Sequence record: OL960580
From: Escherichia phage vB_EcoM_SA21RB
Strand: one strand, 5' to 3'
Length of the DNA: 64,000 nucleotides
Shown here: in pieces, positions 1-64,000 of the stretch
Numbering within the stretch: position 1 is the stretch's first letter
Layout of the letters: every line of letters starts with the position of its first letter
Notes under the pieces: generated by a model
What the model was told of the DNA's origin: nothing
Database searches by the model: none
What the model saw: the letters and a program-made list of their open reading frames with translations, nothing else
Made by a program: the position numbers and the translations under genes

Positions 1-11
1 AATTTTCCTTA

Positions 12-2189
12 TTAGGCCGCAAGGGCCTTCATAGTTTTAGCGATTTGGGAAACTTCATCATCACTTAAAGAGTTGCGATAACCGATGAAGTCGGAAACAA
101 TACGGAATTTCTTGGTAAACTCAGCAACCATTTTATCACTATTTTTTGAAGCATTACGTGATAATTCATCAAAGAGATTAGTTACTGTCCAGATATCATG
201 ACCGATGGTACCTTTTCCACCGTTGAAATATATGCCCTGCAATGAACTAACCATATTACCAAGGCGAGTATATTCTTCAGAAACTTCATCTACACTGAAG
301 TACTTCATCATAAAATCGAGTTCAGGATACTTAATAATTTTATCAATATATCGTTTAGCTGAACTTGAATAACCTACATACTTATCATAATCTACAGCAT
401 CAAAAGCATCTACATATAAATCACGCAGAGTTTCAAAAATACATTGGCACTGACCAAGTTCTTTTACCTTTTTCTGTAAAAGTGGACGAATAACATAAAA
501 TTCATTAATGCCAATAAGATTAGCCATACGAGTCAAAATACTCGTAGATGGATGACAAAGCGATGTAGTACCATCCATAGAGAAAATATCAGAACGATGC
601 ATATACGCTACATAACCAGTAATTTCATCTGCTTCTGACGTAAGTGTAAACAGTTCCTCTTTTTCCCAGCGCCCGTCTTTAATTTCAAACTTAAACGCAG
701 TAGCAGCTTTAGGACGAGGAGCTTTACTTTTAACTGCCTTCGGAATATAACTTTTAACTAAAGCTTCAATTTCTGACAAATAATGAATGTTAACTTCATC
801 ACTTTCAAACATTGCCATAATATCAGGGAGTAAATCAATCTGCGATTCTACTTCCGGATTAATAAACAGAAGACGCTCATTATGATGAATATTCAAAGTG
901 TTGTTAAATTCTTTATCATCTAACGCATGTGCTAATCCACGGACAATATTAACACGATTTTTAATATTATCAATAACGATATTAATTTTTGTTGTATTAA
1001 TACCGAACAGACGATAACTTGATGCAACGGCTGAAGTTTCATGGCTTTGCTTAATGCGTTTCAGTCGAGGGTCAAGATTTACTTCATACACAACTCCTGC
1101 ATTGCATAGTTTACTATCAGGTTCAAACATGCTTTGCATCTTCTTATATGACAGATTTTTAGTCGTGAATTTGACTGAATTACTAATCATATAATCTCGA
1201 GCAGAATATCCCATCTTCATCAATTCACGGTATGTATGACGAGGAGATGTAGATTCTTTAAATCGTTTTACATCTTCATTGAATGCCTTTTCACTAAGCT
1301 CTTTAACACGCTCAATAATATTTTTACGAGTACGATCATCTAGTGAAAGAGCTTCGCGTGATGGAGCAATATCAAGTGAACCCATTGGAAACTTAATGTA
1401 ATTCACTTCATTGCGGATGCTTAACCAGTTACGGTCTCTAATAACACCATCAATAGGATAAACAATACCACCATAGATAGCATACAATCCACCACGATCT
1501 GGCCAGTATCTTTCTGGATTTACGCCGTAATAGTCATCAAAATCCGGAAAATAATCAATTTCGCGGTCAAGACCATTAATGATAGCCAAATCTTTGAATG
1601 GCCGCATGATATAAGAAACTTCATAAGCAAAGTTTCTAAAGTCTTTTTCTTCAACTGGAACTACGATTTCAATACCAGTTTTATCATTTGGACCCATTTC
1701 TTTTACGAATGTAGGTTTAATCTGCGGACCGTCACCATCCATGTAAGCTACATAACCACGAATTTCGCCTTTATGATATGAAGTAATACTAAATGTATCA
1801 GTATAACTAAACGGAGATTTAGAACCTAAACCAAATCCGCCAATGAAATCGTTAGATTCAGCCTTAGATGAACTGAAGTATGAATTATACAACCCAGGAG
1901 AATTATCATCACCTTGAATATCAAAATCGCTCATACCCGGACCAAAATCTCGGCAAACAAATCGCGGATCTAATCGTCCTGGAACTTGAATGATAAATTT
2001 TTCAGGATTTCCATTGAGAGCATGGGCATCAATCATGTTGGTAATCAATTCACGGACTACTGCGCGAATCTTGTTTGTATACAAATCAGATGATAGAATT
2101 TTAAATACTTTAGGATTTGCTGCGATGCTAAATGCCTTTGATTTAGAACCATTACCAAGAATTGTTTCTTTTTCAGTGGTGATAATCAT
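12..2189 (-). CDS. rIIA: RIIA protein (membrane-associated, rapid-lysis / Rex-exclusion locus)
   Basis: 725-aa ORF with ATG start; N-terminus [20 protein letters not shown] and length match my memory of T4 RIIA; GHKL-ATPase-like N-terminal region. Confidence 0.93.
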
Positions 2190-2199
2190 AATTTCCTCA

Positions 2200-2403
2200 T
2201 TAATTCATATTGCGTTTAATAACTTCAGCAACTTCTAGTAGTTCATCTTTAGTTGCGGTGTCGGATTGAATTTTATCTCTAATATCCTTAAAGCGGTTTT
2301 TAAACTCTTCGGCTTCTCCCATATCGAAAAAGCGTTGAATGATTCTATATTCTCGATGAACTGCTTTATCAAAAAGTTCTAAATTTACTTTATATGATTT
2401 CAT
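2200..2403 (-). CDS. small hypothetical protein (position of T4 rIIA.1)
   Basis: 67-aa ORF with ATG start, tightly packed between rIIA and gene 39; early promoter just upstream. Confidence 0.6.
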
Positions 2404-2427
2404 TTCAATATCCTCATTTGCCCAATT

Positions 2428-2457
2428 AATTATACCACATCCTTGTGGTAAAGTAAA
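2428..2457 (-). promoter_or_regulatory. T4-type early promoter for the rIIA.1-rIIA unit
   Basis: minus strand reads GTTTAC (-35), about 18 nt, TATAAT (-10); sits between the gene 39 stop and the rIIA.1 start. Confidence 0.55.
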
Positions 2458-4275
2458 CTATTGGCTCATCCATTCTTTACGAAGGTCAGCATTATCTCCC
2501 ATGAGCATTTCAAAAAGCTCTTTCCAGTTCTCAGGAAGTTTAACAACATCATATACTGGGTTTTGAATCATCTCACGATATTCAGATTTTTCCAAAGAGC
2601 CAAGTCCCTTAATATAACGGATGCTATGTTTAGGTAGAGCATCTTTGGCACTCTCATATTCAGTGACTGTATAAAACCATTCTTGTTTTTTACCGACCTG
2701 AGCGATGATTACAGGAGTTTTGACGAAGCGAATTCTTCCTTGTTCAAACAGTTCTGGCCAATTACTAAAAAATCCGAGCAGAGAAGGATAAATGCTCCCT
2801 AGACCATCATGGTCAGCATCAGTCATAATAGCAATATTATGATAATTCAAGTTTTCAGCCTTTTCACCAAGAACTAATCCAGTGATTGCGCAAATATCAA
2901 ACAGTTCTTTGTTTTTAAGCATATCAGCATATGACATACCCCAACTGTTGAGAACTTTACCACGCAATGGATAACCACCATGAAGTTCTTTATCACGAAC
3001 ATCAATAAGATATCCGATAGCAGAATCACCCTCAGTCAAGAAAAGAGTCGTGTCAGCATCTTTACCACAAAGATTCGCTTTAATATGTTTATGAACCTTA
3101 GCTTTAGAAGCCTTTTTAGCTGCTTTAGTTTCTGCTGCTTTTTCTGCCGCCAATTTACGAGCCAAGGCAGCTTCAATAATTGGCATTAAAATTGCTTCAT
3201 TATTTAAAATAGCGCGTGAAATCTTTTTAGCATCAAGCTGAATATGACTACGAATTTCACCAAATGGAGAAGTCAAACGCTCTTTAGTCTGAGAATCAAA
3301 TCGCATGTTTTTCATATCACGAACAAACATAACGATAGTCAAACATTCTTTAACACGTGCTTTAGTTACATCAATTTTGAACTTACGTTTGATTTGTGGA
3401 ATAAGGTCTTCACAAATATCATCCATAACACAGTCAATGTGATGACCACCATTCTTAGTATGAATGTTATTGACGTATGTTAATTGACGAAAACCATCCG
3501 GTGAACGACCAACCGCAATAGAACAATTTTCTTGTTCTTGAACAATAGCATGCTCATCATATTGGCGTGCATATTTCTTAAAATTACCCTGAACCTTTTT
3601 ACCGTTAAAGGTAAATTGAATATCAGGATAAACTACTGCAAGTGTCTGGAGACGATCTAGTGTAATGTCAAGATAAACCTGAGATAGCTCATTAGTTTCA
3701 AATGACATAAAATCAGGAATGAAAGTAACACGAGTTCCTTTCCATTTTCCAGGAATATCTTCCCATGATTTATTTTCCATGCCATTTGAACAACGAACTA
3801 CAATATTATTTTGACCGTCGCCAGTTTCACCGACAAACATCACAGAAAAAATGTTAGTTAAACTAGAACCAACACCGTTCATACCGCCAGTGACGCGTTC
3901 TTTGTCATCACCAAAGTTACCACCTGCTTTTGGAATAGTCCAAGCTGCAACAGGACCAGGAATTTCTTCACCAGTAGGTGTTTTAACCATCGCTTGTGGA
4001 ATACCACGACCGTTATCTTCAACTGTTACTTGATTGTTTTTAATAGTAACATTAATTTTATTCGCGAATTTAAACTTAGTACGAATACCTTCATCTACTG
4101 AGTTATCGATAATTTCATCAATAAGCTTAACAAGACCAGGTACATACTGAACACTTTCCCATTTACCAAACAGAAAGCGCTCATGCATTTCATTAGCAGA
4201 AGAACCAATGTACATGCCGCTACGCTTTTTGATATGTTCAATATCGCTCAGAATTTTAATTTCATTCTTAATCAT
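2458..4275 (-). CDS. 39: DNA topoisomerase II large subunit, single uninterrupted ORF covering the T4 gp39 and gp60 regions
   Basis: ORF track starts at GTG 4278; next codon is ATG 4275 with GAGGA SD, giving 605 aa; GyrB-like ATPase N-terminus; C-terminus NIAIMTDADHDGLGSIYPSLLGFF...RKEWMSQ matches my memory of T4 gp60. Confidence 0.9.
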   Translation of the reverse strand: MIKNEIKILSDIEHIKKRSGMYIGSSANEMHERFLFGKWESVQYVPGLVKLIDEIIDNSVDEGIRTKFKFANKINVTIKNNQVTVEDNGRGIPQAMVKTPTGEEIPGPVAAWTIPKAGGNFGDDKERVTGGMNGVGSSLTNIFSVMFVGETGDGQNNIVVRCSNGMENKSWEDIPGKWKGTRVTFIPDFMSFETNELSQVYLDITLDRLQTLAVVYPDIQFTFNGKKVQGNFKKYARQYDEHAIVQEQENCSIAVGRSPDGFRQLTYVNNIHTKNGGHHIDCVMDDICEDLIPQIKRKFKIDVTKARVKECLTIVMFVRDMKNMRFDSQTKERLTSPFGEIRSHIQLDAKKISRAILNNEAILMPIIEAALARKLAAEKAAETKAAKKASKAKVHKHIKANLCGKDADTTLFLTEGDSAIGYLIDVRDKELHGGYPLRGKVLNSWGMSYADMLKNKELFDICAITGLVLGEKAENLNYHNIAIMTDADHDGLGSIYPSLLGFFSNWPELFEQGRIRFVKTPVIIAQVGKKQEWFYTVTEYESAKDALPKHSIRYIKGLGSLEKSEYREMIQNPVYDVVKLPENWKELFEMLMGDNADLRKEWMSQ

Positions 4276-4302
4276 CACTTATCCTCGTTTGGTTTCGGGA
4301 AT

Positions 4303-4328
4303 ATTATACTCCGGTAATCATAAAGCTA
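4303..4328 (-). promoter_or_regulatory. possible middle-type promoter upstream of gene 39
   Basis: minus strand TAGCTTTA (MotA-box-like), 10 nt, AGTATAAT; about 25 nt upstream of the gene 39 ATG. Confidence 0.3.
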
Positions 4329-4345
4329 AAGGCCCGAAGGCCTTT
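4328..4345 (-). terminator. C(UUCG)G tetraloop hairpin after the lipoprotein gene
   Basis: minus-strand RNA GGCC-UUCG-GGCC immediately 3' of the stop at 4345; weak U tract. Confidence 0.4.
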
Positions 4346-4605
4346 TATTTAAAACGGATAGTCGAATCCTTGAAGAATAGACCAGAACATACGGTTCCTT
4401 CTACTTTCTGCCCGGTAGGTCCAATAGCACGAAATCCAGTATGTTGGAAATCATTTTCAGAGCAACCGAACCAATTGTATCCAGTGATTTCAATATTAGT
4501 AAAACCACTTGAAGACAAAACTTTGGTTGCATTATCAGCATCAGTACATCCTGCTAAAGACACTGCTAATACTAATGCTGCGATAGAACGATTAATATAT
4601 TTCAT
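4345..4605 (-). CDS. small lipoprotein
   Basis: ORF track start is TTG at 4617; in-frame ATG at 4605 gives 86 aa MKYINRSIAALVLAVSLAGC with lipobox LAGC. Confidence 0.55.
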   Translation of the reverse strand: MKYINRSIAALVLAVSLAGCTDADNATKVLSSSGFTNIEITGYNWFGCSENDFQHTGFRAIGPTGQKVEGTVCSGLFFKDSTIRFK

Positions 4606-4609
4606 AATT

Positions 4610-4981
4610 TCACTCAAATTTAATGGCTTGAAGAAGACTAATAATTCTCAAGCGACTTCTTTCATCTTTAACCGTAAATGAAAGAGGGTCACCAGATTTC
4701 ATAGTGATAGTACATTCAAAATCAAAATCTTCAGGAACTTCTTCGAAGAAGTCAAATTCTTCGTCATAAATTAGAACATTACTCTGAAAACTGTGAAGAA
4801 TTTTTCCATCATTTCCAGATGCTGTACTAATCATTGTAACATTATGGCCTTTCATATCTTCAACGATAAATTCGCTTGTAGATATTACGGCATTAATAGA
4901 ACCATTCCTATAAATAGAAGAAAGTAAATATTTCTTTTCTTCACCTTCGCGAACACGATATTTCTTACCGATTTTAAACAT
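4610..4981 (-). CDS. hypothetical protein
   Basis: 123-aa ORF with ATG start, tightly tiled with neighbours. Confidence 0.5.
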   Translation of the reverse strand: MFKIGKKYRVREGEEKKYLLSSIYRNGSINAVISTSEFIVEDMKGHNVTMISTASGNDGKILHSFQSNVLIYDEEFDFFEEVPEDFDFECTITMKSGDPLSFTVKDERSRLRIISLLQAIKFE

Positions 4982-4983
4982 AA

Positions 4984-5160
4984 TTACCCTTTAAGTAAGT
5001 CGTAAAAACCACCATTCACATGCTTAGGAGCAGAAGGCCGACGAGTAGACAGACGATGACATTTAGGGCAAACATCATTTTCTCGTTCAGAAATCTTTTT
5101 AATTTTTTCATATTCATGCCCGCAATCTTCGGATTGGCATTTATAATCATACATTGGCAT
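4984..5160 (-). CDS. FmdB-like zinc-ribbon small protein
   Basis: 58-aa ORF below the track cut-off: MPMYDYKCQSEDCGHEYE...CPKCHRLS has two CxxC pairs; fills the gap exactly. Confidence 0.5.
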   Translation of the reverse strand: MPMYDYKCQSEDCGHEYEKIKKISERENDVCPKCHRLSTRRPSAPKHVNGGFYDLLKG

Positions 5161-5162
5161 AA

Positions 5163-5582
5163 TTATTCCTTAAAGTGTGCTTTCAACATCTGATACAAGG
5201 ACCATGCCTGTTCATTATTTTCAATAGTAACTTTCATGACAGGAAATGCTGTGAAATCTTCTATTTGTTCTTGCTCTTCCTGCTCTTGCTCTTCAGCTGC
5301 CTGGTATGGATTTTCAACTTCATCAAAGAACCCAGCTTCGTTAGTAGAGAGCCAGATAAAGTTTTCGTCAAGGATATCACCATGTTTTGCATATCCAATT
5401 GTGCCAGTAAATGACATAATTTTAGTAGGACGACCAAGATGGTCAGCATCTAAAATTTTAAAAGGTTCCATACCTAAACGTCGTGCATAGATTCCGTTAT
5501 CAGTATGGTCTTTAATAAAATTTTCTTGAGCCTGTTTATTTTTAAATTGATACCATTTATTAACTTCAAATTTAATAGCCAT
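5163..5582 (-). CDS. hypothetical acidic protein
   Basis: 139-aa ORF with ATG start; [10 protein letters not shown] acidic tract. Confidence 0.55.
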
Positions 5583-5797
5583 TAATAAATTTCCTTCCAG
5601 TAAGTTGTACCGTCTTCAGTGATTTCACGGAATACACCGTAAATTGGCTGTTTATCACCAACCTTTTCATAAACATAAACCGAAGTCAAGTGAGTAAACT
5701 TAATGGTGTGTTCCTTTTGAACCACTACCAAATCTGGATCGAATAATACATCTTCAAATTCGTCATTAGTGCAATTCTGAACAGTTTTACGTTTCAT
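5582..5797 (-). CDS. hypothetical protein
   Basis: 71-aa ORF with ATG start; stop/start abuts the neighbour. Confidence 0.5.
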
Positions 5798-5810
5798 TAC
5801 AATTTCCTCA

Positions 5811-6080
5811 TTAATTGAACAGTGGAGCGATGCGTTTCAGAAGAGTAGCAGCACCTTTGGCGAATTTTACATCATGAAAAACAGTTTCTTCTTCCGTTAC
5901 AACACGAGCTTTAATGTTTTCACAATCCCAATTTTTACGAACAATCTTCAAAAGCTGCAGTAAATCTTTACATTCAGCAATATCGATAACACATCCACGA
6001 GAATCTTCCATTATCGCACGATAACCGTAAGCCATACCATAATCGTTGAAAGACTGTTCGATGATAATTAAGTTTTCCAT
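5811..6080 (-). CDS. hypothetical protein
   Basis: ORF track start is TTG 6092; ATG at 6080 with GGAG SD gives 89 aa; preceded by a promoter-leader cassette. Confidence 0.5.
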   Translation of the reverse strand: MENLIIIEQSFNDYGMAYGYRAIMEDSRGCVIDIAECKDLLQLLKIVRKNWDCENIKARVVTEEETVFHDVKFAKGAATLLKRIAPLFN

Positions 6081-6187
6081 TTTATTCTCCAAGTTGTTTT
6101 CTGTATCAGTAGTTGATATTGATATAGTACCATAATCAACTACCGATGTATATAGTTTTATGAAAAAATTTTAAACTTTATGCAAAT

Positions 6188-6607
6188 TTATGCTAAAGCT
6201 GCTTCGCACCATTTTTTAATTTGGAATTCAGGAACTACCATGAACTGGCCTGCAAAAACAATATTGTAGAGCTTGACGCCATCTTCTACCCAACGGTCCG
6301 AAATAAAACCAGCGACTTGATTCGTTGTCCATGGAGTTCCATCTGTTGCCGCCGCAATTGTGAATTTATGGTCTTTTACAACTAAAACTGAAGAACAAAG
6401 TTTCCATTTAAATGCGCTTTCTTCTGGCTCAATGAACTGGCTTGAGACATAACCAATGTTACCATCAGCGTCACGAACTTTAACCTCGTTACGACCAAAA
6501 ACTGGATCACTCACAGAAAGAACTTCAACCAGCTTTCCTGCAACTTTAGAACGAGAAGCAACGGATACATATACGTAATCACCAGTAGAGAGATTTACAA
6601 TATTCAT
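6188..6607 (-). CDS. hypothetical protein, paralogue family member A
   Basis: 139 aa; N-terminus and C-terminal motif GFISDRWVEDGVKLYNIVFAGQF shared with the next two genes. Confidence 0.6.
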   Translation of the reverse strand: MNIVNLSTGDYVYVSVASRSKVAGKLVEVLSVSDPVFGRNEVKVRDADGNIGYVSSQFIEPEESAFKWKLCSSVLVVKDHKFTIAAATDGTPWTTNQVAGFISDRWVEDGVKLYNIVFAGQFMVVPEFQIKKWCEAALA

Positions 6608-6616
6608 AATAATTCC

Positions 6617-7093
6617 TTAAGCTTTACGAGGAGAAGCATAACGAGTGATTTCAGATTCTTCAACAACCCGGAAGTCACCTAAAAATACAATATTGTATAG
6701 CTTTTTACCGTCTTCAATCCATTGGTCTGTAATGAAGCCACACATCCTATCAGTTTTACTTGGACCAGCGAAATCATCAATATAATCGAATTTTTCAGCA
6801 GTTACAAATTCAACGCCTTTGCACAATGGCCATTTAAATTGTGCATTAGGCTTAGTGGATTCAACTTCTTTAACAGAAGCAAAATGAGCGCTAACACGAG
6901 TTTCCAGAAATTTAGGACTTACGTAAGCGTACTGAGTTTCAATTTTTCCAGAACTAGGAATGATTCGAACTTTAACTTCTTTAACACGACCAGTACCATT
7001 AGTACGAAGTCCTACCACTTCAACTAGACGACCTGCAGCTTTAGAACGGGATTTATCAGATACACGAGCAATTTCACCAATATTAATAATCAT
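6617..7093 (-). CDS. hypothetical protein, paralogue family member B
   Basis: 158 aa; ...SRSKAAGRLVEV and GFITDQWIEDGKKLYNIVFLGDF motifs. Confidence 0.6.
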   Translation of the reverse strand: MIINIGEIARVSDKSRSKAAGRLVEVVGLRTNGTGRVKEVKVRIIPSSGKIETQYAYVSPKFLETRVSAHFASVKEVESTKPNAQFKWPLCKGVEFVTAEKFDYIDDFAGPSKTDRMCGFITDQWIEDGKKLYNIVFLGDFRVVEESEITRYASPRKA

Positions 7094-7137
7094 AGTTATC
7101 TCTCACTTGTTAAAAAGATTTTATACTCCGCGGGACC

Positions 7138-7167
7138 ATTATACTCTGGTCCCAAGAGTTTGTAAAC
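7138..7167 (-). promoter_or_regulatory. T4-type early promoter
   Basis: minus strand GTTTAC, 18 nt, TATAAT in the gap between paralogues B and C. Confidence 0.5.
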
Positions 7168-7169
7168 TA

Positions 7170-7712
7170 TTAATTTAAAATAGCTACCACAGCACTACGA
7201 GGTACTACACTAAAATCACCTGCATGAACAACGTTCAGAAGTTCAACACTATCTTCAACCCACTGGTCTGTTACCCAACCACAGACCGAAATAAATGGGG
7301 TCTTGATAGCTACAGCACGAGTTAGAAGGTCGGTAGGGTCTTGTTCTTCAACTTCTTGGAACAGGATGAACTCTGCTTCATAAACCAGGATTTTCTCCAT
7401 TTTGTTATTGTCTAAACGACGACCGTGGACAATATAAGATTTAGTAAACCATTTACTTTTTTCAAAGTCTTCAACGGTAAATTCGCCTTCGCCAAAAACA
7501 TCAGTCAAAGTTTTATGGCCGGAAATCAAGGCATTAGTTTTAATTTCAGGTTCAACCAGTTTGTAGGTTTTGCCGATTTCAATAGCAGTAGTCATAGTAG
7601 GTTCCTTAATTTCCAGTGGTTTAACAGGGCATACATAAGTGCTTACAACATCAAAATCAATCAGTTTAGCTACCGGATTTGGTGTGTATTCAGGATTATA
7701 ATTAAATTTCAT
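7170..7712 (-). CDS. hypothetical protein, paralogue family member C
   Basis: 180 aa; C-terminal GWVTDQWVEDSVELLNVVHAGDF motif. Confidence 0.6.
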   Translation of the reverse strand: MKFNYNPEYTPNPVAKLIDFDVVSTYVCPVKPLEIKEPTMTTAIEIGKTYKLVEPEIKTNALISGHKTLTDVFGEGEFTVEDFEKSKWFTKSYIVHGRRLDNNKMEKILVYEAEFILFQEVEEQDPTDLLTRAVAIKTPFISVCGWVTDQWVEDSVELLNVVHAGDFSVVPRSAVVAILN

Positions 7713-7714
7713 AT

Positions 7715-8218
7715 TTATCTCATTTCAATAAAATCTACGAGTTCAGCATGCGATTTACGGAACATTACTTGGTGTCCGCCAATTATAACTTCATCTTCAG
7801 GAACTTCGTATACAGCGAGATAAAATCCTTTGGAAGATAATTCTTCACGCTCTTCTCGAGTAAACCATCTCATCATATCATATTCACTAGCGAAAGCAAA
7901 ATGATAAAGAGCTATAAACCATCCTGGAATATAGTGATCTACGCCTACATATTCCTCTTTCTCAAATTTAGTATTAATTGCTATATTAGCATTTTTAACT
8001 AATAATTTGTCTTCGCGCGGAAGAGGAATTCTTTTGTTATCATTACTATGATGTGTAAAATTAGGTCTATCATAACCTACGTGTAATAACCACTCTTCGC
8101 TCCATGAATCTATTATACTCCTGTATGGCGTTATTTGAACACAAAGATTTCGACGTATTGTTATAGCATCTTCACAATTAAGAATACTAAACGATGATTC
8201 AACACGATAAATTTTCAT
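7715..8218 (-). CDS. MotB-like protein (by position and size)
   Basis: ORF track extends to 8365 through the dexA 3' end and promoter; ATG at 8218 with GAGG SD gives 167 aa MKIYRVESS... Confidence 0.5.
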   Translation of the reverse strand: MKIYRVESSFSILNCEDAITIRRNLCVQITPYRSIIDSWSEEWLLHVGYDRPNFTHHSNDNKRIPLPREDKLLVKNANIAINTKFEKEEYVGVDHYIPGWFIALYHFAFASEYDMMRWFTREEREELSSKGFYLAVYEVPEDEVIIGGHQVMFRKSHAELVDFIEMR

Positions 8219-8244
8219 TTTATTATCCTCAGTAGCTATGGTTG

Positions 8245-8276
8245 TTATAATACCACAACTAACCGAGGAAGTAAAC
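8245..8276 (-). promoter_or_regulatory. T4-type early promoter
   Basis: minus strand GTTTAC, 18 nt, TATTAT between the dexA stop and the 8218 start. Confidence 0.5.
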
Positions 8277-8282
8277 AACTTT

Positions 8283-8966
8283 TTATCGTTTTGTTGGAAG
8301 AGAAAGAGGATCGCACTCTTCCTCTGACGGAGCATCTTCAAGACCCATAGCATATCGCAAAGCATACTTCATCATCAGGATGTCTTTCGCACAGTCATGA
8401 ATAGAATCATGTGCAACGAATCCATCTAAAGTTCCCTTTGGAAGAGGACACGTGGTCATATCACGAACAAGCAGAAGTGCTTCAATTCTGGTACGAATAT
8501 CACGTTGATTCCAGAATTTACATGGTTCTAACTTAAATGTGTCAAGTTCATTCTCGGAAACGCCGTTAAGACGTTGAATATCACGAATGAGATCAACTAA
8601 AATTGGAAAATCAAACGACATTCCACGGCACCAGCCCTGAGATTTCCAAGGATCGATATTATGCGCATTGATGTAATCATTAAATTTTGCAATACCATCG
8701 ATAGTGCTTACATCTTCATCTGATGGCGCAATATTTTTTCGAGCTTCAGGAGATTGATTTTTCCACCATTCGATAGTGCTTTTAGTAAAAAGACGATGTC
8801 CTTTTTGGCTTTTTAAATCAAACTTGATTTTAATGCCGCGTGAAACTAATTCATCAAAGGATTCAACTACTTCTGGGTTAGGGTCAAAGGCAATAACAGC
8901 TAAGTCAATAACAGCTGCCTTTTCACCGCTTCCCATTGTTTCAAAATCTATAATAAAATCAAACAT
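8283..8966 (-). CDS. dexA: exonuclease A (DnaQ-like 3'-5' exonuclease)
   Basis: 227 aa with ATG start; DFETMG exonuclease motif; length and position next to dda as in T4. Confidence 0.85.
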   Translation of the reverse strand: MFDFIIDFETMGSGEKAAVIDLAVIAFDPNPEVVESFDELVSRGIKIKFDLKSQKGHRLFTKSTIEWWKNQSPEARKNIAPSDEDVSTIDGIAKFNDYINAHNIDPWKSQGWCRGMSFDFPILVDLIRDIQRLNGVSENELDTFKLEPCKFWNQRDIRTRIEALLLVRDMTTCPLPKGTLDGFVAHDSIHDCAKDILMMKYALRYAMGLEDAPSEEECDPLSLPTKR

Positions 8967-9208
8967 TAAATTTTCCTCGCTAAATCGCGAATTTGACCTA
9001 CAGTATAATCTTGGATATAAACTTTATTAATGGGCTCATCAATAAATTTTGCCATAGATTCAATATCTTTTTGTATCTCTTCAAGACTGTATACTATCTT
9101 TAAAGCTTTTTCGCGAATAGTAACATTATCAGGTCCTGAATTTTCTTGAATGACAGCTTTAACATTTGTCATAAGAGATTTAAACTGCTGCAAACTTAAT
9201 TCAATCAT
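8966..9208 (-). CDS. small hypothetical protein (paralogue of 9201..9446)
   Basis: ORF track start is GTG 9241; ATG at 9208 with AAGGCGG SD gives 80 aa. Confidence 0.45.
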   Translation of the reverse strand: MIELSLQQFKSLMTNVKAVIQENSGPDNVTIREKALKIVYSLEEIQKDIESMAKFIDEPINKVYIQDYTVGQIRDLARKI

Positions 9209-9446
9209 TAATAACCGCCTTATAAAGATGGCTAATTTCACCTAAAACATAATCACTGATTGTAACAGTTTTCACTTCGCCGCAAAAGAATTCTAATGCA
9301 ATCAAATCTCGTTCAATTTCTTCCAATTGAAGCATTAACTTGCCTGATTCAATTTTTACATTTGTACGATTTTTACTATAAGCTATTTCATAAATTTCAC
9401 TCACTTTATCTTGAAGCAGATAAAACTGGTCTTTAGTTATTTCCAC
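9201..9446 (-). CDS. small hypothetical protein (paralogue of 8966..9208)
   Basis: ORF track start is TTG 9461; GTG at 9446 preceded by GAGGAAG SD gives 81 aa; shared LEEI(Q/E)(K/R)D...Y..G(Q/E)I pattern. Confidence 0.45.
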   Translation of the reverse strand: MEITKDQFYLLQDKVSEIYEIAYSKNRTNVKIESGKLMLQLEEIERDLIALEFFCGEVKTVTISDYVLGEISHLYKAVIND

Positions 9447-9693
9447 GAATAGCTTCCTCAAATTTAATCAACAGCTTACAGACACTTTCATCTAATGTAA
9501 TTACCGTGTCTGTGTTACTATGATATGATTGTTTTTCAATTCGTTTAATTGCTAGTATAGTATCACTTATAAGATTAAGCTTATAAAGGAGCTCAGCTCC
9601 TGTTACCATAACACTGAGGTTATCTTGCTTATCAGTATGCTTCTTTATACCATCTATTAGACGATTTAAATATTTTGAATTGATGTTAATCAT
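9433..9693 (-). CDS. small hypothetical protein
   Basis: 86 aa; ATG with GAGGA SD. Confidence 0.5.
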   Translation of the reverse strand: MININSKYLNRLIDGIKKHTDKQDNLSVMVTGAELLYKLNLISDTILAIKRIEKQSYHSNTDTVITLDESVCKLLIKFEEAIRGNN

Positions 9694-9699
9694 ATATCC

Positions 9700-11019
9700 T
9701 CACACATAAAACACATCATAACGACCACGAGTGACACCAACATAAAGAAGCTGCTGAGCCAATTCAGCATCTGCATAATGAATACAAGGCGTATAGATGA
9801 AAGCACGGTCTACAGACATGCCCTGAGCTTTGTGGAATGTTGATGCAGGAAGTGCTTTCACTTTACTAAACTGCGATTTAGCATCCCAAAAATCACTCCA
9901 CGGAGCTTTTCCACCTTTATTCCAATTTTTATAAGTTTCTGCCGTTTTACCTAAAAATAAGTTAAACTTATACAGCTCTTCATCAGATGAAATTATTTTA
10001 ATCTTTTCACGATAATATTCATCATCGCCGTAAGTTTCTACTGTTAAATCCCAATGACGAATTAGATATTCTCCAGAAACACCACGAGCTTTAACAAACG
10101 TCGATGTATACTCTGCTTCTATAATACGAACTAATTGTCCGTTATTAAAAATAATTTCTGACACAGGCTTTCCATCAATTTTATATGTTTTAATTAATGG
10201 TTCCTGCATTACAATAATTTCACCAACGATAAAATCTTTATCAGTTTCAAAAATCTTTTTGCGAATAATGCTATTTAACTTATCAACAGATTTATTCGTA
10301 AATGCCATTACGCGATTTTCAAACAAATCATCTAGTGATTTTACGATTGAAAAATAATTTACCATAAAATCGCGTAAAGCGGTATCACCAGTAAATCCAC
10401 GTACTCCATGCCCGTCAACAACTTTATCATAAATCCACTTACCGTTACGAACATCAGTAGCTACATCAATAATAGGAGCATTACTGCGTTTAACTTCAGT
10501 GAGTTCACACTGATAAAAATCTTTATGCGTAAAGAATGGACTGATATAAGCAGTGTTTTCTCCTGGGTCAACAGGTCTAATTTGCTTATTATCGCCTATT
10601 CCAATTATAGTACACCACGGCGGGATAGTTGAAAGCAGAATTTTGAATAGCTTTCTATCATACATTGACACTTCGTCGCAGATTAATACCCTGCATTTAG
10701 CTAAATCCGGTACTTCTTTTTGTTCAAAAAGAACGTTTTCTTCATATGTTACTGGGTTAATTTTAAGAATACTGTGAATAGTACTCGCTTCTTTCCCTGA
10801 CAGTTTTGAAAGAATCTTTTTAGCTGCATGAGTAGGAGCTGCTAAAATAATGCCAGTTTCGCCCGTAGATATTAAGGCTTCAATGATGAACTTAGTAAGA
10901 GTAGTCTTACCAGTACCAGCAGGTCCATTAATAGTTACATGATGTTTCTTTTCTTTAATAGCCCTCATAACGATGTTAAAGGCATTTTTCTGGCCTTCTG
11001 TTAAATCATCAAATGTCAT
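9700..11019 (-). CDS. dda: Dda DNA helicase (SF1)
   Basis: 439 aa; MTFDDLTEGQKNAF..., Walker A GPAGTGKTT; length matches T4 Dda. Confidence 0.95.
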   Translation of the reverse strand: MTFDDLTEGQKNAFNIVMRAIKEKKHHVTINGPAGTGKTTLTKFIIEALISTGETGIILAAPTHAAKKILSKLSGKEASTIHSILKINPVTYEENVLFEQKEVPDLAKCRVLICDEVSMYDRKLFKILLSTIPPWCTIIGIGDNKQIRPVDPGENTAYISPFFTHKDFYQCELTEVKRSNAPIIDVATDVRNGKWIYDKVVDGHGVRGFTGDTALRDFMVNYFSIVKSLDDLFENRVMAFTNKSVDKLNSIIRKKIFETDKDFIVGEIIVMQEPLIKTYKIDGKPVSEIIFNNGQLVRIIEAEYTSTFVKARGVSGEYLIRHWDLTVETYGDDEYYREKIKIISSDEELYKFNLFLGKTAETYKNWNKGGKAPWSDFWDAKSQFSKVKALPASTFHKAQGMSVDRAFIYTPCIHYADAELAQQLLYVGVTRGRYDVFYV

Positions 11020-11327
11020 CGTAAATTCCCTGCAATTGGTATACTAACAATACGCCCAGTATCTAAAATTCGCCGATATAATCTTTGTGTGTCTACATCA
11101 GGCTTAACGTGTTTAACTTCTATTTTATTAAACCAAAACTTGCGTGGAGTCTCAACTAATCTCGGAATTCCCATACCTAAAGCTAGCCGATACTGCTCTT
11201 TAAGCGTGGTAAATACTTTATCAGCAATCTCCCTTTCAAAAAATACAGCAGGGCGATGTTCATCAAGAGGAACAGGCACCGCAAATCCATCTTTATCTCT
11301 ATACACTATCGCATATACATAAAACAT
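11016..11327 (-). CDS. hypothetical protein (position of T4 dda.1)
   Basis: 103 aa; ATG with GAGGA SD; stop overlaps the dda start. Confidence 0.55.
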   Translation of the reverse strand: MFYVYAIVYRDKDGFAVPVPLDEHRPAVFFEREIADKVFTTLKEQYRLALGMGIPRLVETPRKFWFNKIEVKHVKPDVDTQRLYRRILDTGRIVSIPIAGNLR

Positions 11328-11328
11328 A

Positions 11329-12075
11329 TTATCCTCGGATAAGTTTAAAAATTGAACAATTTAGCGGGTATCCTCTTTTCAGTTTAAGTTTATCAATAAA
11401 AGACAAGTTTTGATACCGCTCTACACCTTGAATAATTTTATCACACATATCATATTGCATTTCTGCTTCTGACAACTTTTTCACAGTTTTCCAATCAGAG
11501 CCTTTAAGAAGAACGTTCAATTTAACAACTTCAGTGCCTTCTGCTATACGAGAACCATCAATACGAGCTTTGAGTGCTACAATCGTTAGCTTAATATCAG
11601 AGGTTTGTTTTGATTTAGAAAGCTGAGAAATGTGTTCAATTCGGTTTTCACGTTTTTTCTGTATAGCTTTAATTTGATTATAAGTCTTTTTGATTTTAGC
11701 CCATTTCTTTTCATCTAAATTTAGTTTATGAACTTTTTTCGCAGATGAACGACCAATTCGCAAAGCAAATAAATCACGCTTTTCAATCAACTCTTCTAAA
11801 GTATAATCAGAACGAAATGTATTATACTTTTTCTTTACTGCAATAACATTCCCTTTAATGTATCCAACGTTATTATCAAAACGTTCTAATGATAATTTCT
11901 CTCCTTCAATACGATTATCAAAAGGTTCTCCAGAGTAAGCGCAAACTTTCTGATCTAAAATGTTCTTAATGTAATTGAAGTCTAAGTTAAAATCTTTAGA
12001 ACGTCTTTTAGCAGATGCCTGAGTATGCTCTAGACGACGTGTAATTTTACGAATTTGATTTTTAGACAGTTTCAT
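11329..12075 (-). CDS. hypothetical protein at the T4 srd position, with a degenerate His-Me-finger-like segment
   Basis: 248 aa, ATG start; segment CAYSGEPF...LSLERFDNNVGYIKGNVIAV; identity as Srd is positional only. Confidence 0.5.
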   Translation of the reverse strand: MKLSKNQIRKITRRLEHTQASAKRRSKDFNLDFNYIKNILDQKVCAYSGEPFDNRIEGEKLSLERFDNNVGYIKGNVIAVKKKYNTFRSDYTLEELIEKRDLFALRIGRSSAKKVHKLNLDEKKWAKIKKTYNQIKAIQKKRENRIEHISQLSKSKQTSDIKLTIVALKARIDGSRIAEGTEVVKLNVLLKGSDWKTVKKLSEAEMQYDMCDKIIQGVERYQNLSFIDKLKLKRGYPLNCSIFKLIRG

Positions 12076-12104
12076 ATTTTTCTCACGGACGGTTAACTAC
12101 TTAT

Positions 12105-12134
12105 ACTATAACATTTTTACTTCAGCTTGTAAAC
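12105..12134 (-). promoter_or_regulatory. T4-type early promoter
   Basis: minus strand AT-rich upstream, GTTTAC, 18 nt, TATAGT; about 25 nt upstream of the 12075 start. Confidence 0.5.
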
Positions 12135-12190
12135 AACTTTATGAAAAATGCTTTAAAACTTTCATGGTATAATGAATCTAAGTCCTTCCA

Positions 12191-12793
12191 TTATAGATTA
12201 AATCCTTCAAAGTCAAGAGTATAGATAGTGTATGTTGAATACTTTTTATACTCGTATCTATCCGCAATTTTAAATACACTTCCAGCCGGTATCATTACTT
12301 CTTGTTCATCTGAAACTAATTCCATATTACGATAGCGATGGCTATCTGAAAACTTAAAACTCGGACTATATTCTTTACAACGTAGAGCTTTTATAGCATA
12401 CTCCTGGAAATTAAACACCATAGGAGCTTTGAATTCAAAAATAACTTGTGTGTTGTATTCTAATCCAGAAGCAAAATGTAGAGCTATATTTTTATCATAT
12501 GAAGCTGATACTACTTTATCAAATGTAATAATATCAATTCCTTGATTTAATACCTGTTTAGTTTCAACTGGAACACCTCTCCAAAGAGGTTTATCGTTTG
12601 AAACCAAACGAGATTTGATTATTTCATTTAACCAAGAATGATCGTCTGGCTTATTAGTAATACAATGAATTAAAAGTTCAATTTCGGATAAATTAAATCC
12701 TTCGGAAAGTAATTCTTCACGAATAGAAGCACGCACCGATGCATCCATTGATTTGATTTTAAAATCTTTTAATTGCATTGCTGAATATTTCAT
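12191..12793 (-). CDS. modA: ADP-ribosyltransferase ModA
   Basis: 200 aa; R (LWRG), S-x-S and QEVMIP elements typical of ARTs; length and position match T4 ModA; modA versus modB assignment rests on length. Confidence 0.7.
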   Translation of the reverse strand: MKYSAMQLKDFKIKSMDASVRASIREELLSEGFNLSEIELLIHCITNKPDDHSWLNEIIKSRLVSNDKPLWRGVPVETKQVLNQGIDIITFDKVVSASYDKNIALHFASGLEYNTQVIFEFKAPMVFNFQEYAIKALRCKEYSPSFKFSDSHRYRNMELVSDEQEVMIPAGSVFKIADRYEYKKYSTYTIYTLDFEGFNL

Positions 12794-13413
12794 TCAACTA
12801 CCTCAATATCATACACTTTAAATGTTCCAAATGAATCGTGCAATTTTTCTTTTGAAATAGAAGTTATTTTATACTTTCCAATTGGAATCATCCATTCTTG
12901 TTCACGTACAATCATCATTAAGTTATCAGTACGTTCTGAATCTAATCCATCAGTATCTTCATATGTATACTTAAACTCAGTATTAGGAGAAGAAAGTATA
13001 ATATCGCTGATATGGTCAGAGTAATTAAAAGCTTTATCAGTTTTTAAGCGAAATATTATTTCAGTGAAATACTCAACATAAGAAAAACCGCATGCTGTGT
13101 GCAAACTAGTAGTAAATGAATCTACTCTGTTCGTTGAAAACACTTCTCCAACTTGTAAATCTTTAATGAGTTCTTTTGTCGATTTTGATATACCACGATA
13201 TAGCTGATAAGGCGATTTAGTTAAATGCTTTTTAACGATTTTATTCAACTGCTGATGAAGGGCTTCATTCTTTTTGGCTTCCATACATTGCCAAAGAACT
13301 GACTGTTCAAAGTCCGTAAATTTTTCACAGACCTTTTTATACATATCATATTGAAAATCGACACTTTCAGCTTTTATAGATAACTGTTCAACATCTGCAA
13401 GATTAATAATCAT
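12790..13413 (-). CDS. modB: ADP-ribosyltransferase ModB
   Basis: 207 aa paralogue of the previous gene (YRG...STN...QEWMIP); stop overlaps the modA start. Confidence 0.7.
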   Translation of the reverse strand: MIINLADVEQLSIKAESVDFQYDMYKKVCEKFTDFEQSVLWQCMEAKKNEALHQQLNKIVKKHLTKSPYQLYRGISKSTKELIKDLQVGEVFSTNRVDSFTTSLHTACGFSYVEYFTEIIFRLKTDKAFNYSDHISDIILSSPNTEFKYTYEDTDGLDSERTDNLMMIVREQEWMIPIGKYKITSISKEKLHDSFGTFKVYDIEVVE

Positions 13414-13439
13414 GATAGCCTCCGTATACTTCAGAAGCT

Positions 13440-13469
13440 ATCATATCATTGTTAGGAAGGAAAGTAAAC
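13440..13469 (-). promoter_or_regulatory. T4-type early promoter
   Basis: minus strand GTTTAC, 18 nt, TATGAT directly upstream of the modB SD and ATG. Confidence 0.5.
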
Positions 13470-13480
13470 AACTTTTTGAA

Positions 13481-13663
13481 TTATTTTGCCCAGGGAGCCC
13501 AGGGCGGAGGGTCAAGATGGTATGAAGCTAGTTCTTCTAGAAGAGCATCTGGGGCTTCAATTCCATAATTCTGTAATACTATACGGTACTCTTTCTTATA
13601 ATCACTAGAATCATTCTGGATATTCGTAGAATGATTATCTTCTAACATCTCAAATAAATCCAT
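13481..13663 (-). CDS. small hypothetical protein
   Basis: 60 aa, ATG start. Confidence 0.45.
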   Translation of the reverse strand: MDLFEMLEDNHSTNIQNDSSDYKKEYRIVLQNYGIEAPDALLEELASYHLDPPPWAPWAK

Positions 13664-13671
13664 ATTAATTC

Positions 13672-14142
13672 CTAGCGATAAAAACCAAATTTACGATTAG
13701 TTTCAATAATCTTTCTTTCTTCTTCGGACATTCTCCAACGTAGTCCAACATCAAAATGAGCCCAGACCATCTTAACAAATGCATTTATATCTTTAATATC
13801 TTCAATAATGAATGTTTTACTTTTAGAAGGTTGACTAGCTAATTTAACTTTATCGTCTTCAAACAGGTCAAAAAGACCATATTCATGAGCTCTTTTATAG
13901 CCTTTAATAGTTAAAGCTTCAGAAGAAGAAAACGGTGAATCAGTATTCTGCAAAATATCTTCAGTATGCTTTATAATTAGAATAACATTTTCTGGATATT
14001 TTCTTTCTTTTATATCTTTAATTAAAATATCCGGATTTTCTGCTAAAGGAATAATTAATGAGCACTCTTTATCAAGTGTATTTACTGATTTACCTTCTTT
14101 AGACATAAATTCTATTGAATAATGTTTTGCTACTTCAATCAT
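13672..14142 (-). CDS. hypothetical protein
   Basis: 156 aa; ATG overlaps the upstream stop (ATGATTGA). Confidence 0.55.
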
Positions 14143-14299
14143 GTGATTTCCTCTTGCCTACTAATGGGCCGTCAGGAATTTTGTTTTCCTGGATATATTT
14201 CTCATTTTCTTCCATCATTTTACTGCCAATTTTAAGAAGCAAATCCATTGCTTCATTTGCTTTAGCTTTAGCCTCTTCTAGCGTCATATCTCTGTTCAT
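14135..14299 (-). CDS. small hypothetical protein
   Basis: 54-aa ORF below the track cut-off, [21 protein letters not shown]...; start and stop both overlap neighbours. Confidence 0.4.
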
Positions 14300-14499
14300 G
14301 ATTTATCCCCATAGATGTCTCTCATCAATTTAAGCGCTGAGCGTTCTAATTTCTTTTCTTTCTCAGCACTAATCATTGATTTCATCCATTCTTCTGATTC
14401 GTTCTGCATTTCTTTATTTGCTTGTTCAACCCAACCATCATCAATGTACATTGAGTTTGGTCTACTGAACCATTCAAGCATTTTCTTCAGAACTTTCAT
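14296..14499 (-). CDS. small hypothetical protein
   Basis: 67 aa, ATG start. Confidence 0.5.
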
Positions 14500-14959
14500 T
14501 TGTTTTACCTAAAACAACAGTAGGAGCATCATCAAATTCATGAATTTTTAGCAAATTTGGATGTAAACTATTCCATACAGAAGAAATAAAGTATGATAAA
14601 GCATCTTCACTCACAATTATAAATTTATTTCCTTTATCTATTTTCCAGCTATATACTGAATCATACGAATAGAAAGATAAAGGTTTACCATTATATTGTT
14701 CTGCGCTAACATTAATGTATTCGGATTTAGTAAATGCTTGAATTGCCATAAATGGAGAATTTTGTACAGTTTCAATAATTCCGATCTTTTTAAGTTTTAT
14801 TTCAACATCTTCTGGAACTGGCATTGAAATAAAATCTTCTACTAGATACATGTCATTGTCATATCTTTTATCAATCATTACTGCTACTGTAATTGGAACA
14901 TCCTTGACAAACGCCATATTAATACTATTGATAGACATTTCAAACAAAATCGCTTCCAT
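14474..14959 (-). CDS. hypothetical protein
   Basis: ORF track start is TTG 14971; ATG at 14959 with GAGGAAAA SD gives 161 aa. Confidence 0.55.
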
Positions 14960-14967
14960 AATTTTCC

Positions 14968-15309
14968 TCAATCACAAGATGTAGATGAACAACTAGAATC
15001 ACAAGAACTTCCACATGAATCGCCCGTCCATACATGAACAGGAACATTAGTATCATATGAATCAGAACTAGACTGTGTATTCTGTGCATTAGATGATGTA
15101 GTAGGTACTGACCAGCGCCAAGGATTTTTATAATATTCTTGGGCTTCTTCATAAGTCATAGTAACTGCTTCTACTGTTCCATCTCCCATATAAACATATT
15201 CAACTACAGTTAAAGGAAGGTAGTCATTTGAAATAGGAACTACACCTTCTCCCGGAGTTGTAGAGAAAAAATCTGTAAAGAAATTTTTAAACCAATTAAA
15301 GATAAACAT
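14968..15309 (-). CDS. hypothetical protein with Cys/Ser-rich C-terminus
   Basis: 113 aa; C-terminal [15 protein letters not shown]. Confidence 0.5.
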
Positions 15310-15515
15310 TACAAAAAGCCTCTTTTGAATTCGACTTGCTTATCGCCATAATCATATCGAATCTCTGCATTAAATTCGACAGAACCATCTGCGTACATCA
15401 TAAATGAATGCACAACAACTTCTGTAGACCATGGTTGCAATTCATATTTCTTCATTACATGCCGTGAAATGATAATATCTAAATCTTCATTTGGTTTAAT
15501 CCAACGATTTAACAT
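15309..15515 (-). CDS. small hypothetical protein
   Basis: 68 aa; ATG with AGAGGAG SD. Confidence 0.5.
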   Translation of the reverse strand: MLNRWIKPNEDLDIIISRHVMKKYELQPWSTEVVVHSFMMYADGSVEFNAEIRYDYGDKQVEFKRGFL

Positions 15516-15541
15516 AGTGCTCTCCTCTATAAGATAATTCT

Positions 15542-15571
15542 ATTATACCATACTCATTTTGATATGTAAAC
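15542..15571 (-). promoter_or_regulatory. T4-type early promoter
   Basis: minus strand GTTTAC, 18 nt, TATAAT; lies just downstream (in transcription sense) of the soc terminator. Confidence 0.5.
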
Positions 15572-15580
15572 CATTTAAAT

Positions 15581-15604
15581 GAAAAAGGACTCCCGAAGGA
15601 GTCC
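15581..15604 (-). terminator. intrinsic terminator after soc
   Basis: minus RNA GGACUCC-UUCG-GGAGUCC followed by UUUUU. Confidence 0.65.
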
Positions 15605-15613
15605 TTAAATTAT

Positions 15614-15871
15614 TTAACCACCTACACCTGGTGTAGGTGTAACAGTCCAAAGACCTTCATTAGCAGTAATCCATTCAGTACGCTGATTTTCTTCATATAC
15701 TGTAGAATATGCTGCTTTTTCTGAAGGGAACGTCTGGTAATGAGCACCAGAAATTTTGTGAACATCAGAATAAAGAGGGAAAGCTACAGAAATTTCTTTA
15801 CCCTGAATTGTACCACCATCAACTGCTTGGTCAAATGTTTTAATATTAACATAACCGCGAGTACTAGCCAT
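15614..15871 (-). CDS. soc: small outer capsid protein
   Basis: 85 aa; MASTRGYVNIKTF...ISVAFPLYSDVHKISGAHYQTFPSEKAAYSTVYEENQRTEWI matches my memory of T4 Soc; AAGGAG SD. Confidence 0.9.
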   Translation of the reverse strand: MASTRGYVNIKTFDQAVDGGTIQGKEISVAFPLYSDVHKISGAHYQTFPSEKAAYSTVYEENQRTEWITANEGLWTVTPTPGVGG

Positions 15872-15887
15872 GTAATTCTCCTTTTAT

Positions 15888-16097
15888 TTAAATTACATGA
15901 CTATTTATAATAAATTCTCGCGGAACGTTAAAATACCCAATTTTAGTTAATATAACAACATCACCGTTAATAATTACCGGAGAATAATCTTCTGGAGCAT
16001 TAAATTTCCAATGGGCTCTAATATTATATCCATCAGAACCAAATGCTCGAGTAGCCGGTCTCCCGGCTTTTTGCCACGCGTAGAAATCAAATTTCAT
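15888..16097 (-). CDS. small hypothetical protein
   Basis: 69 aa, ATG start, between soc and gene 56. Confidence 0.45.
   Translation of the reverse strand: MKFDFYAWQKAGRPATRAFGSDGYNIRAHWKFNAPEDYSPVIINGDVVILTKIGYFNVPREFIINSHVI
15902..15909 (-). promoter_or_regulatory. T4 late promoter for soc
   Basis: minus strand reads exactly TATAAATA about 30 nt upstream of the soc ATG. Confidence 0.55.
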
Positions 16098-16288
16098 TTT
16101 GAATGATCTATAATTAATTTTAAAGCTTCTTCACTGACAAAAATTTCGTCAGGACCTTCTATAACTTCAACCATACGAAGTTGATTAGTTAAGAGCTCAC
16201 ACACGAGCTCTTTGTTATAATCTTTAAATAGCTGGTCAATACGTTTCTTATGGGCTTTCTTAAGCTGACGCTTATTTAAACGAGCCAT
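16094..16288 (-). CDS. small hypothetical protein
   Basis: 64 aa, ATG start; overlaps neighbours by a few nt. Confidence 0.45.
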   Translation of the reverse strand: MARLNKRQLKKAHKKRIDQLFKDYNKELVCELLTNQLRMVEVIEGPDEIFVSEEALKLIIDHSK

Positions 16289-16806
16289 TAATAACCTCGG
16301 TCTTGACGAGCGAAGTTTTCAGCATTTTTCAGATAATAAAGTTTAAAGATTTCTTCTGCTGTAAGACCAAGACCTTGGAACATGTTCAGAACGAAATGGA
16401 GAATATCAATCATTTCAAACTTAATTTCTAACTGGTCTTGTGGAGACAAATCAGTAATCAGAGTTTCACGACGTTCACCATGCTGCGACTTCCAAGGTTT
16501 CCATACAGCAGATGCATCTTTTTCACCATTACTCATACCACCAAGAGAAGTCAGAAGTTCACGGAATTCATCGTCAATATAATCTTTCTGATTACGCAAC
16601 CAATCAACAACTTCACCTGCAGTAGCCAAATCATCAGGATGACGGTTATATTCAGGTTTATCTTTAGCTAAACGAATCTGCAGAGATTTCTGCATGTCAA
16701 GCATTACCTGCAGCGGGTCTTTTTCATCACCGAGAATATCCCAATATTCATTTTGAGCTTTATCAGCGCCTTCAATCAGTTGTGAACATTCATTAAAATA
16801 TGCCAT
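16288..16806 (-). CDS. 56: dCTP pyrophosphatase (MazG-like)
   Basis: ORF track extends to 16899; ATG at 16806 with AAGGA SD gives 172 aa MAYFNECSQ...; position between soc and 61. Confidence 0.8.
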   Translation of the reverse strand: MAYFNECSQLIEGADKAQNEYWDILGDEKDPLQVMLDMQKSLQIRLAKDKPEYNRHPDDLATAGEVVDWLRNQKDYIDDEFRELLTSLGGMSNGEKDASAVWKPWKSQHGERRETLITDLSPQDQLEIKFEMIDILHFVLNMFQGLGLTAEEIFKLYYLKNAENFARQDRGY

Positions 16807-16877
16807 TATTTTTCCTTTCAATTCATGGGTTAGTAGATTAATTATACAATAAATATATAAAGCAATAAGGAGGACAT

Positions 16878-17078
16878 ATGGTACAAAAATTAATGGCACT
16901 TGTTGATGCCATAAAAGGTAATAAAAAACGTATAGCTTTTACTATTTCTGCTATGGTAGGAATTTTACTCTGGAACTTTATTTTATCACCCATTGCAATT
17001 GCACATGGTATTAATATTCCAGTAGTTACTCTTGATACATTCGTAGATTTAGCATTTGCTTTAGTTGGGTTAATTTAA
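16878..17078 (+). CDS. plus-strand small hydrophobic membrane protein
   Basis: 66 aa; perfect SD AAGGAGG 5 nt before the ATG; fills the 56-61 gap exactly; two hydrophobic segments. Confidence 0.45.
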   Translation: MVQKLMALVDAIKGNKKRIAFTISAMVGILLWNFILSPIAIAHGINIPVVTLDTFVDLAFALVGLI

Positions 17079-18103
17079 ATCTTAGCATATTTAGATAACC
17101 GCATTTTAGCCATCAACCCCTGTGCAATATTATTTTTCATATATTCCATAATTTGTTCAGGGGTTGCACCTTCCTTTCTAATCATATCATTAACATCTTT
17201 TGATTTCCATGGAGATTTATCCCAAAACATAACTCTTTCTCCTGCATCAACTAATTTAGTCATTCGCTTGATAGTGTCAGGATGACGAGGTTCATTATCT
17301 AAAACCCACGCTCGTCTATCTTTAAATGGAACAACTTCTAGGTCTAATTGACCACCCGTAATAGCTATACCATTTTCAATAAAAAGCGAATCTATAGGTC
17401 CTTCTAGAACATATACATCACCATCTTTAACTCGTTCGACTCCATATATTTTTGTTGCCTCAGGATAAGCTTTAATGGTGATATATTTTTGAGGAGCATC
17501 TTTCTTTAATGCACGTCCTTGAAAAGACTCAGCTTTTCCATTAGCATTATAAATTGGAATAACAAGACGAGGCTCAGGTATTTCCTTTTTATATGTTCCC
17601 GGTGCTATACTATTAACTAATTTAGGCCATTCGGTTGTAAACCAAAGATATTTCCATTTATCCTTTGGAATACAACGAGCTTTTACATATTTTATAATTG
17701 GATGGTCTTCCGCCAGTTTATCTAATCTAACACATGACGGAAGAGATTTAATTATTTTCTTCTCAGGTTGTTTAGGAAGTTCTTTAGGTTTTTCTACTGG
17801 ACGACTTTTACCTTTTTCTTTTCTTATTTCAAAGATATACTCACGATATAAATCGGGTTCAAACTCCTTTAAATATATTCCGATTGGTGCATGATAGTTA
17901 CAGTTATAACAATGAATATTTCCTTCATTATTATCACCATAATACCATCCACGAGCTTTATTTTGGTCGGTTTTTGAATCTCCACAAACCGGGCATCTAA
18001 ACCGCAATTTAAAAGTTGAACTATTATTTACTTGTGTGAATTTAGGTAAATGAGCTAATGCACGGTATGCAAACTCATTATCAATCCAAGGTATTGATGA
18101 CAT
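17075..18103 (-). CDS. 61: DNA primase
   Basis: 342 aa; Zn ribbon CPVCGDS...CYNC and TOPRIM-like core; length matches T4 gp61. Confidence 0.93.
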   Translation of the reverse strand: MSSIPWIDNEFAYRALAHLPKFTQVNNSSTFKLRFRCPVCGDSKTDQNKARGWYYGDNNEGNIHCYNCNYHAPIGIYLKEFEPDLYREYIFEIRKEKGKSRPVEKPKELPKQPEKKIIKSLPSCVRLDKLAEDHPIIKYVKARCIPKDKWKYLWFTTEWPKLVNSIAPGTYKKEIPEPRLVIPIYNANGKAESFQGRALKKDAPQKYITIKAYPEATKIYGVERVKDGDVYVLEGPIDSLFIENGIAITGGQLDLEVVPFKDRRAWVLDNEPRHPDTIKRMTKLVDAGERVMFWDKSPWKSKDVNDMIRKEGATPEQIMEYMKNNIAQGLMAKMRLSKYAKI

Positions 18104-18105
18104 TT

Positions 18106-18270
18106 TTACTCTTCTTTTTCTTTAGATTCCTCTTTTTTCTTTTTAGGAATCTGTTCAGGACCTTTATTTACTACAGCGCCTGACGTTGTTCCAGTAGAGA
18201 TATTTTCAGGATTACCACCTGAATCTCCAGCTACCATATCTTCTTTGATAAATTCTTTATATGTTTTCAT
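18106..18270 (-). CDS. small hypothetical protein with MKTYKEFI N-terminus
   Basis: 54-aa ORF below the track cut-off; TAA then ATG of gene 61 two nt later; lysine-rich C-terminus. Confidence 0.4.
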   Translation of the reverse strand: MKTYKEFIKEDMVAGDSGGNPENISTGTTSGAVVNKGPEQIPKKKKEESKEKEE

Positions 18271-18271
18271 A

Positions 18272-18628
18272 TTAACCTCTATTCATAAAAGCATTAAAAA
18301 TTTGGTCATCAATAGATGGTGCAGTAATATTTTCTGCATCATTTAGCAAATCATTAATTTCATCAGATAGCATAACACATGTACCTTTATTTCCTGTAAT
18401 TGTTACTGCGCAATTACGAACGTTTTCTTTATTAAATTTTAGGTTAATATTTTCGTAATGAAAATCCTTTAATGCTGAATATATTTTTAAAATAAAATTA
18501 TCTTTTACTACAATAAACCCAACCTCACTATTAAAACGTGGTTCATGGAAACTGTAATAAACCTTTTCATCTATAAAATCGTATGAAATTTTTTCCATTT
18601 TTAAATATGAAAATTCAGAACTATACAT
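18272..18628 (-). CDS. hypothetical protein (paralogue of 18630..19262)
   Basis: 118 aa; C-terminus SIDDQIFNAFMNRG shared with the next gene. Confidence 0.5.
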   Translation of the reverse strand: MYSSEFSYLKMEKISYDFIDEKVYYSFHEPRFNSEVGFIVVKDNFILKIYSALKDFHYENINLKFNKENVRNCAVTITGNKGTCVMLSDEINDLLNDAENITAPSIDDQIFNAFMNRG

Positions 18629-18629
18629 A

Positions 18630-19262
18630 TTAACCTTTATTCATAAAAGCATTAAAAATTTGATCGTCAATAGAAACTTTTACTTTAGGCTGTTCTTCAA
18701 ACGGTAATTCATATCCACATATTACAATTTTGTGATCGATACCAAAATACACAGAAGCAATATGATTAATGTTGTTTTCAGTAAAGTCTAAATCAACATC
18801 AATATCTTTTTGACCACAGCCCAAAGGATAAATAATGCGAGTAATTCGATTATCTTTAACAAATATTCCACCGACATACTCTGTGCTGCGTTTAAAGTCT
18901 ACACGCCGACGAAATGAAAAATATTCAGGCTCTCTATGAGCTCGGCTCATAGGACACAACGAGTAACTAGAATAAGAGATGTCAAATCCTACGCCTTCAA
19001 TATGAGCCAACGTGTCATGATTAAACCAATTATAATCATACGCCAAGTCCATTAGATTATAATATGTAAAAGGCACCGGATTAACATCATATATTGTACC
19101 TTTAAAATCTGCCCAGGCAACGATTTCATTATCTTTAACAATTACAAAAATTGTGCCAATAAGATATCCACGGTTATTTTCATCAGGCGTTATATTATAA
19201 CATTGTGCATCAGGAAATTTACCATATTTAAACGGTGGATTTTTGTGCATATAATAAATCAT
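18630..19262 (-). CDS. hypothetical protein (paralogue of 18272..18628)
   Basis: ORF track start is GTG 19271; ATG 19262 with AGGTGA SD gives 210 aa; C-terminus SIDDQIFNAFMNKG. Confidence 0.5.
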   Translation of the reverse strand: MIYYMHKNPPFKYGKFPDAQCYNITPDENNRGYLIGTIFVIVKDNEIVAWADFKGTIYDVNPVPFTYYNLMDLAYDYNWFNHDTLAHIEGVGFDISYSSYSLCPMSRAHREPEYFSFRRRVDFKRSTEYVGGIFVKDNRITRIIYPLGCGQKDIDVDLDFTENNINHIASVYFGIDHKIVICGYELPFEEQPKVKVSIDDQIFNAFMNKG

Positions 19263-19263
19263 A

Positions 19264-19557
19264 TTATTCACCTGTGATTTCGGTTACGATATTTTTGTTA
19301 TTAAAGTTTTTATCGCAATACAGAACATAATTATACTGCATTACACCACCAGACTTAAGTTGTTTTTGTACTTCAGCTTTCATTTCAGGACGATCACGCT
19401 CAACGATATTCATAATATCCGCTTCAATTTGAGTTTCAACTTCAGTCTGATCCGCAGTCATAGACCATTCGCACAAATCTTTATCATATCCTGCCATAGC
19501 AGGCTGAGCAGCACAAGAAGCCAAAGTAAAAATTGTAGCAAAGATAAATTTTTTCAT
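19264..19557 (-). CDS. sp: Spackle periplasmic protein (superinfection exclusion)
   Basis: 97 aa with signal peptide; GAGGAG SD; length and position (between 61 and 41) as in T4. Confidence 0.75.
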   Translation of the reverse strand: MKKFIFATIFTLASCAAQPAMAGYDKDLCEWSMTADQTEVETQIEADIMNIVERDRPEMKAEVQKQLKSGGVMQYNYVLYCDKNFNNKNIVTEITGE

Positions 19558-19617
19558 GATAATCTCCTCAGTAGTTTATGTTTATATAGTATCTCAATTT
19601 CCAATAAAAGTAAACAG

Positions 19618-19875
19618 TTATTTTAAAATTTCTGCGTAATCACATGTTACAAACTGTTTCTCTAACTTGACGATTTTACGAAAATACCTTTTACACTGAC
19701 GAATCTGCCTCTTCGTAGGACGTACAGCAAACTTAATAAATTCCACTCGACCAAATGGAGGACTTTCTTCTGCTGGAATATCTAACACCAATTCCCACGT
19801 ATCTGCAATAAGTGCTTTGAATTGCGTATTTTTCCTGACGTTATACGGAGTAGGTTTAAATAAAACAATATGCAT
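19618..19875 (-). CDS. hypothetical protein
   Basis: ORF track start is TTG 19929; ATG 19875 with strong GAGGA SD sits right after the dmd stop, giving 85 aa. Confidence 0.5.
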   Translation of the reverse strand: MHIVLFKPTPYNVRKNTQFKALIADTWELVLDIPAEESPPFGRVEFIKFAVRPTKRQIRQCKRYFRKIVKLEKQFVTCDYAEILK

Positions 19876-19876
19876 A

Positions 19877-20059
19877 TTATCCTCGGCAATCCACTTCATA
19901 CACTTTCTTGTCATCAATGAAAGCTTCAACTAATGCTTTATTAACTTCAGCATATTGAGTAGTAGCCCATTGAACGTCATCTTTCATCATTGTGATTTCT
20001 TTAGTAAACATGCTTTCATTCTTAAACCACCCCATAAAAACTACCTTTACCAATTCCAT
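19877..20059 (-). CDS. dmd: Dmd, antitoxin against RnlA/LsoA
   Basis: 60 aa MELVKVVFMGWFKNESMFTKEI... matches my memory of T4 Dmd; directly downstream of gene 41. Confidence 0.85.
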   Translation of the reverse strand: MELVKVVFMGWFKNESMFTKEITMMKDDVQWATTQYAEVNKALVEAFIDDKKVYEVDCRG

Positions 20060-20088
20060 AACAATCTCCTCATTTAACCAACAAGACT

Positions 20089-20118
20089 ACTATACCACAG
20101 TCTTGTAAGCTTGTAAAC
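20089..20118 (-). promoter_or_regulatory. T4-type early promoter for dmd
   Basis: minus strand GTTTAC, 18 nt, TATAGT overlapping the 3' end of gene 41. Confidence 0.5.
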
Positions 20119-21545
20119 TAAAATTTTAATTCATTTGCCAAAGCATCTAACTGAGCTCGAGCGGATTCGTTTCTTTGATAGCGATTCTGTTCAGCCTGAA
20201 TCTGCTGTGAACCTGCTACTTCGTTCACTTCAGTTGGAGTAGAATCTTGTTCAATTTCTACCCATTTCTGATTTCCTTTTTGAACACCCATCAAAAACTT
20301 ATTCCATTTATTCTTATCACCGTATCGTGATTTGATTTGCTTAATGAGTTGTTGTTCAGCAGCTGCTAACTCCTCAGTTTCAATGACCGCAAGCATAAAA
20401 TCGGCTGTTGCTGGAAGACCGGCAGATTCTGCAATATCGCTCATGTTAACATCAGAAGAATCCCAAGCTTGCTTACCAACCTGTGCTGCAGTCCAAAGAA
20501 CAGTTTCGGTTTCAACAGCCAGAGCACGCAATTCTTCTGCGATGGCTTTAACAGTTGTGTAACTATTTTCTGAGTAAACTCTGATGCGGCAAGATTTACA
20601 AATACCTAGATAGTCGACAATAATGATTGTTGGAACAAAATTCTTCTTGAGCTTTAATTCATTCAAGAGAGACCTGAATGTGTTAGCGTCTGCTCCACCA
20701 GTAGGATACTGTTTAACGATTAAACGACCGAGAGTAGATTTCTCACGCCATTTTTCCATTTTTCCTTTATACTCAGCGTAAGAAATATGTCCATCATCAA
20801 TGTCATCAAGAGAAACATCAAGCATATTAGCGTCAATACGTTTAGCACAGACTTCTTCTGCCATTTCCATTGAAATGTAAAGAACATTATGACCGAGCTG
20901 TAAATAATCTGCTGCCAATGAACATAGACCTAATGACTTACCAACGTTAACACCAGCCATTAAAACGTTCAGTGTTCCAGTCTCAGCTCCGCCTTTAGTA
21001 ATTTTATTTAGAATTTTGAGTTTAAATGGAACCTTACGAGCTTTATTCATATAAGATAGCCAACGTGCTTCATAGTCATCCATCCAATCATGACCAACGT
21101 AACTATCAAATGAAATTGATAATGCTTGGCGCATGATGTCAGGAATAGCACCTACATCTGGCATTTTCTTATTTCGTTTTTCTGGAGGAAGCTCAGCATT
21201 AGTTTGAATTTCAATTATTTTAGACGTAGCATTAAACATCGCCCTTTGCTGAACATATTTTTCTGTTTCTTTTACTAACCAGCTGTGGTCTTCCGGAGAA
21301 TCGGCTAGTTTTGAAATAAGTGTTTTTACACCAGAATATTCTGTTTCAGTAAATGAACTATTTTCTAATGCAACATTTAACGCATTAATGGATGGAACGC
21401 TATGGTACTCATTAACATGAGATTTAATTAATTTGAACGTATTTTTAGCTGGACCACTTTCAAAATATTCTGAATCCATATATGGCCAAACTTTTGAAAA
21501 ATAAGCTTGATCAAATATGAGATGAGAAAGAATAATTTCTACCAC
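20118..21545 (-). CDS. 41: replicative DNA helicase (DnaB-like)
   Basis: 475 aa; MVEIILSHLIFDQAYFSKVWPY...; Walker A GVNVGKS; first codon reads GTG. Confidence 0.95.
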   Translation of the reverse strand: MVEIILSHLIFDQAYFSKVWPYMDSEYFESGPAKNTFKLIKSHVNEYHSVPSINALNVALENSSFTETEYSGVKTLISKLADSPEDHSWLVKETEKYVQQRAMFNATSKIIEIQTNAELPPEKRNKKMPDVGAIPDIMRQALSISFDSYVGHDWMDDYEARWLSYMNKARKVPFKLKILNKITKGGAETGTLNVLMAGVNVGKSLGLCSLAADYLQLGHNVLYISMEMAEEVCAKRIDANMLDVSLDDIDDGHISYAEYKGKMEKWREKSTLGRLIVKQYPTGGADANTFRSLLNELKLKKNFVPTIIIVDYLGICKSCRIRVYSENSYTTVKAIAEELRALAVETETVLWTAAQVGKQAWDSSDVNMSDIAESAGLPATADFMLAVIETEELAAAEQQLIKQIKSRYGDKNKWNKFLMGVQKGNQKWVEIEQDSTPTEVNEVAGSQQIQAEQNRYQRNESARAQLDALANELKF

Positions 21546-21554
21546 ACTTACTCC

Positions 21555-21917
21555 TTAAAAGAATTTAAATTTTTTCTTTGACCTTTTATTAAATGCATCT
21601 TGTAGTTGCATTGTAATACATTTTTCTACATGAGGAGCTAACTCAGCTTTTCTTTCTTGGTCAAGAACAGCAAAGTCCATTACGACTTTTCCATCAACCC
21701 AATCTAATTTTGTCACATACACAATGTGTGTAGAACCATCTTCTAGTTTAATGACAATCTCCTGGATAACATTTTCCATGGCAGATTTAATTATCTTAAG
21801 AGATTCATTAAAAAGACGTTCTTTTCTTTCTTCTTCCCCCTCCGAAGAGGGGGACTCGTCGATAATTTCTAGATCTAAATCTAAATCATCTTTATTCATT
21901 AAATTCTTCCATATCAC
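21555..21917 (-). CDS. 40: gp40-like protein (head assembly factor), start uncertain
   Basis: ORF track start is GTG 21917 (120 aa); alternative ATG 21899 lies 2 nt after the uvsX stop; identity by position between 41 and uvsX. Confidence 0.6.
   Translation of the reverse strand: MIWKNLMNKDDLDLDLEIIDESPSSEGEEERKERLFNESLKIIKSAMENVIQEIVIKLEDGSTHIVYVTKLDWVDGKVVMDFAVLDQERKAELAPHVEKCITMQLQDAFNKRSKKKFKFF
21836..21853 (-). other. C(UUCG)G-type hairpin inside the gene 40 coding sequence
   Basis: minus RNA CCCCCUC-UUCG-GAGGGGG, 7-bp GC stem, encodes ...PSSEGEE... Confidence 0.4.
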
Positions 21918-23073
21918 TTAACTGATCTAGGTCAGTTTCTAAATCAGCTGCTGATTTACTTTTACTTTCTGGAGATTTAAATTTTTCAACCTTTGAGTTA
22001 ATTAATTCGTCAACTTCAGCTTCAACAATTTCATTACTATCAATAGCACCTAACTGATAAGCACGTTTAATAGCATCTCGGAATGGCTGATGTTTAAATA
22101 AAGGACCCCAGAATGTAGTGCAATTGGTATCTTTTGCGCGCCAAGATTTTTCTTCGCGAATCATCTCACCGGTTTCTTCATCAAGAAATTCACGAGCATA
22201 CCAGCCATTTTTAGGTTTTACCACAAATCCTAATTCAAGAGCCATATCTAACAATCCAGAATAAGGATCGATACCACCGTCAAATTTAACATCAATAAAG
22301 AATTTACTTTTTTCTTTGACGGTACGAGATTTTTCTACATTTAGAACAAATTGATACCCCTGAAGATCAGAACCATCTTTAATCTGGCGCTTACCGATAA
22401 TGAATACAGTATCAGCCGAATACATTACGCCTGTACCACCTGTCATCACGGTTTTACTAAACATTTCAATTGTTTCAATTGTATGGTTAACCGCAACGCA
22501 CGGAATGTTTTTAATACTAAAATAAGGAGTAACAATACGGAATAATGACTTCAGTGATTTAGCACGAGTCATATCTGCCACGGATTTTTCATTCAAGGCA
22601 TCTTCCGTTTCTTTCTTAGAAGCCATATTACCGATTGAGTCGATGAATACAATAACTTTTTCACCACGCTCAATAGCTTCAAGCTGATTCACCATATCAA
22701 TTTTCAGCTGTTCAACTGACTGAATTGGCGTATGAATTACTCGTTCCGGGTCAACTCCCATGGATCGCAAATAAGCTGGAGTAATACCAAATTCGCTATC
22801 ATAGAATAAACAAACCGCATCAGGATATTTGTTCAAATACGCCGCAACCATAGTCAAAGACATATTTGATTTAAAGTGTTTAGAAGGACCTGCAAAAATA
22901 GTTAAACCAGACTGCATACCACCATCAATCGCGCCGGAAATAGCGATATTGAGCATTGGAATTTTTGTACGGATTACATCCTTTTCATTAAAGAATTTAG
23001 ATGTAGTCAGTTCAGCAGTCATTTTAGAAGTGGAAGCTTTAATCAAACGGGATTTTAAATCTGCAATAGACAT
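21892..23073 (-). CDS. uvsX: UvsX recombinase (RecA-like)
   Basis: 393 aa MSIADLKSRLIKASTSK...; RecA-fold Walker A GPSKHFKS; matches my memory of T4 UvsX. Confidence 0.95.
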   Translation of the reverse strand: MSIADLKSRLIKASTSKMTAELTTSKFFNEKDVIRTKIPMLNIAISGAIDGGMQSGLTIFAGPSKHFKSNMSLTMVAAYLNKYPDAVCLFYDSEFGITPAYLRSMGVDPERVIHTPIQSVEQLKIDMVNQLEAIERGEKVIVFIDSIGNMASKKETEDALNEKSVADMTRAKSLKSLFRIVTPYFSIKNIPCVAVNHTIETIEMFSKTVMTGGTGVMYSADTVFIIGKRQIKDGSDLQGYQFVLNVEKSRTVKEKSKFFIDVKFDGGIDPYSGLLDMALELGFVVKPKNGWYAREFLDEETGEMIREEKSWRAKDTNCTTFWGPLFKHQPFRDAIKRAYQLGAIDSNEIVEAEVDELINSKVEKFKSPESKSKSAADLETDLDQLSDMEEFNE

Positions 23074-23126
23074 TCATTTTTTCCATAGGCATCATTATAT
23101 TTTCCTCACTGGTTAAAGATAGAGTA

Positions 23127-23151
23127 ATTATAACACAATAAATTTAGGCAT
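23127..23151 (-). promoter_or_regulatory. middle-type (MotA-box) promoter for uvsX
   Basis: minus strand AATGCCTAA (MotA-box-like), 11 nt, TATAAT. Confidence 0.4.
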
Positions 23152-23993
23152 TAATCAACTGCTATTGGATGAATAGCATTAAACTTATGAAACGCTTCTG
23201 ATTTTTCTTTGCGCGAAACACACATGCGAAGAACCTTTAATGGCTCGTCTTCTTCACCCAACGATTTTCGTTTTTCAATATTAGAAGTTTTCCAACGAGC
23301 TTGCTCTGGAAACTCTTTATTGATTTGCTCAAGAGCTCTATTATGTTTTGAATTACTACGAATTGAACTACATCCGCCTGGAGCTTGTGCTTTTCCAGAC
23401 ACAACCAGATATTTGAACAAAGCCAAATGCGGATAACCTTGGTTAATTAAATTGAGAAATGCATACATATCTTCGCATAAATCAATTTTTCCATACCCAA
23501 TTTGTTCTGTAGTAAGTTTCCCGAGGTCATACCAAGTATTCGTGAATCCATATGAATTTTCACGATAATTACCCCAAGATGAAGTAATTTTAAAAATAGG
23601 TAGACGAGCATGACCATGATAATACCCGCAATCCATGGCATCTTCAACGTATTGAATCAATTCATAGAACTGTTCACGAGTTAATTGATTAATTTTATCT
23701 ACGCAGCGACGATCATCTCTCTTTCGCATTGAACTCATACGAATAGTAGTATCATCATCAATCATCCAAATTCGTTGACCTGCATACATATCAGTAATTG
23801 CTTTACGAGTTCCAGCAATTCCATTAACATCATCAGGAATAGTTATAATTTTAGCCCTAGACCCGTAAGCGTCATAATAAGCTTTTTCTTCATGTTCACG
23901 TACTACAATATGAGGTTCATAATCAGTCGGAAACATATCAAGGGCAGAAACTGCCCCTACGCGTTGATAGCTTGGAATTACGAATTGAATCAT
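23151..23993 (-). CDS. DXD-motif glycosyltransferase at the T4 beta-gt locus (not T4 beta-gt)
   Basis: ORF track start is GTG 23999; ATG 23993 overlaps the gene 42 stop (ATGA), giving 280 aa; WMIDDDTT DXD motif; no resemblance to the T4 Bgt sequence I recall. Confidence 0.7.
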   Translation of the reverse strand: MIQFVIPSYQRVGAVSALDMFPTDYEPHIVVREHEEKAYYDAYGSRAKIITIPDDVNGIAGTRKAITDMYAGQRIWMIDDDTTIRMSSMRKRDDRRCVDKINQLTREQFYELIQYVEDAMDCGYYHGHARLPIFKITSSWGNYRENSYGFTNTWYDLGKLTTEQIGYGKIDLCEDMYAFLNLINQGYPHLALFKYLVVSGKAQAPGGCSSIRSNSKHNRALEQINKEFPEQARWKTSNIEKRKSLGEEDEPLKVLRMCVSRKEKSEAFHKFNAIHPIAVD

Positions 23994-24730
23994 TTCCACT
24001 CACCGTTATAATCTTTTTTCGCAATATGAGTTTCGCCAGTTTTCCACCAATGGTCAACCAAATAAAAATGACGGGAATACACATGAAGGCTTCCGACATT
24101 CCATATAATGGAACCTGCTTTATACTGACGAGTTGAATCACCTGCATTCAAATCAGATACTAATTTATCTAGTACATATTTTTGCCATGCATAATCATTA
24201 CGGAATCCGAAGACCACGTCATTTGAACGCATGTTAACCACTGCATTAATTTTCTTATCACGAATCAGGTATTGTACTGTATTAGTACACATGAAATCTG
24301 ACATACCATCTTTATTGTAGTCAAACTGCATGGATGGACGAGTATAAATCATGATACCACGTCGAGAATCAGGATTTTGACCAAGTTCAGCTAAACACAT
24401 GTCATACTGGGCATAGTTATCTTCTGACCAGATGGCCCAACCATAATTCGAGTTAATTTCGCCTTTAGAAGATGCTACCTGCTGCCAAATCTTTGGTGTT
24501 TCACCTGGAATATCTTTAACAAACAGACTTTGAGACTTATACCATTCAAGTTCACGCTGAATGTATTCATCATTAAGAGCGCCAAAAATAAAAGGTTCAT
24601 CTGCTACAAATGATGCACCAATAATTTCAATAGTTTTAACCCCGGTTTTATCAATTACGAAATCTTTTTCCTTTAATGCAAGACCCAAATCAAGACGGAT
24701 TTCTTCAACTGTCATATAATCGTTAATCAT
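23990..24730 (-). CDS. 42: dCMP hydroxymethylase
   Basis: 246 aa; thymidylate-synthase-like fold; length and position as in T4. Confidence 0.93.
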   Translation of the reverse strand: MINDYMTVEEIRLDLGLALKEKDFVIDKTGVKTIEIIGASFVADEPFIFGALNDEYIQRELEWYKSQSLFVKDIPGETPKIWQQVASSKGEINSNYGWAIWSEDNYAQYDMCLAELGQNPDSRRGIMIYTRPSMQFDYNKDGMSDFMCTNTVQYLIRDKKINAVVNMRSNDVVFGFRNDYAWQKYVLDKLVSDLNAGDSTRQYKAGSIIWNVGSLHVYSRHFYLVDHWWKTGETHIAKKDYNGEWK

Positions 24731-24837
24731 TTAAACCTCAATTGATGCATTCATATTTAATTTGTAACAGTAATAAACTCCAACCTATAATAAGTGGCGG
24801 AATCATAAGAGGAACTGTTACGCTATAGTATATACTT

Positions 24838-24866
24838 ATTATAATCATCAAGATTAAAAGCAATAC
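24838..24866 (-). promoter_or_regulatory. middle-type promoter for gene 42
   Basis: minus strand TTGCTTTTA (MotA box), 11 nt, TATAAT in the imm-42 gap. Confidence 0.45.
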
Positions 24867-24883
24867 TGCTAAAATTTTGCTTT

Positions 24884-25135
24884 TCATTCCTTCTCTCTGA
24901 TGATAATTACTCGATTTTGCTGTACAGATTTTTTAGTTTCACCCGCAATTGACCAAATAAATGTAATAAACCAACCAATGATTGACCAGTTAAACAGTAA
25001 AGATGTGAAAAAGATTCCTACTGTCGATTTTGACCCACGCATCAAGGCGATGAACCATGGAAGCATGTATATAATAATAGCCAACACGCCTGAAACTAAA
25101 ACCATAAAAATTGAACCTGCTACTAAAGTTTCCAT
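24884..25135 (-). CDS. imm: Imm superinfection immunity protein
   Basis: 83 aa with two TM segments; length and position as in T4. Confidence 0.85.
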   Translation of the reverse strand: METLVAGSIFMVLVSGVLAIIIYMLPWFIALMRGSKSTVGIFFTSLLFNWSIIGWFITFIWSIAGETKKSVQQNRVIIIREKE

Positions 25136-25142
25136 GTTTTCC

Positions 25143-25523
25143 TCACTTAGTCAAATTTTTTACACATGAATTATAAGAATTTACTACATACTCCATCGGA
25201 GCATTTTTACCGGTACGCCATTGGTAATTATTAGCCCAATTTGCCCAAAGTTCAGCACAGTAGTTTTCAATTTTTTCTTCACGCGTAATCACATCTGAAT
25301 TACGATATGCTTGTGCAGATTCATCTGGACGAATAGCTTCGTCAAAATTCGCCTGCATTTGTTCTACTGTCTGTTTTGGAGCCTCTTTATAACACTTGAC
25401 GTTAGGATTATAAAATTTGCTTGAACAGTTTACAATTTTTCCTACATCAGACTGATTTACTACTGGTCCTTGAGCTACACATCCAGTAAGACCCAATGCA
25501 ATAACCAAAATAGCGATTTTCAT
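25143..25523 (-). CDS. lipoprotein
   Basis: 126 aa; MKIAILVIALGLTGC lipobox. Confidence 0.55.
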   Translation of the reverse strand: MKIAILVIALGLTGCVAQGPVVNQSDVGKIVNCSSKFYNPNVKCYKEAPKQTVEQMQANFDEAIRPDESAQAYRNSDVITREEKIENYCAELWANWANNYQWRTGKNAPMEYVVNSYNSCVKNLTK

Positions 25524-25533
25524 AATAATTTCC

Positions 25534-25770
25534 TCAAATACAAGTAGTAATTACTCCAGTAGTGCTTACACAGGTATTACCTAATTGAACACCCAGCGTT
25601 CCATTAGTATTCATATGAAGATTATCATCAATTTTTGTTGATACTTTACCATTCATGTGAATAATAGTATTAGATTCAATCACATTCTGAGTGTCATTTT
25701 CAATATCAATAAATGGAACAGTTGCTAATGCAACTAAACACACTGCTAAACAACCATAAACAATTTTCAT
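25534..25770 (-). CDS. small secreted protein
   Basis: ORF track extends to 25881 through the promoter; ATG 25770 with GGAG SD gives 78 aa MKIVYGCLAVCLVALATVPF... Confidence 0.5.
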   Translation of the reverse strand: MKIVYGCLAVCLVALATVPFIDIENDTQNVIESNTIIHMNGKVSTKIDDNLHMNTNGTLGVQLGNTCVSTTGVITTCI

Positions 25771-25804
25771 TTTATTCTCCAAATCCGTATCAGTTGATAG
25801 TTGT

Positions 25805-25834
25805 ATAGTACCATGGAAGAACGGGAATGTAAAC
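25805..25834 (-). promoter_or_regulatory. T4-type early promoter within a conserved promoter-leader cassette
   Basis: minus strand AAAATTTTTTTCACAAAACTGTTTAC...TGGTACTATACAACTATCAAC; same cassette at 50810, 52511 and 56099. Confidence 0.55.
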
Positions 25835-25913
25835 AGTTTTGTGAAAAAAATTTTTAATGAATTTACAGGACCTAGAATCATCTATTTTTCCTAAGTATAG
25901 ATTTATATTACTT

Positions 25914-25939
25914 GTATGAAAAAGGGACCCGGAGGTCCC
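25914..25939 (-). terminator. intrinsic terminator after gene 43
   Basis: minus RNA GGGACC-UCCG-GGUCCC followed by UUUUUC. Confidence 0.6.
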
Positions 25940-25952
25940 TAGATTTATTCTA

Positions 25953-28649
25953 TCAGCCAAACAGGAAGTCTAACGAAGCTTTTTCTTCATAGTCCATACC
26001 CGCCGATTCACACATACCCGCAAGCGGTTTAACAAACGATTTTTGGAACAAAGTTGAGTAGTCAATCCAAGATAGTACGTCAGAGCGAATTTCTTTTGGA
26101 AGTTCCGTACCCGACGGCCAAGCAATACACTTGTCACCAAATGGATTTCCCTCACGTAATGGAAGAACCATTACCTTATTTCCATCCAAAATTGGAGCTA
26201 CACCTAAACCACTAACAGCTCGACGATAAGTTAGTACACCACGAATATGGAACGGGCATTTAAACCCTGGCCAACCTTTATCGTCATATTTCGCTATATC
26301 GTTCGCGGTTTTTACTTCAGCAATAACTTTATAGTCAAGTTGACGGTATTCTTTCTCAAAGTTCTTATAGTATTCTTGGACAGACTCTTCGCCTTCCTGA
26401 AGAATACGACGAATACTTTCTTCGAGAGCTTCTTGTACTGCTTTTGGTGTTGAACTCTGCTGAGTTTCCATACCCATGATTTTTAGATGCGGTTCAGCAA
26501 ATCGCTTATCTTCCATATCATAAACGTTCAGAGCATAACGTTTTTTCGCTTTCCAAAATCCACCAACACCCTTTGAACCAAGTGGAGGGCAAGAAATAGC
26601 TTCACGGTCCATATGCATCAGATGCTCGCGGTTATTCATATAATCACATAACTCACGATATGCAACATCAATCATAGGTTCCATCTTTTTCTTACCAAAC
26701 TGATTCATGAATTCAACTAAATCATTTTGTTCTTTAAAGCGGTCAAGACCTACTTTTTCAATTACTTTATCTACACAAACATATACCGAATCAGTATCAC
26801 CCGCGGCGATGAAATCTTCACCATCAGTTCCACATACTTTATTCAGATATTCATTAATTTTGCGAGCAATCCACTGAATACCGACTTGACCGAAAATTGT
26901 GATAGCAGTAGCATTTCGCAAATCATAGTAACGGAAATGAATATTACCAAGAGCACCATAAAGACTGTTGATAAGAATTTTACGGTTCAGCTGATTTGTG
27001 TTAGCAAGTGTAGCTGCTTTTTCACATTCTTCGATCAGACTATTAAGAACAGATTCAGTGTAATTCGATAATTCGTTTAAGAAATCATCACTGAACTTAA
27101 CATATCGTTCAACTTCTGGTTTAGTTGAGCAAGACCCTGCACCTTTCATAATAATCTTTTTAATAGCTTCGGCATTCATTTCTTCAGCGAACATTTTCTT
27201 TTTCCAATCTTTACGCTGGAAAAATACTTTAGCGATTTCCTTTGGAATGATACCTTCTTGGTGCTTATCATACATCCATCCATTCGGAGAGCAAGAATAT
27301 TCATCACTTGGCTTAGGAGCTGTTCCTGCGATATATTCATGAATTGGATGAACTTTAAACTGTCCACGAATAGTCTCAGGACTAATGTTAACCTGACGAA
27401 TAATGCTAGGATACAGAGATGTCAAGTCAAAACTCATAATGTATCGACGGGCAATCGGTTTAGGTTCAAACACAAATGCGCCTGGAAAACTCTGCTTAAC
27501 GTGCGAACCTTGTTGAGGAATAACCTTATGTTCACTTTTCAGTGAGTTAAAAATAATAGCATCCCAAGTTTTAATAGGACTCATTACACCAGAAAAAGGC
27601 ATTTTAGCATAATAAGACATACTTAAAACTAGATCGATAAACCCACGAATTTTATCAATTGCTTGAACTGATTCTACGTCAATAATGTTATAACTAATGT
27701 ATCGTTGATGATTAGTCTCACGAAGTTTATTAATAGGACCATCGTACGGCAATTTACCTTTTTTGGTTTCATGTTGAGCAACTGATTCCAAAGAGAATGA
27801 TGGCAAATTAGTAAATGCGAATTTCTTGTACAAATCTAAATAATCAAGAATAGATACGCCATCAATAGAATAAATTTCTTTGCTACCGTACATATTTTGA
27901 ATTAGTTTAGATTTTACTCGACCGATTGGAGAGAAGCGTTTCATACTACGTTCACCAAGAACCATTTTAACGCGATTCATGATATACGGAACGTCAAATC
28001 CCTCAATATTCCAACCAGTAAAAATAGCAGGTCGTTTCTGTTCCCAGAGATTAATATATTCCATGAGCATATCACGCTCATTATCAAATGGCATATAAAT
28101 TACTCGGTCAAGAATTTCTTGAGGAACTTCATCACCACCTTCACAGTCAAGTTTAGCAGCTAACTTTGCATCCCATTTTGATACTGAACCGTACATTGAA
28201 TTCAACAAATCAAAGACGTAAAAACGGTCGTCAATTGAATCATAATGAGTGATAGCATCAATTTCATATTCTGCTTTCATTGGGTCAGGAAATTTATCGC
28301 CAGTAACCTCAATGTCACAGTTAGCTACACGAACAAATTTTCGGTCATAAACAATTTCTGAACCATATGTATCACTGATATAAGCGAGTTTAAAATCGTT
28401 CATACCAAGAGCTTCGAGACCGATGTCTTCCATTCGCTTCATCCAGTCTCGTGCATCTTTCATTGATGGAAATTTTTGAGGAGCACAGTTTTTACCATAA
28501 ATGTCTTTGTATTTTGACTCTTCCTTACAATGCCTAAACATAGTTGGAAGATATTCTACTTCACGAGTACGTTCCTTTCCATTTTCATCAATATAACGCT
28601 CAACAATGTTATTTCCGACTGTTTCGATAGAGATATAAAATTCTTTCAT
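25953..28649 (-). CDS. 43: DNA polymerase (family B)
   Basis: 898 aa; MKEFYISIETVGNNIVERYIDENGK...; exonuclease and polymerase motifs (YGDTDS); matches T4 gp43. Confidence 0.97.
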   Translation of the reverse strand: MKEFYISIETVGNNIVERYIDENGKERTREVEYLPTMFRHCKEESKYKDIYGKNCAPQKFPSMKDARDWMKRMEDIGLEALGMNDFKLAYISDTYGSEIVYDRKFVRVANCDIEVTGDKFPDPMKAEYEIDAITHYDSIDDRFYVFDLLNSMYGSVSKWDAKLAAKLDCEGGDEVPQEILDRVIYMPFDNERDMLMEYINLWEQKRPAIFTGWNIEGFDVPYIMNRVKMVLGERSMKRFSPIGRVKSKLIQNMYGSKEIYSIDGVSILDYLDLYKKFAFTNLPSFSLESVAQHETKKGKLPYDGPINKLRETNHQRYISYNIIDVESVQAIDKIRGFIDLVLSMSYYAKMPFSGVMSPIKTWDAIIFNSLKSEHKVIPQQGSHVKQSFPGAFVFEPKPIARRYIMSFDLTSLYPSIIRQVNISPETIRGQFKVHPIHEYIAGTAPKPSDEYSCSPNGWMYDKHQEGIIPKEIAKVFFQRKDWKKKMFAEEMNAEAIKKIIMKGAGSCSTKPEVERYVKFSDDFLNELSNYTESVLNSLIEECEKAATLANTNQLNRKILINSLYGALGNIHFRYYDLRNATAITIFGQVGIQWIARKINEYLNKVCGTDGEDFIAAGDTDSVYVCVDKVIEKVGLDRFKEQNDLVEFMNQFGKKKMEPMIDVAYRELCDYMNNREHLMHMDREAISCPPLGSKGVGGFWKAKKRYALNVYDMEDKRFAEPHLKIMGMETQQSSTPKAVQEALEESIRRILQEGEESVQEYYKNFEKEYRQLDYKVIAEVKTANDIAKYDDKGWPGFKCPFHIRGVLTYRRAVSGLGVAPILDGNKVMVLPLREGNPFGDKCIAWPSGTELPKEIRSDVLSWIDYSTLFQKSFVKPLAGMCESAGMDYEEKASLDFLFG

Positions 28650-28651
28650 AG

Positions 28652-28686
28652 ATATTCCTTAGTTTATAGCCCGAGTTATTAGGCTC
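28652..28686 (-). promoter_or_regulatory. gene 43 translational operator
   Basis: minus RNA GAGCC-UAAUAACUCG-GGCU hairpin with AAUAACUC loop, then AAGGAA SD and ATG. Confidence 0.7.
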
Positions 28687-28709
28687 TTGATATATTATAC
28701 TCCAAATAA

Positions 28710-28723
28710 GGGGCCGAAGCCCC
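28710..28723 (-). other. intercistronic C(UUCG)G hairpin between regA and gene 43
   Basis: minus RNA GGGGC-UUCG-GCCCC; TATAAT-like -10 just downstream. Confidence 0.45.
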
Positions 28724-28727
28724 TTGC

Positions 28728-29096
28728 TTAATTACCAATCGTATATTTAGGAACGAGTTTCCATTCATGTTTTTGTTTAAAAGAAATAACTCGGAAGTTA
28801 TTGGTTAAATCTTTCATAAAAGTTCTTTGACCAGGAACGATTTCAATCAGCCCCCAATCTTCTAACAGCCATGCAATCGAATCACGACGAACTTCATCTT
28901 CTTCTGTCATTTCAACCTGGCGGCCATCCATACGAAGCATTTCTTTAAAATGAACGATATAGTATAGTCCTTTTTTCTGAAGAATGTGGCAGGACTGATA
29001 CAGAACTTTATCTTTATTATTAGCAATTCCCATACGAGTCAAAGTTTCTTTTACTTTCAGAAAATCTTCAGGTTTTTTAAGAGTAATTTCAATCAT
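28728..29096 (-). CDS. regA: RegA translational repressor
   Basis: 122 aa MIEITLKKPEDFLKVKETLTRMG...; length and position (62-regA-43) as in T4. Confidence 0.85.
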   Translation of the reverse strand: MIEITLKKPEDFLKVKETLTRMGIANNKDKVLYQSCHILQKKGLYYIVHFKEMLRMDGRQVEMTEEDEVRRDSIAWLLEDWGLIEIVPGQRTFMKDLTNNFRVISFKQKHEWKLVPKYTIGN

Positions 29097-29097
29097 T

Positions 29098-29661
29098 TTA
29101 CCATTCCAATGCTAGTTTTTTGAGTTGTTTCTGTTCTTTTACGTTCTTAGTCACTTCTTTCAAAAAATCATCCGTGACTAAACCTTTTAGTTCTTTTAAT
29201 ACTAAAGGAAGTTTTCCATTTTTAGTAAGAATTGATTTATAATTAATTGCATCATTTGTATTAACTTGATACCGCTTAGCAAGTAACTTAATAATCAATA
29301 CTTCGGTAGAATCTTCGACAAGTTTTGCCCATTTACCATATCTTTTACCCCGAGGAACAGCAGCCATCAGATAATTAAAATGGGCTTCATCGCTTAAACC
29401 TGATCCAATTAAATTCATAGCATATACAGCTGGCATGCATTCAGGAAATTGTGATAATGCATTCTCAACCATGTATTTTGAATAATCTTTTTGAGCAATA
29501 GAGCATTTAGTTTTATTATTGATAGCTCCAATTATTTCAAAAAATTCATTTTCAGCTTTTTCTTTAAAAGAATCAGCAGCGGATTGGACAGCTGTCCAAT
29601 CTTTTGAATACCAAGCAACTTGATGCTCGTTTAATTGAATATCATCTTCAAATAAGCTCAT
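29098..29661 (-). CDS. 62: clamp loader small subunit
   Basis: 187 aa; immediately downstream of gene 44. Confidence 0.85.
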
Positions 29662-29662
29662 A

Positions 29663-30622
29663 TCACTTCCATTGCATTTCGCATGCCAATTGAATGAAAA
29701 GATATGCTAAATGTAATTCCGTATTAGCCGCAATTCCGTGATACTGGTTATTTTCACCAACAATTTCATACATACGAATAATACTTTGCGGAGTTACGCG
29801 TGTATAGATTTCTTCGGCAAGTTTACCAACGAACCACGAATAATCAGCCGCATATTTTGGTGCTAAAGCTCTGAGTTGTTTAACATCTTTATTTTTGAGA
29901 GACTCAAGAACATCATCAATAGCACCACGATCGTTAGTAACCAGTGATAAAATACCAGCATCCAAAACACCTTTAGACGAATAACTATCGAGCTCGCCAA
30001 TAGTTTTACGAAAATCAGGAAAATTCTTTTTAACCAAAGCTGCTACAACTTTCATATCAGCTATAGCAATTCCTTCATGCTTACAGATTTCAGTCAATCG
30101 GCGAATCATCTGCTTCATCATTTCAATTTTATCTTCATCGGTTGGTTGACCGAACGTAATAACTCGGCAGCGTGACTGAAGCGGTTTAATAATACCATCA
30201 ATATTGTTAGCAGTAATAATAATACTACAGTTTGAACTATAAGCTTCCATAAAGGAACGAAGATGTCGCTGAGACTCTGCTAACCCTGAACGGTCAAATT
30301 CATCAATAACGATTACTTTTTGACGACCATCAAATGAAGCTGCACTAGCAAAATTAGTCAAAGGACCGCGAACGAAATCAATTTTACAATCTGACCCATT
30401 CACAAACATCATATCAGCATTTACATCATGGCACAATGCTTTTGCTACGGTTGTTTTACCTGTTCCTGGAGAAGGAGAATGAAGAATAATATGTGGAATC
30501 TTACCTTTACTTGTAATAGATTTAAAGGTTTCTTTGTCAAAGGCGGGAAGAATACATTCATCGATAGTAGATGGACGATATTTCTGTTCAAGAATGTGTT
30601 CTTTTTCATTTACAGTAATCAT
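29663..30622 (-). CDS. 44: clamp loader large subunit (AAA+)
   Basis: ORF track extends 5 codons upstream; ATG 30622 gives 319 aa [20 protein letters not shown]...; Walker A GTGKTT. Confidence 0.95.
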
Positions 30623-30656
30623 AATTTCCTCATTCAAGTTTTAGTGTAAATTATAA

Positions 30657-30670
30657 AGGGCCGAAGCCCT
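30657..30670 (-). other. intercistronic C(UUCG)G hairpin between genes 45 and 44
   Basis: minus RNA AGGGC-UUCG-GCCCU, 4 nt after the gene 45 stop. Confidence 0.45.
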
Positions 30671-30673
30671 CTA

Positions 30674-31360
30674 TTAAAAATCGTGGGTAGAATCAGCTTC
30701 AAGAGCTACTACATAATTCGCGTGTTCACCTTCAAATTTAGCAGCGCCTTGTTTACCTTTTGCCCAGAGCAGAAGTTTATAATTTCCCGGTTGCATTTTC
30801 ATATTTGCCATATTGATAATGAAATTAAATGTATTTTCACCATCATAATCACCAAGAGTCAAAGAATATTTAACACGAGTCAAAGCAGAATCTTCTACTT
30901 TATTAAAACCGTTAATTACGATTTTACCTTCTTTTACTGTGATAGCAATTGTATCAATCTGCAGACCACGAGATACACGCAACAGCTGTTGAAGGTCTTC
31001 AGCTTTAATTTCAGTAACAACAGATGCTACCGGGAATGGAATTGGTTTATTAGGAGCAACTACTGTACTCGGATCGGCTGCTGGCCAAAAAATTGTTGAA
31101 CGGGCATCAGCAATTTTAATATTTCCATCTTCTGACTGGGAAATTTCTGCATCGTCATTAACTAGAGACAGAATACCGAGAAAACCATTCAAATCGTAAA
31201 TTGCTACATCAAAATCAATAGTGTCAGAAATATTTGCTTCTGCATAAGTTGTACCATTAACTGCGCGAGTCATAATAAATTGACCAGATTTAAGCATAAT
31301 ACCAGAGTTAATAGTAGCGAAATTTTTAAGCAGAGCAGTAGTATCTTTAGACAGTTTCAT
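30674..31360 (-). CDS. 45: sliding clamp
   Basis: 228 aa MKLSKDTTALLKNFATINSGIML... matches my memory of T4 gp45. Confidence 0.93.
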   Translation of the reverse strand: MKLSKDTTALLKNFATINSGIMLKSGQFIMTRAVNGTTYAEANISDTIDFDVAIYDLNGFLGILSLVNDDAEISQSEDGNIKIADARSTIFWPAADPSTVVAPNKPIPFPVASVVTEIKAEDLQQLLRVSRGLQIDTIAITVKEGKIVINGFNKVEDSALTRVKYSLTLGDYDGENTFNFIINMANMKMQPGNYKLLLWAKGKQGAAKFEGEHANYVVALEADSTHDF

Positions 31361-31391
31361 GTAATTTCCTTCATTTCAAATGAGATTTAAT

Positions 31392-31415
31392 TTTATAACT
31401 AATTTAATAAAGCAA
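31392..31415 (-). promoter_or_regulatory. middle-type promoter for gene 45
   Basis: minus strand TTGCTTTA (MotA box), about 10 nt, TATAAA. Confidence 0.45.
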
Positions 31416-31805
31416 TTAACGATTAAAATCAGCAGCAATTGTTTCTGCAACAATTTGAGCAGCAACAATTAGACGTTCATCTGCATTACCGCAATAATCA
31501 TCTTCAAGGCGTTCACCGCATGAAGTCATAATAAATTTAGCACCAGCATTTAGAGATTCTGTCGTATGTTTGCGCATTAGTTCAATCCATTTATCACTCA
31601 CTTCACGATCGATAGCTTCATAATACGCATGACGAGCAGGTGCAGATTTAATTTTATTCTGAATAACTTCCATTGCGTTATCAGAAAGAGACAAAACCCA
31701 TGCTCGACGAATTTTATTTTGGTTTTGTGGATTTGAATCAGAACGCACGTGTTTTGGCTGAATATCTTTTACATCAACAGTATAATTCACAGTAATTTTA
31801 GTCAT
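31416..31805 (-). CDS. rpbA: RNA polymerase binding protein RpbA (by position and size)
   Basis: 129 aa ORF directly upstream of gene 45. Confidence 0.65.
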
Positions 31806-31814
31806 AATACACCT

Positions 31815-32003
31815 TTAGTCATAATAATCAGTAACAGTCCAAGCTTCATTCCTGTTGGACATTATTTTCGTATATTCTGATTTAAATGCATTCTTAAGCA
31901 TAGATTCAGTAACTATATGCTCTTCATTAGAAAAATTATTTCTCAGAATATATCGTTTTATTTCAGGAATAGTTAATAGATGCTGTCCAGTTGAATATTC
32001 CAT
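31815..32003 (-). CDS. small hypothetical protein (position of T4 45.2)
   Basis: 62 aa, ATG start. Confidence 0.5.
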   Translation of the reverse strand: MEYSTGQHLLTIPEIKRYILRNNFSNEEHIVTESMLKNAFKSEYTKIMSNRNEAWTVTDYYD

Positions 32004-32058
32004 GTTTTTCCTCCATAGAGATTATACTCTAATAAATTAAAGCATAATCTCTTATAAA

Positions 32059-33741
32059 TTAAACCATTACAGTAAATCGACCAACTTTCTTCATTTGAAG
32101 ATGCTGACCATATGCTTGTGGGTCATGGTCTCTATGCGAAATAACAAAAACGTTAGTATTTTTTAAACTATCTAAAATAGTTGAAATAGCTTTTACACCT
32201 TCAACATCGGTCGCTGAATCAAAAACTTCATCAAGAATTAATGTGTTTATTTTAACACCTGAAACTTTTTCAGCAATATCACGCCAAGTAAATAAAAGAG
32301 CAATATCAATTCGTGCTTTTTCACCTTGACTAAATGAAGCATAACTAAAATCTTCACGACCACGGGATTTAATTGTCTCATTAAATTCTTCATCTAATGT
32401 AAACACATAATCCGCTTCCATTATTTTAAGATAATGGTTAATCTGCTTATTAAATAATGGAATGTACTTTTTAATAATAGCACCTTTAATACCAGAATCT
32501 TTGAGCATATCAGTCAAAATTCCTCTGTGGTATTTTTCCATTACTAAATTAGTTTTTGTCTTAACAATTTTATCAAGTTCTTCTTGAAGCAGTGCTATTT
32601 CATCAGCATGGTCAATAAACTCAGATGATGCTTTTTCTATAGCCGCTTTAACTTTTTTAGCTTTATCTACCGTCGTGATTAAGGATTGCTTTTTATTGCG
32701 AATATCATTTGCCAACGTCTGCTGGGTTTTAATATTATCTCGGTATTCGTCAACAAGAACTTTTAAATTATCACGATGTGTTGAAAGCTGTTCAAATGAA
32801 TGCGTGCATTCAGAAACTTTATCTTTAATTTTAGAAACAACTTTATCACCGGAACTTAATTGTGACAAACAGGTTGGACATAATCCACCTTCGTGATACA
32901 TATTAATGACTTTATTATACGAGTCAATTTTTGATTTAATTAAAAATGCTTCTTGACCGATTTTATTAAATGCATCAGTCGGGTCTTCATCCAAAACAAT
33001 ATTAACTAATCTTTCATTAGCTTCTTCTATTTCCGATTTTAGCGTTCTAGCTTCTTTTGCCAAATCATCATACATATTCTGTAGACGAGTAAGGTTATCA
33101 CCTGTTAATTTTTTCTGACGTTCAACGTTATCATTATATATTTTAATTTGTTGGATAATACTATCTTTTTTAACATCAAGCACTTGGTTTTGTGAATTTA
33201 ATTCACGTATTAGTGCTTTATTAAGCTTATCCATTTCAGCTAATGTTCCTACCTCAAGCAGGTCTTCCACAAGCTTTCTTCGCGCAGGGGTCGACAAACC
33301 CATGAAAGGGGTATACCCTGCTGTACCAAGGACAACAATCTGCTTGAAACTGGCATATGACATTCCGATAAGCTGTTCAAATTCTGCTTGGAAATCTTTA
33401 CTGCTGGCAGATTCATTAAGACGTGTACCGTTAACGGTGATTTCGAAAACGTTTGGTTTTTGTCCTCTTTTGATATAGTACTTTTTCTCATCATATTCCA
33501 TCCACAGTTCAACTAAAAGTTCTTTCTTATTTGTGCTGTTTATTAATTGGCCTTTCTTTACATCACGAAATGGCTTGCCAAAAAGCCCAAATGTGATGGC
33601 TTCTAACATAGTAGACTTACCACCGCCATTTCGTCCAGTAATAAGAGTTTTTTGAACCTTATCTAGTTGAATGTCAATAGGATTTCCACCTACTGACATT
33701 ATATTTTGATACCTAACTCGATTTAGTTTAAAATTCTTCAC
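32059..33741 (-). CDS. 46: recombination endonuclease subunit (SbcC/Rad50-like)
   Basis: 560 aa; Walker A GRNGGGKST, zinc hook CPTC, coiled coils, C-terminal Walker B LILDEVFD; first codon reads GTG. Confidence 0.93.
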   Translation of the reverse strand: MKNFKLNRVRYQNIMSVGGNPIDIQLDKVQKTLITGRNGGGKSTMLEAITFGLFGKPFRDVKKGQLINSTNKKELLVELWMEYDEKKYYIKRGQKPNVFEITVNGTRLNESASSKDFQAEFEQLIGMSYASFKQIVVLGTAGYTPFMGLSTPARRKLVEDLLEVGTLAEMDKLNKALIRELNSQNQVLDVKKDSIIQQIKIYNDNVERQKKLTGDNLTRLQNMYDDLAKEARTLKSEIEEANERLVNIVLDEDPTDAFNKIGQEAFLIKSKIDSYNKVINMYHEGGLCPTCLSQLSSGDKVVSKIKDKVSECTHSFEQLSTHRDNLKVLVDEYRDNIKTQQTLANDIRNKKQSLITTVDKAKKVKAAIEKASSEFIDHADEIALLQEELDKIVKTKTNLVMEKYHRGILTDMLKDSGIKGAIIKKYIPLFNKQINHYLKIMEADYVFTLDEEFNETIKSRGREDFSYASFSQGEKARIDIALLFTWRDIAEKVSGVKINTLILDEVFDSATDVEGVKAISTILDSLKNTNVFVISHRDHDPQAYGQHLQMKKVGRFTVMV

Positions 33742-34001
33742 AAAAGATTCCTTTTAATGTATCTTTTAGACCATTCTATCATATCATCATAATCTAAAAA
33801 GTATTCATCAAATTCAGCCATGCAAACAACACCTTGTGCTGCTTTTGATGTGATATAAATTATTCCAACATATCTAGAATCTTCTTCGGTGTAATCAATA
33901 TTTGCTATGAATTCATCGTTAATGTCAAATGTCGAAAACTTCACAGTATGCATCCTTAATACAAGATACAGCCATATCTTGTAATGATTTAGGTGTGTCA
34001 T
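33738..34001 (-). CDS. small hypothetical protein
   Basis: 87-aa ORF between 47 and 46; N-terminus overlaps the next ORF, start uncertain. Confidence 0.45.
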   Translation of the reverse strand: MTHLNHYKIWLYLVLRMHTVKFSTFDINDEFIANIDYTEEDSRYVGIIYITSKAAQGVVCMAEFDEYFLDYDDMIEWSKRYIKRNLL

Positions 34002-34188
34002 TATCTAAAATGTTGAAGTTAAAAGATACAGCCCAGTCAGTGCAGACCGTAACCTTTTTAATACAATTATCTTCAACCTCTAACGGTTCAAACCAATATT
34101 CAATAATTTCTTTATGACCAATATCATCTTTTACTTCGCATTCAAAATGCTGGCTCATCATAACATTTTTAAATTCATCAAAAGTCAT
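33925..34188 (-). CDS. small hypothetical protein
   Basis: 87 aa, ATG start; overlaps the gene 47 stop region. Confidence 0.45.
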   Translation of the reverse strand: MTFDEFKNVMMSQHFECEVKDDIGHKEIIEYWFEPLEVEDNCIKKVTVCTDWAVSFNFNILDNDTPKSLQDMAVSCIKDAYCEVFDI

Positions 34189-35204
34189 TGTGTTGCCTCT
34201 ACATATAACTGATTTGCATATTGAATAAGTGCTTCGCGGTCAGAATCAGTGATGTCTGGAATTGCATTAATGTATTCTTCCATCAACGTCTGAAGAGATT
34301 GAACTTCAACTTCTTCACTATCATCTGACTCGACAGAGTTATCAATCTTTGACACAACTCGTAATGAATGCACAACTTTTTCTAGTTCAGATTCGAACTT
34401 CGTCAGATTTTTGTCTACCTCAGTTACTATAACACGTACTGATAGATTTGTAAAATCTTTATAGTCAATTTTTCCCTTAAATGGATATTGAATTCGACGA
34501 TGCCAGGTAGTGTTGTTTGGAATAAATTCCATTCGTTCTGTTTCTGTATCAAACACCCAGAACCCACGAGGGTCATTCTCGTCACCTGCAGTTAGTGTCC
34601 ATGGTGTCCCAATATATCTGACGTTAGCAGCCTCAGAGATAGTATGGAAGTGACCAGACCACACCTCTTTATAAGTCTTAAGGAAATCAGGTTCAAGACC
34701 GTGAGATTTCATTCCTTTATAAAAATAAAATCCATTCAGTTCCCAGTGACCAACACAAAAAGAAGCAGATGAAGTTTTGATGTGTTCAAGAATTTCACCA
34801 GTATTTTCTTCGCACATCCAAGGAATTAAATCAATCAAACATCCGTCAAAATCTACTGTAGTAGGCTTATCATATACTTTAACATTAGGATATTTAGCCA
34901 AAAGCTCAGTAGAAGCATTTGGAGTTAAAGTATTTTTAAAGTGCATATCATGGTTTCCTACAACAGTATGCAGGGTAATACCAGCATCATCAAGCATTTG
35001 AACTATTTCACGGGCGAACTCCATAGTTTTATGCGTGATTGCTTTTCGCACATCAAAAATATCGCCGTATTGAATCCATGTAGTAATTCCATTTTTCTTA
35101 GAATATTCTATTGCTTGTTTAATTCCATCCAACTGAATGGATTGAATCCACTCATCATCGGCTTTAACACCTAAATGCCAATCACCTAAATTTAAAATTT
35201 TCAT
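34185..35204 (-). CDS. 47: recombination endonuclease subunit (SbcD/Mre11-like)
   Basis: 339 aa; calcineurin-like phosphoesterase motifs (GDWHLG, GNHD). Confidence 0.93.
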   Translation of the reverse strand: MKILNLGDWHLGVKADDEWIQSIQLDGIKQAIEYSKKNGITTWIQYGDIFDVRKAITHKTMEFAREIVQMLDDAGITLHTVVGNHDMHFKNTLTPNASTELLAKYPNVKVYDKPTTVDFDGCLIDLIPWMCEENTGEILEHIKTSSASFCVGHWELNGFYFYKGMKSHGLEPDFLKTYKEVWSGHFHTISEAANVRYIGTPWTLTAGDENDPRGFWVFDTETERMEFIPNNTTWHRRIQYPFKGKIDYKDFTNLSVRVIVTEVDKNLTKFESELEKVVHSLRVVSKIDNSVESDDSEEVEVQSLQTLMEEYINAIPDITDSDREALIQYANQLYVEATQ

Positions 35205-35360
35205 ATATCAAGAACCGTCATTGAAATGCAAAATAAAATTATTGAAATAAACCCATCTGGTGTGCTAAAGAACCCAATCCAACATGCTCTAGTGAATAGA
35301 TAAAACGCAAGAAAAAGTATCACATATCCAAGAAATATCATTATATCAAACTCCGTATAA

Positions 35361-35378
35361 AGCTAAAGGGCCGAAGCC
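35361..35378 (-). other. C(UUCG)G hairpin at the 3' end of alpha-gt
   Basis: minus RNA AAAGGGC-UUCG-GCCCUUU immediately after the alpha-gt stop. Confidence 0.45.
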
Positions 35379-35380
35379 CT

Positions 35381-36583
35381 TTATTTTGTAATAATGTCAA
35401 ACTGCTCTTTAAAGCAGAAGCTTGAATCTTGATGCTGATACAAAAATTCATATGCTTTTTCTCGCTCACGATCATAAAGAGCTCGGTCAGATGACAGTTC
35501 TTTAATACGTTCAAATGTTGATTCCATATCATTTTCATCAAACCAAATGATACCGCTATCATGCGAGGTCAAAGGAGTATTATCAACACGGAATTTTAAA
35601 TTTTCGCCAGTAGATTTCCAAAATACCGGAATTGTTCCACATGCACCAAGCTCGAGATGAGTATATTCTAAAGAACGTTGTAGATATTTTTTATCTAATT
35701 TACTCAGCTGATAACCAAATCCGGATTTACTCATGCGTTCAAGCATTTCGCTATTTACATAACGGTCGAGAATTTGCGTTGGCAAATTAGGAGCAATTTT
35801 AATTTGGTCTACTTGATGAAGACGATAATACTCGTATGGAATTCCTTTTTCTTTAATAGGAATGAATGCTGGAGAACGTTCCAGACCTTCCATAATAGTA
35901 CTTAGTCCTGCAGGTTTAAGATGTTTTTCGTGAAAATCAAACATCTGATAAAAGCCTTTCCATGTAGTAGTACGACCAATCCAACGGTTGATATTCATGT
36001 TAATTTCAGAAACATCTTTCCAGTAAGTTGATCGAACCTTCGCAATATCCATAGGAGGCTGGAAGTTATATACGGTCGGTGCTTCTTCAATATCATCAAA
36101 CAGAGAAACAGTTTCCGGATACCATTCTTTCATCAGAACTTTATTAAAATCACCATTATCAGAATGACTAAAAATAACATCAGCTCGACGAACAGTTTCT
36201 TCTAATCCCAAATTTCGACGTAAAGAAAGAGAAGAATGGTCATGTTGATAAACTACAACACGAACCGAAGGTTTAATGTTATCAATAATTTTTTTATAGT
36301 TATTAATTGTGTCTTCTTCGACTGAAGTAGCAGGAACTGAATTGATAATTAGAATATCACAATCATTTACCAGCTTAAGTGTTTTATCGTATTCTTTTGC
36401 CAATAAAACCGGAATTGAAAATGACTTATAATCATGCGCGCAATTACGAGTAAATGATTTATCTTTAGCATAAACCAAAGTTACTTCATGACCATTTTTA
36501 ATAAACCAATCACGCTGCTCAAGAGAAAATTTAGTTACGCCACAACCTTCAAGACCTCGAGCCATAAAAATGCATACTTTCAT
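35381..36583 (-). CDS. a-gt: alpha-glucosyltransferase (hmC DNA)
   Basis: 400 aa; ...CIFMARGLEGCGVTKFSLEQRDWFIKNGHEVTLVYAKDKSF... matches my memory of T4 Agt. Confidence 0.9.
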   Translation of the reverse strand: MKVCIFMARGLEGCGVTKFSLEQRDWFIKNGHEVTLVYAKDKSFTRNCAHDYKSFSIPVLLAKEYDKTLKLVNDCDILIINSVPATSVEEDTINNYKKIIDNIKPSVRVVVYQHDHSSLSLRRNLGLEETVRRADVIFSHSDNGDFNKVLMKEWYPETVSLFDDIEEAPTVYNFQPPMDIAKVRSTYWKDVSEINMNINRWIGRTTTWKGFYQMFDFHEKHLKPAGLSTIMEGLERSPAFIPIKEKGIPYEYYRLHQVDQIKIAPNLPTQILDRYVNSEMLERMSKSGFGYQLSKLDKKYLQRSLEYTHLELGACGTIPVFWKSTGENLKFRVDNTPLTSHDSGIIWFDENDMESTFERIKELSSDRALYDREREKAYEFLYQHQDSSFCFKEQFDIITK

Positions 36584-36633
36584 TTAATATCCTCATTGTT
36601 TTGGTTTATTTTACCAAAAATTTATAAAGCAAT

Positions 36634-36653
36634 ATAGGAGCCGAAGCTCCTAT
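36634..36653 (-). other. C(UUCG)G hairpin
   Basis: minus RNA AUAGGAGC-UUCG-GCUCCUAU followed by AU-rich sequence. Confidence 0.4.
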
Positions 36654-36823
36654 CCGCATAATACACCATACAGAGGCTCATTAGAGCTTCTAAATTTTAT
36701 ACGCTTATATGTTATAGTTCCTTCTGCTTTAGCTTTATCATGAGATTCTTTAAAGCGTCTCATCATTTCTACTTTAGAGGAACGAATTTTATTATAATCT
36801 ATTTCACAAGTCTGGGCGTTCAT
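36650..36823 (-). CDS. possible small basic protein
   Basis: 57-aa ORF below the track cut-off (MNAQTCEIDYNKIRSSKVEMMRRFKESHDK...); no obvious SD. Confidence 0.3.
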   Translation of the reverse strand: MNAQTCEIDYNKIRSSKVEMMRRFKESHDKAKAEGTITYKRIKFRSSNEPLYGVLCG

Positions 36824-36826
36824 CTT

Positions 36827-37030
36827 TCACAGCTGCCACCATTTTTTGACTTGATAGGAATCAACCCACACTTTCATATTAGGGTCTGCTCTTACAATAG
36901 GAGGATTAACTTCTTTAATTGAACTATCGTGGTATTCTTTTTCAGAAATTTTCACACAAAGATGACCATTCAAAGATTCAGTAAATCCTGCATTAATTTT
37001 AAGACGCTTGAATTTTACGTGTGTAAGCAT
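36827..37030 (-). CDS. small hypothetical protein
   Basis: ORF track start is TTG 37033; ATG at 37030 gives 67 aa. Confidence 0.45.
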   Translation of the reverse strand: MLTHVKFKRLKINAGFTESLNGHLCVKISEKEYHDSSIKEVNPPIVRADPNMKVWVDSYQVKKWWQL

Positions 37031-37316
37031 CAATCATATCCTCAATCTGTGATCTAGTAGTCTTCCAAAGAATACTAATGAGTTCATCGTTATATGGCTG
37101 TTTTAGAATATCCCGACTTTTCTTGATAGCATATTCGTATTGAGCAAAATTATTGTTTTCAGCTGCAATCTGAGCGTGCTTATAAAGACGATTCAGTTCG
37201 CGTTTGTTTTTAGACAATAACTTATTTGCTTTTCTTTCTGCTTCAAGACGGTTCTTTTCTTCAATAGAAGAAATAAGCTTTTCCACTTCATCATTAATTT
37301 CGGGTTTATCAGTCAT
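36999..37316 (-). CDS. hypothetical coiled-coil protein
   Basis: 105 aa. Confidence 0.5.
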   Translation of the reverse strand: MTDKPEINDEVEKLISSIEEKNRLEAERKANKLLSKNKRELNRLYKHAQIAAENNNFAQYEYAIKKSRDILKQPYNDELISILWKTTRSQIEDMIDAYTRKIQAS

Positions 37317-37317
37317 A

Positions 37318-37536
37318 TTATTTCTCTAATATAAAATAAAAATCATCATCTGTTAAATGATACCGATAGTTTAATTCTACACCATTAGATTTAAAAGCGG
37401 TATCATACGGATTTTCTGGATCAATATCAATGTCAAGAGCTAAAACTTCCCTGAGATACATTTTAAGTAAATAGGGAATAGCTTCAACTTCAGGTATTTC
37501 TTCCAAGAATCCGGAGAGGTTAATCGTTAGCCTCAT
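37318..37536 (-). CDS. small hypothetical protein
   Basis: 72 aa; overlaps the gene 55 3' end by a few codons. Confidence 0.45.
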
Positions 37537-38077
37537 ATAAAAAATCCAAACTAGGAGAATCGTCTACAACACTTTTCTTTTCAGCCCCCGGTGTTCTATA
37601 GGTTGATTCTTCGTAATGCGTCATTTTATCGTAGATGTCTTGAATAAAAGTTTCATCTACTAACGCAACCATATCGTCGTCACGACTGTCATAGACATTG
37701 TGAACGAAGTAACTATATTTCTTTGCAACTTCCTTACGTTCTTTTTTAATACGTTGGACGAATGCATTAAAACAAGCTTGAGTTATATATGCATGTGGGT
37801 TTTTATATTTCGTTTCATCAAAATTATGAAGCCCCTTAATAGAAGCTTCTATACCATCTGCAATCATTTCTTGTTTCCAAGATTGGGTGTATCCTGAAAA
37901 GTTGAAACGTTTAGATAAGCCTTCTGCAATAAGCATAATGGCTAATCCGATAGTATCATTCTGACGAACTACTTTATTTGGGTCTTTATTATTTGCTAAT
38001 TCTGTTTTCCAATCAATAATAGCTTGTAAAAGCTCTTTATTGTTTACGTAATTATATTTAGGCTTAGTTTCTGACAT
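37520..38077 (-). CDS. 55: late transcription sigma factor
   Basis: ORF track starts at GTG 38083; ATG 38077 with AAGAGGTGA SD gives 185 aa [24 protein letters not shown]... matching my memory of T4 gp55. Confidence 0.9.
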
Positions 38078-38155
38078 TTTCACCTCTTAGCTCAATTCAT
38101 AGATCTATTATATCATAATATTTGAAGATCTATCTTAAAGCATAGAGGATATCAG

Positions 38156-38425
38156 TTATCTAAGTAAGCAGTATGCTTGAAACACTTTCTCCATCATCTT
38201 TTTAAATTCGTGAATATCTATATAATGACTAGTTAAATCAGCATGATATAAAAAGTCTAAAAACTTTTCATGTGTGCTAGCATATTCACTTTCATTTAAT
38301 TCAGAAACATGGCTTTCCCAATACCCAACACCAGTCTTATTTGGGAAAAATGAAATTTTCATGCATTGATCAACATAGAAAATGCCATAATTTTCAATAG
38401 TAATAGAAATATTAATAAATTTCAT
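38156..38425 (-). CDS. hypothetical protein
   Basis: 89 aa. Confidence 0.5.
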   Translation of the reverse strand: MKFINISITIENYGIFYVDQCMKISFFPNKTGVGYWESHVSELNESEYASTHEKFLDFLYHADLTSHYIDIHEFKKMMEKVFQAYCLLR

Positions 38426-38637
38426 GCATTCATCAACTTAGCCGCTCCAAGAGCTGCATCTAGTGAATCAAATTGGTCAACGTATTCAATCAATTCGCCG
38501 TAATTGGCATATAACCACCATTGGCTAAATTCATACTCAAGGATGAATCCATTTCCTTCAATTTGAGTTAAACCATTGCCGTTTGTATTTACTTCATACC
38601 CAGCGAGACGCAAATCGTTAATAAGAGCTTCGTTCAT
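38422..38637 (-). CDS. small hypothetical protein
   Basis: 71 aa; stop overlaps the next start. Confidence 0.5.
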   Translation of the reverse strand: MNEALINDLRLAGYEVNTNGNGLTQIEGNGFILEYEFSQWWLYANYGELIEYVDQFDSLDAALGAAKLMNA

Positions 38638-38639
38638 AA

Positions 38640-38966
38640 TTATACCTTAGTAATTTTCAGGTCTGCAAATTTTTTCTTGCGTTGATTTTTCATGCGACGA
38701 ATAGTTTTATCGGAAATTTCATGCTTTTGATAAGCTTTAGATTCTACACCAAAAGCTTTAACATCAAATTCTGACAAGATATATTGAACCAACAATTCAC
38801 GGATAGTATTACGTCCAATCTTCTGATCATTCTGTTTCATCGTCTGATGAAGCTCTTTTTCCCATTTATCCAAAATTTGAGGAGTTACAATATCGCCTTT
38901 TTCTAGCAAAGAAACTACTTTATCATATGCGTAAGAATTGATGGCGTTTTTAATTTGAATAGTCAT
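38640..38966 (-). CDS. hypothetical protein
   Basis: 108 aa. Confidence 0.5.
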   Translation of the reverse strand: MTIQIKNAINSYAYDKVVSLLEKGDIVTPQILDKWEKELHQTMKQNDQKIGRNTIRELLVQYILSEFDVKAFGVESKAYQKHEISDKTIRRMKNQRKKKFADLKITKV

Positions 38967-38994
38967 ACATTATCCTCAATTACGTTAAAATTTT

Positions 38995-39020
38995 ATTATC
39001 CAAAAAGGGCCGAAGCCCTT
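38995..39020 (-). terminator. intrinsic terminator / C(UUCG)G hairpin
   Basis: minus RNA AAGGGC-UUCG-GCCCUU followed by UUUUG and AU-rich sequence. Confidence 0.5.
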
Positions 39021-39219
39021 AGCTAAACTTTTTGGCACCCTTCCAGCCTTCATACATCATTGCGGCTGATATTAATATTGCTCCTGAGCAACTTGAATAT
39101 TTGTGATTCCAAAACCAGTTTAGAAAAACTTCGTCATCAATACCTTGGGCTATCATATTTTCAAAGAACTGACGACGAGCTTCGGCAATTCGCTGCGATA
39201 ATTTAGATTCAGGATTCAT
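39019..39219 (-). CDS. small hypothetical protein
   Basis: 66 aa; stop codon sits within the hairpin. Confidence 0.45.
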   Translation of the reverse strand: MNPESKLSQRIAEARRQFFENMIAQGIDDEVFLNWFWNHKYSSCSGAILISAAMMYEGWKGAKKFS

Positions 39220-39351
39220 TTAAATTTTCCAGTTACCATTTTCATCAATAAATTTAATCCAGTCATTTACTGACCACTTAGTTGTATCACCTTTTGGAGT
39301 AACATTTAAAGTGTATAACCCCTGCTTAAAAAGCACTCGTTTGATATTCAT
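39220..39351 (-). CDS. small hypothetical protein
   Basis: ORF track extends to 39435; ATG 39351 with GAGGAAAAT SD gives 43 aa. Confidence 0.35.
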   Translation of the reverse strand: MNIKRVLFKQGLYTLNVTPKGDTTKWSVNDWIKFIDENGNWKI

Positions 39352-39358
39352 ATTTTCC

Positions 39359-39652
39359 TCAGCTGTAACGATAACACTCGTTTGATTTACGTTTAGCAAC
39401 TCGTTGAGAAGTATTATAATCAAAATCATCGTCAATGTAAACTGATTTTTTCAACTTTCTTACTTCACCGCGTAATTGACGATTTAGCTCATCTTTAACT
39501 TCTGAATCAATACCTTTCATTCTACGCCATTTATCTGAGCGAAAAATGTTTTCAACCATATCTTTATGACTTACACCATCAGGAGCTTTACGCTTTCCGA
39601 AATAGTCATAATCACGTACTTTTAAATCTTTACGACGATACGTTTTACCCAT
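39359..39652 (-). CDS. highly basic small protein (putative nucleic-acid binding)
   Basis: ORF track extends to 39697; ATG 39652 with AAGGAAA SD gives 97 aa, Lys/Arg-rich. Confidence 0.45.
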   Translation of the reverse strand: MGKTYRRKDLKVRDYDYFGKRKAPDGVSHKDMVENIFRSDKWRRMKGIDSEVKDELNRQLRGEVRKLKKSVYIDDDFDYNTSQRVAKRKSNECYRYS

Positions 39653-39821
39653 GGAGTTTAATTTCCTTAGCAACTGAACTAAATACAGCACGATCACAAA
39701 CCATGCGTTTGTTCCATTTAATCACAGTATAATGAACATCTAGATCATCGACTGCTGTAACAATAACGATATGTCCGTTAACACGATAGTACTGGTCAAT
39801 TTTAATCTCTTTATCAACCAT
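39645..39821 (-). CDS. small hypothetical protein
   Basis: 58-aa ORF below the track cut-off; GAGGAA SD; stop overlaps the next ATG. Confidence 0.4.
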   Translation of the reverse strand: MVDKEIKIDQYYRVNGHIVIVTAVDDLDVHYTVIKWNKRMVCDRAVFSSVAKEIKLHG

Positions 39822-39851
39822 ATCAATTCCTCAAAGGTAATTCATATGTTA

Positions 39852-39881
39852 ATAATACCACGGTTTGAACCTGTTGTAAAC
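39852..39881 (-). promoter_or_regulatory. T4-type early promoter
   Basis: minus strand AT-rich upstream, GTTTAC, 18 nt, TATTAT. Confidence 0.5.
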
Positions 39882-39962
39882 AACTTTGTGAAAAATATTT
39901 TAGGGAATGATAAGAAAGGAACGATAGCTTAGAATGGTAATATACAGAATGTAAGAAAGAAA

Positions 39963-39975
39963 GGCCCAGAGGGCC
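39963..39975 (-). terminator. hairpin terminator after the glutaredoxin-like gene
   Basis: minus RNA GGCCC-UCUG-GGCC followed by UUUCUUUCUU. Confidence 0.5.
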
Positions 39976-39978
39976 GTC

Positions 39979-40302
39979 TTAATCTTCTATGATATCTCTA
40001 TCATATCCAAGTGAAATGAGAGTTTCTTTGAAGTGTTTAATGTTCTTTTGTCTAGAATCATTAATGAAAATGACTGGATAACGAATGTTAAGAGATGTGA
40101 ATCCAGCGCGTTTAGCAAGAGATACAATCAGTGGACGATCATACTCAATCTTACCATTATTAGTGAGGACTTTATAAAATGTATAAGGAGCATTGAGCTC
40201 CTTTAAAAGTTTTGTAACTGATTGACATCCAGGACAACGACCTACTTCATCTGGAATTCCATAGACTTCAATCTTATTCTTTAAGTTCGAGTTTTGTTCC
40301 AC
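39979..40302 (-). CDS. glutaredoxin/NrdH-like redoxin, start codon uncertain
   Basis: CPGC active site in ...IEVYGIPDEVGRCPGCQSV...; no in-frame ATG nearby; candidates are GTG 40302 or ATT 40272; the track's 150-aa extension from GTG 40431 looks spurious. Confidence 0.55.
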   Translation of the reverse strand: MEQNSNLKNKIEVYGIPDEVGRCPGCQSVTKLLKELNAPYTFYKVLTNNGKIEYDRPLIVSLAKRAGFTSLNIRYPVIFINDSRQKNIKHFKETLISLGYDRDIIED

Positions 40303-40585
40303 GAGAAATAATTCCTTGGTAAGCCCAATAAGGAGGATTAACAGAATCCTCACCAGAGTTTTCTTCAGGAAAATAAACCTGGATAACAAATCCAGACGCA
40401 TCAAAGGTAAAATAAACCGTAGGTAGTTCACCTAACAATTCGGCACGAGTATTAATTTCTTCGAGATCTCGTTCACGTCCAGCCCAAAAACTAGGATTTA
40501 GACTACATTCGTAAAAATAATAGTCATTACCGAACATATCAAAACCCTTCCAACTCTCTACCACATACCGCTCAAAACTAATCAT
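40274..40585 (-). CDS. hypothetical protein
   Basis: 103 aa. Confidence 0.5.
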   Translation of the reverse strand: MISFERYVVESWKGFDMFGNDYYFYECSLNPSFWAGRERDLEEINTRAELLGELPTVYFTFDASGFVIQVYFPEENSGEDSVNPPYWAYQGIISRGTKLELKE

Positions 40586-40587
40586 AA

Positions 40588-40803
40588 TTAAGCCTTTTTA
40601 TCAAGAACAGAATTCAGCTTGTTAGTAATTTTATCCAGACGCTCATTAAACTCACTAGAAGATAAGCCCTTTTCTGGAGAAATTAAACTAATAACGAAAA
40701 ATATAGCAATAAAAGGAATAAGGAAAATAGCTCCAACTGCCATAAACAGAAAGAATGTTACAGTTGTAAGAAAATCAGCTAAACCTTTACGAAATTTATA
40801 CAT
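40588..40803 (-). CDS. small membrane protein
   Basis: 71 aa with one long hydrophobic segment. Confidence 0.5.
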   Translation of the reverse strand: MYKFRKGLADFLTTVTFFLFMAVGAIFLIPFIAIFFVISLISPEKGLSSSEFNERLDKITNKLNSVLDKKA

Positions 40804-40918
40804 ATTTTACCCTTAATTAATTAACAAAGCATTGATAAGTACTAAACTATATTGGGAATAAAATTCTGGACCAAAATGAAAAATCATATCATTTATAGTG
40901 TCCATAATATAATTCAAT

Positions 40919-41389
40919 TTAATCATGTTTCCACACCCCATCGGTATTTGACCAAAGTCGCTGATTATCTGATCCTCTCCACAGCTTTTTGGTAGGAAGA
41001 TTTTTCTCATACTTCCCATCAATAATAACATCAACATATTTAAGCATTTCTAGTTGTTTAATATCTTCAAATTTATATCCTGTCCACAACCAAATGCTTT
41101 TATTTGGATAAAGATTTTTTACTGTTTGAACAATGCAATGAACAACATCTCTGTTATCAGGATAAAGAGGGTCACCCCCAGTTATAGTTAATCCTTCTAT
41201 ATAATCATTATTTAAACATTCAATTAATTGTTCTAGTGTTTCACCAGTGAATGGAACGCCATTTCTAGCATTCCATGTTGATTTATTATAACATCCTTCA
41301 CATTTATGCAAACATCCCGTAACGAAAAGAACGACCCTGCATCCAGGGCCATTCACAAAATCACAGGGATAAAATCTATCGTAATTCAT
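40919..41389 (-). CDS. nrdG: anaerobic ribonucleotide reductase activating protein (radical SAM)
   Basis: 156 aa; CxxxCxxC-type cluster (GCLHKCEGCYN); adjacent to nrdD. Confidence 0.9.
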   Translation of the reverse strand: MNYDRFYPCDFVNGPGCRVVLFVTGCLHKCEGCYNKSTWNARNGVPFTGETLEQLIECLNNDYIEGLTITGGDPLYPDNRDVVHCIVQTVKNLYPNKSIWLWTGYKFEDIKQLEMLKYVDVIIDGKYEKNLPTKKLWRGSDNQRLWSNTDGVWKHD

Positions 41390-43203
41390 TGGTGTTTAAC
41401 CCTATGCATGATTTCTTTATTTTTGCCAAGATTAAATCCGCGTTCGTTCGGATTTCCCAAATAACCACAAGTTCTTCTTATTGTGTTCATCTTTTTAGGA
41501 TCAGTTTCTCCACAAATAGAACAAACAAATCCGTTTTCAGTAGGAGTCATTTCATGGGTACTTCCACATGTAAAACATTTATCTACTGGCATGTTAACAC
41601 CAAAATAATCTAAATGTTGTGCAGCATAATCCCATACAGCCTCAAGACCTTTTAGGTTATTTTTCATATCAGGAAGTTCAACATAAGAAATGTGACCACC
41701 TGTCGCAATGAAATGATATGGGGCTTCTCGAGAAATCTTTTCAAACGGAGTGATATTTTCTTCTACTGAAACGTGGAAACTATTAGTGTACCATCCTTTA
41801 TCAGTAACATCCTTTACACTTCCATATTTTTCGGTATCGAGTTTACAGAAGCGATAACACAAGTTTTCAGCAGGTGTAGAATACAAGCTAAAAGCAAAAC
41901 CAGTTCTTTCAGTCCACTGCTTAAGACGAGCATTCATTTTAGTTAAAATTTCCTGTCCAATATCACGACCGACAAGAATATTCAATTCGTGAATACCGAT
42001 GTATCCTAGGGACACTGAACTTCTACCATTTTTAAATAACTCAATTATGTCATCATCAGGTTTAAGACGAACCCCGAATGCACCTTCTTGGTAAAGAATA
42101 GGAGCAACAGTCGCTTTAACTCCTTTTAAGGAACTAATTCTACACATCAAAGCTTCAAAACACAAATCCATTCGTTCATTGAACAATTCAACAAATTTCT
42201 GTTCATTGAACTGTGTTCCAATATAAGAATCTAATGCAATACGAGGAAGATTCAGTGTTACAACGCCAAGATTATTACGTCCATCAAGAATTTCATTACC
42301 AGTCGAATCTTTCCATACACTCAAGAAACTGCGGCAACCCATTGGAGAAACAGGAATAGATGAACCTGTGATAGCTTTATTGTTCTTAGCCGAAATGATG
42401 TCAGGATACATTCTTTTGCTTGCGCACTCTAAAGCAAGCTGCTTAATATCATAGTTCGGATCGTCTTTATAAAGATTAACACCTTCTTCAACGAACATAA
42501 CAAGTTTAGGGAAAATAGGAGTTATCCCATCACGACCGAGACCTTTAATACGATTTTTCAGAATTGCTTTCTGAATCATTCGTTCAGTCCAGTCAGTTCC
42601 CGTACCAAATGTAATTGTTACAAAAGGCGTTTGCCCGTTTGAACTAAAGAGAGTATTTACTTCATACTCATAAGCTTGAAATGCATCGTATACGTCTTTT
42701 TCTGTTTTAGATTGGGCGTAATTCAACGCATCAGCGATTTGCCATTTTTCTGCGTCCTCAATATGTTTTGCATAGGTGCGTTTAACATAAGGAGAAAGTA
42801 CTTTATCTACATTCGCAAAAGTCGTTCCGCCATATTGGTGGGAAGCAACCTGTGCAGTAATTTGCGCCATAATTGCAGTAGCAACGCCGATTGATTTAGG
42901 AGTTTCAATCTGTGCATTACCGAGCTTAAATCCGTTCTCAAGCATTCCTTTTAAATCTACTAAACAGCAATTAGTAAATGGAAGAGCAGGGGAATAATCA
43001 ATATCGTGGAAATGGATAATTCCGCTTTCATGCGCTTTCATAATAAAAGACGGGACCATATTTTTGGCAATGTGTTTAGACACAATACCAGCCATAAGGT
43101 CCCGTTGAGTTGGAAAAACACGAGAATCTTTATTAGCATTCTCGTTTAAAAGGTCTTTATTAGTTTTATGAATTAGTCCTTCAATTTCTTTTTCAATCGT
43201 CAT
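41386..43203 (-). CDS. nrdD: anaerobic ribonucleoside-triphosphate reductase, uninterrupted
   Basis: 605 aa continuous ORF; C-terminal Zn ribbon CFTCGS...CSICG and glycyl radical region RTCGYLG. Confidence 0.95.
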   Translation of the reverse strand: MTIEKEIEGLIHKTNKDLLNENANKDSRVFPTQRDLMAGIVSKHIAKNMVPSFIMKAHESGIIHFHDIDYSPALPFTNCCLVDLKGMLENGFKLGNAQIETPKSIGVATAIMAQITAQVASHQYGGTTFANVDKVLSPYVKRTYAKHIEDAEKWQIADALNYAQSKTEKDVYDAFQAYEYEVNTLFSSNGQTPFVTITFGTGTDWTERMIQKAILKNRIKGLGRDGITPIFPKLVMFVEEGVNLYKDDPNYDIKQLALECASKRMYPDIISAKNNKAITGSSIPVSPMGCRSFLSVWKDSTGNEILDGRNNLGVVTLNLPRIALDSYIGTQFNEQKFVELFNERMDLCFEALMCRISSLKGVKATVAPILYQEGAFGVRLKPDDDIIELFKNGRSSVSLGYIGIHELNILVGRDIGQEILTKMNARLKQWTERTGFAFSLYSTPAENLCYRFCKLDTEKYGSVKDVTDKGWYTNSFHVSVEENITPFEKISREAPYHFIATGGHISYVELPDMKNNLKGLEAVWDYAAQHLDYFGVNMPVDKCFTCGSTHEMTPTENGFVCSICGETDPKKMNTIRRTCGYLGNPNERGFNLGKNKEIMHRVKHQ

Positions 43204-43673
43204 TTTAAACTCTTTCTAAGCTGCTTCTTAAATGAAGCTATTAATTGTGTTTTAGTGTCAGATTCATTATATTCAAATCCTCTTTGAAGCATCTCAGCCA
43301 TCATTTCCTCTTTTCCTAAACGAGAAAATTCCTTTGATTTATCTCCAACAAAGTTAGGGTGAATATTATTTTGGGTGTAATCGGATTTTAAATAAGTAAG
43401 TAAATTTTCTAACCATTCAAGATAATCAACACCTTGTCCCTTTAAGCCAGAACGATTAAATTTATGCTTCATTTGACCTTCTGCAGCATTGCAGAGATTA
43501 CATAGCAACCCACGTACCTTTCCTGCTTTTGGTCCATTTAATTCATGGTCATGGTCAAGGTGATTAGCTTGAACATCAGGATTTAATTCTCGTTGGCAAA
43601 TTAAGCATTTACCATTTTGTGCATTATAAAATTTTTGTTTTTCTTCTTTGTATAATTTGCCAGTCAATAACAT
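43200..43673 (-). CDS. 49: endonuclease VII (Holliday junction resolvase)
   Basis: 157 aa; His-Me finger / Zn motif CLICQ...HLDHDHEL...CNLCN. Confidence 0.9.
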   Translation of the reverse strand: MLLTGKLYKEEKQKFYNAQNGKCLICQRELNPDVQANHLDHDHELNGPKAGKVRGLLCNLCNAAEGQMKHKFNRSGLKGQGVDYLEWLENLLTYLKSDYTQNNIHPNFVGDKSKEFSRLGKEEMMAEMLQRGFEYNESDTKTQLIASFKKQLRKSLK

Positions 43674-43721
43674 AATAAACCCTTACCTTAAATAGATAAG
43701 GGTATTTATTATTTTCAAGTA

Positions 43722-44186
43722 TTAAAACGCTCGGTCAGAAAAAGAAATTCGAGTTTCAAGCCATTCAATGTATTCTGCCGCAGCTTGCATCAAATTTCCT
43801 TCGTAATCATCAATATCTTTTTTCAACGCCGATTTAGATAATGCATATGAAATACGTTCACCCTGAAAAGCGGCTTTAGGTTTATGAATAGCTTGATCAA
43901 CTCGTTCTACAACTTCTTCAATTTCGCCATTTTCTACTGATTCAGTATTCCACAAGCACCAATACGTAATTGGCTTATCATAGATGTTAATAACCTTTCC
44001 GTCAGAAAGTTCAATTTCAATAATTCCAGTATCAGGTTCTATATCATCTTCACATTCTTTTGCAAGTTCACGAACTTTAAAGACAGTACCTGCACTAAGT
44101 TCTGGCCAATAATTACATAGCCCTTTATCAGCACGATTAATTCTAAACCACTTATCTACTGTAATCATGTCCCATCTCCATATCAA
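43722..44186 (-). CDS. hypothetical protein (position where T4 has pin)
   Basis: 154 aa; identity positional only. Confidence 0.5.
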   Translation of the reverse strand: MIWRWDMITVDKWFRINRADKGLCNYWPELSAGTVFKVRELAKECEDDIEPDTGIIEIELSDGKVINIYDKPITYWCLWNTESVENGEIEEVVERVDQAIHKPKAAFQGERISYALSKSALKKDIDDYEGNLMQAAAEYIEWLETRISFSDRAF

Positions 44187-44291
44187 TTATGTCATTTATT
44201 GTAGGTTCATTATATACTGTTTCTTCATCAGTGTAAACCGGTTCTTCCGGCTCTGGCTCTACTGTTTCCCATCTAGCCGCCCACCAAGGTT

Positions 44292-44612
44292 TTATAGCGT
44301 AATCCATTCTCGTATTGTCTGAGTTACTACACGTTCACGGGGCTCGACTAGTTCAACAGTCGGAACTGCATAATACCAGTCAGAATGGTAAGAACCTGAG
44401 CGAGATTCATTTACAGACACATGTACGTTATGTTTTGGACTAAAATAAACGCACTGCCGATATTGGCATTTGCCATCTTGTACCCAATCTTCTATTTCGA
44501 CAGGTTTAAGATAATCCGAAAAATCGAAATCATAATTTTCTGAAAATGCATCATGGTCTTCGATGATTTCACTCAGAACTGCATCAACATCTAATTTATT
44601 TTCAATATTCAT
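44292..44612 (-). CDS. hypothetical protein
   Basis: 106 aa. Confidence 0.5.
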   Translation of the reverse strand: MNIENKLDVDAVLSEIIEDHDAFSENYDFDFSDYLKPVEIEDWVQDGKCQYRQCVYFSPKHNVHVSVNESRSGSYHSDWYYAVPTVELVEPRERVVTQTIREWITL

Positions 44613-44622
44613 TTTTCACCAA

Positions 44623-44832
44623 TTAATTTCGCAATTTATTAAGTTCTTCATAATCAATCCAGGATTCTAATCCTGATGGCAAATCAGATTCAATTTCCCA
44701 AAGAAGCTCTTCAATTTTCTGAAGACGATCTAATTCTTCGGCTGGAATAGTAACCATTGACGGAGTTCTTGATACACTAATATCGTAAATCATATTTACC
44801 CCAGTTTGACCATGCAATCGCCATATTTCCAT
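44623..44832 (-). CDS. small hypothetical protein, start uncertain
   Basis: 69-aa ORF; alternative ATG at 44793 would give 56 aa without overlap. Confidence 0.4.
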   Translation of the reverse strand: MEIWRLHGQTGVNMIYDISVSRTPSMVTIPAEELDRLQKIEELLWEIESDLPSGLESWIDYEELNKLRN

Positions 44833-45011
44833 TTAGAAATAGACTTTTCACCGTTAGAATAATAAACTTCGAGTTTAGCACGATTATTTTTAATTTGAAT
44901 AACCTTTGCTGTCATCAAAGTTCCATACCCGTAATAAACTGCGACTTCATCACCTACATATACCGCGCTTCCGCGGTAGTCATGGATATAATCAGTTCCT
45001 TCGAGCATCAT
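44796..45011 (-). CDS. small hypothetical protein
   Basis: 71 aa; start overlaps the nrdC stop. Confidence 0.45.
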   Translation of the reverse strand: MMLEGTDYIHDYRGSAVYVGDEVAVYYGYGTLMTAKVIQIKNNRAKLEVYYSNGEKSISKWKYGDCMVKLG

Positions 45012-45271
45012 TTAAAGTATTCCCGCAATTGGTCAAATCCACCAATATGACTTCCATCAGGAGCAAATACTTGCGGCATCGTCAATCCGATTTGAGTATC
45101 ACGACCCAGTTTAGTCAGAAGCTCAGCAATTTTCTCATCATCAAAAACACCTTTTTCCGGCATAATGTTGATAAATTCAAACGGCTGTTTCTTCACAGTC
45201 AAGAGACGTTTTGCATTATCGCAATACACGCATTTATGGATGCTGCTATCATAACCATATACCTTAAACAT
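45008..45271 (-). CDS. nrdC: thioredoxin/glutaredoxin NrdC
   Basis: 87 aa MFKVYGYDSSIHKCVYCDNAKRLL... matches my memory of T4 NrdC; CVYC active site. Confidence 0.92.
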   Translation of the reverse strand: MFKVYGYDSSIHKCVYCDNAKRLLTVKKQPFEFINIMPEKGVFDDEKIAELLTKLGRDTQIGLTMPQVFAPDGSHIGGFDQLREYFK

Positions 45272-45272
45272 A

Positions 45273-45515
45273 TTATTCCTTAATTCCTAGTACTTGTTTA
45301 AAAGTCTCGTCGTAATCAAGACTTTGACCCGTTTGTTCTTTATGTTTGTATATAATATCACTTACTTCTGATAGCATATTTTTATATGAACGAGTTAAAG
45401 CAGATTTAAGCACGCTGTATCTATCAGGAAATTTACCGTGTTCATTATAATAAGCTATTGCTAATTCACGGACTGCTTTTTCAGCAGTCTCCATATATTC
45501 TTTACGCTTTGTCAT
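45273..45515 (-). CDS. small hypothetical protein
   Basis: ORF track extends to 45674 in a frame overlapping the next gene; ATG 45515 gives 80 aa. Confidence 0.4.
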
Positions 45516-45819
45516 TTTCTTCTCGGTTAAATCGGTGTTTGCAATGACGGCATTTATAACGAAGATTACTAGTCTGCCAATGGACCAATTGAACCTGTTC
45601 AGTACCGCATTCAGGACAATTAGGAACGTTTTTAGAAGCCCTTTCACGCCGTTCAACCATAGCCATAATGGCATCCCAAGCTGGAGGTTTAAAATCTAAA
45701 TCGTCACAACCATGAATCTTTCCACGCATTTCTAAATCGTCTTCTTCACCAGCCATAATAATTTTAATTAGGCTAGAATTACTTGAAGCTGCAATGTCTT
45801 CTAATAGACGCTTTTTCAT
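45502..45819 (-). CDS. zinc-ribbon protein
   Basis: 105 aa; C-terminal CPECG...CRHCKH. Confidence 0.5.
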
Positions 45820-46745
45820 TTTAATACCTCAATAGCATTACGTAAACCATTTGCTTTGGCAGTTAAATCTTTAAGAACTTTAGTATGCTCTTCAATCTGT
45901 TTTTCAACTTCAATTAAGCGAGCATTAAGATATTCGCGTTCTTCGCTCAGGCTATCAACCTTTTCTACTTTAGGTTCTTTTACAATTGGCTTGTATGTAT
46001 TAGGGTTCTTCAGTTTAATTAGAATGCGTGAGCTGTATAACATTGAACCATTATCTTCGGTTTCGTCATACATTTCTACTACGTCCATGATTTTTAGCAT
46101 CATGCGGAGTTTATAAGACAACGAACGAATAGTTTTGTTGTGCTTATTAATTTCTCTAGCTGTCATGGTGCCGAGATTACGTGAGTAATAATAAGGAACC
46201 TGGATATTAATTAATACTGATGAACCACCTGGCATGTGTGTTACTTCATCAGCAATAACCCAGTCCTTAACATGAACTGTATTTGTACGGTCATCACCCG
46301 CGGTAAATAGTTTGCGAGCATGCTTAAAAAGCATATTCACTTGGTCATTGAATTGACAAGCAAATTTATCAGCAAATTTAGTTTCAGGAATGGTAGATAA
46401 CCAATCAGCCAAATGGGTCTTTTTAACATCGTTAACAATAGTAAATTCAACCAAATCAGTTATAGATGTCTCAGATTTAATAAAGCTCGGCTTCATAAAG
46501 TTTTTAATGTTATCGCGAGCTACAGTAGAAGATAACATACGAGAACGTTTAAACCATTGAAGCAAATTGCCCAACGAATGAGAATAAGCGTTTTGAGTAT
46601 CTTTACAGATATGATTTTCCTGGCCAACATATTGAAGGAAATCACGAAGAATATTATTGATTACTGCTCTGTGTCCGATCTGATAATTACGGTGTTTAGT
46701 AATAAGACTGTCAAAATAATCAATATAATGTTTACGAGTTTTCAT
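45816..46745 (-). CDS. coiled-coil paralogue array member 1
   Basis: 309 aa; MKTRKHYIDYF N-terminus; C-terminal coiled coil; shares architecture with the next three genes. Confidence 0.6.
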   Translation of the reverse strand: MKTRKHYIDYFDSLITKHRNYQIGHRAVINNILRDFLQYVGQENHICKDTQNAYSHSLGNLLQWFKRSRMLSSTVARDNIKNFMKPSFIKSETSITDLVEFTIVNDVKKTHLADWLSTIPETKFADKFACQFNDQVNMLFKHARKLFTAGDDRTNTVHVKDWVIADEVTHMPGGSSVLINIQVPYYYSRNLGTMTAREINKHNKTIRSLSYKLRMMLKIMDVVEMYDETEDNGSMLYSSRILIKLKNPNTYKPIVKEPKVEKVDSLSEEREYLNARLIEVEKQIEEHTKVLKDLTAKANGLRNAIEVLK

Positions 46746-46797
46746 ATTCTTCTCACTTGGTTAATGATTTATACTCCGAGCCATCCCTGGCTTTAAA

Positions 46798-47799
46798 TTA
46801 CTTAATTAACTGTAAAGCTTGTTCAAGACGATCAAGACGATTAACGGATTCTTCCCAAATCTTTTTAGCCTGCTCATATTCTTTCTGCGCTTTATTAGAA
46901 ATTTCTAGAACTTCTTTATAAGCTTTTTCTAGTGCAATAACTTCTGGACGAATTTCTACCGGTTCAGGCGAATCGTCAAGATTATCCATTAGTTCCTCAA
47001 GGGTAGTTTCTTCTTTAGGAGTATTCACAATTTCTTCACATTTTTGTTGGTAAATTTCTTTATCAGTCGGTAAATAAGCACATTTCACTTCACGAAGACT
47101 AACTACAATTTTATATCCTTCCCAACCGCATATATTCTTAAAAGGATACGTATGAATATTTTCTACTGTTTCCATACAAAGTAATGCGGTTTCTAATTGA
47201 CGAGTTATAGTGCTAGCAATTGAGAAAAATTTATTAATGTTCTTTTGGTTAGTTTCTGGTGTAAAAAATCCATAATTCACAAAAATAGATACTTTATTTT
47301 TATCAAGTTCATATTCTTTTACGATAATCATATCAGAAGCCAAAGGATGAATTTGACGATAATCGCCATAACATAATTTAGAAGCTGATTTTAGAATTTG
47401 CTTTTTGAAAAGTCTGAAATTACTAATCCAACGACGAGTAAAAATATTCTCAGGGTCTTCTTTATTATTAAGATGATAAGAATTAACATCACCGAACCAA
47501 TTATATCCTACTACATCTTTGGTTCGTTTAATTTCTTTCCCAAAATTACCAAGAATATCCCGATTAACCAAATATGAAAGAAGACGAGACTCTTTAAAGG
47601 TTTTCTTGATAACATCTTTATCTACACGACTAGAAATTTTACGAATTTCATGAATAAATTTAGTAGAAGAAACAATACCTGCATCAACACTATTGAGCCA
47701 TTGATTGATAATAGAAAGAACGCTATTTTGGCCAAACATCGGTATAGCTTTATCATCAATAACGCTATTGAATGATTTGATATATTCGTTACGAGTCAT
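46798..47799 (-). CDS. coiled-coil paralogue array member 2
   Basis: ORF track extends to 47850; ATG 47799 with GAGGAG SD gives 333 aa MTRNEYIKSF... Confidence 0.6.
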   Translation of the reverse strand: MTRNEYIKSFNSVIDDKAIPMFGQNSVLSIINQWLNSVDAGIVSSTKFIHEIRKISSRVDKDVIKKTFKESRLLSYLVNRDILGNFGKEIKRTKDVVGYNWFGDVNSYHLNNKEDPENIFTRRWISNFRLFKKQILKSASKLCYGDYRQIHPLASDMIIVKEYELDKNKVSIFVNYGFFTPETNQKNINKFFSIASTITRQLETALLCMETVENIHTYPFKNICGWEGYKIVVSLREVKCAYLPTDKEIYQQKCEEIVNTPKEETTLEELMDNLDDSPEPVEIRPEVIALEKAYKEVLEISNKAQKEYEQAKKIWEESVNRLDRLEQALQLIK

Positions 47800-47827
47800 A
47801 TTAATCTCCTCAGTAGAAAGTAAGAAC

Positions 47828-47857
47828 ATTATACCACATCCTTGTGGCAAAGTAAAC
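47828..47857 (-). promoter_or_regulatory. T4-type early promoter, near-identical to the one at 2428..2457
   Basis: attataccacatccttgtggcaaagtaaac versus attataccacatccttgtggtaaagtaaac. Confidence 0.55.
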
Positions 47858-48885
47858 TAGTTCAGTGCATTTAGTGCATTGTTCAGTTTAGAACGTTGCT
47901 TCGTGAGATTTTTGACTTTTTCTTGAGCTTTTTCTAGCATCTTTTCAGCTTCTAGCACTTCATTAGTTGCTTTAACGAGTTCATCATCTACTGCCTTGAT
48001 AGACTTCTCAATCGCATCTGCATGCCATTTTTCAACAGGTTTAAGACTCGGATTTTCAACAGGAAGAAAATTCACTTTATTGAATTTCCATGCATCCTTA
48101 TTACCTGAACTATACATCCAAAATTTAGGATCGTTTGATGAGTAATTGGATAAATTTAAATTTAAGTTATCTTGCACTTCTTGCTTTTTCTCTTGCGTGA
48201 CTTCGTCCTTTCTCAAAAAATCGTATTTAAATGAAACGATCATATCAAGTTCATACGTTGTTGTATGTTCCCAATTTCGCTCAAAACGAGGTAAAATCTT
48301 AGAATGAACTGCAGCAACAACATCCATATACTTAAATGCTTCTGTCAACTGCGATTTAAGGCATTCGCAAATTGAAAGAGAATTTTTTGTATTAGGTTTA
48401 AAGCTAATTCGTGCAGTTCTGTTATTTTCTTTTAATGGTCTTACTTCCATCTGAAGAGTATAACCATCAAATTTCAGGTTCTTTAAGTTAATATCAGAAC
48501 CTTTTAATCGACTCGCAGTTGATAAAATTTGCTTTAATTGTCTACGGAACAGAGCAATAAATCTCCATTCAATACGATAATGATTTGGATTGAAAAATCC
48601 AGATGATAAATCGACCTTACTTTGACCAACGCCTTGAACAAATAGAGGATTTTTATAATCAATAGTTTTACAGAAATCTGTGAGCTGCTCACGAGCCGTC
48701 ATTTGTGTAATATACCCTGCTTTACTAAAATTACGTATCCATTCACTGCTATTTGTATACTTAAAGTGATGAATAACATGATTAACTTTATCAGGGTCTA
48801 AATTATTTTCACACAAAAATGTCATAACATCACGAGTATAGCTGGCATTACGAACCATATCTTCAATTTGAGAACGAGTTTTCAT
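47857..48885 (-). CDS. coiled-coil paralogue array member 3
   Basis: 342 aa; MKTRSQIEDM N-terminus; central RFIALFRRQLKQILSTASRL segment. Confidence 0.6.
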   Translation of the reverse strand: MKTRSQIEDMVRNASYTRDVMTFLCENNLDPDKVNHVIHHFKYTNSSEWIRNFSKAGYITQMTAREQLTDFCKTIDYKNPLFVQGVGQSKVDLSSGFFNPNHYRIEWRFIALFRRQLKQILSTASRLKGSDINLKNLKFDGYTLQMEVRPLKENNRTARISFKPNTKNSLSICECLKSQLTEAFKYMDVVAAVHSKILPRFERNWEHTTTYELDMIVSFKYDFLRKDEVTQEKKQEVQDNLNLNLSNYSSNDPKFWMYSSGNKDAWKFNKVNFLPVENPSLKPVEKWHADAIEKSIKAVDDELVKATNEVLEAEKMLEKAQEKVKNLTKQRSKLNNALNALN

Positions 48886-48893
48886 GGTATTCC

Positions 48894-49820
48894 TTAAGAT
48901 TTAAGTAAATCGACAATTTTAATTAACTTTTCACGCTCAGATTTAGCTTTACTACTCAATCCAGATAGTCTGAAAATTTCATCGTCATATTGTTGAATAG
49001 AAATATTCAGCTCTTCAATCTGCTTATTAAAATAATCAATTTGTTCAGAATGTTTTTCGTTACTACGAACTGGTACAGGTTTTGTAGGCAATGTAGTTGA
49101 ACTGGATTCATTCGGGCGATAAATTAAAATACAACTTGAACCAATAGGGCATTTTGCACCAGATGAATATTCTAATGTTCCAGCTTCTTTTAAAACTTCA
49201 AAAGCTAAACAGAGATGATGCCCCATATTAACATAATCTGTAGAGTGAGCTCTGATGTAATAATCATCTCCACGAATACTAAATTTAAAGCATTTAAGGT
49301 CTTCTGTATTATTGGTCTTAAAAATCATTTGTTTATCTAGACCTTTAGCTAATCGAGCGCCTAATGCTAATAATCGTCGTTGATTTTCCCACAAATCTGC
49401 AATCATTTGGTCGAATGATAATTTCGGCATTAGTCGACCATAAAGGTCATATCCTTTATTATAATTACGAAGGATTTCACTCGCGTTAATACGAGACAAC
49501 GCTCCAATTTTATTAAGGGCTTTCATAATGCGATTAGATAAACTCATTCCAGATCCATTTGTTCGCTGTAAATGTTTTTCTAATCCAAATCCAATATCAA
49601 CTTTAAACTTATCTAAAATTTCAGCATGAACATCTCTGTCGATAACATTCAAATCCAAAGTTGGGTTAAATCTGTGAAAAAATTTATCTGGCTCTCCACG
49701 ACGAAGTACAGTCCATTCATTCATCATTTTTTTATTAACTAATGATTTAATTACTGCATTGACATTATTAATTACTACTGACATATTTTCCTCACTCAAT
49801 TTCAATTTTACTAAATACAC
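48894..49820 (-). CDS. coiled-coil paralogue array member 4
   Basis: 308 aa; central WENQRRLLALGARLAKGL segment; C-terminal coiled coil. Confidence 0.6.
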   Translation of the reverse strand: MYLVKLKLSEENMSVVINNVNAVIKSLVNKKMMNEWTVLRRGEPDKFFHRFNPTLDLNVIDRDVHAEILDKFKVDIGFGLEKHLQRTNGSGMSLSNRIMKALNKIGALSRINASEILRNYNKGYDLYGRLMPKLSFDQMIADLWENQRRLLALGARLAKGLDKQMIFKTNNTEDLKCFKFSIRGDDYYIRAHSTDYVNMGHHLCLAFEVLKEAGTLEYSSGAKCPIGSSCILIYRPNESSSTTLPTKPVPVRSNEKHSEQIDYFNKQIEELNISIQQYDDEIFRLSGLSSKAKSEREKLIKIVDLLKS

Positions 49821-50199
49821 AGAATATGATTGAACAGACTACATAAGCGCCACACACGGATTGAACTAATACCATCCCAAAGAACCAAACAATATTATCA
49901 AACAGTGTCTGTTTTACGTCGAAAGGACGTAAACTTACAGTAATATTATCACCTTTTTCTATTGAAGAATACATCTCTGGGGAAATATATTCACTAAATC
50001 TATAACCGTCTTTGAGTTCATATACGGCAATAAACGATAAACTAGACCCCTTTCCTTGTGTTCCTGTAATAGTATTAACTACAGTAACATCATAATCTTT
50101 ATAGTGCATATAATCATTAATTGCGTAATAACCATATGCAACTACTACACATAAACAACATATCAATAAATTCAATCTTTTAATTATCAACTGTTTCAT
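49792..50199 (-). CDS. membrane protein
   Basis: 135 aa with N- and C-terminal hydrophobic helices. Confidence 0.5.
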   Translation of the reverse strand: MKQLIIKRLNLLICCLCVVVAYGYYAINDYMHYKDYDVTVVNTITGTQGKGSSLSFIAVYELKDGYRFSEYISPEMYSSIEKGDNITVSLRPFDVKQTLFDNIVWFFGMVLVQSVCGAYVVCSIIFCVFSKIEIE

Positions 50200-50254
50200 A
50201 ATAATCTCAATTAAAAGGGCTTAGAACCATTATACCATCCTTGGTATAAAGCGG

Positions 50255-50782
50255 TTATGCGAGTACCGTCTTTAACCGTTCTTCAAACTTCCGAAGAGTA
50301 TTTTGGCGTTCAGCTCTTTGCTTTTTGTAAGTTTCAATACGCTCTGAAATGAGAGAGTATCGTTCATTTACTGATTCTTTCATAAAATCAGGAATTTCAC
50401 GAGAAGCTTTAATTTCGTCAAATTTATCAATAACAGCTTGCTCTTCAGCAATTAAATTATCATACATTAAAATATCTTTCTTGATGAACTCAATATCTTC
50501 TTGAGTTACACGAGACATTTTAGATGCTTTATCCTTTTTGTACTGTTCGTTAGTATCACGAGACCAGTGTAATGTACGATTTTTATTCGTATTCTTGTAA
50601 ATTTCTACAATACCAATCTCATCAATAATAACGATCCAATTCCAACGGGATTTGTAAATTTGTCCTCCATCAACTGTGATTTCACCTCCGATTGAGATGT
50701 CGTTAAAGAACTTGCTTTGTGCTTCTGATTTAAATTTACCATCATTGTAATTTACCAGGTTGAAAATATCTTTAGCGTTCAT
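50255..50782 (-). CDS. hypothetical protein
   Basis: 175 aa; preceded by a promoter-leader cassette. Confidence 0.5.
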   Translation of the reverse strand: MNAKDIFNLVNYNDGKFKSEAQSKFFNDISIGGEITVDGGQIYKSRWNWIVIIDEIGIVEIYKNTNKNRTLHWSRDTNEQYKKDKASKMSRVTQEDIEFIKKDILMYDNLIAEEQAVIDKFDEIKASREIPDFMKESVNERYSLISERIETYKKQRAERQNTLRKFEERLKTVLA

Positions 50783-50809
50783 TTTCTGTTCCTCCGTAGT
50801 TGATAGTTG

Positions 50810-50840
50810 TATAGTACCATAGAGGAACAGTCTTGTAAAC
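50810..50840 (-). promoter_or_regulatory. T4-type early promoter (conserved cassette)
   Basis: minus strand GTTTAC...TGGTACTATACAACTATCAAC. Confidence 0.55.
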
Positions 50841-50842
50841 CA

Positions 50843-51157
50843 CTAAAAGAAACTTCTTTCACAATTTTTTCCACTGAACCATGCGCTCACTGCTTTCTTA
50901 GTCTCAGGAGCAGTGTTATCCATAAACCATTCAAAGGCAGCCTTTTTATGATTCTGGAGGGCTTCTCGGGCTTTAATCTGCTCACGGTCTATTAACACTA
51001 ACATATGAGCCTTTCTTGTCACCAAGGGCTTCTTATGATTCTTGGAGTATTCCCAGTCATTTGTCCAACGCATTGTCGTTGCGAACTGATGAACCGCGTC
51101 TTTAATTTTAGTTTCGTAAATTTCACGAGCCTTTGAGTATAACATCATTACCTCCAT
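50843..51157 (-). CDS. hypothetical protein
   Basis: 104 aa. Confidence 0.5.
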   Translation of the reverse strand: MEVMMLYSKAREIYETKIKDAVHQFATTMRWTNDWEYSKNHKKPLVTRKAHMLVLIDREQIKAREALQNHKKAAFEWFMDNTAPETKKAVSAWFSGKNCERSFF

Positions 51158-51246
51158 TTACCAGTTTAATTCTAGTCATCTTTTTAATGGCAGTCCATAT
51201 AATCTATTTCTGAACTGCCTTTTTATCTTAGAAGGCCTCTTATGAA

Positions 51247-52215
51247 TTATTTCAGAAGAGTAACCTCAGCGATTTCTTCCCAACCGTTTTTGTCGGTCAT
51301 AATAAAGTCAGCAAGATAAAGAGCAGTACGCAGTGAAACATTGCGTAAACGATTAACATTGACTTTCATCCATGATAATGCTTTATAAGTTTCTTCATCA
51401 GAAAGACCGCGCTTTTGCATCATGTCAGTTGAAAGAATAACATCTTCAACCCTAACCATAATTTCTTCATTAGTGTGAACACCCAAATCCAAATAAACTG
51501 AGCGGGACACTAATGCTTGTAAATGTGGAGCAAGTTTAGTACCACGGTCTAATTCGCGGTCAATGTCAACGTTTGTGATAAAAACAATCGTTCCTTTAAA
51601 TTCAAACTCGCGCTCAATGCCTTTTTCTTCTAAGTAAGAAGATGCAGTGCTCCAGCAGACTTTACGGGTCTCTCCAGTGTCCAGAGCAGCTTTCAGAAGA
51701 TTAAGAATGTCCATATCAGAGAAAACATCCACATCATCAATCAAAAGGACAGAATTCTCTTCACGATTATTCCAAAGTTGTTCATAAAGACCGATACCGG
51801 AGATTTTACCGTTAATGCTTTTATATTCAATGTATCCATTATCATTTGCTTTATTTAAAGCTTTATCTAAAGAATACGTTTTACCAATACCCGCCGCACC
51901 AGAGATAATTAATGAACGAATGTTTCCGTTAATAATACCATTCGTCATCATTCCCATAACATTAAATCTTTTATTAATGCGGGTTTTCATATCTTCATAC
52001 GATTCTTTAACTTCTTCAACTTTTACACCATCATATGAAATGTCTGATTTGTAAACCCAAACACCACGACGTTTACCGTCAATTTCAACAAAAACTTTAC
52101 CATCTCCTTGTGCATCTACCGGAGCATTATCTGGGAACCATTCACCTAAGAGCTCAAAAGTTCCAGAGATTTCTTTACCGAAGTAGATACCCTTATTGAT
52201 AGTTACAGTTTTCAT
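51247..52215 (-). CDS. P-loop ATPase (AAA-like)
   Basis: 322 aa; Walker A GAAGIGKT, Walker B VLLIDDVD. Confidence 0.65.
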   Translation of the reverse strand: MKTVTINKGIYFGKEISGTFELLGEWFPDNAPVDAQGDGKVFVEIDGKRRGVWVYKSDISYDGVKVEEVKESYEDMKTRINKRFNVMGMMTNGIINGNIRSLIISGAAGIGKTYSLDKALNKANDNGYIEYKSINGKISGIGLYEQLWNNREENSVLLIDDVDVFSDMDILNLLKAALDTGETRKVCWSTASSYLEEKGIEREFEFKGTIVFITNVDIDRELDRGTKLAPHLQALVSRSVYLDLGVHTNEEIMVRVEDVILSTDMMQKRGLSDEETYKALSWMKVNVNRLRNVSLRTALYLADFIMTDKNGWEEIAEVTLLK

Positions 52216-52272
52216 TTTATTCTCCTTTGATTTGATAGGACTACTATAACATAGTCCTATCAGTTTGTATAC

Positions 52273-52473
52273 TTATTTTGACATTTCTTCGATGTCACGA
52301 CGATACCCGTCACGAACTTCACGAAGAGCTTCAAGGCCACACATAGGCTCGATACCAGTAATGTGAACTTGATTAATCTGATACTCTACATCTTCTAACT
52401 GAGTGAAAACATAACGACGTTCAGCTGCGCACCCAGATTTAGCTTTACCGAAACGTTTATTCAAAGTAGTCAT
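52273..52473 (-). CDS. small hypothetical protein
   Basis: 66 aa directly behind a promoter cassette. Confidence 0.5.
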   Translation of the reverse strand: MTTLNKRFGKAKSGCAAERRYVFTQLEDVEYQINQVHITGIEPMCGLEALREVRDGYRRDIEEMSK

Positions 52474-52510
52474 TTTGTATCTCCAATTTACTCATTTGTT
52501 TTGATAGTTG

Positions 52511-52541
52511 TATAGTACCATAAAGCTTTATGCTTGTAAAC
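52511..52541 (-). promoter_or_regulatory. T4-type early promoter (conserved cassette)
   Basis: minus strand AAAAATTTTTCACAAAACTGTTTAC...TGGTACTATACAACTATCAA. Confidence 0.55.
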
Positions 52542-52561
52542 AGTTTTGTGAAAAATTTTTG

Positions 52562-52590
52562 AAATAAAAAAAGGGAGCCCGAAGGCTCCC
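52562..52590 (-). terminator. strong intrinsic terminator
   Basis: minus RNA GGGAGCC-UUCG-GGCUCCC followed by UUUUUUUAUUU. Confidence 0.7.
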
Positions 52591-52592
52591 TA

Positions 52593-53606
52593 TCATTTAT
52601 AATAACTTCGGTGGTTTTCAAGATAGACCTTCTCAAGGAAGTCATCCCAGAAACCCATGTCCACTTTTTGCTGCATACCGTTCTTAGAAGCTTCAGTAGA
52701 TGCTGCTTCTACTTGATCGACCACATCTTCCAAAAACTCTTGAACTGTTTTAAATGGATGTTTACCCAACTTCACGTCGAGAATAAATGGAGCATCTTGG
52801 AGTGGATAAACCAAGTCACCAGTTTTGTAAATTTCCAATAGTTGAAGTCCACCACGACAAGCATGGCTCAGAGCTTTCCAGTCAATGCCTTCATTGGCTT
52901 CGGCCTTACGAGCACGTTCACCGTATTCAGCATCTAATTTGTTCAGTGACTGTTTAAGCTCAATAAGAGAAAGAGTTGTCTGATATTTACGACCCAACAC
53001 AGTGTAGAACGTTTGTGGGCCTGTTTTCTCATGATTATGGAACACCCATTCACAGAATTCGTTTTCTGGAAGACGATGCTTAATATCTTCAACTTTAGTG
53101 CGACGTTGCTTAATGGAACCGTCTTCTTGGTAATCAACCCATTGCTCAGGGATTTGATTAACTACTTTCAATACATCACGTAATGCAGCCAAACGAGAAC
53201 CCTTGACACCGTATTTAGAAGCTTGCTTGCGAACATATCCTAAATAGGATTTCATGTTAGTCGTATAAAAACGAGAACGATTGTCTTGAATAAACTTCCA
53301 CACATCAGGCAAATCAGATTTAACCACTAGTTCAGGTGGAGTGTGAAGCATATCCAATGCTACAGTTTCACCATCTGCTGCTAATTTAAAGAAATATTTA
53401 AGACTGTATAGTTCATGGTCAATATCATCTTTAGTGTTTTTAGATGATGTGTTGTTAGTGTTTTTACTCATGTGTTCTTTGACATTTCCGATAAGAATAT
53501 CGCGAGCAGGAGGAACAAAGATTTCTTTAAAATCTACATCAGATTCTGGAGTAGAAGTTCCATAAAGATGACTACCAAAATAGCTTTTCATTACTGTTTT
53601 CATCAT
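52593..53606 (-). CDS. Pol-beta-superfamily nucleotidyltransferase
   Basis: 337 aa; N-terminal GSHLYGTSTPESDVDF (G[SG]x9-13DxD) and a downstream acidic residue (VALDML). Confidence 0.6.
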   Translation of the reverse strand: MMKTVMKSYFGSHLYGTSTPESDVDFKEIFVPPARDILIGNVKEHMSKNTNNTSSKNTKDDIDHELYSLKYFFKLAADGETVALDMLHTPPELVVKSDLPDVWKFIQDNRSRFYTTNMKSYLGYVRKQASKYGVKGSRLAALRDVLKVVNQIPEQWVDYQEDGSIKQRRTKVEDIKHRLPENEFCEWVFHNHEKTGPQTFYTVLGRKYQTTLSLIELKQSLNKLDAEYGERARKAEANEGIDWKALSHACRGGLQLLEIYKTGDLVYPLQDAPFILDVKLGKHPFKTVQEFLEDVVDQVEAASTEASKNGMQQKVDMGFWDDFLEKVYLENHRSYYK

Positions 53607-54064
53607 TCAGCCTTATATTCAATAACAGGACATACTTTAGCTTTACGAGCTTTTAAAAATTCGACGATAATCGATTTCTTGGGTTGAATAGGAGGTAAAC
53701 CTTTATACGCTCTATCAATATTTTCTACGTGTAAAGCATAATCCTTTTTCCATTTATAATCTTTATATTTTTCACGCAAATGTGCAGGAATAACAAATGA
53801 ACCGATAATAAGTAAAACAACCAAAAGTGCAAGTATAAATGCCGATGGAAGAAGAGTCCATAAACTACCGAAAATAAGCCAACGTTGTAGGCTTTCTGCA
53901 CAAATAATTGTTAACCCTACGAGTATAGCACACCCAAAAATAGAAACGAAAAATGTAGGAATGGCAATAGACCAAAAATATGCGCATAATGTCTTAGGTC
54001 GTTGCCATTCATCGTTAAACAATTTGAATAATTTATAGTGCCAAGAGTTTTCATTAATAATCAT
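53603..54064 (-). CDS. membrane protein
   Basis: 153 aa with at least three hydrophobic helices. Confidence 0.55.
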   Translation of the reverse strand: MIINENSWHYKLFKLFNDEWQRPKTLCAYFWSIAIPTFFVSIFGCAILVGLTIICAESLQRWLIFGSLWTLLPSAFILALLVVLLIIGSFVIPAHLREKYKDYKWKKDYALHVENIDRAYKGLPPIQPKKSIIVEFLKARKAKVCPVIEYKAE

Positions 54065-54066
54065 AA

Positions 54067-54588
54067 TTATCCTTTCATTGAAGGCGTAACGGTTGTTAAA
54101 TACTTAATCATAGCTTCAGCTTCTGATTTTGATAATGAAATTTCTCCATTGTTTTGACGAATAGAAATAAAATCCGGATGACGGTCACCACCAGCTTTTA
54201 AAACACACATATAAGTATCAACTTCACCTTCAATATTTGAAATGATTGAAGCAGTTCCACATGAATGTGGTTTTTGATAAATCAATGCAGCTTTTCTTCC
54301 ACCGTTTGACTGTTCATAGGCTTTTAATACATCAAGCAAATCAGTTCTTTTATCAATAGCTAAAATGTTATTTTCATCCTCAATGTTAAATCCTTCGGAT
54401 ACTTCATAAAGTGTTACCCATAAATCACCGATGTCAATAACAGCATTTACGCTTCCACGGCTTTCAAGAGTATGACAAATTTTCTTGATTTCATCATAAC
54501 TCATTTTAATAATATCATCTCCTTGACTAAGGAAGATGTCATTTTTAAATTCAACACGAATTAAACCACTTTCACTTGAAATAAACAT
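54067..54588 (-). CDS. hypothetical protein (paralogue of 54595..55152)
   Basis: 173 aa; C-terminus SKSEAEAMIKYLTTVTPSMKG resembles the neighbour's. Confidence 0.55.
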   Translation of the reverse strand: MFISSESGLIRVEFKNDIFLSQGDDIIKMSYDEIKKICHTLESRGSVNAVIDIGDLWVTLYEVSEGFNIEDENNILAIDKRTDLLDVLKAYEQSNGGRKAALIYQKPHSCGTASIISNIEGEVDTYMCVLKAGGDRHPDFISIRQNNGEISLSKSEAEAMIKYLTTVTPSMKG

Positions 54589-54594
54589 ATTTCC

Positions 54595-55152
54595 TCACTT
54601 TGAAATCATAGTTGGAATAACAGAATCAAGATAAGTCTTTAGTGCAATAGCTTCGTCTTTGTTTAATGTAATGATATGTGATCGAAAATCGTCAATTTGA
54701 CGAATAGATACTACATCTCCCTCTTCATAGCATTTTGACACATTTAAAATAGTTTCATCATTCTGATTACAGGAGTTAGTAATAATAGCATTACATTTTT
54801 TAAACCATTTTAAATTATGTTTTCTTTTAGTAGAATCATAAAAATATTTAATGTTAGTTATAAAATTATCCCAATTATTAATTGATAAGCACATTGACTC
54901 GCTTTTAATATTAAATCCTGGGCATGAAGAATAAAAATGAATTTTATGCTCATCATTAATGCTTACAATTTTATCAGTGTAAGCATATTCAATTTGGGTT
55001 AAACGAACAATTTCACTAGGCGTAAAATATAACATATCATCTTCTTGCGTCAAACGATACATGTTATTTACTTTTTCGATCGCTAATTCACCAAAAAGCA
55101 CACTATCTTCTAATACTAATCGTTTCATATTGATTCTCTTCGACTCACTCAC
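54595..55152 (-). CDS. hypothetical protein (paralogue of 54067..54588)
   Basis: 185 aa; C-terminus NKDEAIALKTYLDSVIPTMISK. Confidence 0.55.
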   Translation of the reverse strand: MSESKRINMKRLVLEDSVLFGELAIEKVNNMYRLTQEDDMLYFTPSEIVRLTQIEYAYTDKIVSINDEHKIHFYSSCPGFNIKSESMCLSINNWDNFITNIKYFYDSTKRKHNLKWFKKCNAIITNSCNQNDETILNVSKCYEEGDVVSIRQIDDFRSHIITLNKDEAIALKTYLDSVIPTMISK

Positions 55153-55287
55153 AATTACATACTCCTTTGAATAATATCAATAATGTTGTTCACCAGATTA
55201 TAAGTAAACAATGGGTAATTATATTGAATCATCACATACACAACAAACAAAACTTTCATTCTCTTCTCCTTGGCAGTTGGCAAGATT

Positions 55288-55317
55288 ACTATACCATAAC
55301 CTTGCCAACTTGTAAAC
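55288..55317 (-). promoter_or_regulatory. T4-type early promoter
   Basis: minus strand GTTTAC, 18 nt, TATAGT. Confidence 0.5.
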
Positions 55318-55319
55318 CA

Positions 55320-55493
55320 TTAAATGACGTTTTCGATAAAATTCTGAAGCTTTGTATGAGCATCAACCATGATTTTCATTTCTTCTTTGGCGAAAGCTGT
55401 ACCTCTTTCCCGAGAAGAACATTCATAGTCAGAAACTGCATTAGCATATTCTTCAATTAGCTTCATTAAAAACATCTGCTTTTCAGTTTTCAT
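55320..55493 (-). CDS. possible small protein
   Basis: 57-aa ORF below the track cut-off (MKTEKQMFLMKLIEEYANAVSDYECSS...) in an otherwise ORF-free 330-bp gap. Confidence 0.35.
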   Translation of the reverse strand: MKTEKQMFLMKLIEEYANAVSDYECSSRERGTAFAKEEMKIMVDAHTKLQNFIENVI

Positions 55494-55677
55494 TATTCCA
55501 CCTAATCATTTCAAGATATTGAACTAACTTAGCTTTGGATTTATCCAAATCCTTTTTAGCTGCTTCTATACCGTCGTATGAATATCCTTCACAATGCTCA
55601 ACTGCTAATTGATATGAATCTATTTCAATATCACGTGCTAATTTAATGATTTTTTCAAACTGTTCGCGTGTTAGCAT
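55483..55677 (-). CDS. small hypothetical protein
   Basis: 64 aa. Confidence 0.45.
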   Translation of the reverse strand: MLTREQFEKIIKLARDIEIDSYQLAVEHCEGYSYDGIEAAKKDLDKSKAKLVQYLEMIRWNNEN

Positions 55678-55679
55678 AC

Positions 55680-55919
55680 TTAAACTCTCGTATTATGATC
55701 GATAATTTCATCAAGAAACATATCTAACGCTTCTAAAGCATTATCAACTTTAGCTTCAAGTTCATCAATACCTTTATTTGCAATGCCTGACGAAAACCAA
55801 GCAAAGTCACTAAGTTCCTCATCTGCTTTACGAATTAAAGCTACCAATTCTTTAATCTTATCAGCTTGTTCGATACTAATCATTATTCCACCACATATGA
55901 AAGAGAGAATATTGCACAC
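55680..55919 (-). CDS. small hypothetical protein
   Basis: 79 aa. Confidence 0.45.
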
Positions 55920-56071
55920 GCCATATGAGTTGCAACTTCATCACACATATTATAACGTTTCTTAAGAAGTTCTACAAGTTCTTCACTAGTAACTTCATCC
56001 ATGTCGACGAAAAAATCACCATTAATGATGACGTAGATATTTCCTTCTTGATTGAGTGCTTCAATTTTCAT
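55883..56071 (-). CDS. small hypothetical protein
   Basis: ORF track extends through the promoter to 56116; ATG 56071 with GAGGAG SD gives 62 aa. Confidence 0.45.
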
Positions 56072-56098
56072 GATGTTCTCCTCTTTATCCGATAGTTG

Positions 56099-56129
56099 TA
56101 TAGTACCACAGCTCAAACGGAAAGTAAAC
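56099..56129 (-). promoter_or_regulatory. T4-type early promoter (conserved cassette)
   Basis: minus strand GTTTAC...TGGTACTATACAACTATC. Confidence 0.55.
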
Positions 56130-56137
56130 CGGTAAAA

Positions 56138-56161
56138 TGAAAAAAGTCTCCCGAAGGAGAC
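56138..56161 (-). terminator. intrinsic terminator
   Basis: minus RNA GUCUCC-UUCG-GGAGAC followed by UUUUUUCA. Confidence 0.65.
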
Positions 56162-56166
56162 TAATG

Positions 56167-56553
56167 TTATTCGAGGGAAAGAAGATACTTACTCTGGTAA
56201 AACATCCCAGTAATATCATCTATCGTGCTTTGAATGGCTGGAGGCATTTCTTTATAAATGCTGTTAGATTGGTCTAGTATGCGATCAATCATTTTAATTG
56301 TGTCGGTAGGAAGTTTACTGGCATCTGGAATTGAAGGCGTGTATTTTCTACCAGAATACCCCAAATATTGCTCACCAAATTTATCAATCAAATCTGGCAA
56401 CTCGGAGAAAATAAAATCGTATGCTTTGTGTCTAGCATAACTTTTAGTTTCAAAATGTGCAGAATGAAAATAAGCTTGTGCAGCCATTAATAAACCTAAG
56501 TATTCATCTGCCTTTGAAGGTTTTCCACTTTGTGAAAAGTCGCTGAATTTCAT
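56167..56553 (-). CDS. hypothetical protein (position of T4 rI.-1)
   Basis: 128 aa immediately downstream of rI. Confidence 0.55.
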
Positions 56554-56843
56554 TCAGTCTCCAATTTAATTTTCATAATTCTAGCGTATGATTGTGCCAT
56601 CTCCGCGCCTCGCTCTATACATTCAAAATCAGAAGAGCACGGGTCATTTTTATAGGTCGTTCTCATAAAACTATAGAATTGTTCAGACGATTCTACACTT
56701 TTATTTTCAAAAAGTGTATAAACGTGCCTAATACCAGATTCCATAAATTTATCAAAATGAGGATCGACATTCGCTTCAATCGATGGAGATAAAACAAATG
56801 ACAATCCTAGCATGGCAAAAAGTGCCGTTGCTTTTAAGGCCAT
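56550..56843 (-). CDS. rI: lysis inhibition regulator RI
   Basis: 97 aa MALKATALFAMLGLSFVLSPSIEANVDPHF... matches my memory of T4 RI; signal-anchor. Confidence 0.88.
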   Translation of the reverse strand: MALKATALFAMLGLSFVLSPSIEANVDPHFDKFMESGIRHVYTLFENKSVESSEQFYSFMRTTYKNDPCSSDFECIERGAEMAQSYARIMKIKLETE

Positions 56844-56855
56844 AAAGGCCTCCTA

Positions 56856-57068
56856 TCATTTTTGTCCTGTATTTACTTTATGCCGATGCACGGCCTTAAC
56901 TTTATCAAGGTATTTTTCAAAATTTCGCAATCTAGTATAGTCTGCCGGAGATTGGTTGAGTGATACTTCTCGACGCAAAGCTGAAATAACATTTCCAACT
57001 TCCCTACGAATTTCATCTAATTGAAGAACAGTAAGATTGCGAAGTTGCTTTTCAGTTAATTGTAGCAT
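56856..57068 (-). CDS. small hypothetical protein (position of T4 rI.1)
   Basis: 70 aa. Confidence 0.5.
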
Positions 57069-57110
57069 ATATACCCCTTTAGTTAGATAAACCTATTTAT
57101 AACTTTTGCA

Positions 57111-57692
57111 CTAACCGAGCTTTTTAGTTAATTCATTCCAATGTTTTCTACACAAAGAAACATAAATTTCATCACCAATACAGATTTGATTACCTTCTTT
57201 AACTGGTGTTCCATCTTCCATTAATCGAGCTGTCATAATCGCTTTTTTACCACAATGACAAACTGCTTTTAGTTCAATAAGTTTATCTGCAATCGCCAAA
57301 AGTTCTTTAGAACCTTCAAATAATTTTCCAGCGAAATCAGTCCTTAGCCCATAAGCCATAACAGGAACATTATATGTATCAACAATTCGGCTTAATTGAT
57401 GCACTTGTTCAGTTTTTAAAAACTGAGCTTCATCTACAAATACGCAATGAATATCTTTTTGTGCTTCAGCCCATTTATAGAACTCAAAAATATCCATATC
57501 ATCCGTAATAATATTCGCTTCCTGTTTAATTCCAATGCGAGAAACGACTTCACAGACAGAATCGCGAGTATCAATAGCAGGCTTAAGAACTAATACACTC
57601 ATTCCACGTTCTTTATAATTATGTGCAGCAGTCAAAAGAGAAGCAGATTTTCCAGCATTCATTGCTGCATAAGTAAAAATTAAACTCGCCAT
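57111..57692 (-). CDS. tk: thymidine kinase
   Basis: 193 aa; P-loop AMNAGKS and Zn ribbon CHCGKK...C..H. Confidence 0.95.
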   Translation of the reverse strand: MASLIFTYAAMNAGKSASLLTAAHNYKERGMSVLVLKPAIDTRDSVCEVVSRIGIKQEANIITDDMDIFEFYKWAEAQKDIHCVFVDEAQFLKTEQVHQLSRIVDTYNVPVMAYGLRTDFAGKLFEGSKELLAIADKLIELKAVCHCGKKAIMTARLMEDGTPVKEGNQICIGDEIYVSLCRKHWNELTKKLG

Positions 57693-57701
57693 ATCACCTT
57701 C

Positions 57702-57887
57702 TTAAAGCGTATTCACATAAGCTATTAATTCGTTTTCTTTCTTATCAAACCGATCAGCAAATTCTTCTTGCTGTTCGGGAGATAGCGGGCCGTATTCATC
57801 ATAAAAGGTGTTTGCTTCTGTATGCTCATCTAGAAGTTCATGGATAAGCTCAAACAATTTATCTTTTTGTTCTTTACTCAGACTCAT
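57702..57887 (-). CDS. small hypothetical protein
   Basis: 61 aa, acidic. Confidence 0.45.
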   Translation of the reverse strand: MSLSKEQKDKLFELIHELLDEHTEANTFYDEYGPLSPEQQEEFADRFDKKENELIAYVNTL

Positions 57888-58056
57888 ATATTAATTCCAG
57901 GAGTTTTAAAATAATTCGCTTTTGCTTAAATATTTCCATAGTTAAATGACCAGTATCTTTTTGACCGATTCCAATGGCAAAACCTTTATTAACAGCGAGT
58001 TCAATTAAATTATCAAGCTCACGTAACACTTCGTATTGTAACTCAAAACTATTCAT
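57874..58056 (-). CDS. small hypothetical protein
   Basis: 60 aa. Confidence 0.45.
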   Translation of the reverse strand: MNSFELQYEVLRELDNLIELAVNKGFAIGIGQKDTGHLTMEIFKQKRIILKLLELIYESE

Positions 58057-58280
58057 TTTGGTTTACCTTCTTTAACGAAATCAGGATAAGGATAAAATCC
58101 TGAATAAAATCCTTCACCTTTATGATTGATGCATCCTTTATTAGAACAATAGCACCAATAATCGAAATCACAAGTCATTTCATCGTTGCATAAAGCAAAA
58201 ACAACCGGCCACTTACACTTTTCACAGTGGGCATTTTTAAGAATACTAGTTTGGCTCATAACCATGTAACCTTTAAGCAA
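58053..58280 (-). CDS. small Cys-rich protein
   Basis: 75 aa; CEKCKW...CNDEMTC...CYCSNKGC. Confidence 0.45.
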   Translation of the reverse strand: MLKGYMVMSQTSILKNAHCEKCKWPVVFALCNDEMTCDFDYWCYCSNKGCINHKGEGFYSGFYPYPDFVKEGKPK

Positions 58281-58468
58281 TATTCTTCTACATGTTGTTT
58301 ACGACCTTTCTTATCAATAAAGGTATATTCAACGAATGTTCCAATGTAGTCTTTATCTACATCATGTGGACTATTAATTGGACATTTAGTGCGGCAAATG
58401 CGTTCCCATTGACGAATAATTACTGCTTTGTTTTTAGGATCAAACGGATGTGGGTAATGTACTTTCAT
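58256..58468 (-). CDS. small hypothetical protein
   Basis: 70 aa. Confidence 0.45.
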   Translation of the reverse strand: MKVHYPHPFDPKNKAVIIRQWERICRTKCPINSPHDVDKDYIGTFVEYTFIDKKGRKQHVEEYCLKVTWL

Positions 58469-58919
58469 AATCCACCACTATTAAATCAATATCAGGAGTA
58501 AACATGTCGATTAATTTAGAAACCTTATCCCAATCACCGCCAGCAATACCACAACCTATGCGTGGAATGTAAATTACTGGTTTAAACAAAAGGGTTTCTG
58601 CCTGTAGATTTAATTCTATCATGCAGTTTACTAAAGCACCATAATCAAGATTAGGACCTGGTTCGTATTGCGTATACAGGTTATAGCATATACCAAATCC
58701 CGTAGGACTATGTTTAAAAACAATAGACATATCGCCTAATTTATCACGAGAACCGTACTCAGTAGTGGTTTTATCTATTTCTAAAATTTTGGGATAGGCT
58801 CTTGCTAATTGACCCGCTACGCCTGAACCCATAGTATGAAAACAATTGCACCCGTGCGCAATAATATTACCTTGAAGAAATAGGGCGACAATATCGCCCT
58901 TGATATATTTTACAATCAT
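58440..58919 (-). CDS. macro-domain-like protein
   Basis: 159 aa; GDIV...HGCNCFHTMGSGVAGQL and IPRIGCGIAGGDW resemble the two glycine-rich loops of macro domains. Confidence 0.55.
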   Translation of the reverse strand: MIVKYIKGDIVALFLQGNIIAHGCNCFHTMGSGVAGQLARAYPKILEIDKTTTEYGSRDKLGDMSIVFKHSPTGFGICYNLYTQYEPGPNLDYGALVNCMIELNLQAETLLFKPVIYIPRIGCGIAGGDWDKVSKLIDMFTPDIDLIVVDYESTLPTSV

Positions 58920-59257
58920 CTAGTACTCAATCCTCGATTATAAGAATCTACCAAACGGTCAACCATTGAATGACAAGCGGCTTTATCTTTTTCCTCCGCA
59001 ACTGAACATTCTAGGGTATTCCACTTTTTAGCATATCGTTTTAACAATGTATCATTTTTGTATCTGCTTGATTTATCTCTTTCTCCGTCTTTATATGCAT
59101 ATATTAATTTCTGTGCAAATTCAGCTTGGCATGCTTTATTTTTCCCGCAATAATCCGCTGCAGTACGGTTTACATACTCTCTAATTTCAGTATATGATGT
59201 ATCTGCTAACGCAGAAAATGAAATTAATCCTATACATAAAACCAAAATTTTAGTCAT
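58916..59257 (-). CDS. secreted small protein
   Basis: 113 aa; signal peptide MTKILVLCIGLISFSALA; four Cys. Confidence 0.55.
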   Translation of the reverse strand: MTKILVLCIGLISFSALADTSYTEIREYVNRTAADYCGKNKACQAEFAQKLIYAYKDGERDKSSRYKNDTLLKRYAKKWNTLECSVAEEKDKAACHSMVDRLVDSYNRGLSTR

Positions 59258-59795
59258 TTACTATTTCCAAAAGTTTATTATTTTTAAGGTAATTAGCCTT
59301 TTCTAGGACTTCAGAAGCATATTTAGAACCTGCTTTAACATTCCATCCCGAATTATAAGAGGATATTGCTTTTCTTATATCGCCCTTATGTATATTTAAC
59401 CAATAAGAAAGTTCAATGTACGCCCAGGAAGCTGAATTGGATCGTTTATTCAACATTCTTTTTATTTCAGCATCGGTCATATTATAACCAAGTTCCTTAA
59501 CTCTTGCTCGCATAGTAGGCAAATAATTTTGGAACATTCCATAAGCGTGATGCTTTGGTTTAGATTTTAAATTAACTCCGCCAGAGCTTTCTTGCCATAA
59601 AATAGCAGCCATTATATGACCTAATCCGCTCTTGTGGATATTTTTGTGTGTTTTATATTTTCCATCCTTAGAAAATTGTTCCCCGAATTGATACGCGTAA
59701 CGCATGTTATCGAGTTGGACATTACTGAAAGTATGCTCGGAGCTATGTGCCATCATTGAAATGGCCAATAGACCAGCGAGTAGTGCTTTTCTCAT
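59250..59795 (-). CDS. secreted lytic-transglycosylase-like protein
   Basis: 181 aa; signal peptide; LWQESSGG followed by Y..GMFQ, SLT-like. Confidence 0.5.
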   Translation of the reverse strand: MRKALLAGLLAISMMAHSSEHTFSNVQLDNMRYAYQFGEQFSKDGKYKTHKNIHKSGLGHIMAAILWQESSGGVNLKSKPKHHAYGMFQNYLPTMRARVKELGYNMTDAEIKRMLNKRSNSASWAYIELSYWLNIHKGDIRKAISSYNSGWNVKAGSKYASEVLEKANYLKNNKLLEIVND

Positions 59796-59802
59796 GCTTA
59801 CC

Positions 59803-60264
59803 TCATTGAGTTTTAATTACTGCTTTAGAAGCCTTTCCTGGTAAACGACGACTGTTAATAATTGCCATCCTGCATTGAAGCGACGGGTCTTTGAACTTCG
59901 CATTAGGTTTACAAACTGTAAATCCAAGCCAAAGATTTCCATCTGTGATTTCTAAACGTCCAGGACGATATTCAACCCCATCAATAAAATCCTCGTCAAT
60001 GTCAGGACGAGGAGGCATACTCAGGAATTCATTAACTTCTAAAACATGGTCTTTTATTTTATGGAATAATTCAAAAACGTATGTCTCATCAATCTCCCGT
60101 TGAATTGCACGATCAAGAAGATGTTGAGAATATTTTAGATGAAACGATGAGACCCCTGCTGCTTTTGATGCCTCACGAATCTCATTGTTAATTTGACGAA
60201 ACTCCGACTCAAAGTGACGACGAAGCTTATTTCGACGGATAAAAACTTCTGTGTTGATAGTCAT
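59803..60264 (-). CDS. regB: RegB endoribonuclease
   Basis: 153 aa MTINTEVFIRRNKLRRHFESEF...; length and neighbourhood as in T4. Confidence 0.85.
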   Translation of the reverse strand: MTINTEVFIRRNKLRRHFESEFRQINNEIREASKAAGVSSFHLKYSQHLLDRAIQREIDETYVFELFHKIKDHVLEVNEFLSMPPRPDIDEDFIDGVEYRPGRLEITDGNLWLGFTVCKPNAKFKDPSLQCRMAIINSRRLPGKASKAVIKTQ

Positions 60265-60291
60265 GTTATTCTCCTCTTAACTGATAGAAAA

Positions 60292-60321
60292 ATTATACCA
60301 CAGTCAAGAGGAAAAGTAAAC
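60292..60321 (-). promoter_or_regulatory. T4-type early promoter for regB
   Basis: minus strand GTTTAC, 18 nt, TATAAT directly upstream of the regB SD and ATG. Confidence 0.5.
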
Positions 60322-60323
60322 AG

Positions 60324-60644
60324 TTATTCTTTAAATCTAATCAATTTATTCATAGACTTTGAAACTTCTGCACGAACCTCATGTAGATTTTTGAGCTGTT
60401 CAAGGCGCTGCGTATAGTAAGCAATTTCATCTTCTTCGAGACAGTCCTGTGAATCTTCTTTAAGATAACGTGCATAGTCCTGGAAAGCGTTACGGATTAC
60501 TTCCTGGAAATCATCAAGACTTTGAATTTTCTTAGGAGCAGCAGATACACGACGAGGGGCAGTATAATACTCATAACCAAACCCTGCACTTAATTGAGCC
60601 ATTAATATTTTTCCTCTGGTTGGAACATTGCACGACAAGCCCAC
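60324..60644 (-). CDS. hypothetical protein
   Basis: 106 aa. Confidence 0.5.
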
Positions 60645-60904
60645 ATACTGGCTTCTTTGAGTTTCGTTTTAGCAATAGTTAACTGATCGAGGCTTTCAGC
60701 ATAATTCTTCGCGAGTTCATCATCTTCACAGCTATCGAATGCTTCCCAGAATTCATCATATAAAGCATCAAAGATAAGTCCTAAACGAACTTCAGCGTCT
60801 TTGATAGCATTCACTTTACCGATTTTCTCTTCAGTATGCGGCTTATAACCTTTAATGTCTTCAATCATATTTGACTTCCTCACCAGTACATAAATCATAT
60901 TCAA
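60602..60904 (-). CDS. hypothetical acidic protein
   Basis: 100 aa; overlaps the neighbour by 43 nt, start uncertain. Confidence 0.45.
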
Positions 60905-61082
60905 CTAAACGAATAGGTTCATGAATGCCATATCCCTGAACAGAAATTTCTGTCGTAGGATAAATTCCATCAATATCACCCATATTCCACGCTTCGTTAA
61001 ATTGCTGTTCGCCTGAATTACTAAACCACTCGGCGAAAGCATTTAGCACATCTTTAGAACCTTCAATAATTATCTTTGCCAT
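60861..61082 (-). CDS. small hypothetical protein
   Basis: 73 aa. Confidence 0.45.
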   Translation of the reverse strand: MAKIIIEGSKDVLNAFAEWFSNSGEQQFNEAWNMGDIDGIYPTTEISVQGYGIHEPIRLVEYDLCTGEEVKYD

Positions 61083-61444
61083 TACAAACTCTCGGTAAAG
61101 GTACGAGCGATAACGTCGCGCTGCTGTTCCGGAGTCAGAGAGTTAAAGCGAACTGCATAACCGGATACACGGATGGTCAGCTGCGGATATTTTTCCGGAT
61201 GCTTAACTGCATCTTCCAGAGTTTCACGACGCAGAACGTTAACGTTCAGGTGTTGACCACCTTCAACTTTAACTGTAGGCTGTTGCTCAATTTCAATTTC
61301 ACGGGCATGCAAACCGTAGAAAATTTCTGGGTCTACAAAAGAGTCCTCTTTAAAGGTTTTAGAGACAATAATTCGTGCTTGAATACCATCTTCAAAATAA
61401 ATAGTACCTTTATGTGTGCCTTCAAGAATTTGATATGCTTTCAT
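61082..61444 (-). CDS. autonomous glycyl radical cofactor (GrcA/YfiD-like)
   Basis: 120 aa; C-terminal [25 protein letters not shown] glycine-radical signature. Confidence 0.7.
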
Positions 61445-61451
61445 ATAAACC

Positions 61452-61832
61452 TCAATTAGAAAATAAATTTATCCAAGATTGTTCTTTAATTAAAAATGGC
61501 TCAGAATCATATGCCATTAAACTCTGCGTGATTAGTCCTTTAAAAGGTCCATCAATAAATTCCATGGTAAAATATGGAATTTTATTCATTAGCCGTGCAT
61601 TAGGAGCAGTACATAAAACTTTGCATCCTTTGAATACACCCTTTTGTAATTTGTATTGCTTGGGATAAAATTCGCTCAAAATGTTATTATTTGCTAAAAT
61701 TTCAAAATGATTCACCAATTTATTTTTAATAGTTTTTGGCGAAAAATAAAGATATTCGAAAAGCTGAGTGTCTGTCATCATTGCATTCCGATTACGAAAA
61801 ACTGTGGACGAGTAATACCGCCAATACAACAT
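61452..61832 (-). CDS. hypothetical protein
   Basis: 126 aa; overlaps the upstream gene in another frame, start uncertain. Confidence 0.45.
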
Positions 61833-62317
61833 TTAATATTACAGCAGCAGTGTACGGTGTCAATATGGACACTATAAATCTTATCCATATCAGGAGATTT
61901 GACAGGCTCGTCAATTATATACAAAATTCGCGAAAGCGATAAACCTCTGAACTTGCTTCCTTTATTACCTATAAAACTGCGCACAGAATCAGTAAATAAA
62001 CGAAAACGTATATCATCATTAGAATAACGCGAAAATTCCTTTTTAATGTTATTTGCAGAAATTTTAGCGTAAGCTGAAGTATTAGAAAGAACAATAACTG
62101 TTCCACCGTCATACAACCAATTAGCGGCAAAATTAGTTACTGCAGTTGATTTACCAGATTGACGTCCACCATCTAGTCGAAGTGTGCAATACTGCTTAAG
62201 TAAGTCTTCAAATGGCGGGATATATTCGTTTTTACAAATTTCTTCTACTCTAGCGTCAGAATGGTGTGTAAAAGCATTCATCAGGGATAGATAAGGACCA
62301 GTTAAAAATGTTCTCAT
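61778..62317 (-). CDS. P-loop NTPase-like protein
   Basis: ORF track extends to 62365; ATG 62317 gives 179 aa; Walker A GGRQSGKST. Confidence 0.5.
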   Translation of the reverse strand: MRTFLTGPYLSLMNAFTHHSDARVEEICKNEYIPPFEDLLKQYCTLRLDGGRQSGKSTAVTNFAANWLYDGGTVIVLSNTSAYAKISANNIKKEFSRYSNDDIRFRLFTDSVRSFIGNKGSKFRGLSLSRILYIIDEPVKSPDMDKIYSVHIDTVHCCCNIKCCIGGITRPQFFVIGMQ

Positions 62318-62470
62318 TTTCTTCTCTCTAAATTTGGGCCATTCCATGGCGCATGAATTGTCCATTTCTGTATTTACCCATTACCGCACTTGGGCTCGAC
62401 CTTATTACAGGTTGGCGGGAATCCCTCATAGAATCATGAGGTCCAGCTTGTTCCCATATTTCTTATTTGC

Positions 62471-62944
62471 TTATTTGAATGATTTGACGTACTGAATAGA
62501 ACCTTTACTATTCACGAAAGCGATTTTACCATTTTTATTATACATGGTAGCAGTACGCTGATAGCCATAAGTTTGTTTACCAGATTGATAACCAACTAAT
62601 GCGAAATTATCTTCACCCATTTTATTCTGTTTAGCGCGAATACGTTCATGACCGTGTGCCATAAGAACCTTAGCATCACCAGTTGCAATGGATCGACGAG
62701 TTTTTTCATCTTCAACTGTATTAACAAAGTCGTCAAATGAATCAAATTTAGCATGAGATTTATTATACAGTTTTCCATCTACTGCATAATTATATCCTTG
62801 TACATCCATCTCAACTTCTGTACCATCATCCAATACAGCAGTGATTTTCTGACCTTTTTTAAATTTCAAAAGATCAGTAAAAGATTCAGCAATAATTTGA
62901 GAATTAATAGCTGCTTCAGTAATAAATTCTTGATATGTTTTCAT
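62471..62944 (-). CDS. internal-protein-like head protein with capsid targeting sequence
   Basis: 157 aa starting MKTYQEFITEA, the conserved N-terminal targeting sequence of T4 internal proteins; length differs from T4 IPII. Confidence 0.7.
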   Translation of the reverse strand: MKTYQEFITEAAINSQIIAESFTDLLKFKKGQKITAVLDDGTEVEMDVQGYNYAVDGKLYNKSHAKFDSFDDFVNTVEDEKTRRSIATGDAKVLMAHGHERIRAKQNKMGEDNFALVGYQSGKQTYGYQRTATMYNKNGKIAFVNSKGSIQYVKSFK

Positions 62945-62985
62945 ATGTTTCCTTTAAATGTAAATAGGTCTGAGTATTAGCTTTA

Positions 62986-63567
62986 TTAAGAATTACCACG
63001 GGCTGCATTAGCAACGGCGTAAGCGTACTGAACATTAGCGTCTTTAAACGTACCTTTAGAGGTATCTAGTTCTGCCTTAAAGCCGCCTTTAGTCATAACC
63101 TCGGCGAATTCTTTACGGAAAGCCATTGCATCAAGGCTTCTCCATGATGATTTGTGCTTGGCGAATTCAAGACCAGCGTAGTTGACAGCCTTAGCTAATT
63201 TATTATCAATAACCCATTTACCAGATTTAGGCACAAACACCGGGCCTTTCTGTTTAGAGAATAGTTTTAAATTCCAGCGACGAAGGTCACCGTCAGCTTT
63301 AACAAAAGCTGCGTCCAAGTTACTAGCAACAACATCTTGAATATGACCAAATTTAAGCCCATCAACTTCAATATTTAAATCGGTACGCCAGCGAAGTCCT
63401 TCCCAAGCGAAGGCTTTAAAGTCGGAAGCCTTTGTAGCTAAGTACCGTTCAATAGGAGCTGTTTTAGGGTCAAAGCCGTTTCCCGATCGGTAGGTCCACT
63501 CATCTTTATTAATGCCTTTGGCCTTTACTACAGAAGCTTCGGCAATAAATTCTTGATAGGTTTTCAT
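62986..63567 (-). CDS. ipIII: internal protein III
   Basis: 193 aa starting MKTYQEFIAEA; length matches T4 IPIII; directly upstream of e. Confidence 0.7.
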   Translation of the reverse strand: MKTYQEFIAEASVVKAKGINKDEWTYRSGNGFDPKTAPIERYLATKASDFKAFAWEGLRWRTDLNIEVDGLKFGHIQDVVASNLDAAFVKADGDLRRWNLKLFSKQKGPVFVPKSGKWVIDNKLAKAVNYAGLEFAKHKSSWRSLDAMAFRKEFAEVMTKGGFKAELDTSKGTFKDANVQYAYAVANAARGNS

Positions 63568-63627
63568 GTGTATCCTTTAAATGTAATTATTTTAATTAAT
63601 AATTTATCTCTTCAAGTAACTGTGAAT

Positions 63628-63657
63628 ATACTATCACAATTCCAAGAGAAAGTAAAC
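63628..63657 (-). promoter_or_regulatory. T4-type early promoter for the internal protein genes
   Basis: minus strand GTTTAC, 18 nt, TAGTAT between e and ipIII. Confidence 0.5.
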
Positions 63658-63661
63658 GGCT

Positions 63662-64000
<339 letters not shown>

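Follow-up and report, generated by a model that had tools for sequence, protein, structure and literature searches.

The window, a 64,000-nucleotide stretch of Escherichia phage vB_EcoM_SA21RB (sequence record OL960580), carries on its minus strand an open reading frame (61082..61444) whose 120-residue product ends in a glycine-radical signature. A sequence-only reading had placed such a protein at exactly these coordinates and had likened it to the spare glycyl radical domains of the GrcA/YfiD type. The features of this locus, and of the two ribonucleotide reductase genes that bear on its interpretation, are as follows.

61082..61444, minus strand: grcA (vs.6, ortholog of T4 Y06I), coding sequence from the open reading frame list, with an ATG start and 120 codons plus stop
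61450..61453, minus strand: ribosome-binding site GAGG, read from the sequence, 5 nt upstream of the grcA ATG
61268..61444, minus strand: phage-specific 5′ half of grcA, codons 1-59 (177 nt), GC 0.34, GC3 0.22
61095..61267, minus strand: host-identical tract of grcA, gene nt 178-350, codons 60-117, identical to E. coli grcA at 173 of 173 nt
61151..61171, minus strand: RVSGYAV heptapeptide, residues 92-98 of the translation, with the radical glycine G95 at 61160..61162
61080..61084, minus strand: TAATG stop/start overlap of grcA with the downstream vs.5-like open reading frame (60861..61082), from the sequence and the open reading frame list
41386..43203, minus strand: nrdD, matching PF13597 (E 1.2e-171) and containing a Gly_radical domain
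40919..41389, minus strand: nrdG, a radical SAM protein gene

The GAGG ribosome-binding site of grcA overlaps the stop codon of the upstream vs.7-like gene, and the TAATG overlap at the other end of the gene is found in the same arrangement in T4 and PhiZZ30. This overlap suggests translational coupling within the vs.8-vs.7-vs.6-vs.5 gene string. When we looked for a promoter of its own, we counted 12 promoter-like sites, against 9.2 ± 3.1 in shuffled sequences, and consensus sites were not enriched; the nearest good −35/−10 pair (61863-61836) lies within the vs.8-like open reading frame. We therefore do not claim a dedicated promoter for grcA.

The 8 kb surrounding grcA are 96 to 98% identical to T4-type (Tequatrovirus) genomes, and by this measure the window is a segment of a Tequatrovirus genome. 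Its gene order (tk...vs, vs.1, regB, vs.3-5, vs.6, vs.7, vs.8) matches that of T4, and the flanking genes are alike in PhiZZ30. In the T4 record the neighbors of vs.6 are vs.7 and vs.5; beyond them lie regB, vs.1, vs and tk in one direction and vs.8, denV, ipII, ipIII and e in the other. The record names the vs.6 product "autonomous glycyl radical cofactor GrcA," a name also given to the RefSeq Tequatrovirus genes to which the window gene is 99.7% identical in nucleotide sequence. The window protein shares 117 of its 120 residues (97.5%) with T4 vs.6 (NP_049730). Given this identity and the conserved position next to vs.7 and vs.5 in the tk-regB-denV/ip-e region, the orthology of the open reading frame to T4 vs.6 is clear. 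T4 vs.6 is the Y06I of the older literature, and the gene is thus a correct rediscovery of one already known and biochemically characterized. A megablast search gave homologs in 756 phage records and a blastn search in 1,515, 925 of the latter covering at least 80% of the gene.

Some neighbors of the locus depart from the T4 pattern. T4 denV sits between vs.8 and ipII; a tblastn search found no denV (endonuclease V) homolog in the 64-kb window, where internal-protein genes directly follow the vs.8-like open reading frame (61778..63567, minus strand). The vs.8-like open reading frame itself (61778..62365, minus strand) encodes a P-loop-like GGRQSGKST and had no Pfam match. The adjacent open reading frames 62471..62944 and 62986..63567 (minus strand) both encode MKTYQEFI(T/A)EA at the N terminus, a leader characteristic of T4 internal proteins. 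At 157 aa, the product of the first is longer than T4 ipII (100 aa), so that this phage has another variant of internal protein where T4 has ipII.

To place the protein within a family, we compared it with the GrcA/YfiD family as defined by TIGR04365 and InterPro IPR011140, with an expected size of about 120 to 130 aa. At 120 aa it is a small stand-alone radical domain without a catalytic barrel, its sole Pfam domain being Gly_radical (residues 60-101, E 2.2e-18, 67.2 bits). The NCBIfam GrcA model TIGR04365 was its top family (E 1.1e-45, HMM alignment over residues 20-120), and the NMR structure of E. coli YfiD (6OWR) matched residues 22-120 (E 6.9e-42), so that the likeness to GrcA seen in the sequence-only reading held up. 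The matches to the GrcA family and to the glycine-radical signature are far above chance. TIRVSGYAV, at residues 90-98, is the same nonamer as residues 730-738 of E. coli PflB and conforms to a PROSITE-type glycine-radical pattern; the longer motif that had first drawn attention to the gene spans residues 92-116 (61097..61171). Within it, RVSGYAV is identical to the G734 site of PflB. This heptapeptide is the substrate peptide of the PFL activase, PFL-AE (PDB 3CB8). The protein thus combines a PFL-type signature with the activase recognition peptide, and its C-terminal domain is close to the part of PFL (about residues 693-759) that is lost or displaced after cleavage by O2.

The N-terminal half is more diverged. 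Because of this divergence, the full-length protein scores 154.9 bits against TIGR04365, below the curated equivalog cutoff of 170, and the N-terminal half scanned by itself matched no NCBIfam model. Its homology to residues 1-60 of YfiD rests on a pairwise BLASTP comparison of the N-terminal halves, in which 15 of 40 aa were identical to YfiD residues 28-67 (38%, E 3e-6), and on the full-length TIGR04365 alignment, which begins at residue 20. Thirteen N-terminal positions were invariant across the window protein, T4 and E. coli GrcA: A23, R24, I26, V27, K29, F31, E33, D34, R48, E49, E53, P56 and V58. By their conservation, these residues are candidates for contacts with cleaved PFL. In size, single-domain organization, signature, PFL-like C terminus and homologous N-terminal half, the phage protein, judged by these comparisons, has all the structural attributes of GrcA.

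Aligned with E. coli grcA, the two halves of the gene behave differently. The 5′ half could not be aligned to the host gene in DNA, about half of its positions differing. Searched by blastn against 5,426 complete E. coli genomes, the gene matched only over nt 178-363, at 97.8% identity, and the match lay on grcA. There were no differences within nt 1-170 of this 3′ block, and all four differences fell in its last 13 nt. A three-way DNA alignment and an inspection of the junction placed the abrupt switch to host identity at GTTGAAGG (codons 60/61). Base composition changes across the same junction: GC3 is 0.22, and thus phage-like, in the 5′ half and 0.44 in the 3′ block, compared with 0.43 for E. 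coli grcA. The host-identical tract encodes the structured glycyl-radical domain. In protein, the last 60 aa are identical to those of E. coli GrcA at 60 of 60 positions, and the glycine-radical motif is present in the alignment of the two, as the sequence-only reading had expected.

The block comparison further showed that the tract is nearer to E. coli grcA than are the grcA genes of Citrobacter (92.9%) and Salmonella (84.2%), which indicates that it was taken from Escherichia after the genus had diverged. The 5′ half remains a genuine homolog of GrcA (15/40, E 3e-6), and the gene is thus an old phage grcA in which the 3′ half has been replaced, not host DNA joined to some unrelated stretch of phage sequence. 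Transfer in the opposite direction, from phage to host, was rejected on two grounds: E. coli grcA has a uniform GC3 (0.42 in the 5′ part and 0.43 in the 3′ part), and its 3′ block lies at ordinary between-genus distances (93% and below), as with vertical descent. On these comparisons the direction of transfer is from host to phage. Nor is the tract an artifact of assembly or contamination, as hundreds of phages sequenced independently of one another have it, the T4 reference record among them.

T4 itself shares with the window the 120-aa product, the neighboring genes (vs.7 upstream, vs.5 downstream and, at a greater distance, regB, vs and tk) and the mosaic structure. The T4 protein differs from that of the window at three positions (Q54P, V60I and R73H, T4 residue last). 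The window allele keeps R73, as does E. coli, so that its last 60 aa match host GrcA at 60 positions, compared with 59 of 60 in T4. Beyond nt 38 the T4 block shows no differences from E. coli grcA until nt 177, and the host-identical tract of the window ends 6 nt earlier than that of T4.

Phage records were also searched with the host genes as queries. With E. coli grcA as the query, 638 phage records (Tequatrovirus and Mosigvirus) reached at least 95% identity, always over query nt ~200-384 only. With K. pneumoniae grcA as the query, 106 records, from Klebsiella Jiaodaviruses, reached at least 95%, over nt 202-369/374 only. In the Jiaodavirus vB_VIPKPNUMC01, the corresponding 3′ half of vs.6 has 96.0% identity with the grcA of K. 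pneumoniae and 87.9% with that of E. coli. From nt 1 to 107 its block equals K. pneumoniae grcA at 107 of 107 positions and carries all 14 sites that distinguish K. pneumoniae from E. coli there, including those that change LEDAVKH to LLDAVEH. No phage record reached 90% identity when the grcA genes of Salmonella and Enterobacter were used as queries. The evidence for host tracking is therefore confined to Escherichia and Klebsiella. The K. pneumoniae grcA sequence was drawn from PLSDB "plasmid" records. Several PLSDB entries (CP125156.1, NZ_OL790696.1 and others) are multi-megabase "plasmids" that are evidently chromosomes, one example being a 5.37-Mb K. pneumoniae "plasmid unnamed2," and such chromosome-sized records are a caveat for any plasmid-based counts.

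All converted phages have the same left breakpoint, at codon 60/61, while the right end of the tract varies: the window is identical to the host through block nt 170, OES_C-2 differs from the host only at nt 174, and the 3′ halves of Jiaodaviruses are internally patchy. That the right-hand ends differ between phages implies more than one conversion event. Mosigvirus and Tequatrovirus copies are 88% identical to each other in the 5′ half and 97% identical in the 3′ half, as expected if each had been homogenized against E. coli. The left breakpoint is situated within the NMR-defined structured domain (YfiD residues 61-127), a few codons from its start, at the point where DNA homology between phage and host begins. 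It may merely be the limit of homology usable for recombination, and a tract, once converted, would lend itself even more readily to another round of conversion.

The GrcA homologs of Jiaodavirus, Slopekvirus, Karamvirus, Krischvirus RB49, Aeromonas phage 31, the T5-like Epseptimavirus and RaK2 are 120 to 138 aa long and have the same terminal radical domain. Their 3′ halves lie between two extremes, identity with the host (Jiaodavirus, with K. pneumoniae) and an old, phage-like state (Karamvirus). In Karamvirus the 3′ block shows a GC3 of 0.21 and ~74% nucleotide identity to any host, and the copies of RB49, Aeromonas phage 31 and T5-like phages reach at most about 80% DNA identity to any host compared. 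These unconverted copies (Karamvirus, RB49, Aeromonas phage 31 and T5-like) keep 48 to 54 of 60 aa identical; such retention at low DNA identity indicates purifying selection on them. The 3′ halves of Karamvirus, RB49 and the T5-like phages represent the old, unconverted state. T5-like phages (Demerecviridae) and the jumbo phage RaK2 also carry GrcA-like genes, those of the T5-like phages often annotated as "pyruvate formate-lyase" or even "ribonucleotide reductase subunit." The C terminus of the T5-like copies (e.g., Salmonella phage BD13) is equidistant from GrcA (48/60) and PflB (47/60), hinting at a separate origin.

Taken with the shared left breakpoint and the variable right ends, these patterns suggest recurrent host-to-phage gene conversion of the radical domain. 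It is likely, in our judgment, that the radical-domain half has been repeatedly overwritten by recombination with the allele of the current host species, the phage keeping its diverged N-terminal docking half. The exact identity to the host allele could be either selected or a neutral by-product. A full-text search, which did not extend to Wagner et al. 2001, Miller et al. 2003 or Bowman et al. 2019, found no published description of the mosaic or of the gene conversion; the C-terminal identity may possibly have been noticed in the literature before.

What the protein does is best approached through PFL. Over residues 659-760 of PflB the phage protein is 56% identical (106 aa, BLASTP E 5e-32), and its last 60 aa are identical to PflB at 48 positions. 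The C terminus of PflB (about residues 693-760) has the same fold element and the signature TIRVSGYAV; the phage protein differs from PflB in having no 690-residue catalytic barrel and would be a replacement part, not an enzyme. When O2 meets the Gly734 radical of PFL, the polypeptide chain is cleaved at that residue (PMC8683613). The same article credits Knappe and coworkers (Wagner et al. 2001, pmid 11444864) with showing that E. coli YfiD and T4 Y06I restore O2-cleaved PFL in vitro, PFL activase installing the radical on YfiD or Y06I, which forms a complex with the cleaved PFL. YfiD residues 61-127 share the fold of PFL residues 693-759 and provide a new radical loop, and YfiD residues 1-60 are disordered and govern binding to cleaved PFL (PMC8683613). 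YfiD and Y06I are the sole validated spare-part proteins (PMC8683613, J Biol Chem 2021).

In the window, the protein carries the exact activase recognition peptide RVSGYAV together with the exact host radical domain. By analogy with T4 Y06I, to which it is 97.5% identical, we predict that PFL activase would install a radical on it and that it would reactivate cleaved PFL. The proposed sequence of events would begin in an anaerobic or microaerobic host exposed to oxygen, where O2 would hit the Gly734 radical of PFL and the chain would be cut there. The phage protein would then dock on the cleaved PFL, probably through its N-terminal half, a docking role that is ascribed to this half by analogy with YfiD. 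The C-terminal domain (about residues 60-120), identical to that of host GrcA, would replace the lost radical loop. Host PflA would finally abstract a hydrogen from G95 of RVSG95YAV, and the conversion of pyruvate to acetyl-CoA and formate would be restored.

After infection by a T4-type phage, host genes are no longer expressed and the host DNA is degraded, so that PflB and GrcA cannot be resynthesized. A spare part made by the phage would therefore sustain fermentative ATP and acetyl-CoA until lysis. We infer such a benefit to the phage in vivo for gut-like microaerobic conditions; our literature search found no in vivo phenotype of a phage vs.6 mutant. As a whole, the account of Tequatrovirus vs.6 (T4 Y06I) as a GrcA that serves as a spare part for O2-cleaved host PFL is, in our view, very probably right.

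Three other accounts were weighed against it. The protein might be a decoy or modulator that soaks up PflA or SAM, or that binds intact PFL or TdcE, and so redirects host fermentation. The half that governs the binding of cleaved PFL in YfiD is only 38% identical to that of the host, and binding could differ. However, T4 Y06I is reported to restore PFL activity, not to inhibit it (PMC8683613), and the preserved identity of the catalytic half to host GrcA is more in keeping with a functional replacement part than with an inhibitor. We regard a decoy as very unlikely.

A second idea is that the protein supplies a spare radical domain to the class III ribonucleotide reductase of the phage itself, NrdD, and is activated by phage NrdG. 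The sequence-only reading had noted that the phage encodes NrdD and NrdG, as it does, both within the window, and had left open a rescue of either this enzyme or host PFL. A 2006 comparative paper (PMC1524935) had likewise speculated on a role of vs.6 in nucleotide metabolism, from a Pfam match alone, and the window's NrdD does have a Gly_radical domain. The gene pair nevertheless lies about 17.9 kb from grcA, sharing no operon with it and with many unrelated open reading frames between, so that to call grcA "near" the anaerobic reductase was generous. BLASTP of phage GrcA against the window's NrdD gave no significant similarity (best E 2.6, with the radical sites unaligned); the NrdD radical site reads IRRTCGYLG and is followed by an unrelated tail. 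Neither an NrdD-type resemblance nor linkage to nrdD/nrdG was thus found. The kinship of the radical domain is instead to host GrcA and, at a greater distance, to PflB (60 and 48 of the last 60 aa), and the biochemistry of the T4 ortholog was, according to PMC8683613, done with PFL and PFL-AE. On similarity and distance we rejected the reductase as the partner, an assignment even less probable than a decoy; of the two rescues proposed, that of O2-damaged host PFL stands, as reported in vitro for the T4 ortholog.

As a separate observation, nrdD (41386..43203, minus strand) is a single uninterrupted open reading frame of 605 aa. In T4, a group I intron carrying I-TevII interrupts nrdD (sunY), and the window phage appears to be intronless at this site.

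Least probable of all is that the gene holds functionless host DNA picked up by accident, as 173 nt identical to E. coli grcA might suggest, since the open reading frame is unbroken and continues in frame from a conserved 5′ half of phage type, the same position is retained across several Straboviridae genera and hundreds of genomes, and the diverged copies of Karamvirus, RB49 and Aeromonas phage 31 keep the radical motif and 51 to 54 of 60 aa despite ~74% nucleotide identity, which indicates purifying selection on them.

Under the spare-part account, then, the closest known counterpart in the host is E. coli GrcA/YfiD (P68066; 6OWR), with which the phage protein shares the stand-alone domain, the C-terminal 60 aa, the 173 nt of identical DNA and the RVSGYAV radical site (G95 in the window protein, equivalent to G102 in E. 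coli GrcA). It differs from the host protein in an N-terminal half that is 7 residues shorter, 38% identical over 40 aa and written in AT-rich phage codons (GC3 0.22, versus 0.42 in E. coli grcA). The phage gene is expressed from a phage gene string, whereas the host grcA locus adjoins eamB.

The identification of the gene adds nothing in itself, T4 vs.6/Y06I having been a textbook spare part since 2001 and being routinely annotated as GrcA. The mosaic indicates that a strictly lytic phage that degrades host DNA still swaps sequence with the host chromosome at a homologous locus, and does so in a host-species-specific way. It also divides GrcA in two, a radical domain that can be exchanged and an N-terminal half specific to the lineage, whose few conserved residues are candidates for contact with cleaved PFL. 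If the pattern is selected, the spare part must exactly match the PFL and the activase of the host. If it is neutral, the gene would be a rare natural record of ongoing homologous gene conversion from a host to a lytic phage.

What the first reader, a model, noticed from the sequence alone, without database searches (positions are those of the whole stretch)
61452..62470. denV position holds a P-loop protein and a 150-bp non-coding stretch
Immediately upstream of the internal-protein genes, where T4 has denV, there is a 179-aa ORF with Walker A GGRQSGKST and an unusually long (about 150 bp) ORF-free segment at 62318-62470 with moderate GC and a hairpin (CCTCAT-AGAATC-ATGAGG). This may be a gene replacement scar, a structured RNA or a regulatory region.
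Basis: partly seen in the sequence, partly recalled or inferred. Interest (0 to 1): 0.45.

Follow-up and report, generated by a model that had tools for sequence, protein, structure and literature searches.

The report
Conserved structured RNA upstream of T4 vs.8
The P-loop gene is the ordinary T4 gene vs.8, but the "empty" 150 bases in front of it look like a previously undescribed folded RNA shared by over a thousand phage genomes, including T4, where it is annotated as protein-coding.

Summary
The window is a T4-like coliphage (98.8% identical to T4_ev240). The 179-aa Walker-A ORF (61778-62317, minus strand) is T4 gene vs.8 (PHROG 1488; 92% identical to T4 Vs.8), followed by vs.7. In T4 it sits beside denV, so it does not replace denV. 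This phage lacks denV and ipII and carries ip4 in the variable internal-protein cassette.

The 153-nt gap (62318-62470) is real and about 97% identical to T4. There, a 9-bp duplication plus a 1-nt deletion fuse it in frame to vs.8, so it is annotated as 40 extra N-terminal residues. No reading frame is conserved across relatives.

The stretch fits a conserved RNA fold:
- a small three-way junction with about 20 invariant loop and junction bases;
- a pseudoknot;
- two hairpins with GGA in the loop.

Covariation supports the helices. A covariance model finds one copy in the window (E 7.6e-23) and one upstream of 34 of 35 vs.8 homologues.

The same core occurs in unrelated phages (rV5-like, siphophages), usually inside or near tRNA gene arrays. 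It gave no match in bacterial genomes, Rfam or the searched literature. Its function is unknown. I think it is most likely an autonomous RNA module that binds a trans factor.

The parts
61778..62317 (-). vs.8 coding sequence: 179 aa, a stand-alone P-loop (ASCE) ATPase domain
62144..62170 (-). Walker A motif DGGRQSGKS(T)
   Evidence: Invariant in 17 family members.
61904..61927 (-). Walker B motif ILYIIDEP
   Evidence: I134, I135, E137 and P138 are invariant and D136 is nearly so.
61452..61781 (-). vs.7 coding sequence (109 aa); its start overlaps the vs.8 stop
   Evidence: T4 Vs.7 is 98% identical. PHROG 2049 at E 5e-54. Relatives are annotated the same way.
62318..62470 (-). Whole intergenic RNA element, from the ip4 stop to the vs.8 start
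   Evidence: About 97% identical to T4, where it is annotated as Vs.8 residues 1-40. 1,115 phage records hold a match. GC content is 43.8%. No Rfam match at E up to 10.
62417..62455 (-). 5' hairpin domain: helix H1 (GGGAA 62451-62455 pairs with UUCCC 62417-62421) enclosing hairpin P0
   Evidence: All five H1 pairs change on both sides across T4-like phages, and 94.8% of cells are paired. RNAalifold predicts H1 independently, and H1 appears in the single-sequence MFE fold.
62424..62441 (-).
   Evidence: A compensatory variant CCUUAU/AUAAGG occurs in L062, a U.G variant in RB32, and shorter versions with other loops in L029 and L065.
62365..62425 (-). Core motif as matched by covariance model R1
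   Evidence: 73.6 bits, E 7.6e-23. It is the only significant match in the 64-kb window with filters off.
62378..62415 (-). Three-way junction: P1 CCA/UGG (62413-62415 with 62378-62380); P2 ACCU-GUAAUA-AGGU (62399-62412); J2/3 CGA; P3 GC(C)...(U)GC (62386-62395); J3/1 GGUAA (62381-62385)
   Evidence: The closing pair of P1 is AU 23, UA 5, CG 4, UG 4, GC 1, with none unpaired. The outer pair of P2 changes from A-U to G-C in L098, L115 and the second copy of L022. The third pair of P3 is C.U, G.U, G-C or C-G in different lineages, and the second pair is U-A in the second copy of L022. A degenerate copy in L112 keeps the architecture with different helices.
62370..62372 (-). Pseudoknot partner UAC, pairing with GUA of the P2 loop (62406-62408)
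   Evidence: In other T4-like phages GUAA pairs with UUAC. PG7 carries the compensatory GUGA/UCAC. 90% of cells are paired. In the T4-type register only 3 bp form (read by eye).
62338..62368 (-). 3' domain: two hairpins with invariant GGA in the loop (GAA-AUGGACA-UUC and GCCAU-GGA-AUGGC), ahead of the vs.8 ribosome-binding site
   Evidence: Both GGA triplets are invariant in 23 divergent T4-like elements. H5 is 95.5% paired, and L094 has a compensatory GGCA/UGCC by hand alignment. The H5 block is duplicated on both sides of an inserted internal-protein gene in L096.
62471..62944 (-). ip4 (internal virion protein, DUF7412), the upstream neighbour in place of T4 denV and ipII
   Evidence: Pfam DUF7412 at E 5.7e-96. 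RB32 and Yersinia phage PST annotate the homologue as Ip4.
62986..63567 (-). ipIII (internal virion protein), context only
   Evidence: 93% identical to T4 IPIII.

Best explanation
**The ORFs.** The P-loop ORF is the conserved T4-like gene vs.8, with vs.7 behind it. It is a stand-alone ATPase domain of the helicase/terminase type and its role is unknown. Nothing has replaced denV. This phage has a different internal-protein cassette (ipIII, ip4) and no denV.

**The gap.** The 153 nt between ip4 and vs.8 are a conserved structured RNA, made on the minus strand as part of the transcript that reads into vs.8. The proposed fold has:
- a compact three-way junction (P1/P2/P3) whose loop and junction bases (CCUGU...AAGGUCNAGC...GCGGUAA) are almost invariant;
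- a pseudoknot from the P2 loop to the 3' tail;
- two hairpins with GGA in the loop.

**How it most likely works.** The roughly 45-60-nt core is an autonomous module. The same sequence and fold occur in unrelated enterobacterial phages, embedded in sigma-70-driven non-coding and tRNA arrays. There it appears to be bracketed by long processing stems. The most likely mechanism is that the folded junction is recognised specifically by a trans factor conserved across Enterobacterales. That factor could be a host protein, a host RNA-processing enzyme, or less likely a small ligand. The RNA would then act as a discrete or processed RNA, as the T4 stable RNAs rnaC and rnaD are made. Any effect on vs.8 translation in T4-like phages would be secondary.

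**Shown:** conservation, distribution, strand, covariation, absence of a conserved ORF.
**Inferred:** transcription, processing, and the trans-factor mechanism.
For: **Identity of the ORFs:**

**Conservation**
- About 97% identity to T4 across the gap.
- 1,115 phage records match.
- The core is 86-97% identical over 32-45 nt in Vequintavirus, Winklervirus, Karamvirus and phage Ivi.
- Exact-pattern hits: 26 and 39 viral contigs and 29 metagenome contigs.
- Zero hits in 185,579 species genomes and no match in 5,426 E. coli genomes.

**Structure**
- Core alignment A2: 87% of cells paired against 81% when shuffled. Covariation score 0.183 against 0.065, reached by 0 of 500 shuffles.
- Full T4-like alignment A4: 91.9% against 84.2%, and 0.249 against 0.101, reached by 0 of 500 shuffles. 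Slid controls reach at most 0.095. All five H1 pairs change on both sides.
- RNAalifold independently finds H1, P2, P3 and H5.
- G.U pairs in P1, the pseudoknot and P3 fit the minus strand only.

**Not coding**
- T4 fuses the frame only through a 9-bp duplication and a 1-nt deletion.
- JS98-like and rV5-like versions have stops and 1-2-nt indels.
- The vs.8 family N-terminus starts at the downstream ATG.

**Autonomy of the core**
- The motif lies on the same strand within about 50-1,200 nt of tRNA genes in six independent non-T4-like lineages, and inside a tRNA array in L057.
- A TTGACA-17-TAGATT promoter heads the 1.2-kb non-coding array in L012, with no terminator before the tRNAs.
- Long stems lie between modules.
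- No vs.8 homologue lies near the motif outside T4-like phages.
- L113 has vs.8 without the motif.
- In L096 an internal-protein gene sits between the motif and vs.8.
Against: - There is no expression, end-mapping or probing data for this RNA. The papers searched say nothing about it.
- P2 and P3 are nearly invariant in sequence, so most covariation comes from H1, the closing pair of P1 and a few variant copies.
- My energy-based permutation tests were weak: p = 0.044 for P1 and p = 0.076 for a cross-lineage H1.
- The helix registers were chosen partly by eye.
- Near-identity of the core between unrelated phages could partly reflect recent horizontal transfer rather than constraint.
- The strict synteny with vs.8 in T4-like phages, 34 of 35 loci, also fits a cis-regulatory role.
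Confidence: 0.6

Rival explanations
1. The element is a cis-acting leader of vs.8, riboswitch-like or a protein-binding operator. A ligand or protein would bind the three-way junction and stabilise the pseudoknot. The pseudoknot competes with helix H4 for the bases ACAU. That competition would change how the two GGA hairpins and the vs.8 ribosome-binding site are presented.
For: - The motif lies on the same strand upstream of vs.8 in 34 of 35 loci: 47-240 nt before the start in 30 loci, and about 450-530 nt in the four with an inserted gene.
- It fills the whole gap from the upstream stop codon to the ribosome-binding site.
- The pseudoknot and H4 share two columns, and each is 86-90% paired.
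- An invariant junction with variable helices is typical of an aptamer.
- Two invariant GGA-loop hairpins resemble CsrA-type sites (the CsrA consensus is from my own knowledge).
Against: - Outside T4-like phages the same core has no vs.8 and usually no ORF downstream. It sits in tRNA and non-coding arrays.
- L113 keeps vs.8 without the motif.
- In L096 another gene separates the motif from vs.8.
- No pairing that sequesters the ribosome-binding site was found.
- In T4-type sequences H4 is only about 3 bp (read by eye).
- Conserved gene order in the vs block could explain the synteny on its own.
Confidence: 0.25
2. The stretch is a DNA-level feature: a recombination or homing hot spot at the edge of the hyperplastic internal-protein region, or a mobile non-coding cassette spread among phages. 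On this reading it is conserved because it moves, not because of an RNA function.
For: - It marks the boundary between the variable internal-protein/denV cassette and the conserved vs block.
- The H5 block is duplicated around an inserted internal-protein gene in L096.
- Tandem degenerate second copies exist.
- A near-identical core occurs in unrelated phages.
- Conserved intergenic cassettes (PeSLs) that drive gene shuffling are known in T4-type phages (PMC4122927).
Against: - Compensatory changes and G.U-compatible changes on one strand point to selection on an RNA fold.
- The orientation always matches the flanking genes or tRNAs.
- The PeSL signature is absent. That signature is an AGNA-loop-TCNT stem plus a TTTACW-N17-TAYWAT promoter.
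- No inverted terminal repeats or homing-endonuclease gene lie beside it in the loci examined.
Confidence: 0.08
3. The stretch is protein-coding: either a real N-terminal extension of Vs.8, as annotated in T4 (219 aa) and by gene callers elsewhere (195 aa), or a small leader peptide.
For: - T4 RefSeq annotates a 219-aa Vs.8 that runs through the element.
- A cluster of 1,051 database sequences uses the 195-aa start.
- The window has the in-frame ATG at 62365 and a 33-aa ORF.
Against: - Three different frames or starts are used in near-identical sequences.
- In T4 the frame is joined only by a 9-bp tandem duplication and a 1-nt deletion.
- JS98-like, Karam-like and rV5-like versions carry stops and 1-2-nt indels.
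- The PHROG profile and the family alignment begin at M(R/K)TFLT.
- The core is also conserved in phages where no ORF is annotated over it.
Confidence: 0.04

Closest known systems
T4 gene vs.8 (NP_049732) and PHROG 1488
   Same: The ORF is this gene. It is 92% identical and has the same neighbours (vs.7, vs.6/GrcA, regB) and the same Walker A and B motifs.
   Different: T4's annotated protein is 40 residues longer. That is because the upstream RNA element is fused in frame in T4 by a duplication and a deletion. The shorter 179-aa form is the family norm.
T4 stable RNAs rnaC and rnaD (species 1 and 2), co-transcribed with the T4 tRNA cluster
   Same: These too are phage-encoded, non-coding, structured RNAs of about 120-140 nt, linked to tRNA arrays, and of unknown function (PMC9697503). 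The 5' part of rnaD matches a module in the same metagenomic tRNA array (L057) that carries this motif.
   Different: There is no sequence similarity to the element (one search found matches only to rnaC and rnaD orthologues). In T4-like phages the element lies outside the fetched T4 tRNA cluster region, between the internal-protein cassette and vs.8. No stable RNA from this locus has been reported.
PeSL promoter/stem-loop cassettes of T4-type hyperplastic regions (Arbiol 2010; Comeau 2014, PMC4122927)
   Same: Both are conserved intergenic cassettes at the edge of a hyperplastic region, associated with gene shuffling. The H5 block is duplicated around an inserted gene.
   Different: The element has no early promoter and no AGNA-loop-TCNT terminator-like stem. 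It is much larger, has covarying helices, and is shared with phages that are not T4-like.
Riboswitch aptamers and other small three-way-junction or pseudoknot RNAs
   Same: Compact junction, invariant junction and loop nucleotides, variable helices, a pseudoknot, and a possible alternative pairing next to a ribosome-binding site.
   Different: It matches no Rfam family. No ligand is known. There is no consistent downstream gene outside T4-like phages. P2 and P3 hardly vary.
ATPase domain of large terminase subunits and domain 1 of SF2 helicases
   Different: It is a single 179-aa domain with no nuclease domain and no second RecA domain. It is not placed next to packaging genes. Sequence similarity is below the Pfam thresholds.
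CsrA-binding leaders and CsrB-type sponge RNAs
   Same: Two invariant GGA triplets are presented in hairpin loops about 20 nt apart, close to a ribosome-binding site.
   Different: The resemblance is by sequence only. It applies to the 3' domain of the T4-like version, not to the shared core, and it was not tested.

Membership tests
T4 Vs.8 family (PHROG 1488) | Full-length sequence match to the family profile | tested here: met
   E 7.4e-80 over residues 3-179 of the protein and 2-177 of the 177-position profile. 92% identical to T4 Vs.8.
T4 Vs.8 family (PHROG 1488) | Synteny: vs.7, vs.6 (GrcA), vs.5 and regB downstream on the same strand | tested here: met
DenV (T4 endonuclease V, pyrimidine-dimer glycosylase) | Sequence similarity to T4 DenV at this locus or anywhere in the window | tested here: not met
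   tblastn of T4 DenV against the window: best E-value 3.8, which is noise. Pfam gives no Pyr_excise hit for the ORFs scanned.
Large terminase subunit | ATPase domain with Walker A and B motifs | tested here: met
Large terminase subunit | C-terminal nuclease domain and a Pfam match above threshold | tested here: not met
   The protein is one 179-aa domain. Terminase_6N scores 14.1 bits against a cut-off of 22.
Any Rfam 15 family | Covariance-model match | tested here: not met
   No relevant match at E up to 10 in 61000-63000. In 11 other loci that carry the motif, only tRNAs reach gathering score.
tRNA or tRNA-like RNA | Cloverleaf detected, or sequence similarity to tRNAs | tested here: not met
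   ARAGORN finds none in 60000-64000. Local alignment to 60 phage tRNAs is no better than for shuffled sequence.
PeSL cassette | Terminator-like stem-loop followed by an early promoter (TTTACW-N17-TAYWAT) | tested here: not met
   No promoter-like site on the minus strand within 62318-62470 and no terminator-like site there. The consensus is taken from PMC4122927.
Intrinsic terminator | GC-rich hairpin followed by a run of U | tested here: not met
   The hairpin is followed by GAUUCCC.
Riboswitch | Conserved aptamer with covarying helices | tested here: inconclusive
   Covariation is present in H1, P1 and the variant copies, but P2 and P3 are almost invariant.
Riboswitch | Consistent downstream gene class and a ligand | tested here: not met
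   The downstream gene is vs.8 only in T4-like phages. Elsewhere the motif sits in tRNA or non-coding arrays. Ligand binding cannot be tested with these tools.
Stable RNA co-transcribed with tRNAs (the rnaC/rnaD kind) | Same-strand linkage to tRNA genes within a non-coding transcription unit | tested here: met
   Met in six non-T4-like lineages. Not met in the window: ARAGORN finds no tRNA in 60000-64000, and the rest of the window was not scanned.
Stable RNA co-transcribed with tRNAs (the rnaC/rnaD kind) | A discrete, stable, processed RNA species | not testable with these tools
   This needs Northern blots or RNA-seq.
CsrA-regulated leader | Two or more GGA motifs in hairpin loops near the ribosome-binding site | tested here: met
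   Both GGA triplets are invariant in alignment A4. H5 is 95.5% paired. CsrA binding itself cannot be tested here.

The most novel reading that the evidence does not exclude
The core three-way-junction RNA is a new class of phage-encoded functional RNA. It is shared by T4-like, rV5-like and siphoviral enterobacterial phages and expressed with tRNA arrays or early genes. On this reading it acts in trans as a decoy, inhibitor or aptamer for a conserved host or defence factor, for example an RNA-processing enzyme, an RNA-targeting enzyme or a signalling nucleotide. In T4 it would sit in a neighbourhood of counter-defence genes (internal proteins; Vs.4/Acb2, from my own knowledge) and would have been missed because T4 annotates it as the N-terminus of Vs.8.
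Probability: 0.3. Interest if true: 0.85.

Novelty: new variant of a known kind. Interest (0 to 1): 0.62.

Why it matters
- **An overlooked element in a model phage.** T4 is the best-studied lytic phage, yet this element appears to have been overlooked because a T4-specific indel makes it look like coding sequence.
- **An annotation correction.** If this is right, the T4 Vs.8 annotation should be shortened to about 179 aa. In NC_000866 coordinates the CDS would be 64253-64792 and the RNA about 64793-64938.
- **A new RNA family.** The family would be present in more than 1,000 sequenced phages, many of them therapy candidates infecting E. coli, Klebsiella, Shigella, Salmonella and Yersinia.
- **A link to unexplained phage RNAs.** Its core sits inside tRNA and non-coding arrays of unrelated phages. 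That connects it to the long-standing question of what the non-tRNA small RNAs of phage tRNA clusters, such as rnaC and rnaD, actually do.
- **A testable target.** It gives a defined, mutable 45-60-nt motif for experiments.

The P-loop gene itself is ordinary and remains of unknown function.

Tried and rejected
1. **denV remnant or replacement.** DenV has no tblastn match in the window, and the stretch is homologous to T4 sequence downstream of denV.
2. **Known RNA family.** Rfam gave nothing in E-value mode on the locus or at gathering score on 11 related loci.
3. **Degenerate tRNA.** I suspected a tRNA-Tyr-like origin because of CUGUAA and AAGGUCGAGCC. Alignment to 60 phage tRNAs and to E. 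coli tRNA-Tyr was no better than for shuffled sequence, and ARAGORN found nothing.
4. **Host mimicry or host origin.** No match in 5,426 E. coli genomes and none for the 23-nt pattern in 185,579 species genomes. Short complementarities of 20 nt or less could not be tested.
5. **PeSL, promoters, terminator.**
   - No sigma-70-like site on the sense strand and no terminator.
   - The GUUUAC in JS98-like versions resembles a T4 early -35 box, but the -10 is not conserved (read).
   - A MotA-box-like ATTTGCTTA and a sigma-54-like TGGCGC-N5-TTGT lie on the antisense strand and are not conserved in relatives.
6. **Conserved upstream ORF** (MDNSCAMEWP, compared with MDELCAKEWP in JS98-like phages). 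Rejected because several lineages lack the start codon and have 1-2-nt indels.
7. **Thermodynamic signal.** MFE z-scores are not significant on either strand or in 12 lineages.
8. **Energy-based permutation tests.** p = 0.044 for P1 and p = 0.076 for a cross-lineage H1. Both are weak.
9. **vs.8 homologue next to the motif in phages that are not T4-like.** None found.
10. **Literature.** Nothing was found for vs.8, for sequence strings of the motif, or for T4 small RNAs at this locus. The supplement of the catalogue of 10,006 viral candidate structured RNAs is not held, so I could not check it.
11. **Vs.8 function by fold.** The result is only a generic ASCE helicase/terminase domain.
Full report
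**Identity of the locus**

The window is a Tequatrovirus. A 2-kb query around the finding is 98.8% identical to phage T4_ev240 and matches 889 phage records. All genes here are on the minus strand.

The order in the window is e (lysozyme), ipIII (62986-63567), ip4 (62471-62944, DUF7412), a 153-nt gap, a P-loop ORF, a 109-aa ORF, then GrcA/vs.6 (61082-61444). The annotated relatives RB32, slur14 and T4_ev240 name the two ORFs vs.8 and vs.7.

In T4 the order is vs.6, vs.7, vs.8, denV, ipII, ipIII, e. So the P-loop gene is not in the place of denV. It is denV's normal neighbour. What differs is the internal-protein cassette, which is known to be polymorphic. T4 has denV and ipII, slur14 has ip4 and denV, RB32 has ip4 only, and this phage has ipIII and ip4. 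tblastn with T4 proteins confirms this: Vs.8 92%, Vs.7 98%, IPIII 93%, and no DenV match anywhere in the 64 kb.

**The P-loop protein**

- It matches PHROG 1488 (function unknown) at E 7.4e-80 over the full 177-position profile. It matches the terminase large subunit only weakly (PHROG 2 at E 3e-6; Pfam Terminase_6N is below threshold).
- Homologues are confined to T4-like phages of enterobacteria, down to 40% identity. Most are 173-181 aa. All begin M(R/K)TFLT..YLSLMNAF and have invariant DGGRQSGK and IIDEP motifs. That fixes the start at the ATG at 62317.

Vs.8 is therefore a stand-alone helicase/terminase-type ATPase domain of unknown role. It is an already known gene.

**The gap is conserved, and T4 annotates it as coding**

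Aligned with T4, RB32, slur14 and T4_ev240, the 153 nt are nearly identical.

T4 annotates a 219-aa Vs.8 whose first 40 residues are translated from this stretch. The alignment shows why. T4 has a 9-bp tandem duplication (CTTATAGAG twice) and one A fewer just upstream of the MRTFLT codon, which fuses an upstream 33-codon ORF to vs.8. In the window that ORF ends at a TAG. Gene callers elsewhere pick yet another in-frame ATG (195 aa), and RB32 uses a third start.

In JS98-like, Karam-like and rV5-like versions the region has stops and 1-2-nt indels. No reading frame is conserved, so selection acts on the nucleotides.

**Distribution**

- A blastn search with 181 nt finds 1,115 phage records.
- Beyond T4-like genera, a core of about 32-45 nt is 86-97% identical in Vequintavirus (FV3, nomo), phage Ivi (45 kb) and others. 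In those genomes it is unannotated and intergenic.
- Exact-pattern scans found it in 26 and 39 viral contigs and 29 metagenome contigs. These include 46-kb siphophage-like contigs and GC-rich environmental contigs.
- It was not found in one genome per species of 185,579 bacteria and archaea, nor in 5,426 E. coli genomes.
- Rfam has no match, either in E-value mode on the locus or at gathering score on 11 other loci, where only tRNAs are found.
- I found no paper that mentions it.

**Structure**

Reading the minus strand, the invariant core is (P1)-ACCU GURRNA AGGU-CNA-GC(N) N3-5 (N)GC-GGUAA-(P1').

On a 37-sequence core alignment (A2):
- The closing P1 pair is AU 23, UA 5, CG 4, UG 4, GC 1, with none unpaired.
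- 87% of cells pair against 81% in shuffles. The covariation score is 0.183 against 0.065, reached by 0 of 500 shuffles.

P2 and P3 are almost invariant, but the rare variants are compensatory:
- The outer pair of P2 changes from A-U to G-C in L098, L115 and the second copy in L022.
- The third pair of P3 is C.U, G.U, G-C or C-G in different lineages, and the second pair is U-A in the second copy in L022.
- A degenerate tandem copy in L112 keeps P1, a longer P2, a 5-bp P3 and UAA with quite different sequences.

On a 23-sequence alignment of whole T4-like elements (A4):
- Helix H1 (GGGAA/UUCCC in T4; AAAGG/CCUUU, AAAGC/GCUUU, AAAGA/UCUUU and GGGAG/CUCCC in others) changes on both sides at all five pairs.
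- Overall 91.9% of cells pair against 84.2%. Covariation is 0.249 against 0.101, reached by 0 of 500 shuffles, and slid controls reach at most 0.095.
- RNAalifold independently returns H1, P2, P3 and H5.
It has one compensatory variant (CCUUAU/AUAAGG in L062) and a U.G variant in RB32.
- The P2 loop (GUAA) can pair with UUAC just after P1'. PG7 has the compensatory GUGA/UCAC.
- That pseudoknot shares two bases with an alternative helix H4 (ACAU/AUGU).
- The 3' part has two invariant GGA triplets in hairpin loops.
- G.U pairs in P1, the pseudoknot and P3 fit only the minus strand.

A covariance model built from A2 finds:
- exactly one significant hit in the window, at 62365-62425, 73.6 bits, E 7.6e-23;
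- all the pattern-defined members among the loci searched;
- a hit on the same strand upstream of 34 of 35 independently collected vs.8 homologues.

Caveats:
- Single-sequence folds are not unusually stable.
- My energy-based permutation tests are weak.
- Some helix registers were set by eye.

**Context outside T4-like phages**

In rV5-like phages the motif lies about 570-600 nt upstream of the tRNA cluster on the same strand.

In the 46-kb siphophage contigs it lies in a 1.2-kb non-coding stretch between tail genes, on the opposite strand to them. That stretch is headed by a TTGACA-17-TAGATT promoter and ends in four tRNAs with no terminator between.

In L057 the motif is flanked by tRNAs on both sides. 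In L076 it starts about 47 nt after a tRNA. In L041/L042 and in L014/L052 tRNAs lie within 0.7-1.2 kb.

In these arrays the modules are bracketed by long complementary segments (ACAACAGGUAAGAGCA with UGCUCUUAUCGUUGUG). These look like double-strand processing sites (this is inference).

No vs.8 homologue lies near the motif in these phages. Conversely, L113 has vs.8 without the motif. In L096 an extra internal-protein gene sits between motif and vs.8, with the H5 block duplicated on both sides.

**Interpretation**

The evidence favours a functional structured RNA over coding sequence, a scar or a DNA site. The core behaves as an autonomous module whose sequence, not only its fold, is constrained across unrelated phages of Enterobacterales. 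I therefore think it is most likely recognised by a conserved trans factor and works as a discrete or processed RNA, as rnaC and rnaD are made. The function of rnaC and rnaD is still unknown (PMC9697503).

A cis role on vs.8, through competition between the pseudoknot and H4 and through the GGA hairpins, is the main rival. The two could coexist in T4-like phages.

The T4 neighbourhood contains counter-defence genes: the internal proteins, and Vs.4/Acb2 (from my own knowledge). Phage tRNA arrays are themselves used against tRNA-targeting defences (PMC13096335). An anti-defence role is therefore a reasonable guess, but it is untested.

The element is not a PeSL, not a tRNA derivative and not a terminator.

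**Verdict**

The headline of the finding, denV replaced by a P-loop gene, is wrong, and that gene is ordinary. It leads to a widely distributed RNA motif that appears undescribed, and to a probable mis-annotation of T4 Vs.8. The function remains open.

Noticed in passing
L004 (T4 NC_000866.4) locus 4793-4830, record about 64792-64829: T4 carries a 9-bp tandem duplication (CTTATAGAG twice) and a 1-nt deletion in an A-run just upstream of the conserved vs.8 start. Together they fuse an upstream 33-codon ORF to vs.8, which explains the 219-aa annotation.
   Followed up: yes
L012 4774-5960 (minus strand); also L014, L017, L024, L028, L052, L057: Siphophage-like contigs carry a non-coding array of about 1.2 kb: a sigma-70-like promoter, several structured modules bracketed by long complementary segments, then tRNAs. 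It lies antisense to the flanking tail genes. None of the non-tRNA modules is in Rfam.
   Followed up: partly
L077 (HK620 NC_002730) 2001-2278, between pR'/qut and the late terminator tQ: Other modules of the L012 array, not the motif studied here, are 89% identical to the leader of the late transcript of the lambdoid/P22-like phages HK620 and HK633. The 801-nt L012 query, which also contains the motif studied here, matched 1,422 phage records in all, including Salmonella, Erwinia and Felixounavirus phages. This may be a second widespread family of phage non-coding modules.
   Followed up: no
L057 1663-1698 (minus strand): The 5' 36 nt of T4 stable RNA rnaD are 86% identical to a module in a metagenomic tRNA array that also holds the motif.
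   Followed up: no
L022 about 5085-5143; L026 9129-9187; L073 471-529; L112 downstream of 1350: Karamvirus-like phages carry a second, degenerate tandem copy of the element between the first copy and vs.8. Its helix sequences differ but the architecture is the same.
   Followed up: partly
L096 1068-1421; similar layout in L097, L099, L109: An extra internal-protein gene (MKTYKEFITEA...) is inserted between the RNA element and vs.8. The 17-nt block GUGCCAAGGAAYGGCCC is repeated on both sides, which looks like the trace of a recombination event.
   Followed up: partly
L008 (phage Ivi) about 2300-2650: The motif is flanked by two small units, each with a TTGACA-type promoter and an intrinsic terminator. 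These look like separate small RNA genes. One overlaps an annotated 38-aa ORF.
   Followed up: no
window 60602-60868 (minus strand): This is the vs.4 homologue. T4 Vs.4 has been reported as a cGAMP-binding anti-CBASS protein (Acb2 family; from my own knowledge, not tested here). That places the locus in a counter-defence neighbourhood together with the internal proteins.
   Followed up: no
window 62345-62360 and 62459-62467 (plus strand): Two motifs lie antisense to the genes: a sigma-54-like TGGCGC-N5-TTGT and a MotA-box-like ATTTGCTTA. Neither is conserved in JS98-like relatives, so they are probably chance.
   Followed up: partly
one search hit list (for example MG065682 'Campylobacter phage A112b', 135 kb): Eighteen records labelled as Campylobacter phages carry the rV5-like version of the motif and have rV5-like genome sizes. 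This may be mislabelling or contamination in GenBank.
   Followed up: no
window 61778-61781: The vs.8 stop codon and the vs.7 start codon overlap, which suggests translational coupling. The 126-aa ORF listed for vs.7 is an over-extension of the 109-aa gene.
   Followed up: partly

Follow-up and report, generated by a model that had tools for sequence, protein, structure and literature searches.

Ip4, a common internal protein of T4-like phages and probable injected anti-restriction protein, at the e locus of Escherichia phage vB_EcoM_SA21RB

Introduction

Internal proteins act as the first-minute counter-defence of the phage. Type IV restriction enzymes of the GmrSD kind are inhibited by Ip1, Ip2 and Ip3, a distinct one by each, and there is no cross-protection between Ip2 and Ip3 (Silas et al., Nat Commun 2025, PMC12373910). 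The GmrSD of strain CT596 is inhibited by IpI*, while the target of T4 IpII is the single-chain GmrSD/BrxU of ECOR21. IpIII, directed against the GmrSD of ECOR17, is required on that strain and is functional without its leader (Srikant et al., eLife 2022, PMC9391042). A further leader-bearing protein, Bas37_0260 of phage Bas37 (KarlGJung), inhibits McrBC (HIDEN-SEQ preprint, bioRxiv 10.1101/2025.11.20.689424). In all, four leader-bearing proteins have a known target, and all four are directed against type IV restriction enzymes.

The set of internal proteins differs among phages. T2 and T6 are stated to lack Ip2, and plaque data indicate that Ip3 is missing from both too (PMC12373910). The same authors predicted that all proteins of the two internal-protein loci target GmrSD variants (PMC12373910), and an anti-defence role for every protein of these loci has already been proposed in print. 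Here we analyse one of the two loci in a 64,000-nucleotide stretch of Escherichia phage vB_EcoM_SA21RB (sequence record OL960580), referred to below as the window. A preliminary description of this stretch, made from the sequence alone, had reported two genes with a capsid targeting sequence, one of 193 aa, like T4 IPIII, and one of 157 aa, a length unlike that of T4 IPII, and had put the latter forward as a variant internal protein and a candidate injected anti-defence protein.

Gene order and expression at the e locus

On the minus strand of the window, genes are ordered from the 3′ part of e through a 193-aa open reading frame (ORF) and the 157-aa ORF to a 195-aa ORF encoding a P-loop protein:

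63662..64000, minus strand: 3′ part of e (lysozyme); its translation is the C-terminal 112 residues of T4 lysozyme
62986..63567, minus strand: ipIII coding sequence, 193 aa; start MKTYQEFIAEAS
62471..62944, minus strand: ip4 coding sequence, 157 aa, stop codon included; start MKTYQEFITEAA
61778..62365, minus strand: vs.8 homologue, the 195-aa P-loop protein; conserved right-hand flank of the locus

The e gene runs off the end of the window, and the same gene is annotated e in all related records. Both leader-bearing ORFs were confirmed at the coordinates listed above, on the minus strand, and both open with MKTYQEFI(A/T)EA, as had been noticed in the preliminary description. Their placement upstream of e in that description has to be corrected: with transcription running along the minus strand, e is read first and the two genes lie downstream of it. 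A six-frame scan of the 64 kb with a loose leader pattern returned only these two ORFs and a 54-aa ORF at 18106..18270, which is taken up in the last section. In our judgement, a near-exact match to 8-10 residues of the leader would not be expected by chance in 128,000 positions.

The 193-aa protein is indeed like T4 IPIII, which is also 193 aa long and is identical to it at 179/193 residues (92.7%). It matches PHROG 5341 (E 4e-117), the homologous gene is annotated ipIII in phage PST, and we assign the protein to IpIII. Across the internal-protein region, phage T4_ev240 (LR597657) and the window share 99.3-99.4% identity. On the other flank, the vs.8 homologue aligns with T4 Vs.8 residues about 40-219 and matches PHROG 1488 (E 1e-79). 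The main vs.8 ORF has 195 aa in the window versus 219 aa in T4; the N-terminus of T4 Vs.8 (MRDSRQPVIRSSPSAVMGKYRNGQF...) is found as a separate 33-aa ORF in another frame (62328..62429, minus strand), and the annotated vs.8 starts vary among RB32, PST and T4_ev240.

The consensus late promoter TATAAATA was not found on the minus strand between positions 60000 and 64000, so that late expression would depend on read-through or on non-consensus sites, while matches to sigma-70-like promoters were near background (8 found versus 4.9 expected). Transcription of ip4 is probably by read-through from e promoters beyond the window, with non-consensus sites as the alternative. The ip4 ribosome binding site (AAAGGA) is good.

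Identity of the 157-aa protein

The 157-aa protein matches Pfam DUF7412 over residues 1-157 of 157 (E 5.7e-96; 319.4 bits against a cut-off of 27) and, also at full length, PHROG 3155, described as 'internal virion protein' (E 6e-102). It is 99% identical both to UniProt Q38388, the Ip4 of phage K3, and to cluster P0001, and the sole significant match for its model among the predicted viral structures of BFVD was again Q38388, Ip4 of Enterobacteria phage K3. The homologous gene is named Ip4 or IpIV in RB32, RB14, AR1, Shfl2, PST and S16 (gp71), and the RB32 annotation carries the note 'similar to T2, RB70 Ip4'. From these matches we identify the 157-aa protein as Ip4, an internal protein that already has a name and is very common in T4-like phages.

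An identity as a variant of IpII was rejected. With the leader removed, the 157-aa protein had no BLASTP similarity to T4 IpII (E 0.46, 14 bits) and gave E 8.2 against IpIII, and there is no full-length alignment to an IpII variant. Given the Ip4 matches and this want of likeness to IpII and IpIII past the leader, the protein is therefore neither an IpII variant nor new. That the protein is unlike IPII was thus correctly seen, and the IPII length given there, about 100 aa, is right (T4 IpII has 100 aa). The proposal of a candidate injected anti-defence protein is reasonable in its functional part, which fits the literature on Ip1-3 and Bas37_0260, but the protein is not an unusual variant, being the common Ip4. 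Databases and the literature already cover the gene and its name, the leader, the cassette behaviour and the anti-restriction hypothesis.

T4 IpII resembles Ip4 in having the same leader, in occupying the slot downstream of ipIII and in being a small basic protein, but it is 57 residues shorter and unrelated past the leader; T4 has ipII and denV at the position where the window has ip4. Bas37_0260 likewise bears a leader (MKTYQEFIAE), and by analogy Ip4 would belong with it to a class of injected proteins against type IV restriction. It was rejected as an Ip4: it has 77 aa, is encoded at the ipI locus and is unrelated in sequence, and the e locus of Bas37 lacks an internal protein.

Leader, processing sites and protein properties

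The T4 prohead protease, gp21, recognizes a hydrophobic residue, any residue and Glu, and cuts after the Glu. Two segments at the N-terminus of Ip4 are considered in this light:

62915..62944, minus strand: ip4 codons 1-10, capsid targeting sequence MKTYQEFITE, 9/10 identical to the T4 IpIII leader
62885..62914, minus strand: ip4 codons 11-20, possible second propeptide segment, ending I-A-E before S, with Glu20 as its last residue

T4 IpII and IpIII both begin with MKTYQEFIAEA, and over the first ten residues the IpIII of the window is identical to them and Ip4 agrees at 9/10. Mutagenesis of IpIII found Y4 and F7 to be needed for targeting and I8 and E10 for processing (PMC9026906), and the Ip4 leader keeps all four (Y4, F7, I8 and E10). 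A prohead-protease cut is predicted in Ip4 after Glu10, where the motif is present as I-T-E (residues 8-10) followed by A. A second cut after Glu20 is plausible because Glu20 is nearly invariant, as is Glu10, in the Ip4 family alignment and stands in a gp21-type pattern: the variants of this site in the family (IAE, ISE, MVE, INE, MTE and LSE) keep a hydrophobic residue three before the cut. The predicted mature Ip4 would have 147 or 137 residues and a pI of 9.1 or 9.3, respectively, similar to the 9.6 of IpII and the 9.7 of IpIII.

In an alignment of 15 sequences of the Ip4 family, 49 positions are invariant, all of them within residues 46-139. The close family keeps His64, His99 and Glu111-Asp112 without exception, but these residues are replaced in the distant members P0015-P0017, and searches of Pfam and NCBIfam gave no enzyme-family match. 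Because these His and acidic residues are not kept and no enzyme family is matched, the sequences argue for a binding protein rather than an enzyme; an enzymatic Ip4 was rejected on the loss of the conserved His and acidic residues in 35%-identical homologues. An AlphaFold2 model of Ip4 (pLDDT 73, moderate confidence) found no fold relative in the PDB by Foldseek (best E 0.47), and no relatives by fold or sequence were detected outside the protein's own small family. Two sets of weaker matches were set aside as noise. One, a PDB sequence match (E 6e-4), was to SAKe6AE, a designed repeat protein; it adds up six repeats that are individually below threshold, all with E above 700. The NCBIfam matches were to a curli synthesis inhibitor (17 bits against a cut-off of 300) and to BOW99_gp33.

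Cassette junctions

The locus of ip4, between e and vs.8, is one of two polymorphic internal-protein loci flanked by conserved, repeated 5′ sequences. In the window, the repeat and the segment that differs from T4 are located as follows:

62913..62966, minus strand: 54-nt 5′ module of ip4, in which the leader codons are preceded by 22 nt that include the ribosome binding site AAAGGA
63536..63589, minus strand: second copy of the 54-nt module, before and into ipIII; a repeat of the ip4 copy
62460..62912, minus strand: segment without a T4 counterpart; T4 has the ipII body and denV here

The two copies of the module are identical at 48/54 positions, and the ip4 copy matches the 5′ end of T4 ipII at 96% identity. 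RB32 is collinear with the window save for exactly 62967-63535, the ipIII body between the module copies, which is absent from RB32; a gap bounded by the two copies is the pattern expected from recombination between them. In a blastn comparison of the window with T4, homology ends at 62459 and restarts at 62973, and in between only 62913-62966 matches, to the 5′ end of ipII. Positions 62460-62972 of the window thereby replace the T4 stretch with denV, ipII and the spacer before ipIII (2669-3546 of the compared T4 piece). The junctions with both RB32 and T4 fall at the 54-nt module, and, judged by these breakpoints, ip4 belongs to the interchangeable cassettes that encode internal proteins in T-even phages. 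A shuffling mechanism of this kind was reportedly described by Repoila et al. in 1994 (EMBO J 13:4181).

An inverted repeat, TGTGA-TAGTATAT-TCACA, lies between e and ipIII (63621..63638, minus strand) and is found at the same place in Bas37 and Bas40. T4 has a similar intergenic block before ipII (74.5% over 153 nt). Together, the inverted repeat and the T4 block suggest that the repeated upstream module can extend well past 54 nt. A tblastn search of the whole 64-kb window gave no denV (E > 3); like T2, the phage may be sensitive to UV, unless the gene is encoded elsewhere in the genome.

Distribution and locus layouts

A tblastn search with the Ip4 core (residues 21-157) found it in 470 of 50,697 phage records. 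Identity is at least 99% in 291 of them, from phages of Escherichia, Shigella, Yersinia and Citrobacter, and 60-80% in another 159, from phages of Klebsiella, Salmonella and Serratia. Residues 21-157 are 100% identical in the copies of RB14, RB3 and ECML-134, among others. The locus between e and vs.8 occurs in at least five layouts, the first three of which were counted with junction-specific queries:

e directly followed by ip4 (RB32 type): 256 records, the commonest layout
ipIII followed by ipII (T4 type; ipIII-ipII-denV): 41 records
ipIII followed by ip4 (the window, PST, Shfl2, ECML-134 and others): 13 records
e, a 105-aa leader-bearing ORF, then ip4: Bas40
e, denV and vs.8, with no internal protein at the locus: Bas37

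Ip4 is the commonest occupant of the e locus in T4-like phages, and its presence in the window is ordinary; the unusual layout is that of T4, not that of the window. The Ip4 of K3 (Q38388), T2, RB70, RB32, RB14, AR1, Shfl2, PST and S16 is the same protein in the same e/vs.8 position, with the same length and leader. Compared with the other ip4 phages, the only local peculiarity of the window is ipIII directly upstream of ip4 (13 records versus 256 with e). The order e, ip4, vs.8 is also found in Salmonella phage S16 (Gelderlandvirus) and Klebsiella phage KpV477 (Jiaodavirus). In Bas40 (FelixPlatter), the additional leader-bearing protein between e and ip4, bas40_0232 (1107-1424; 105 aa; MKTYKEFIAESAAGQRVEGG...), is annotated as hypothetical.

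The Ip4 family is small, with 14 clusters at 90% identity among 5.8 billion proteins and 7 representatives at 50% identity among 1.84 billion proteins. Its distant members, P0015-P0017, give full-length profile matches (E 1.6e-22 to 6e-17) and carry a variant leader, MNF..FLNES. P0015, about 35% identical to Ip4 by tblastn and with the leader MNFEQFLNES, is encoded on a metagenomic contig of 2794 bases (Logan ERR14707364) next to three other full-length ORFs with a leader of like kind:

181-654, 717-1229, 1501-1932 and 2141-2758 of the contig: the four leader-bearing ORFs, whose leaders are MNFEQFLNES, MNFQRFLNEA, MSFKKYLDEQ and MKFSEFLNES

Late-promoter motifs (TATAAATA) stand upstream of the first ORF of this cluster, which represents the internal-protein cassettes of a distant, uncultured T4-like phage. 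The position of P0015 amid leader-bearing ORFs gives independent support for the Ip4 family as leader-tagged cassettes. P0016 has no match among GenBank phages, so the outer part of the family is known from metagenomes only.

Proposed role of Ip4

By extension from T4 IpI-III, the leader would dock Ip4 into the scaffolding core of the prohead, and the protease gp21 would remove the leader after Glu10 and perhaps ten more residues after Glu20. The remaining basic protein of 137-147 residues (pI 9.1-9.3) would stay with the DNA, probably in hundreds of copies, and would be injected along with it. Once in the cell, Ip4 may bind and block one specific modification-dependent (type IV) restriction enzyme, which would otherwise cut DNA containing glucosyl-hydroxymethylcytosine; the most likely target by analogy is a GmrSD-family variant found in Escherichia, Shigella, Yersinia, Klebsiella and Salmonella hosts. 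We consider it reasonably likely that the whole of this course applies to Ip4, from leader-dependent packaging and gp21 trimming to injection and the blocking of one specific type IV enzyme, and in short Ip4 is probably an injected anti-restriction protein.

The comparison with T4 IpI* and IpIII has clear bounds. Ip4 would share with them leader-directed packaging, and their loci are likewise polymorphic, but the mature sequences and folds are unrelated, and the targets of Ip1-3 are experimentally defined. Ip4 shares no sequence or fold with any of Ip1-3, and the functional analogy is therefore drawn from leader and locus only. The missing late-promoter consensus and the moderate confidence of the structural model also weigh against the proposal, as does the screen result given below. 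Our literature search on Ip4, IpIV and DUF7412 found no functional or proteomic paper and no direct evidence for Ip4 in virions or for its injection. In the literature searched, Ip4 is the most widespread internal protein without a target (470 phages, several host genera), and its target, once identified, would probably prove to be a further barrier of clinical relevance for therapeutic phages of the T4 type.

One alternative accepts that Ip4 is packaged and injected but holds that its target is another early-acting defence or a host function, and not a type IV enzyme. We regard this as unlikely, with observations on both sides. The Ip4 fold is unmatched and unrelated to Ip1-3, and 60-80% identity is kept in phages of Klebsiella, Salmonella and Serratia, with synteny in S16 and KpV477; conservation across genera to this degree suggests a target common to the Enterobacteriaceae rather than a strain-specific nuclease variant. 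Ip4 (entry 1177/UDP0177) was also among the 200 accessory genes screened in wild E. coli by Silas et al. (PMC12373910), the screen in which the GmrSD target of Ip2 was found, and it is not among the genes with a reported phenotype (200 genes, 20 hosts). The absence of a reported phenotype is a weak negative because T2 is reported to carry Ip4 (RB32 annotation note), several phenotypes were masked by O-antigen and the hosts numbered only 20. Against a target of this kind, every leader-bearing protein whose target is known, four in all, acts on a type IV enzyme, and GmrSD-family enzymes are themselves widespread and diverse. In a more specific form, at an equally low probability, Ip4 might be an injected inhibitor of unseen fold directed not at GmrSD but at some other early defence present across Escherichia, Klebsiella, Salmonella, Serratia and Yersinia. 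Such a shared non-GmrSD target could explain the wide spread of Ip4, the greatest of any e-locus protein, its near-invariance in Tequatrovirus and the absence of a reported phenotype from the screen.

A second alternative, which we find improbable, is that Ip4 serves mainly as structural filler: as a basic protein associated with the core or the DNA, it would aid head assembly or charge neutralisation and have no specific host target. The pI of 9.1-9.3 predicted for mature Ip4 would suit this role, and so would the properties of the T4 internal proteins, which are present at about 360 copies each and contact DNA phosphates through their lysines; T4 IpIII mutants also have slower head assembly and a smaller burst (PMC9026906). 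T4 without all three internal proteins is nevertheless viable (PMC9026906), and in Bas37 the e locus encodes no internal protein, though the phage does have leader-bearing proteins at the ipI locus. A filler role also gives no reason for 49 positions to be invariant in a defined fold, and the cassette-like presence and absence of ip4 fits an accessory gene of an arms race. That the ip4 ORF encodes no functional packaged protein at all, with its leader a recombination remnant before unrelated or decaying sequence, is very hard to credit: the 54-nt module is a recombination junction and could in principle be fused to anything, but the ORF is full-length and has a good ribosome binding site, residues 21-157 are 100% identical in many independent isolates (at least 99% in 291 records), and the leader is retained down to 35% identity.

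DNA glucosylation genes and a leader-like ORF elsewhere in the window

Three further features of the window are listed:

35381..36583, minus strand: alpha-glucosyltransferase (Pfam AGT, E 2e-237)
23151..23999, minus strand: TAGT-family glycosyltransferase, 282 aa, adjoining a 246-aa ORF at 23990..24730
18106..18270, minus strand: 54-aa ORF with a leader-like start

The 246-aa ORF is presumably at the position of gene 42. T4 has its beta-glucosyltransferase, of 351 aa, at the position of the 282-aa glycosyltransferase. With AGT and a second glycosyltransferase both encoded, the DNA is expected to be glucosylated and thereby a substrate for type IV enzymes, and the gene content indicates that it is probably modified in the manner of T2 and T6. 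The presence of Ip4, also reported in T2 by the RB32 annotation, is in keeping with glucosylation of the T2/T6 type.

The 54-aa ORF starts MKTYKEFIKE, a leader resembling the capsid targeting sequence and lying outside both internal-protein loci. It is the homologue of T4 gene 61.1, located just upstream of the primase gene 61, and belongs to PHROG 1823 (function unknown). It could encode a small packaged peptide or be a remnant of the leader module.
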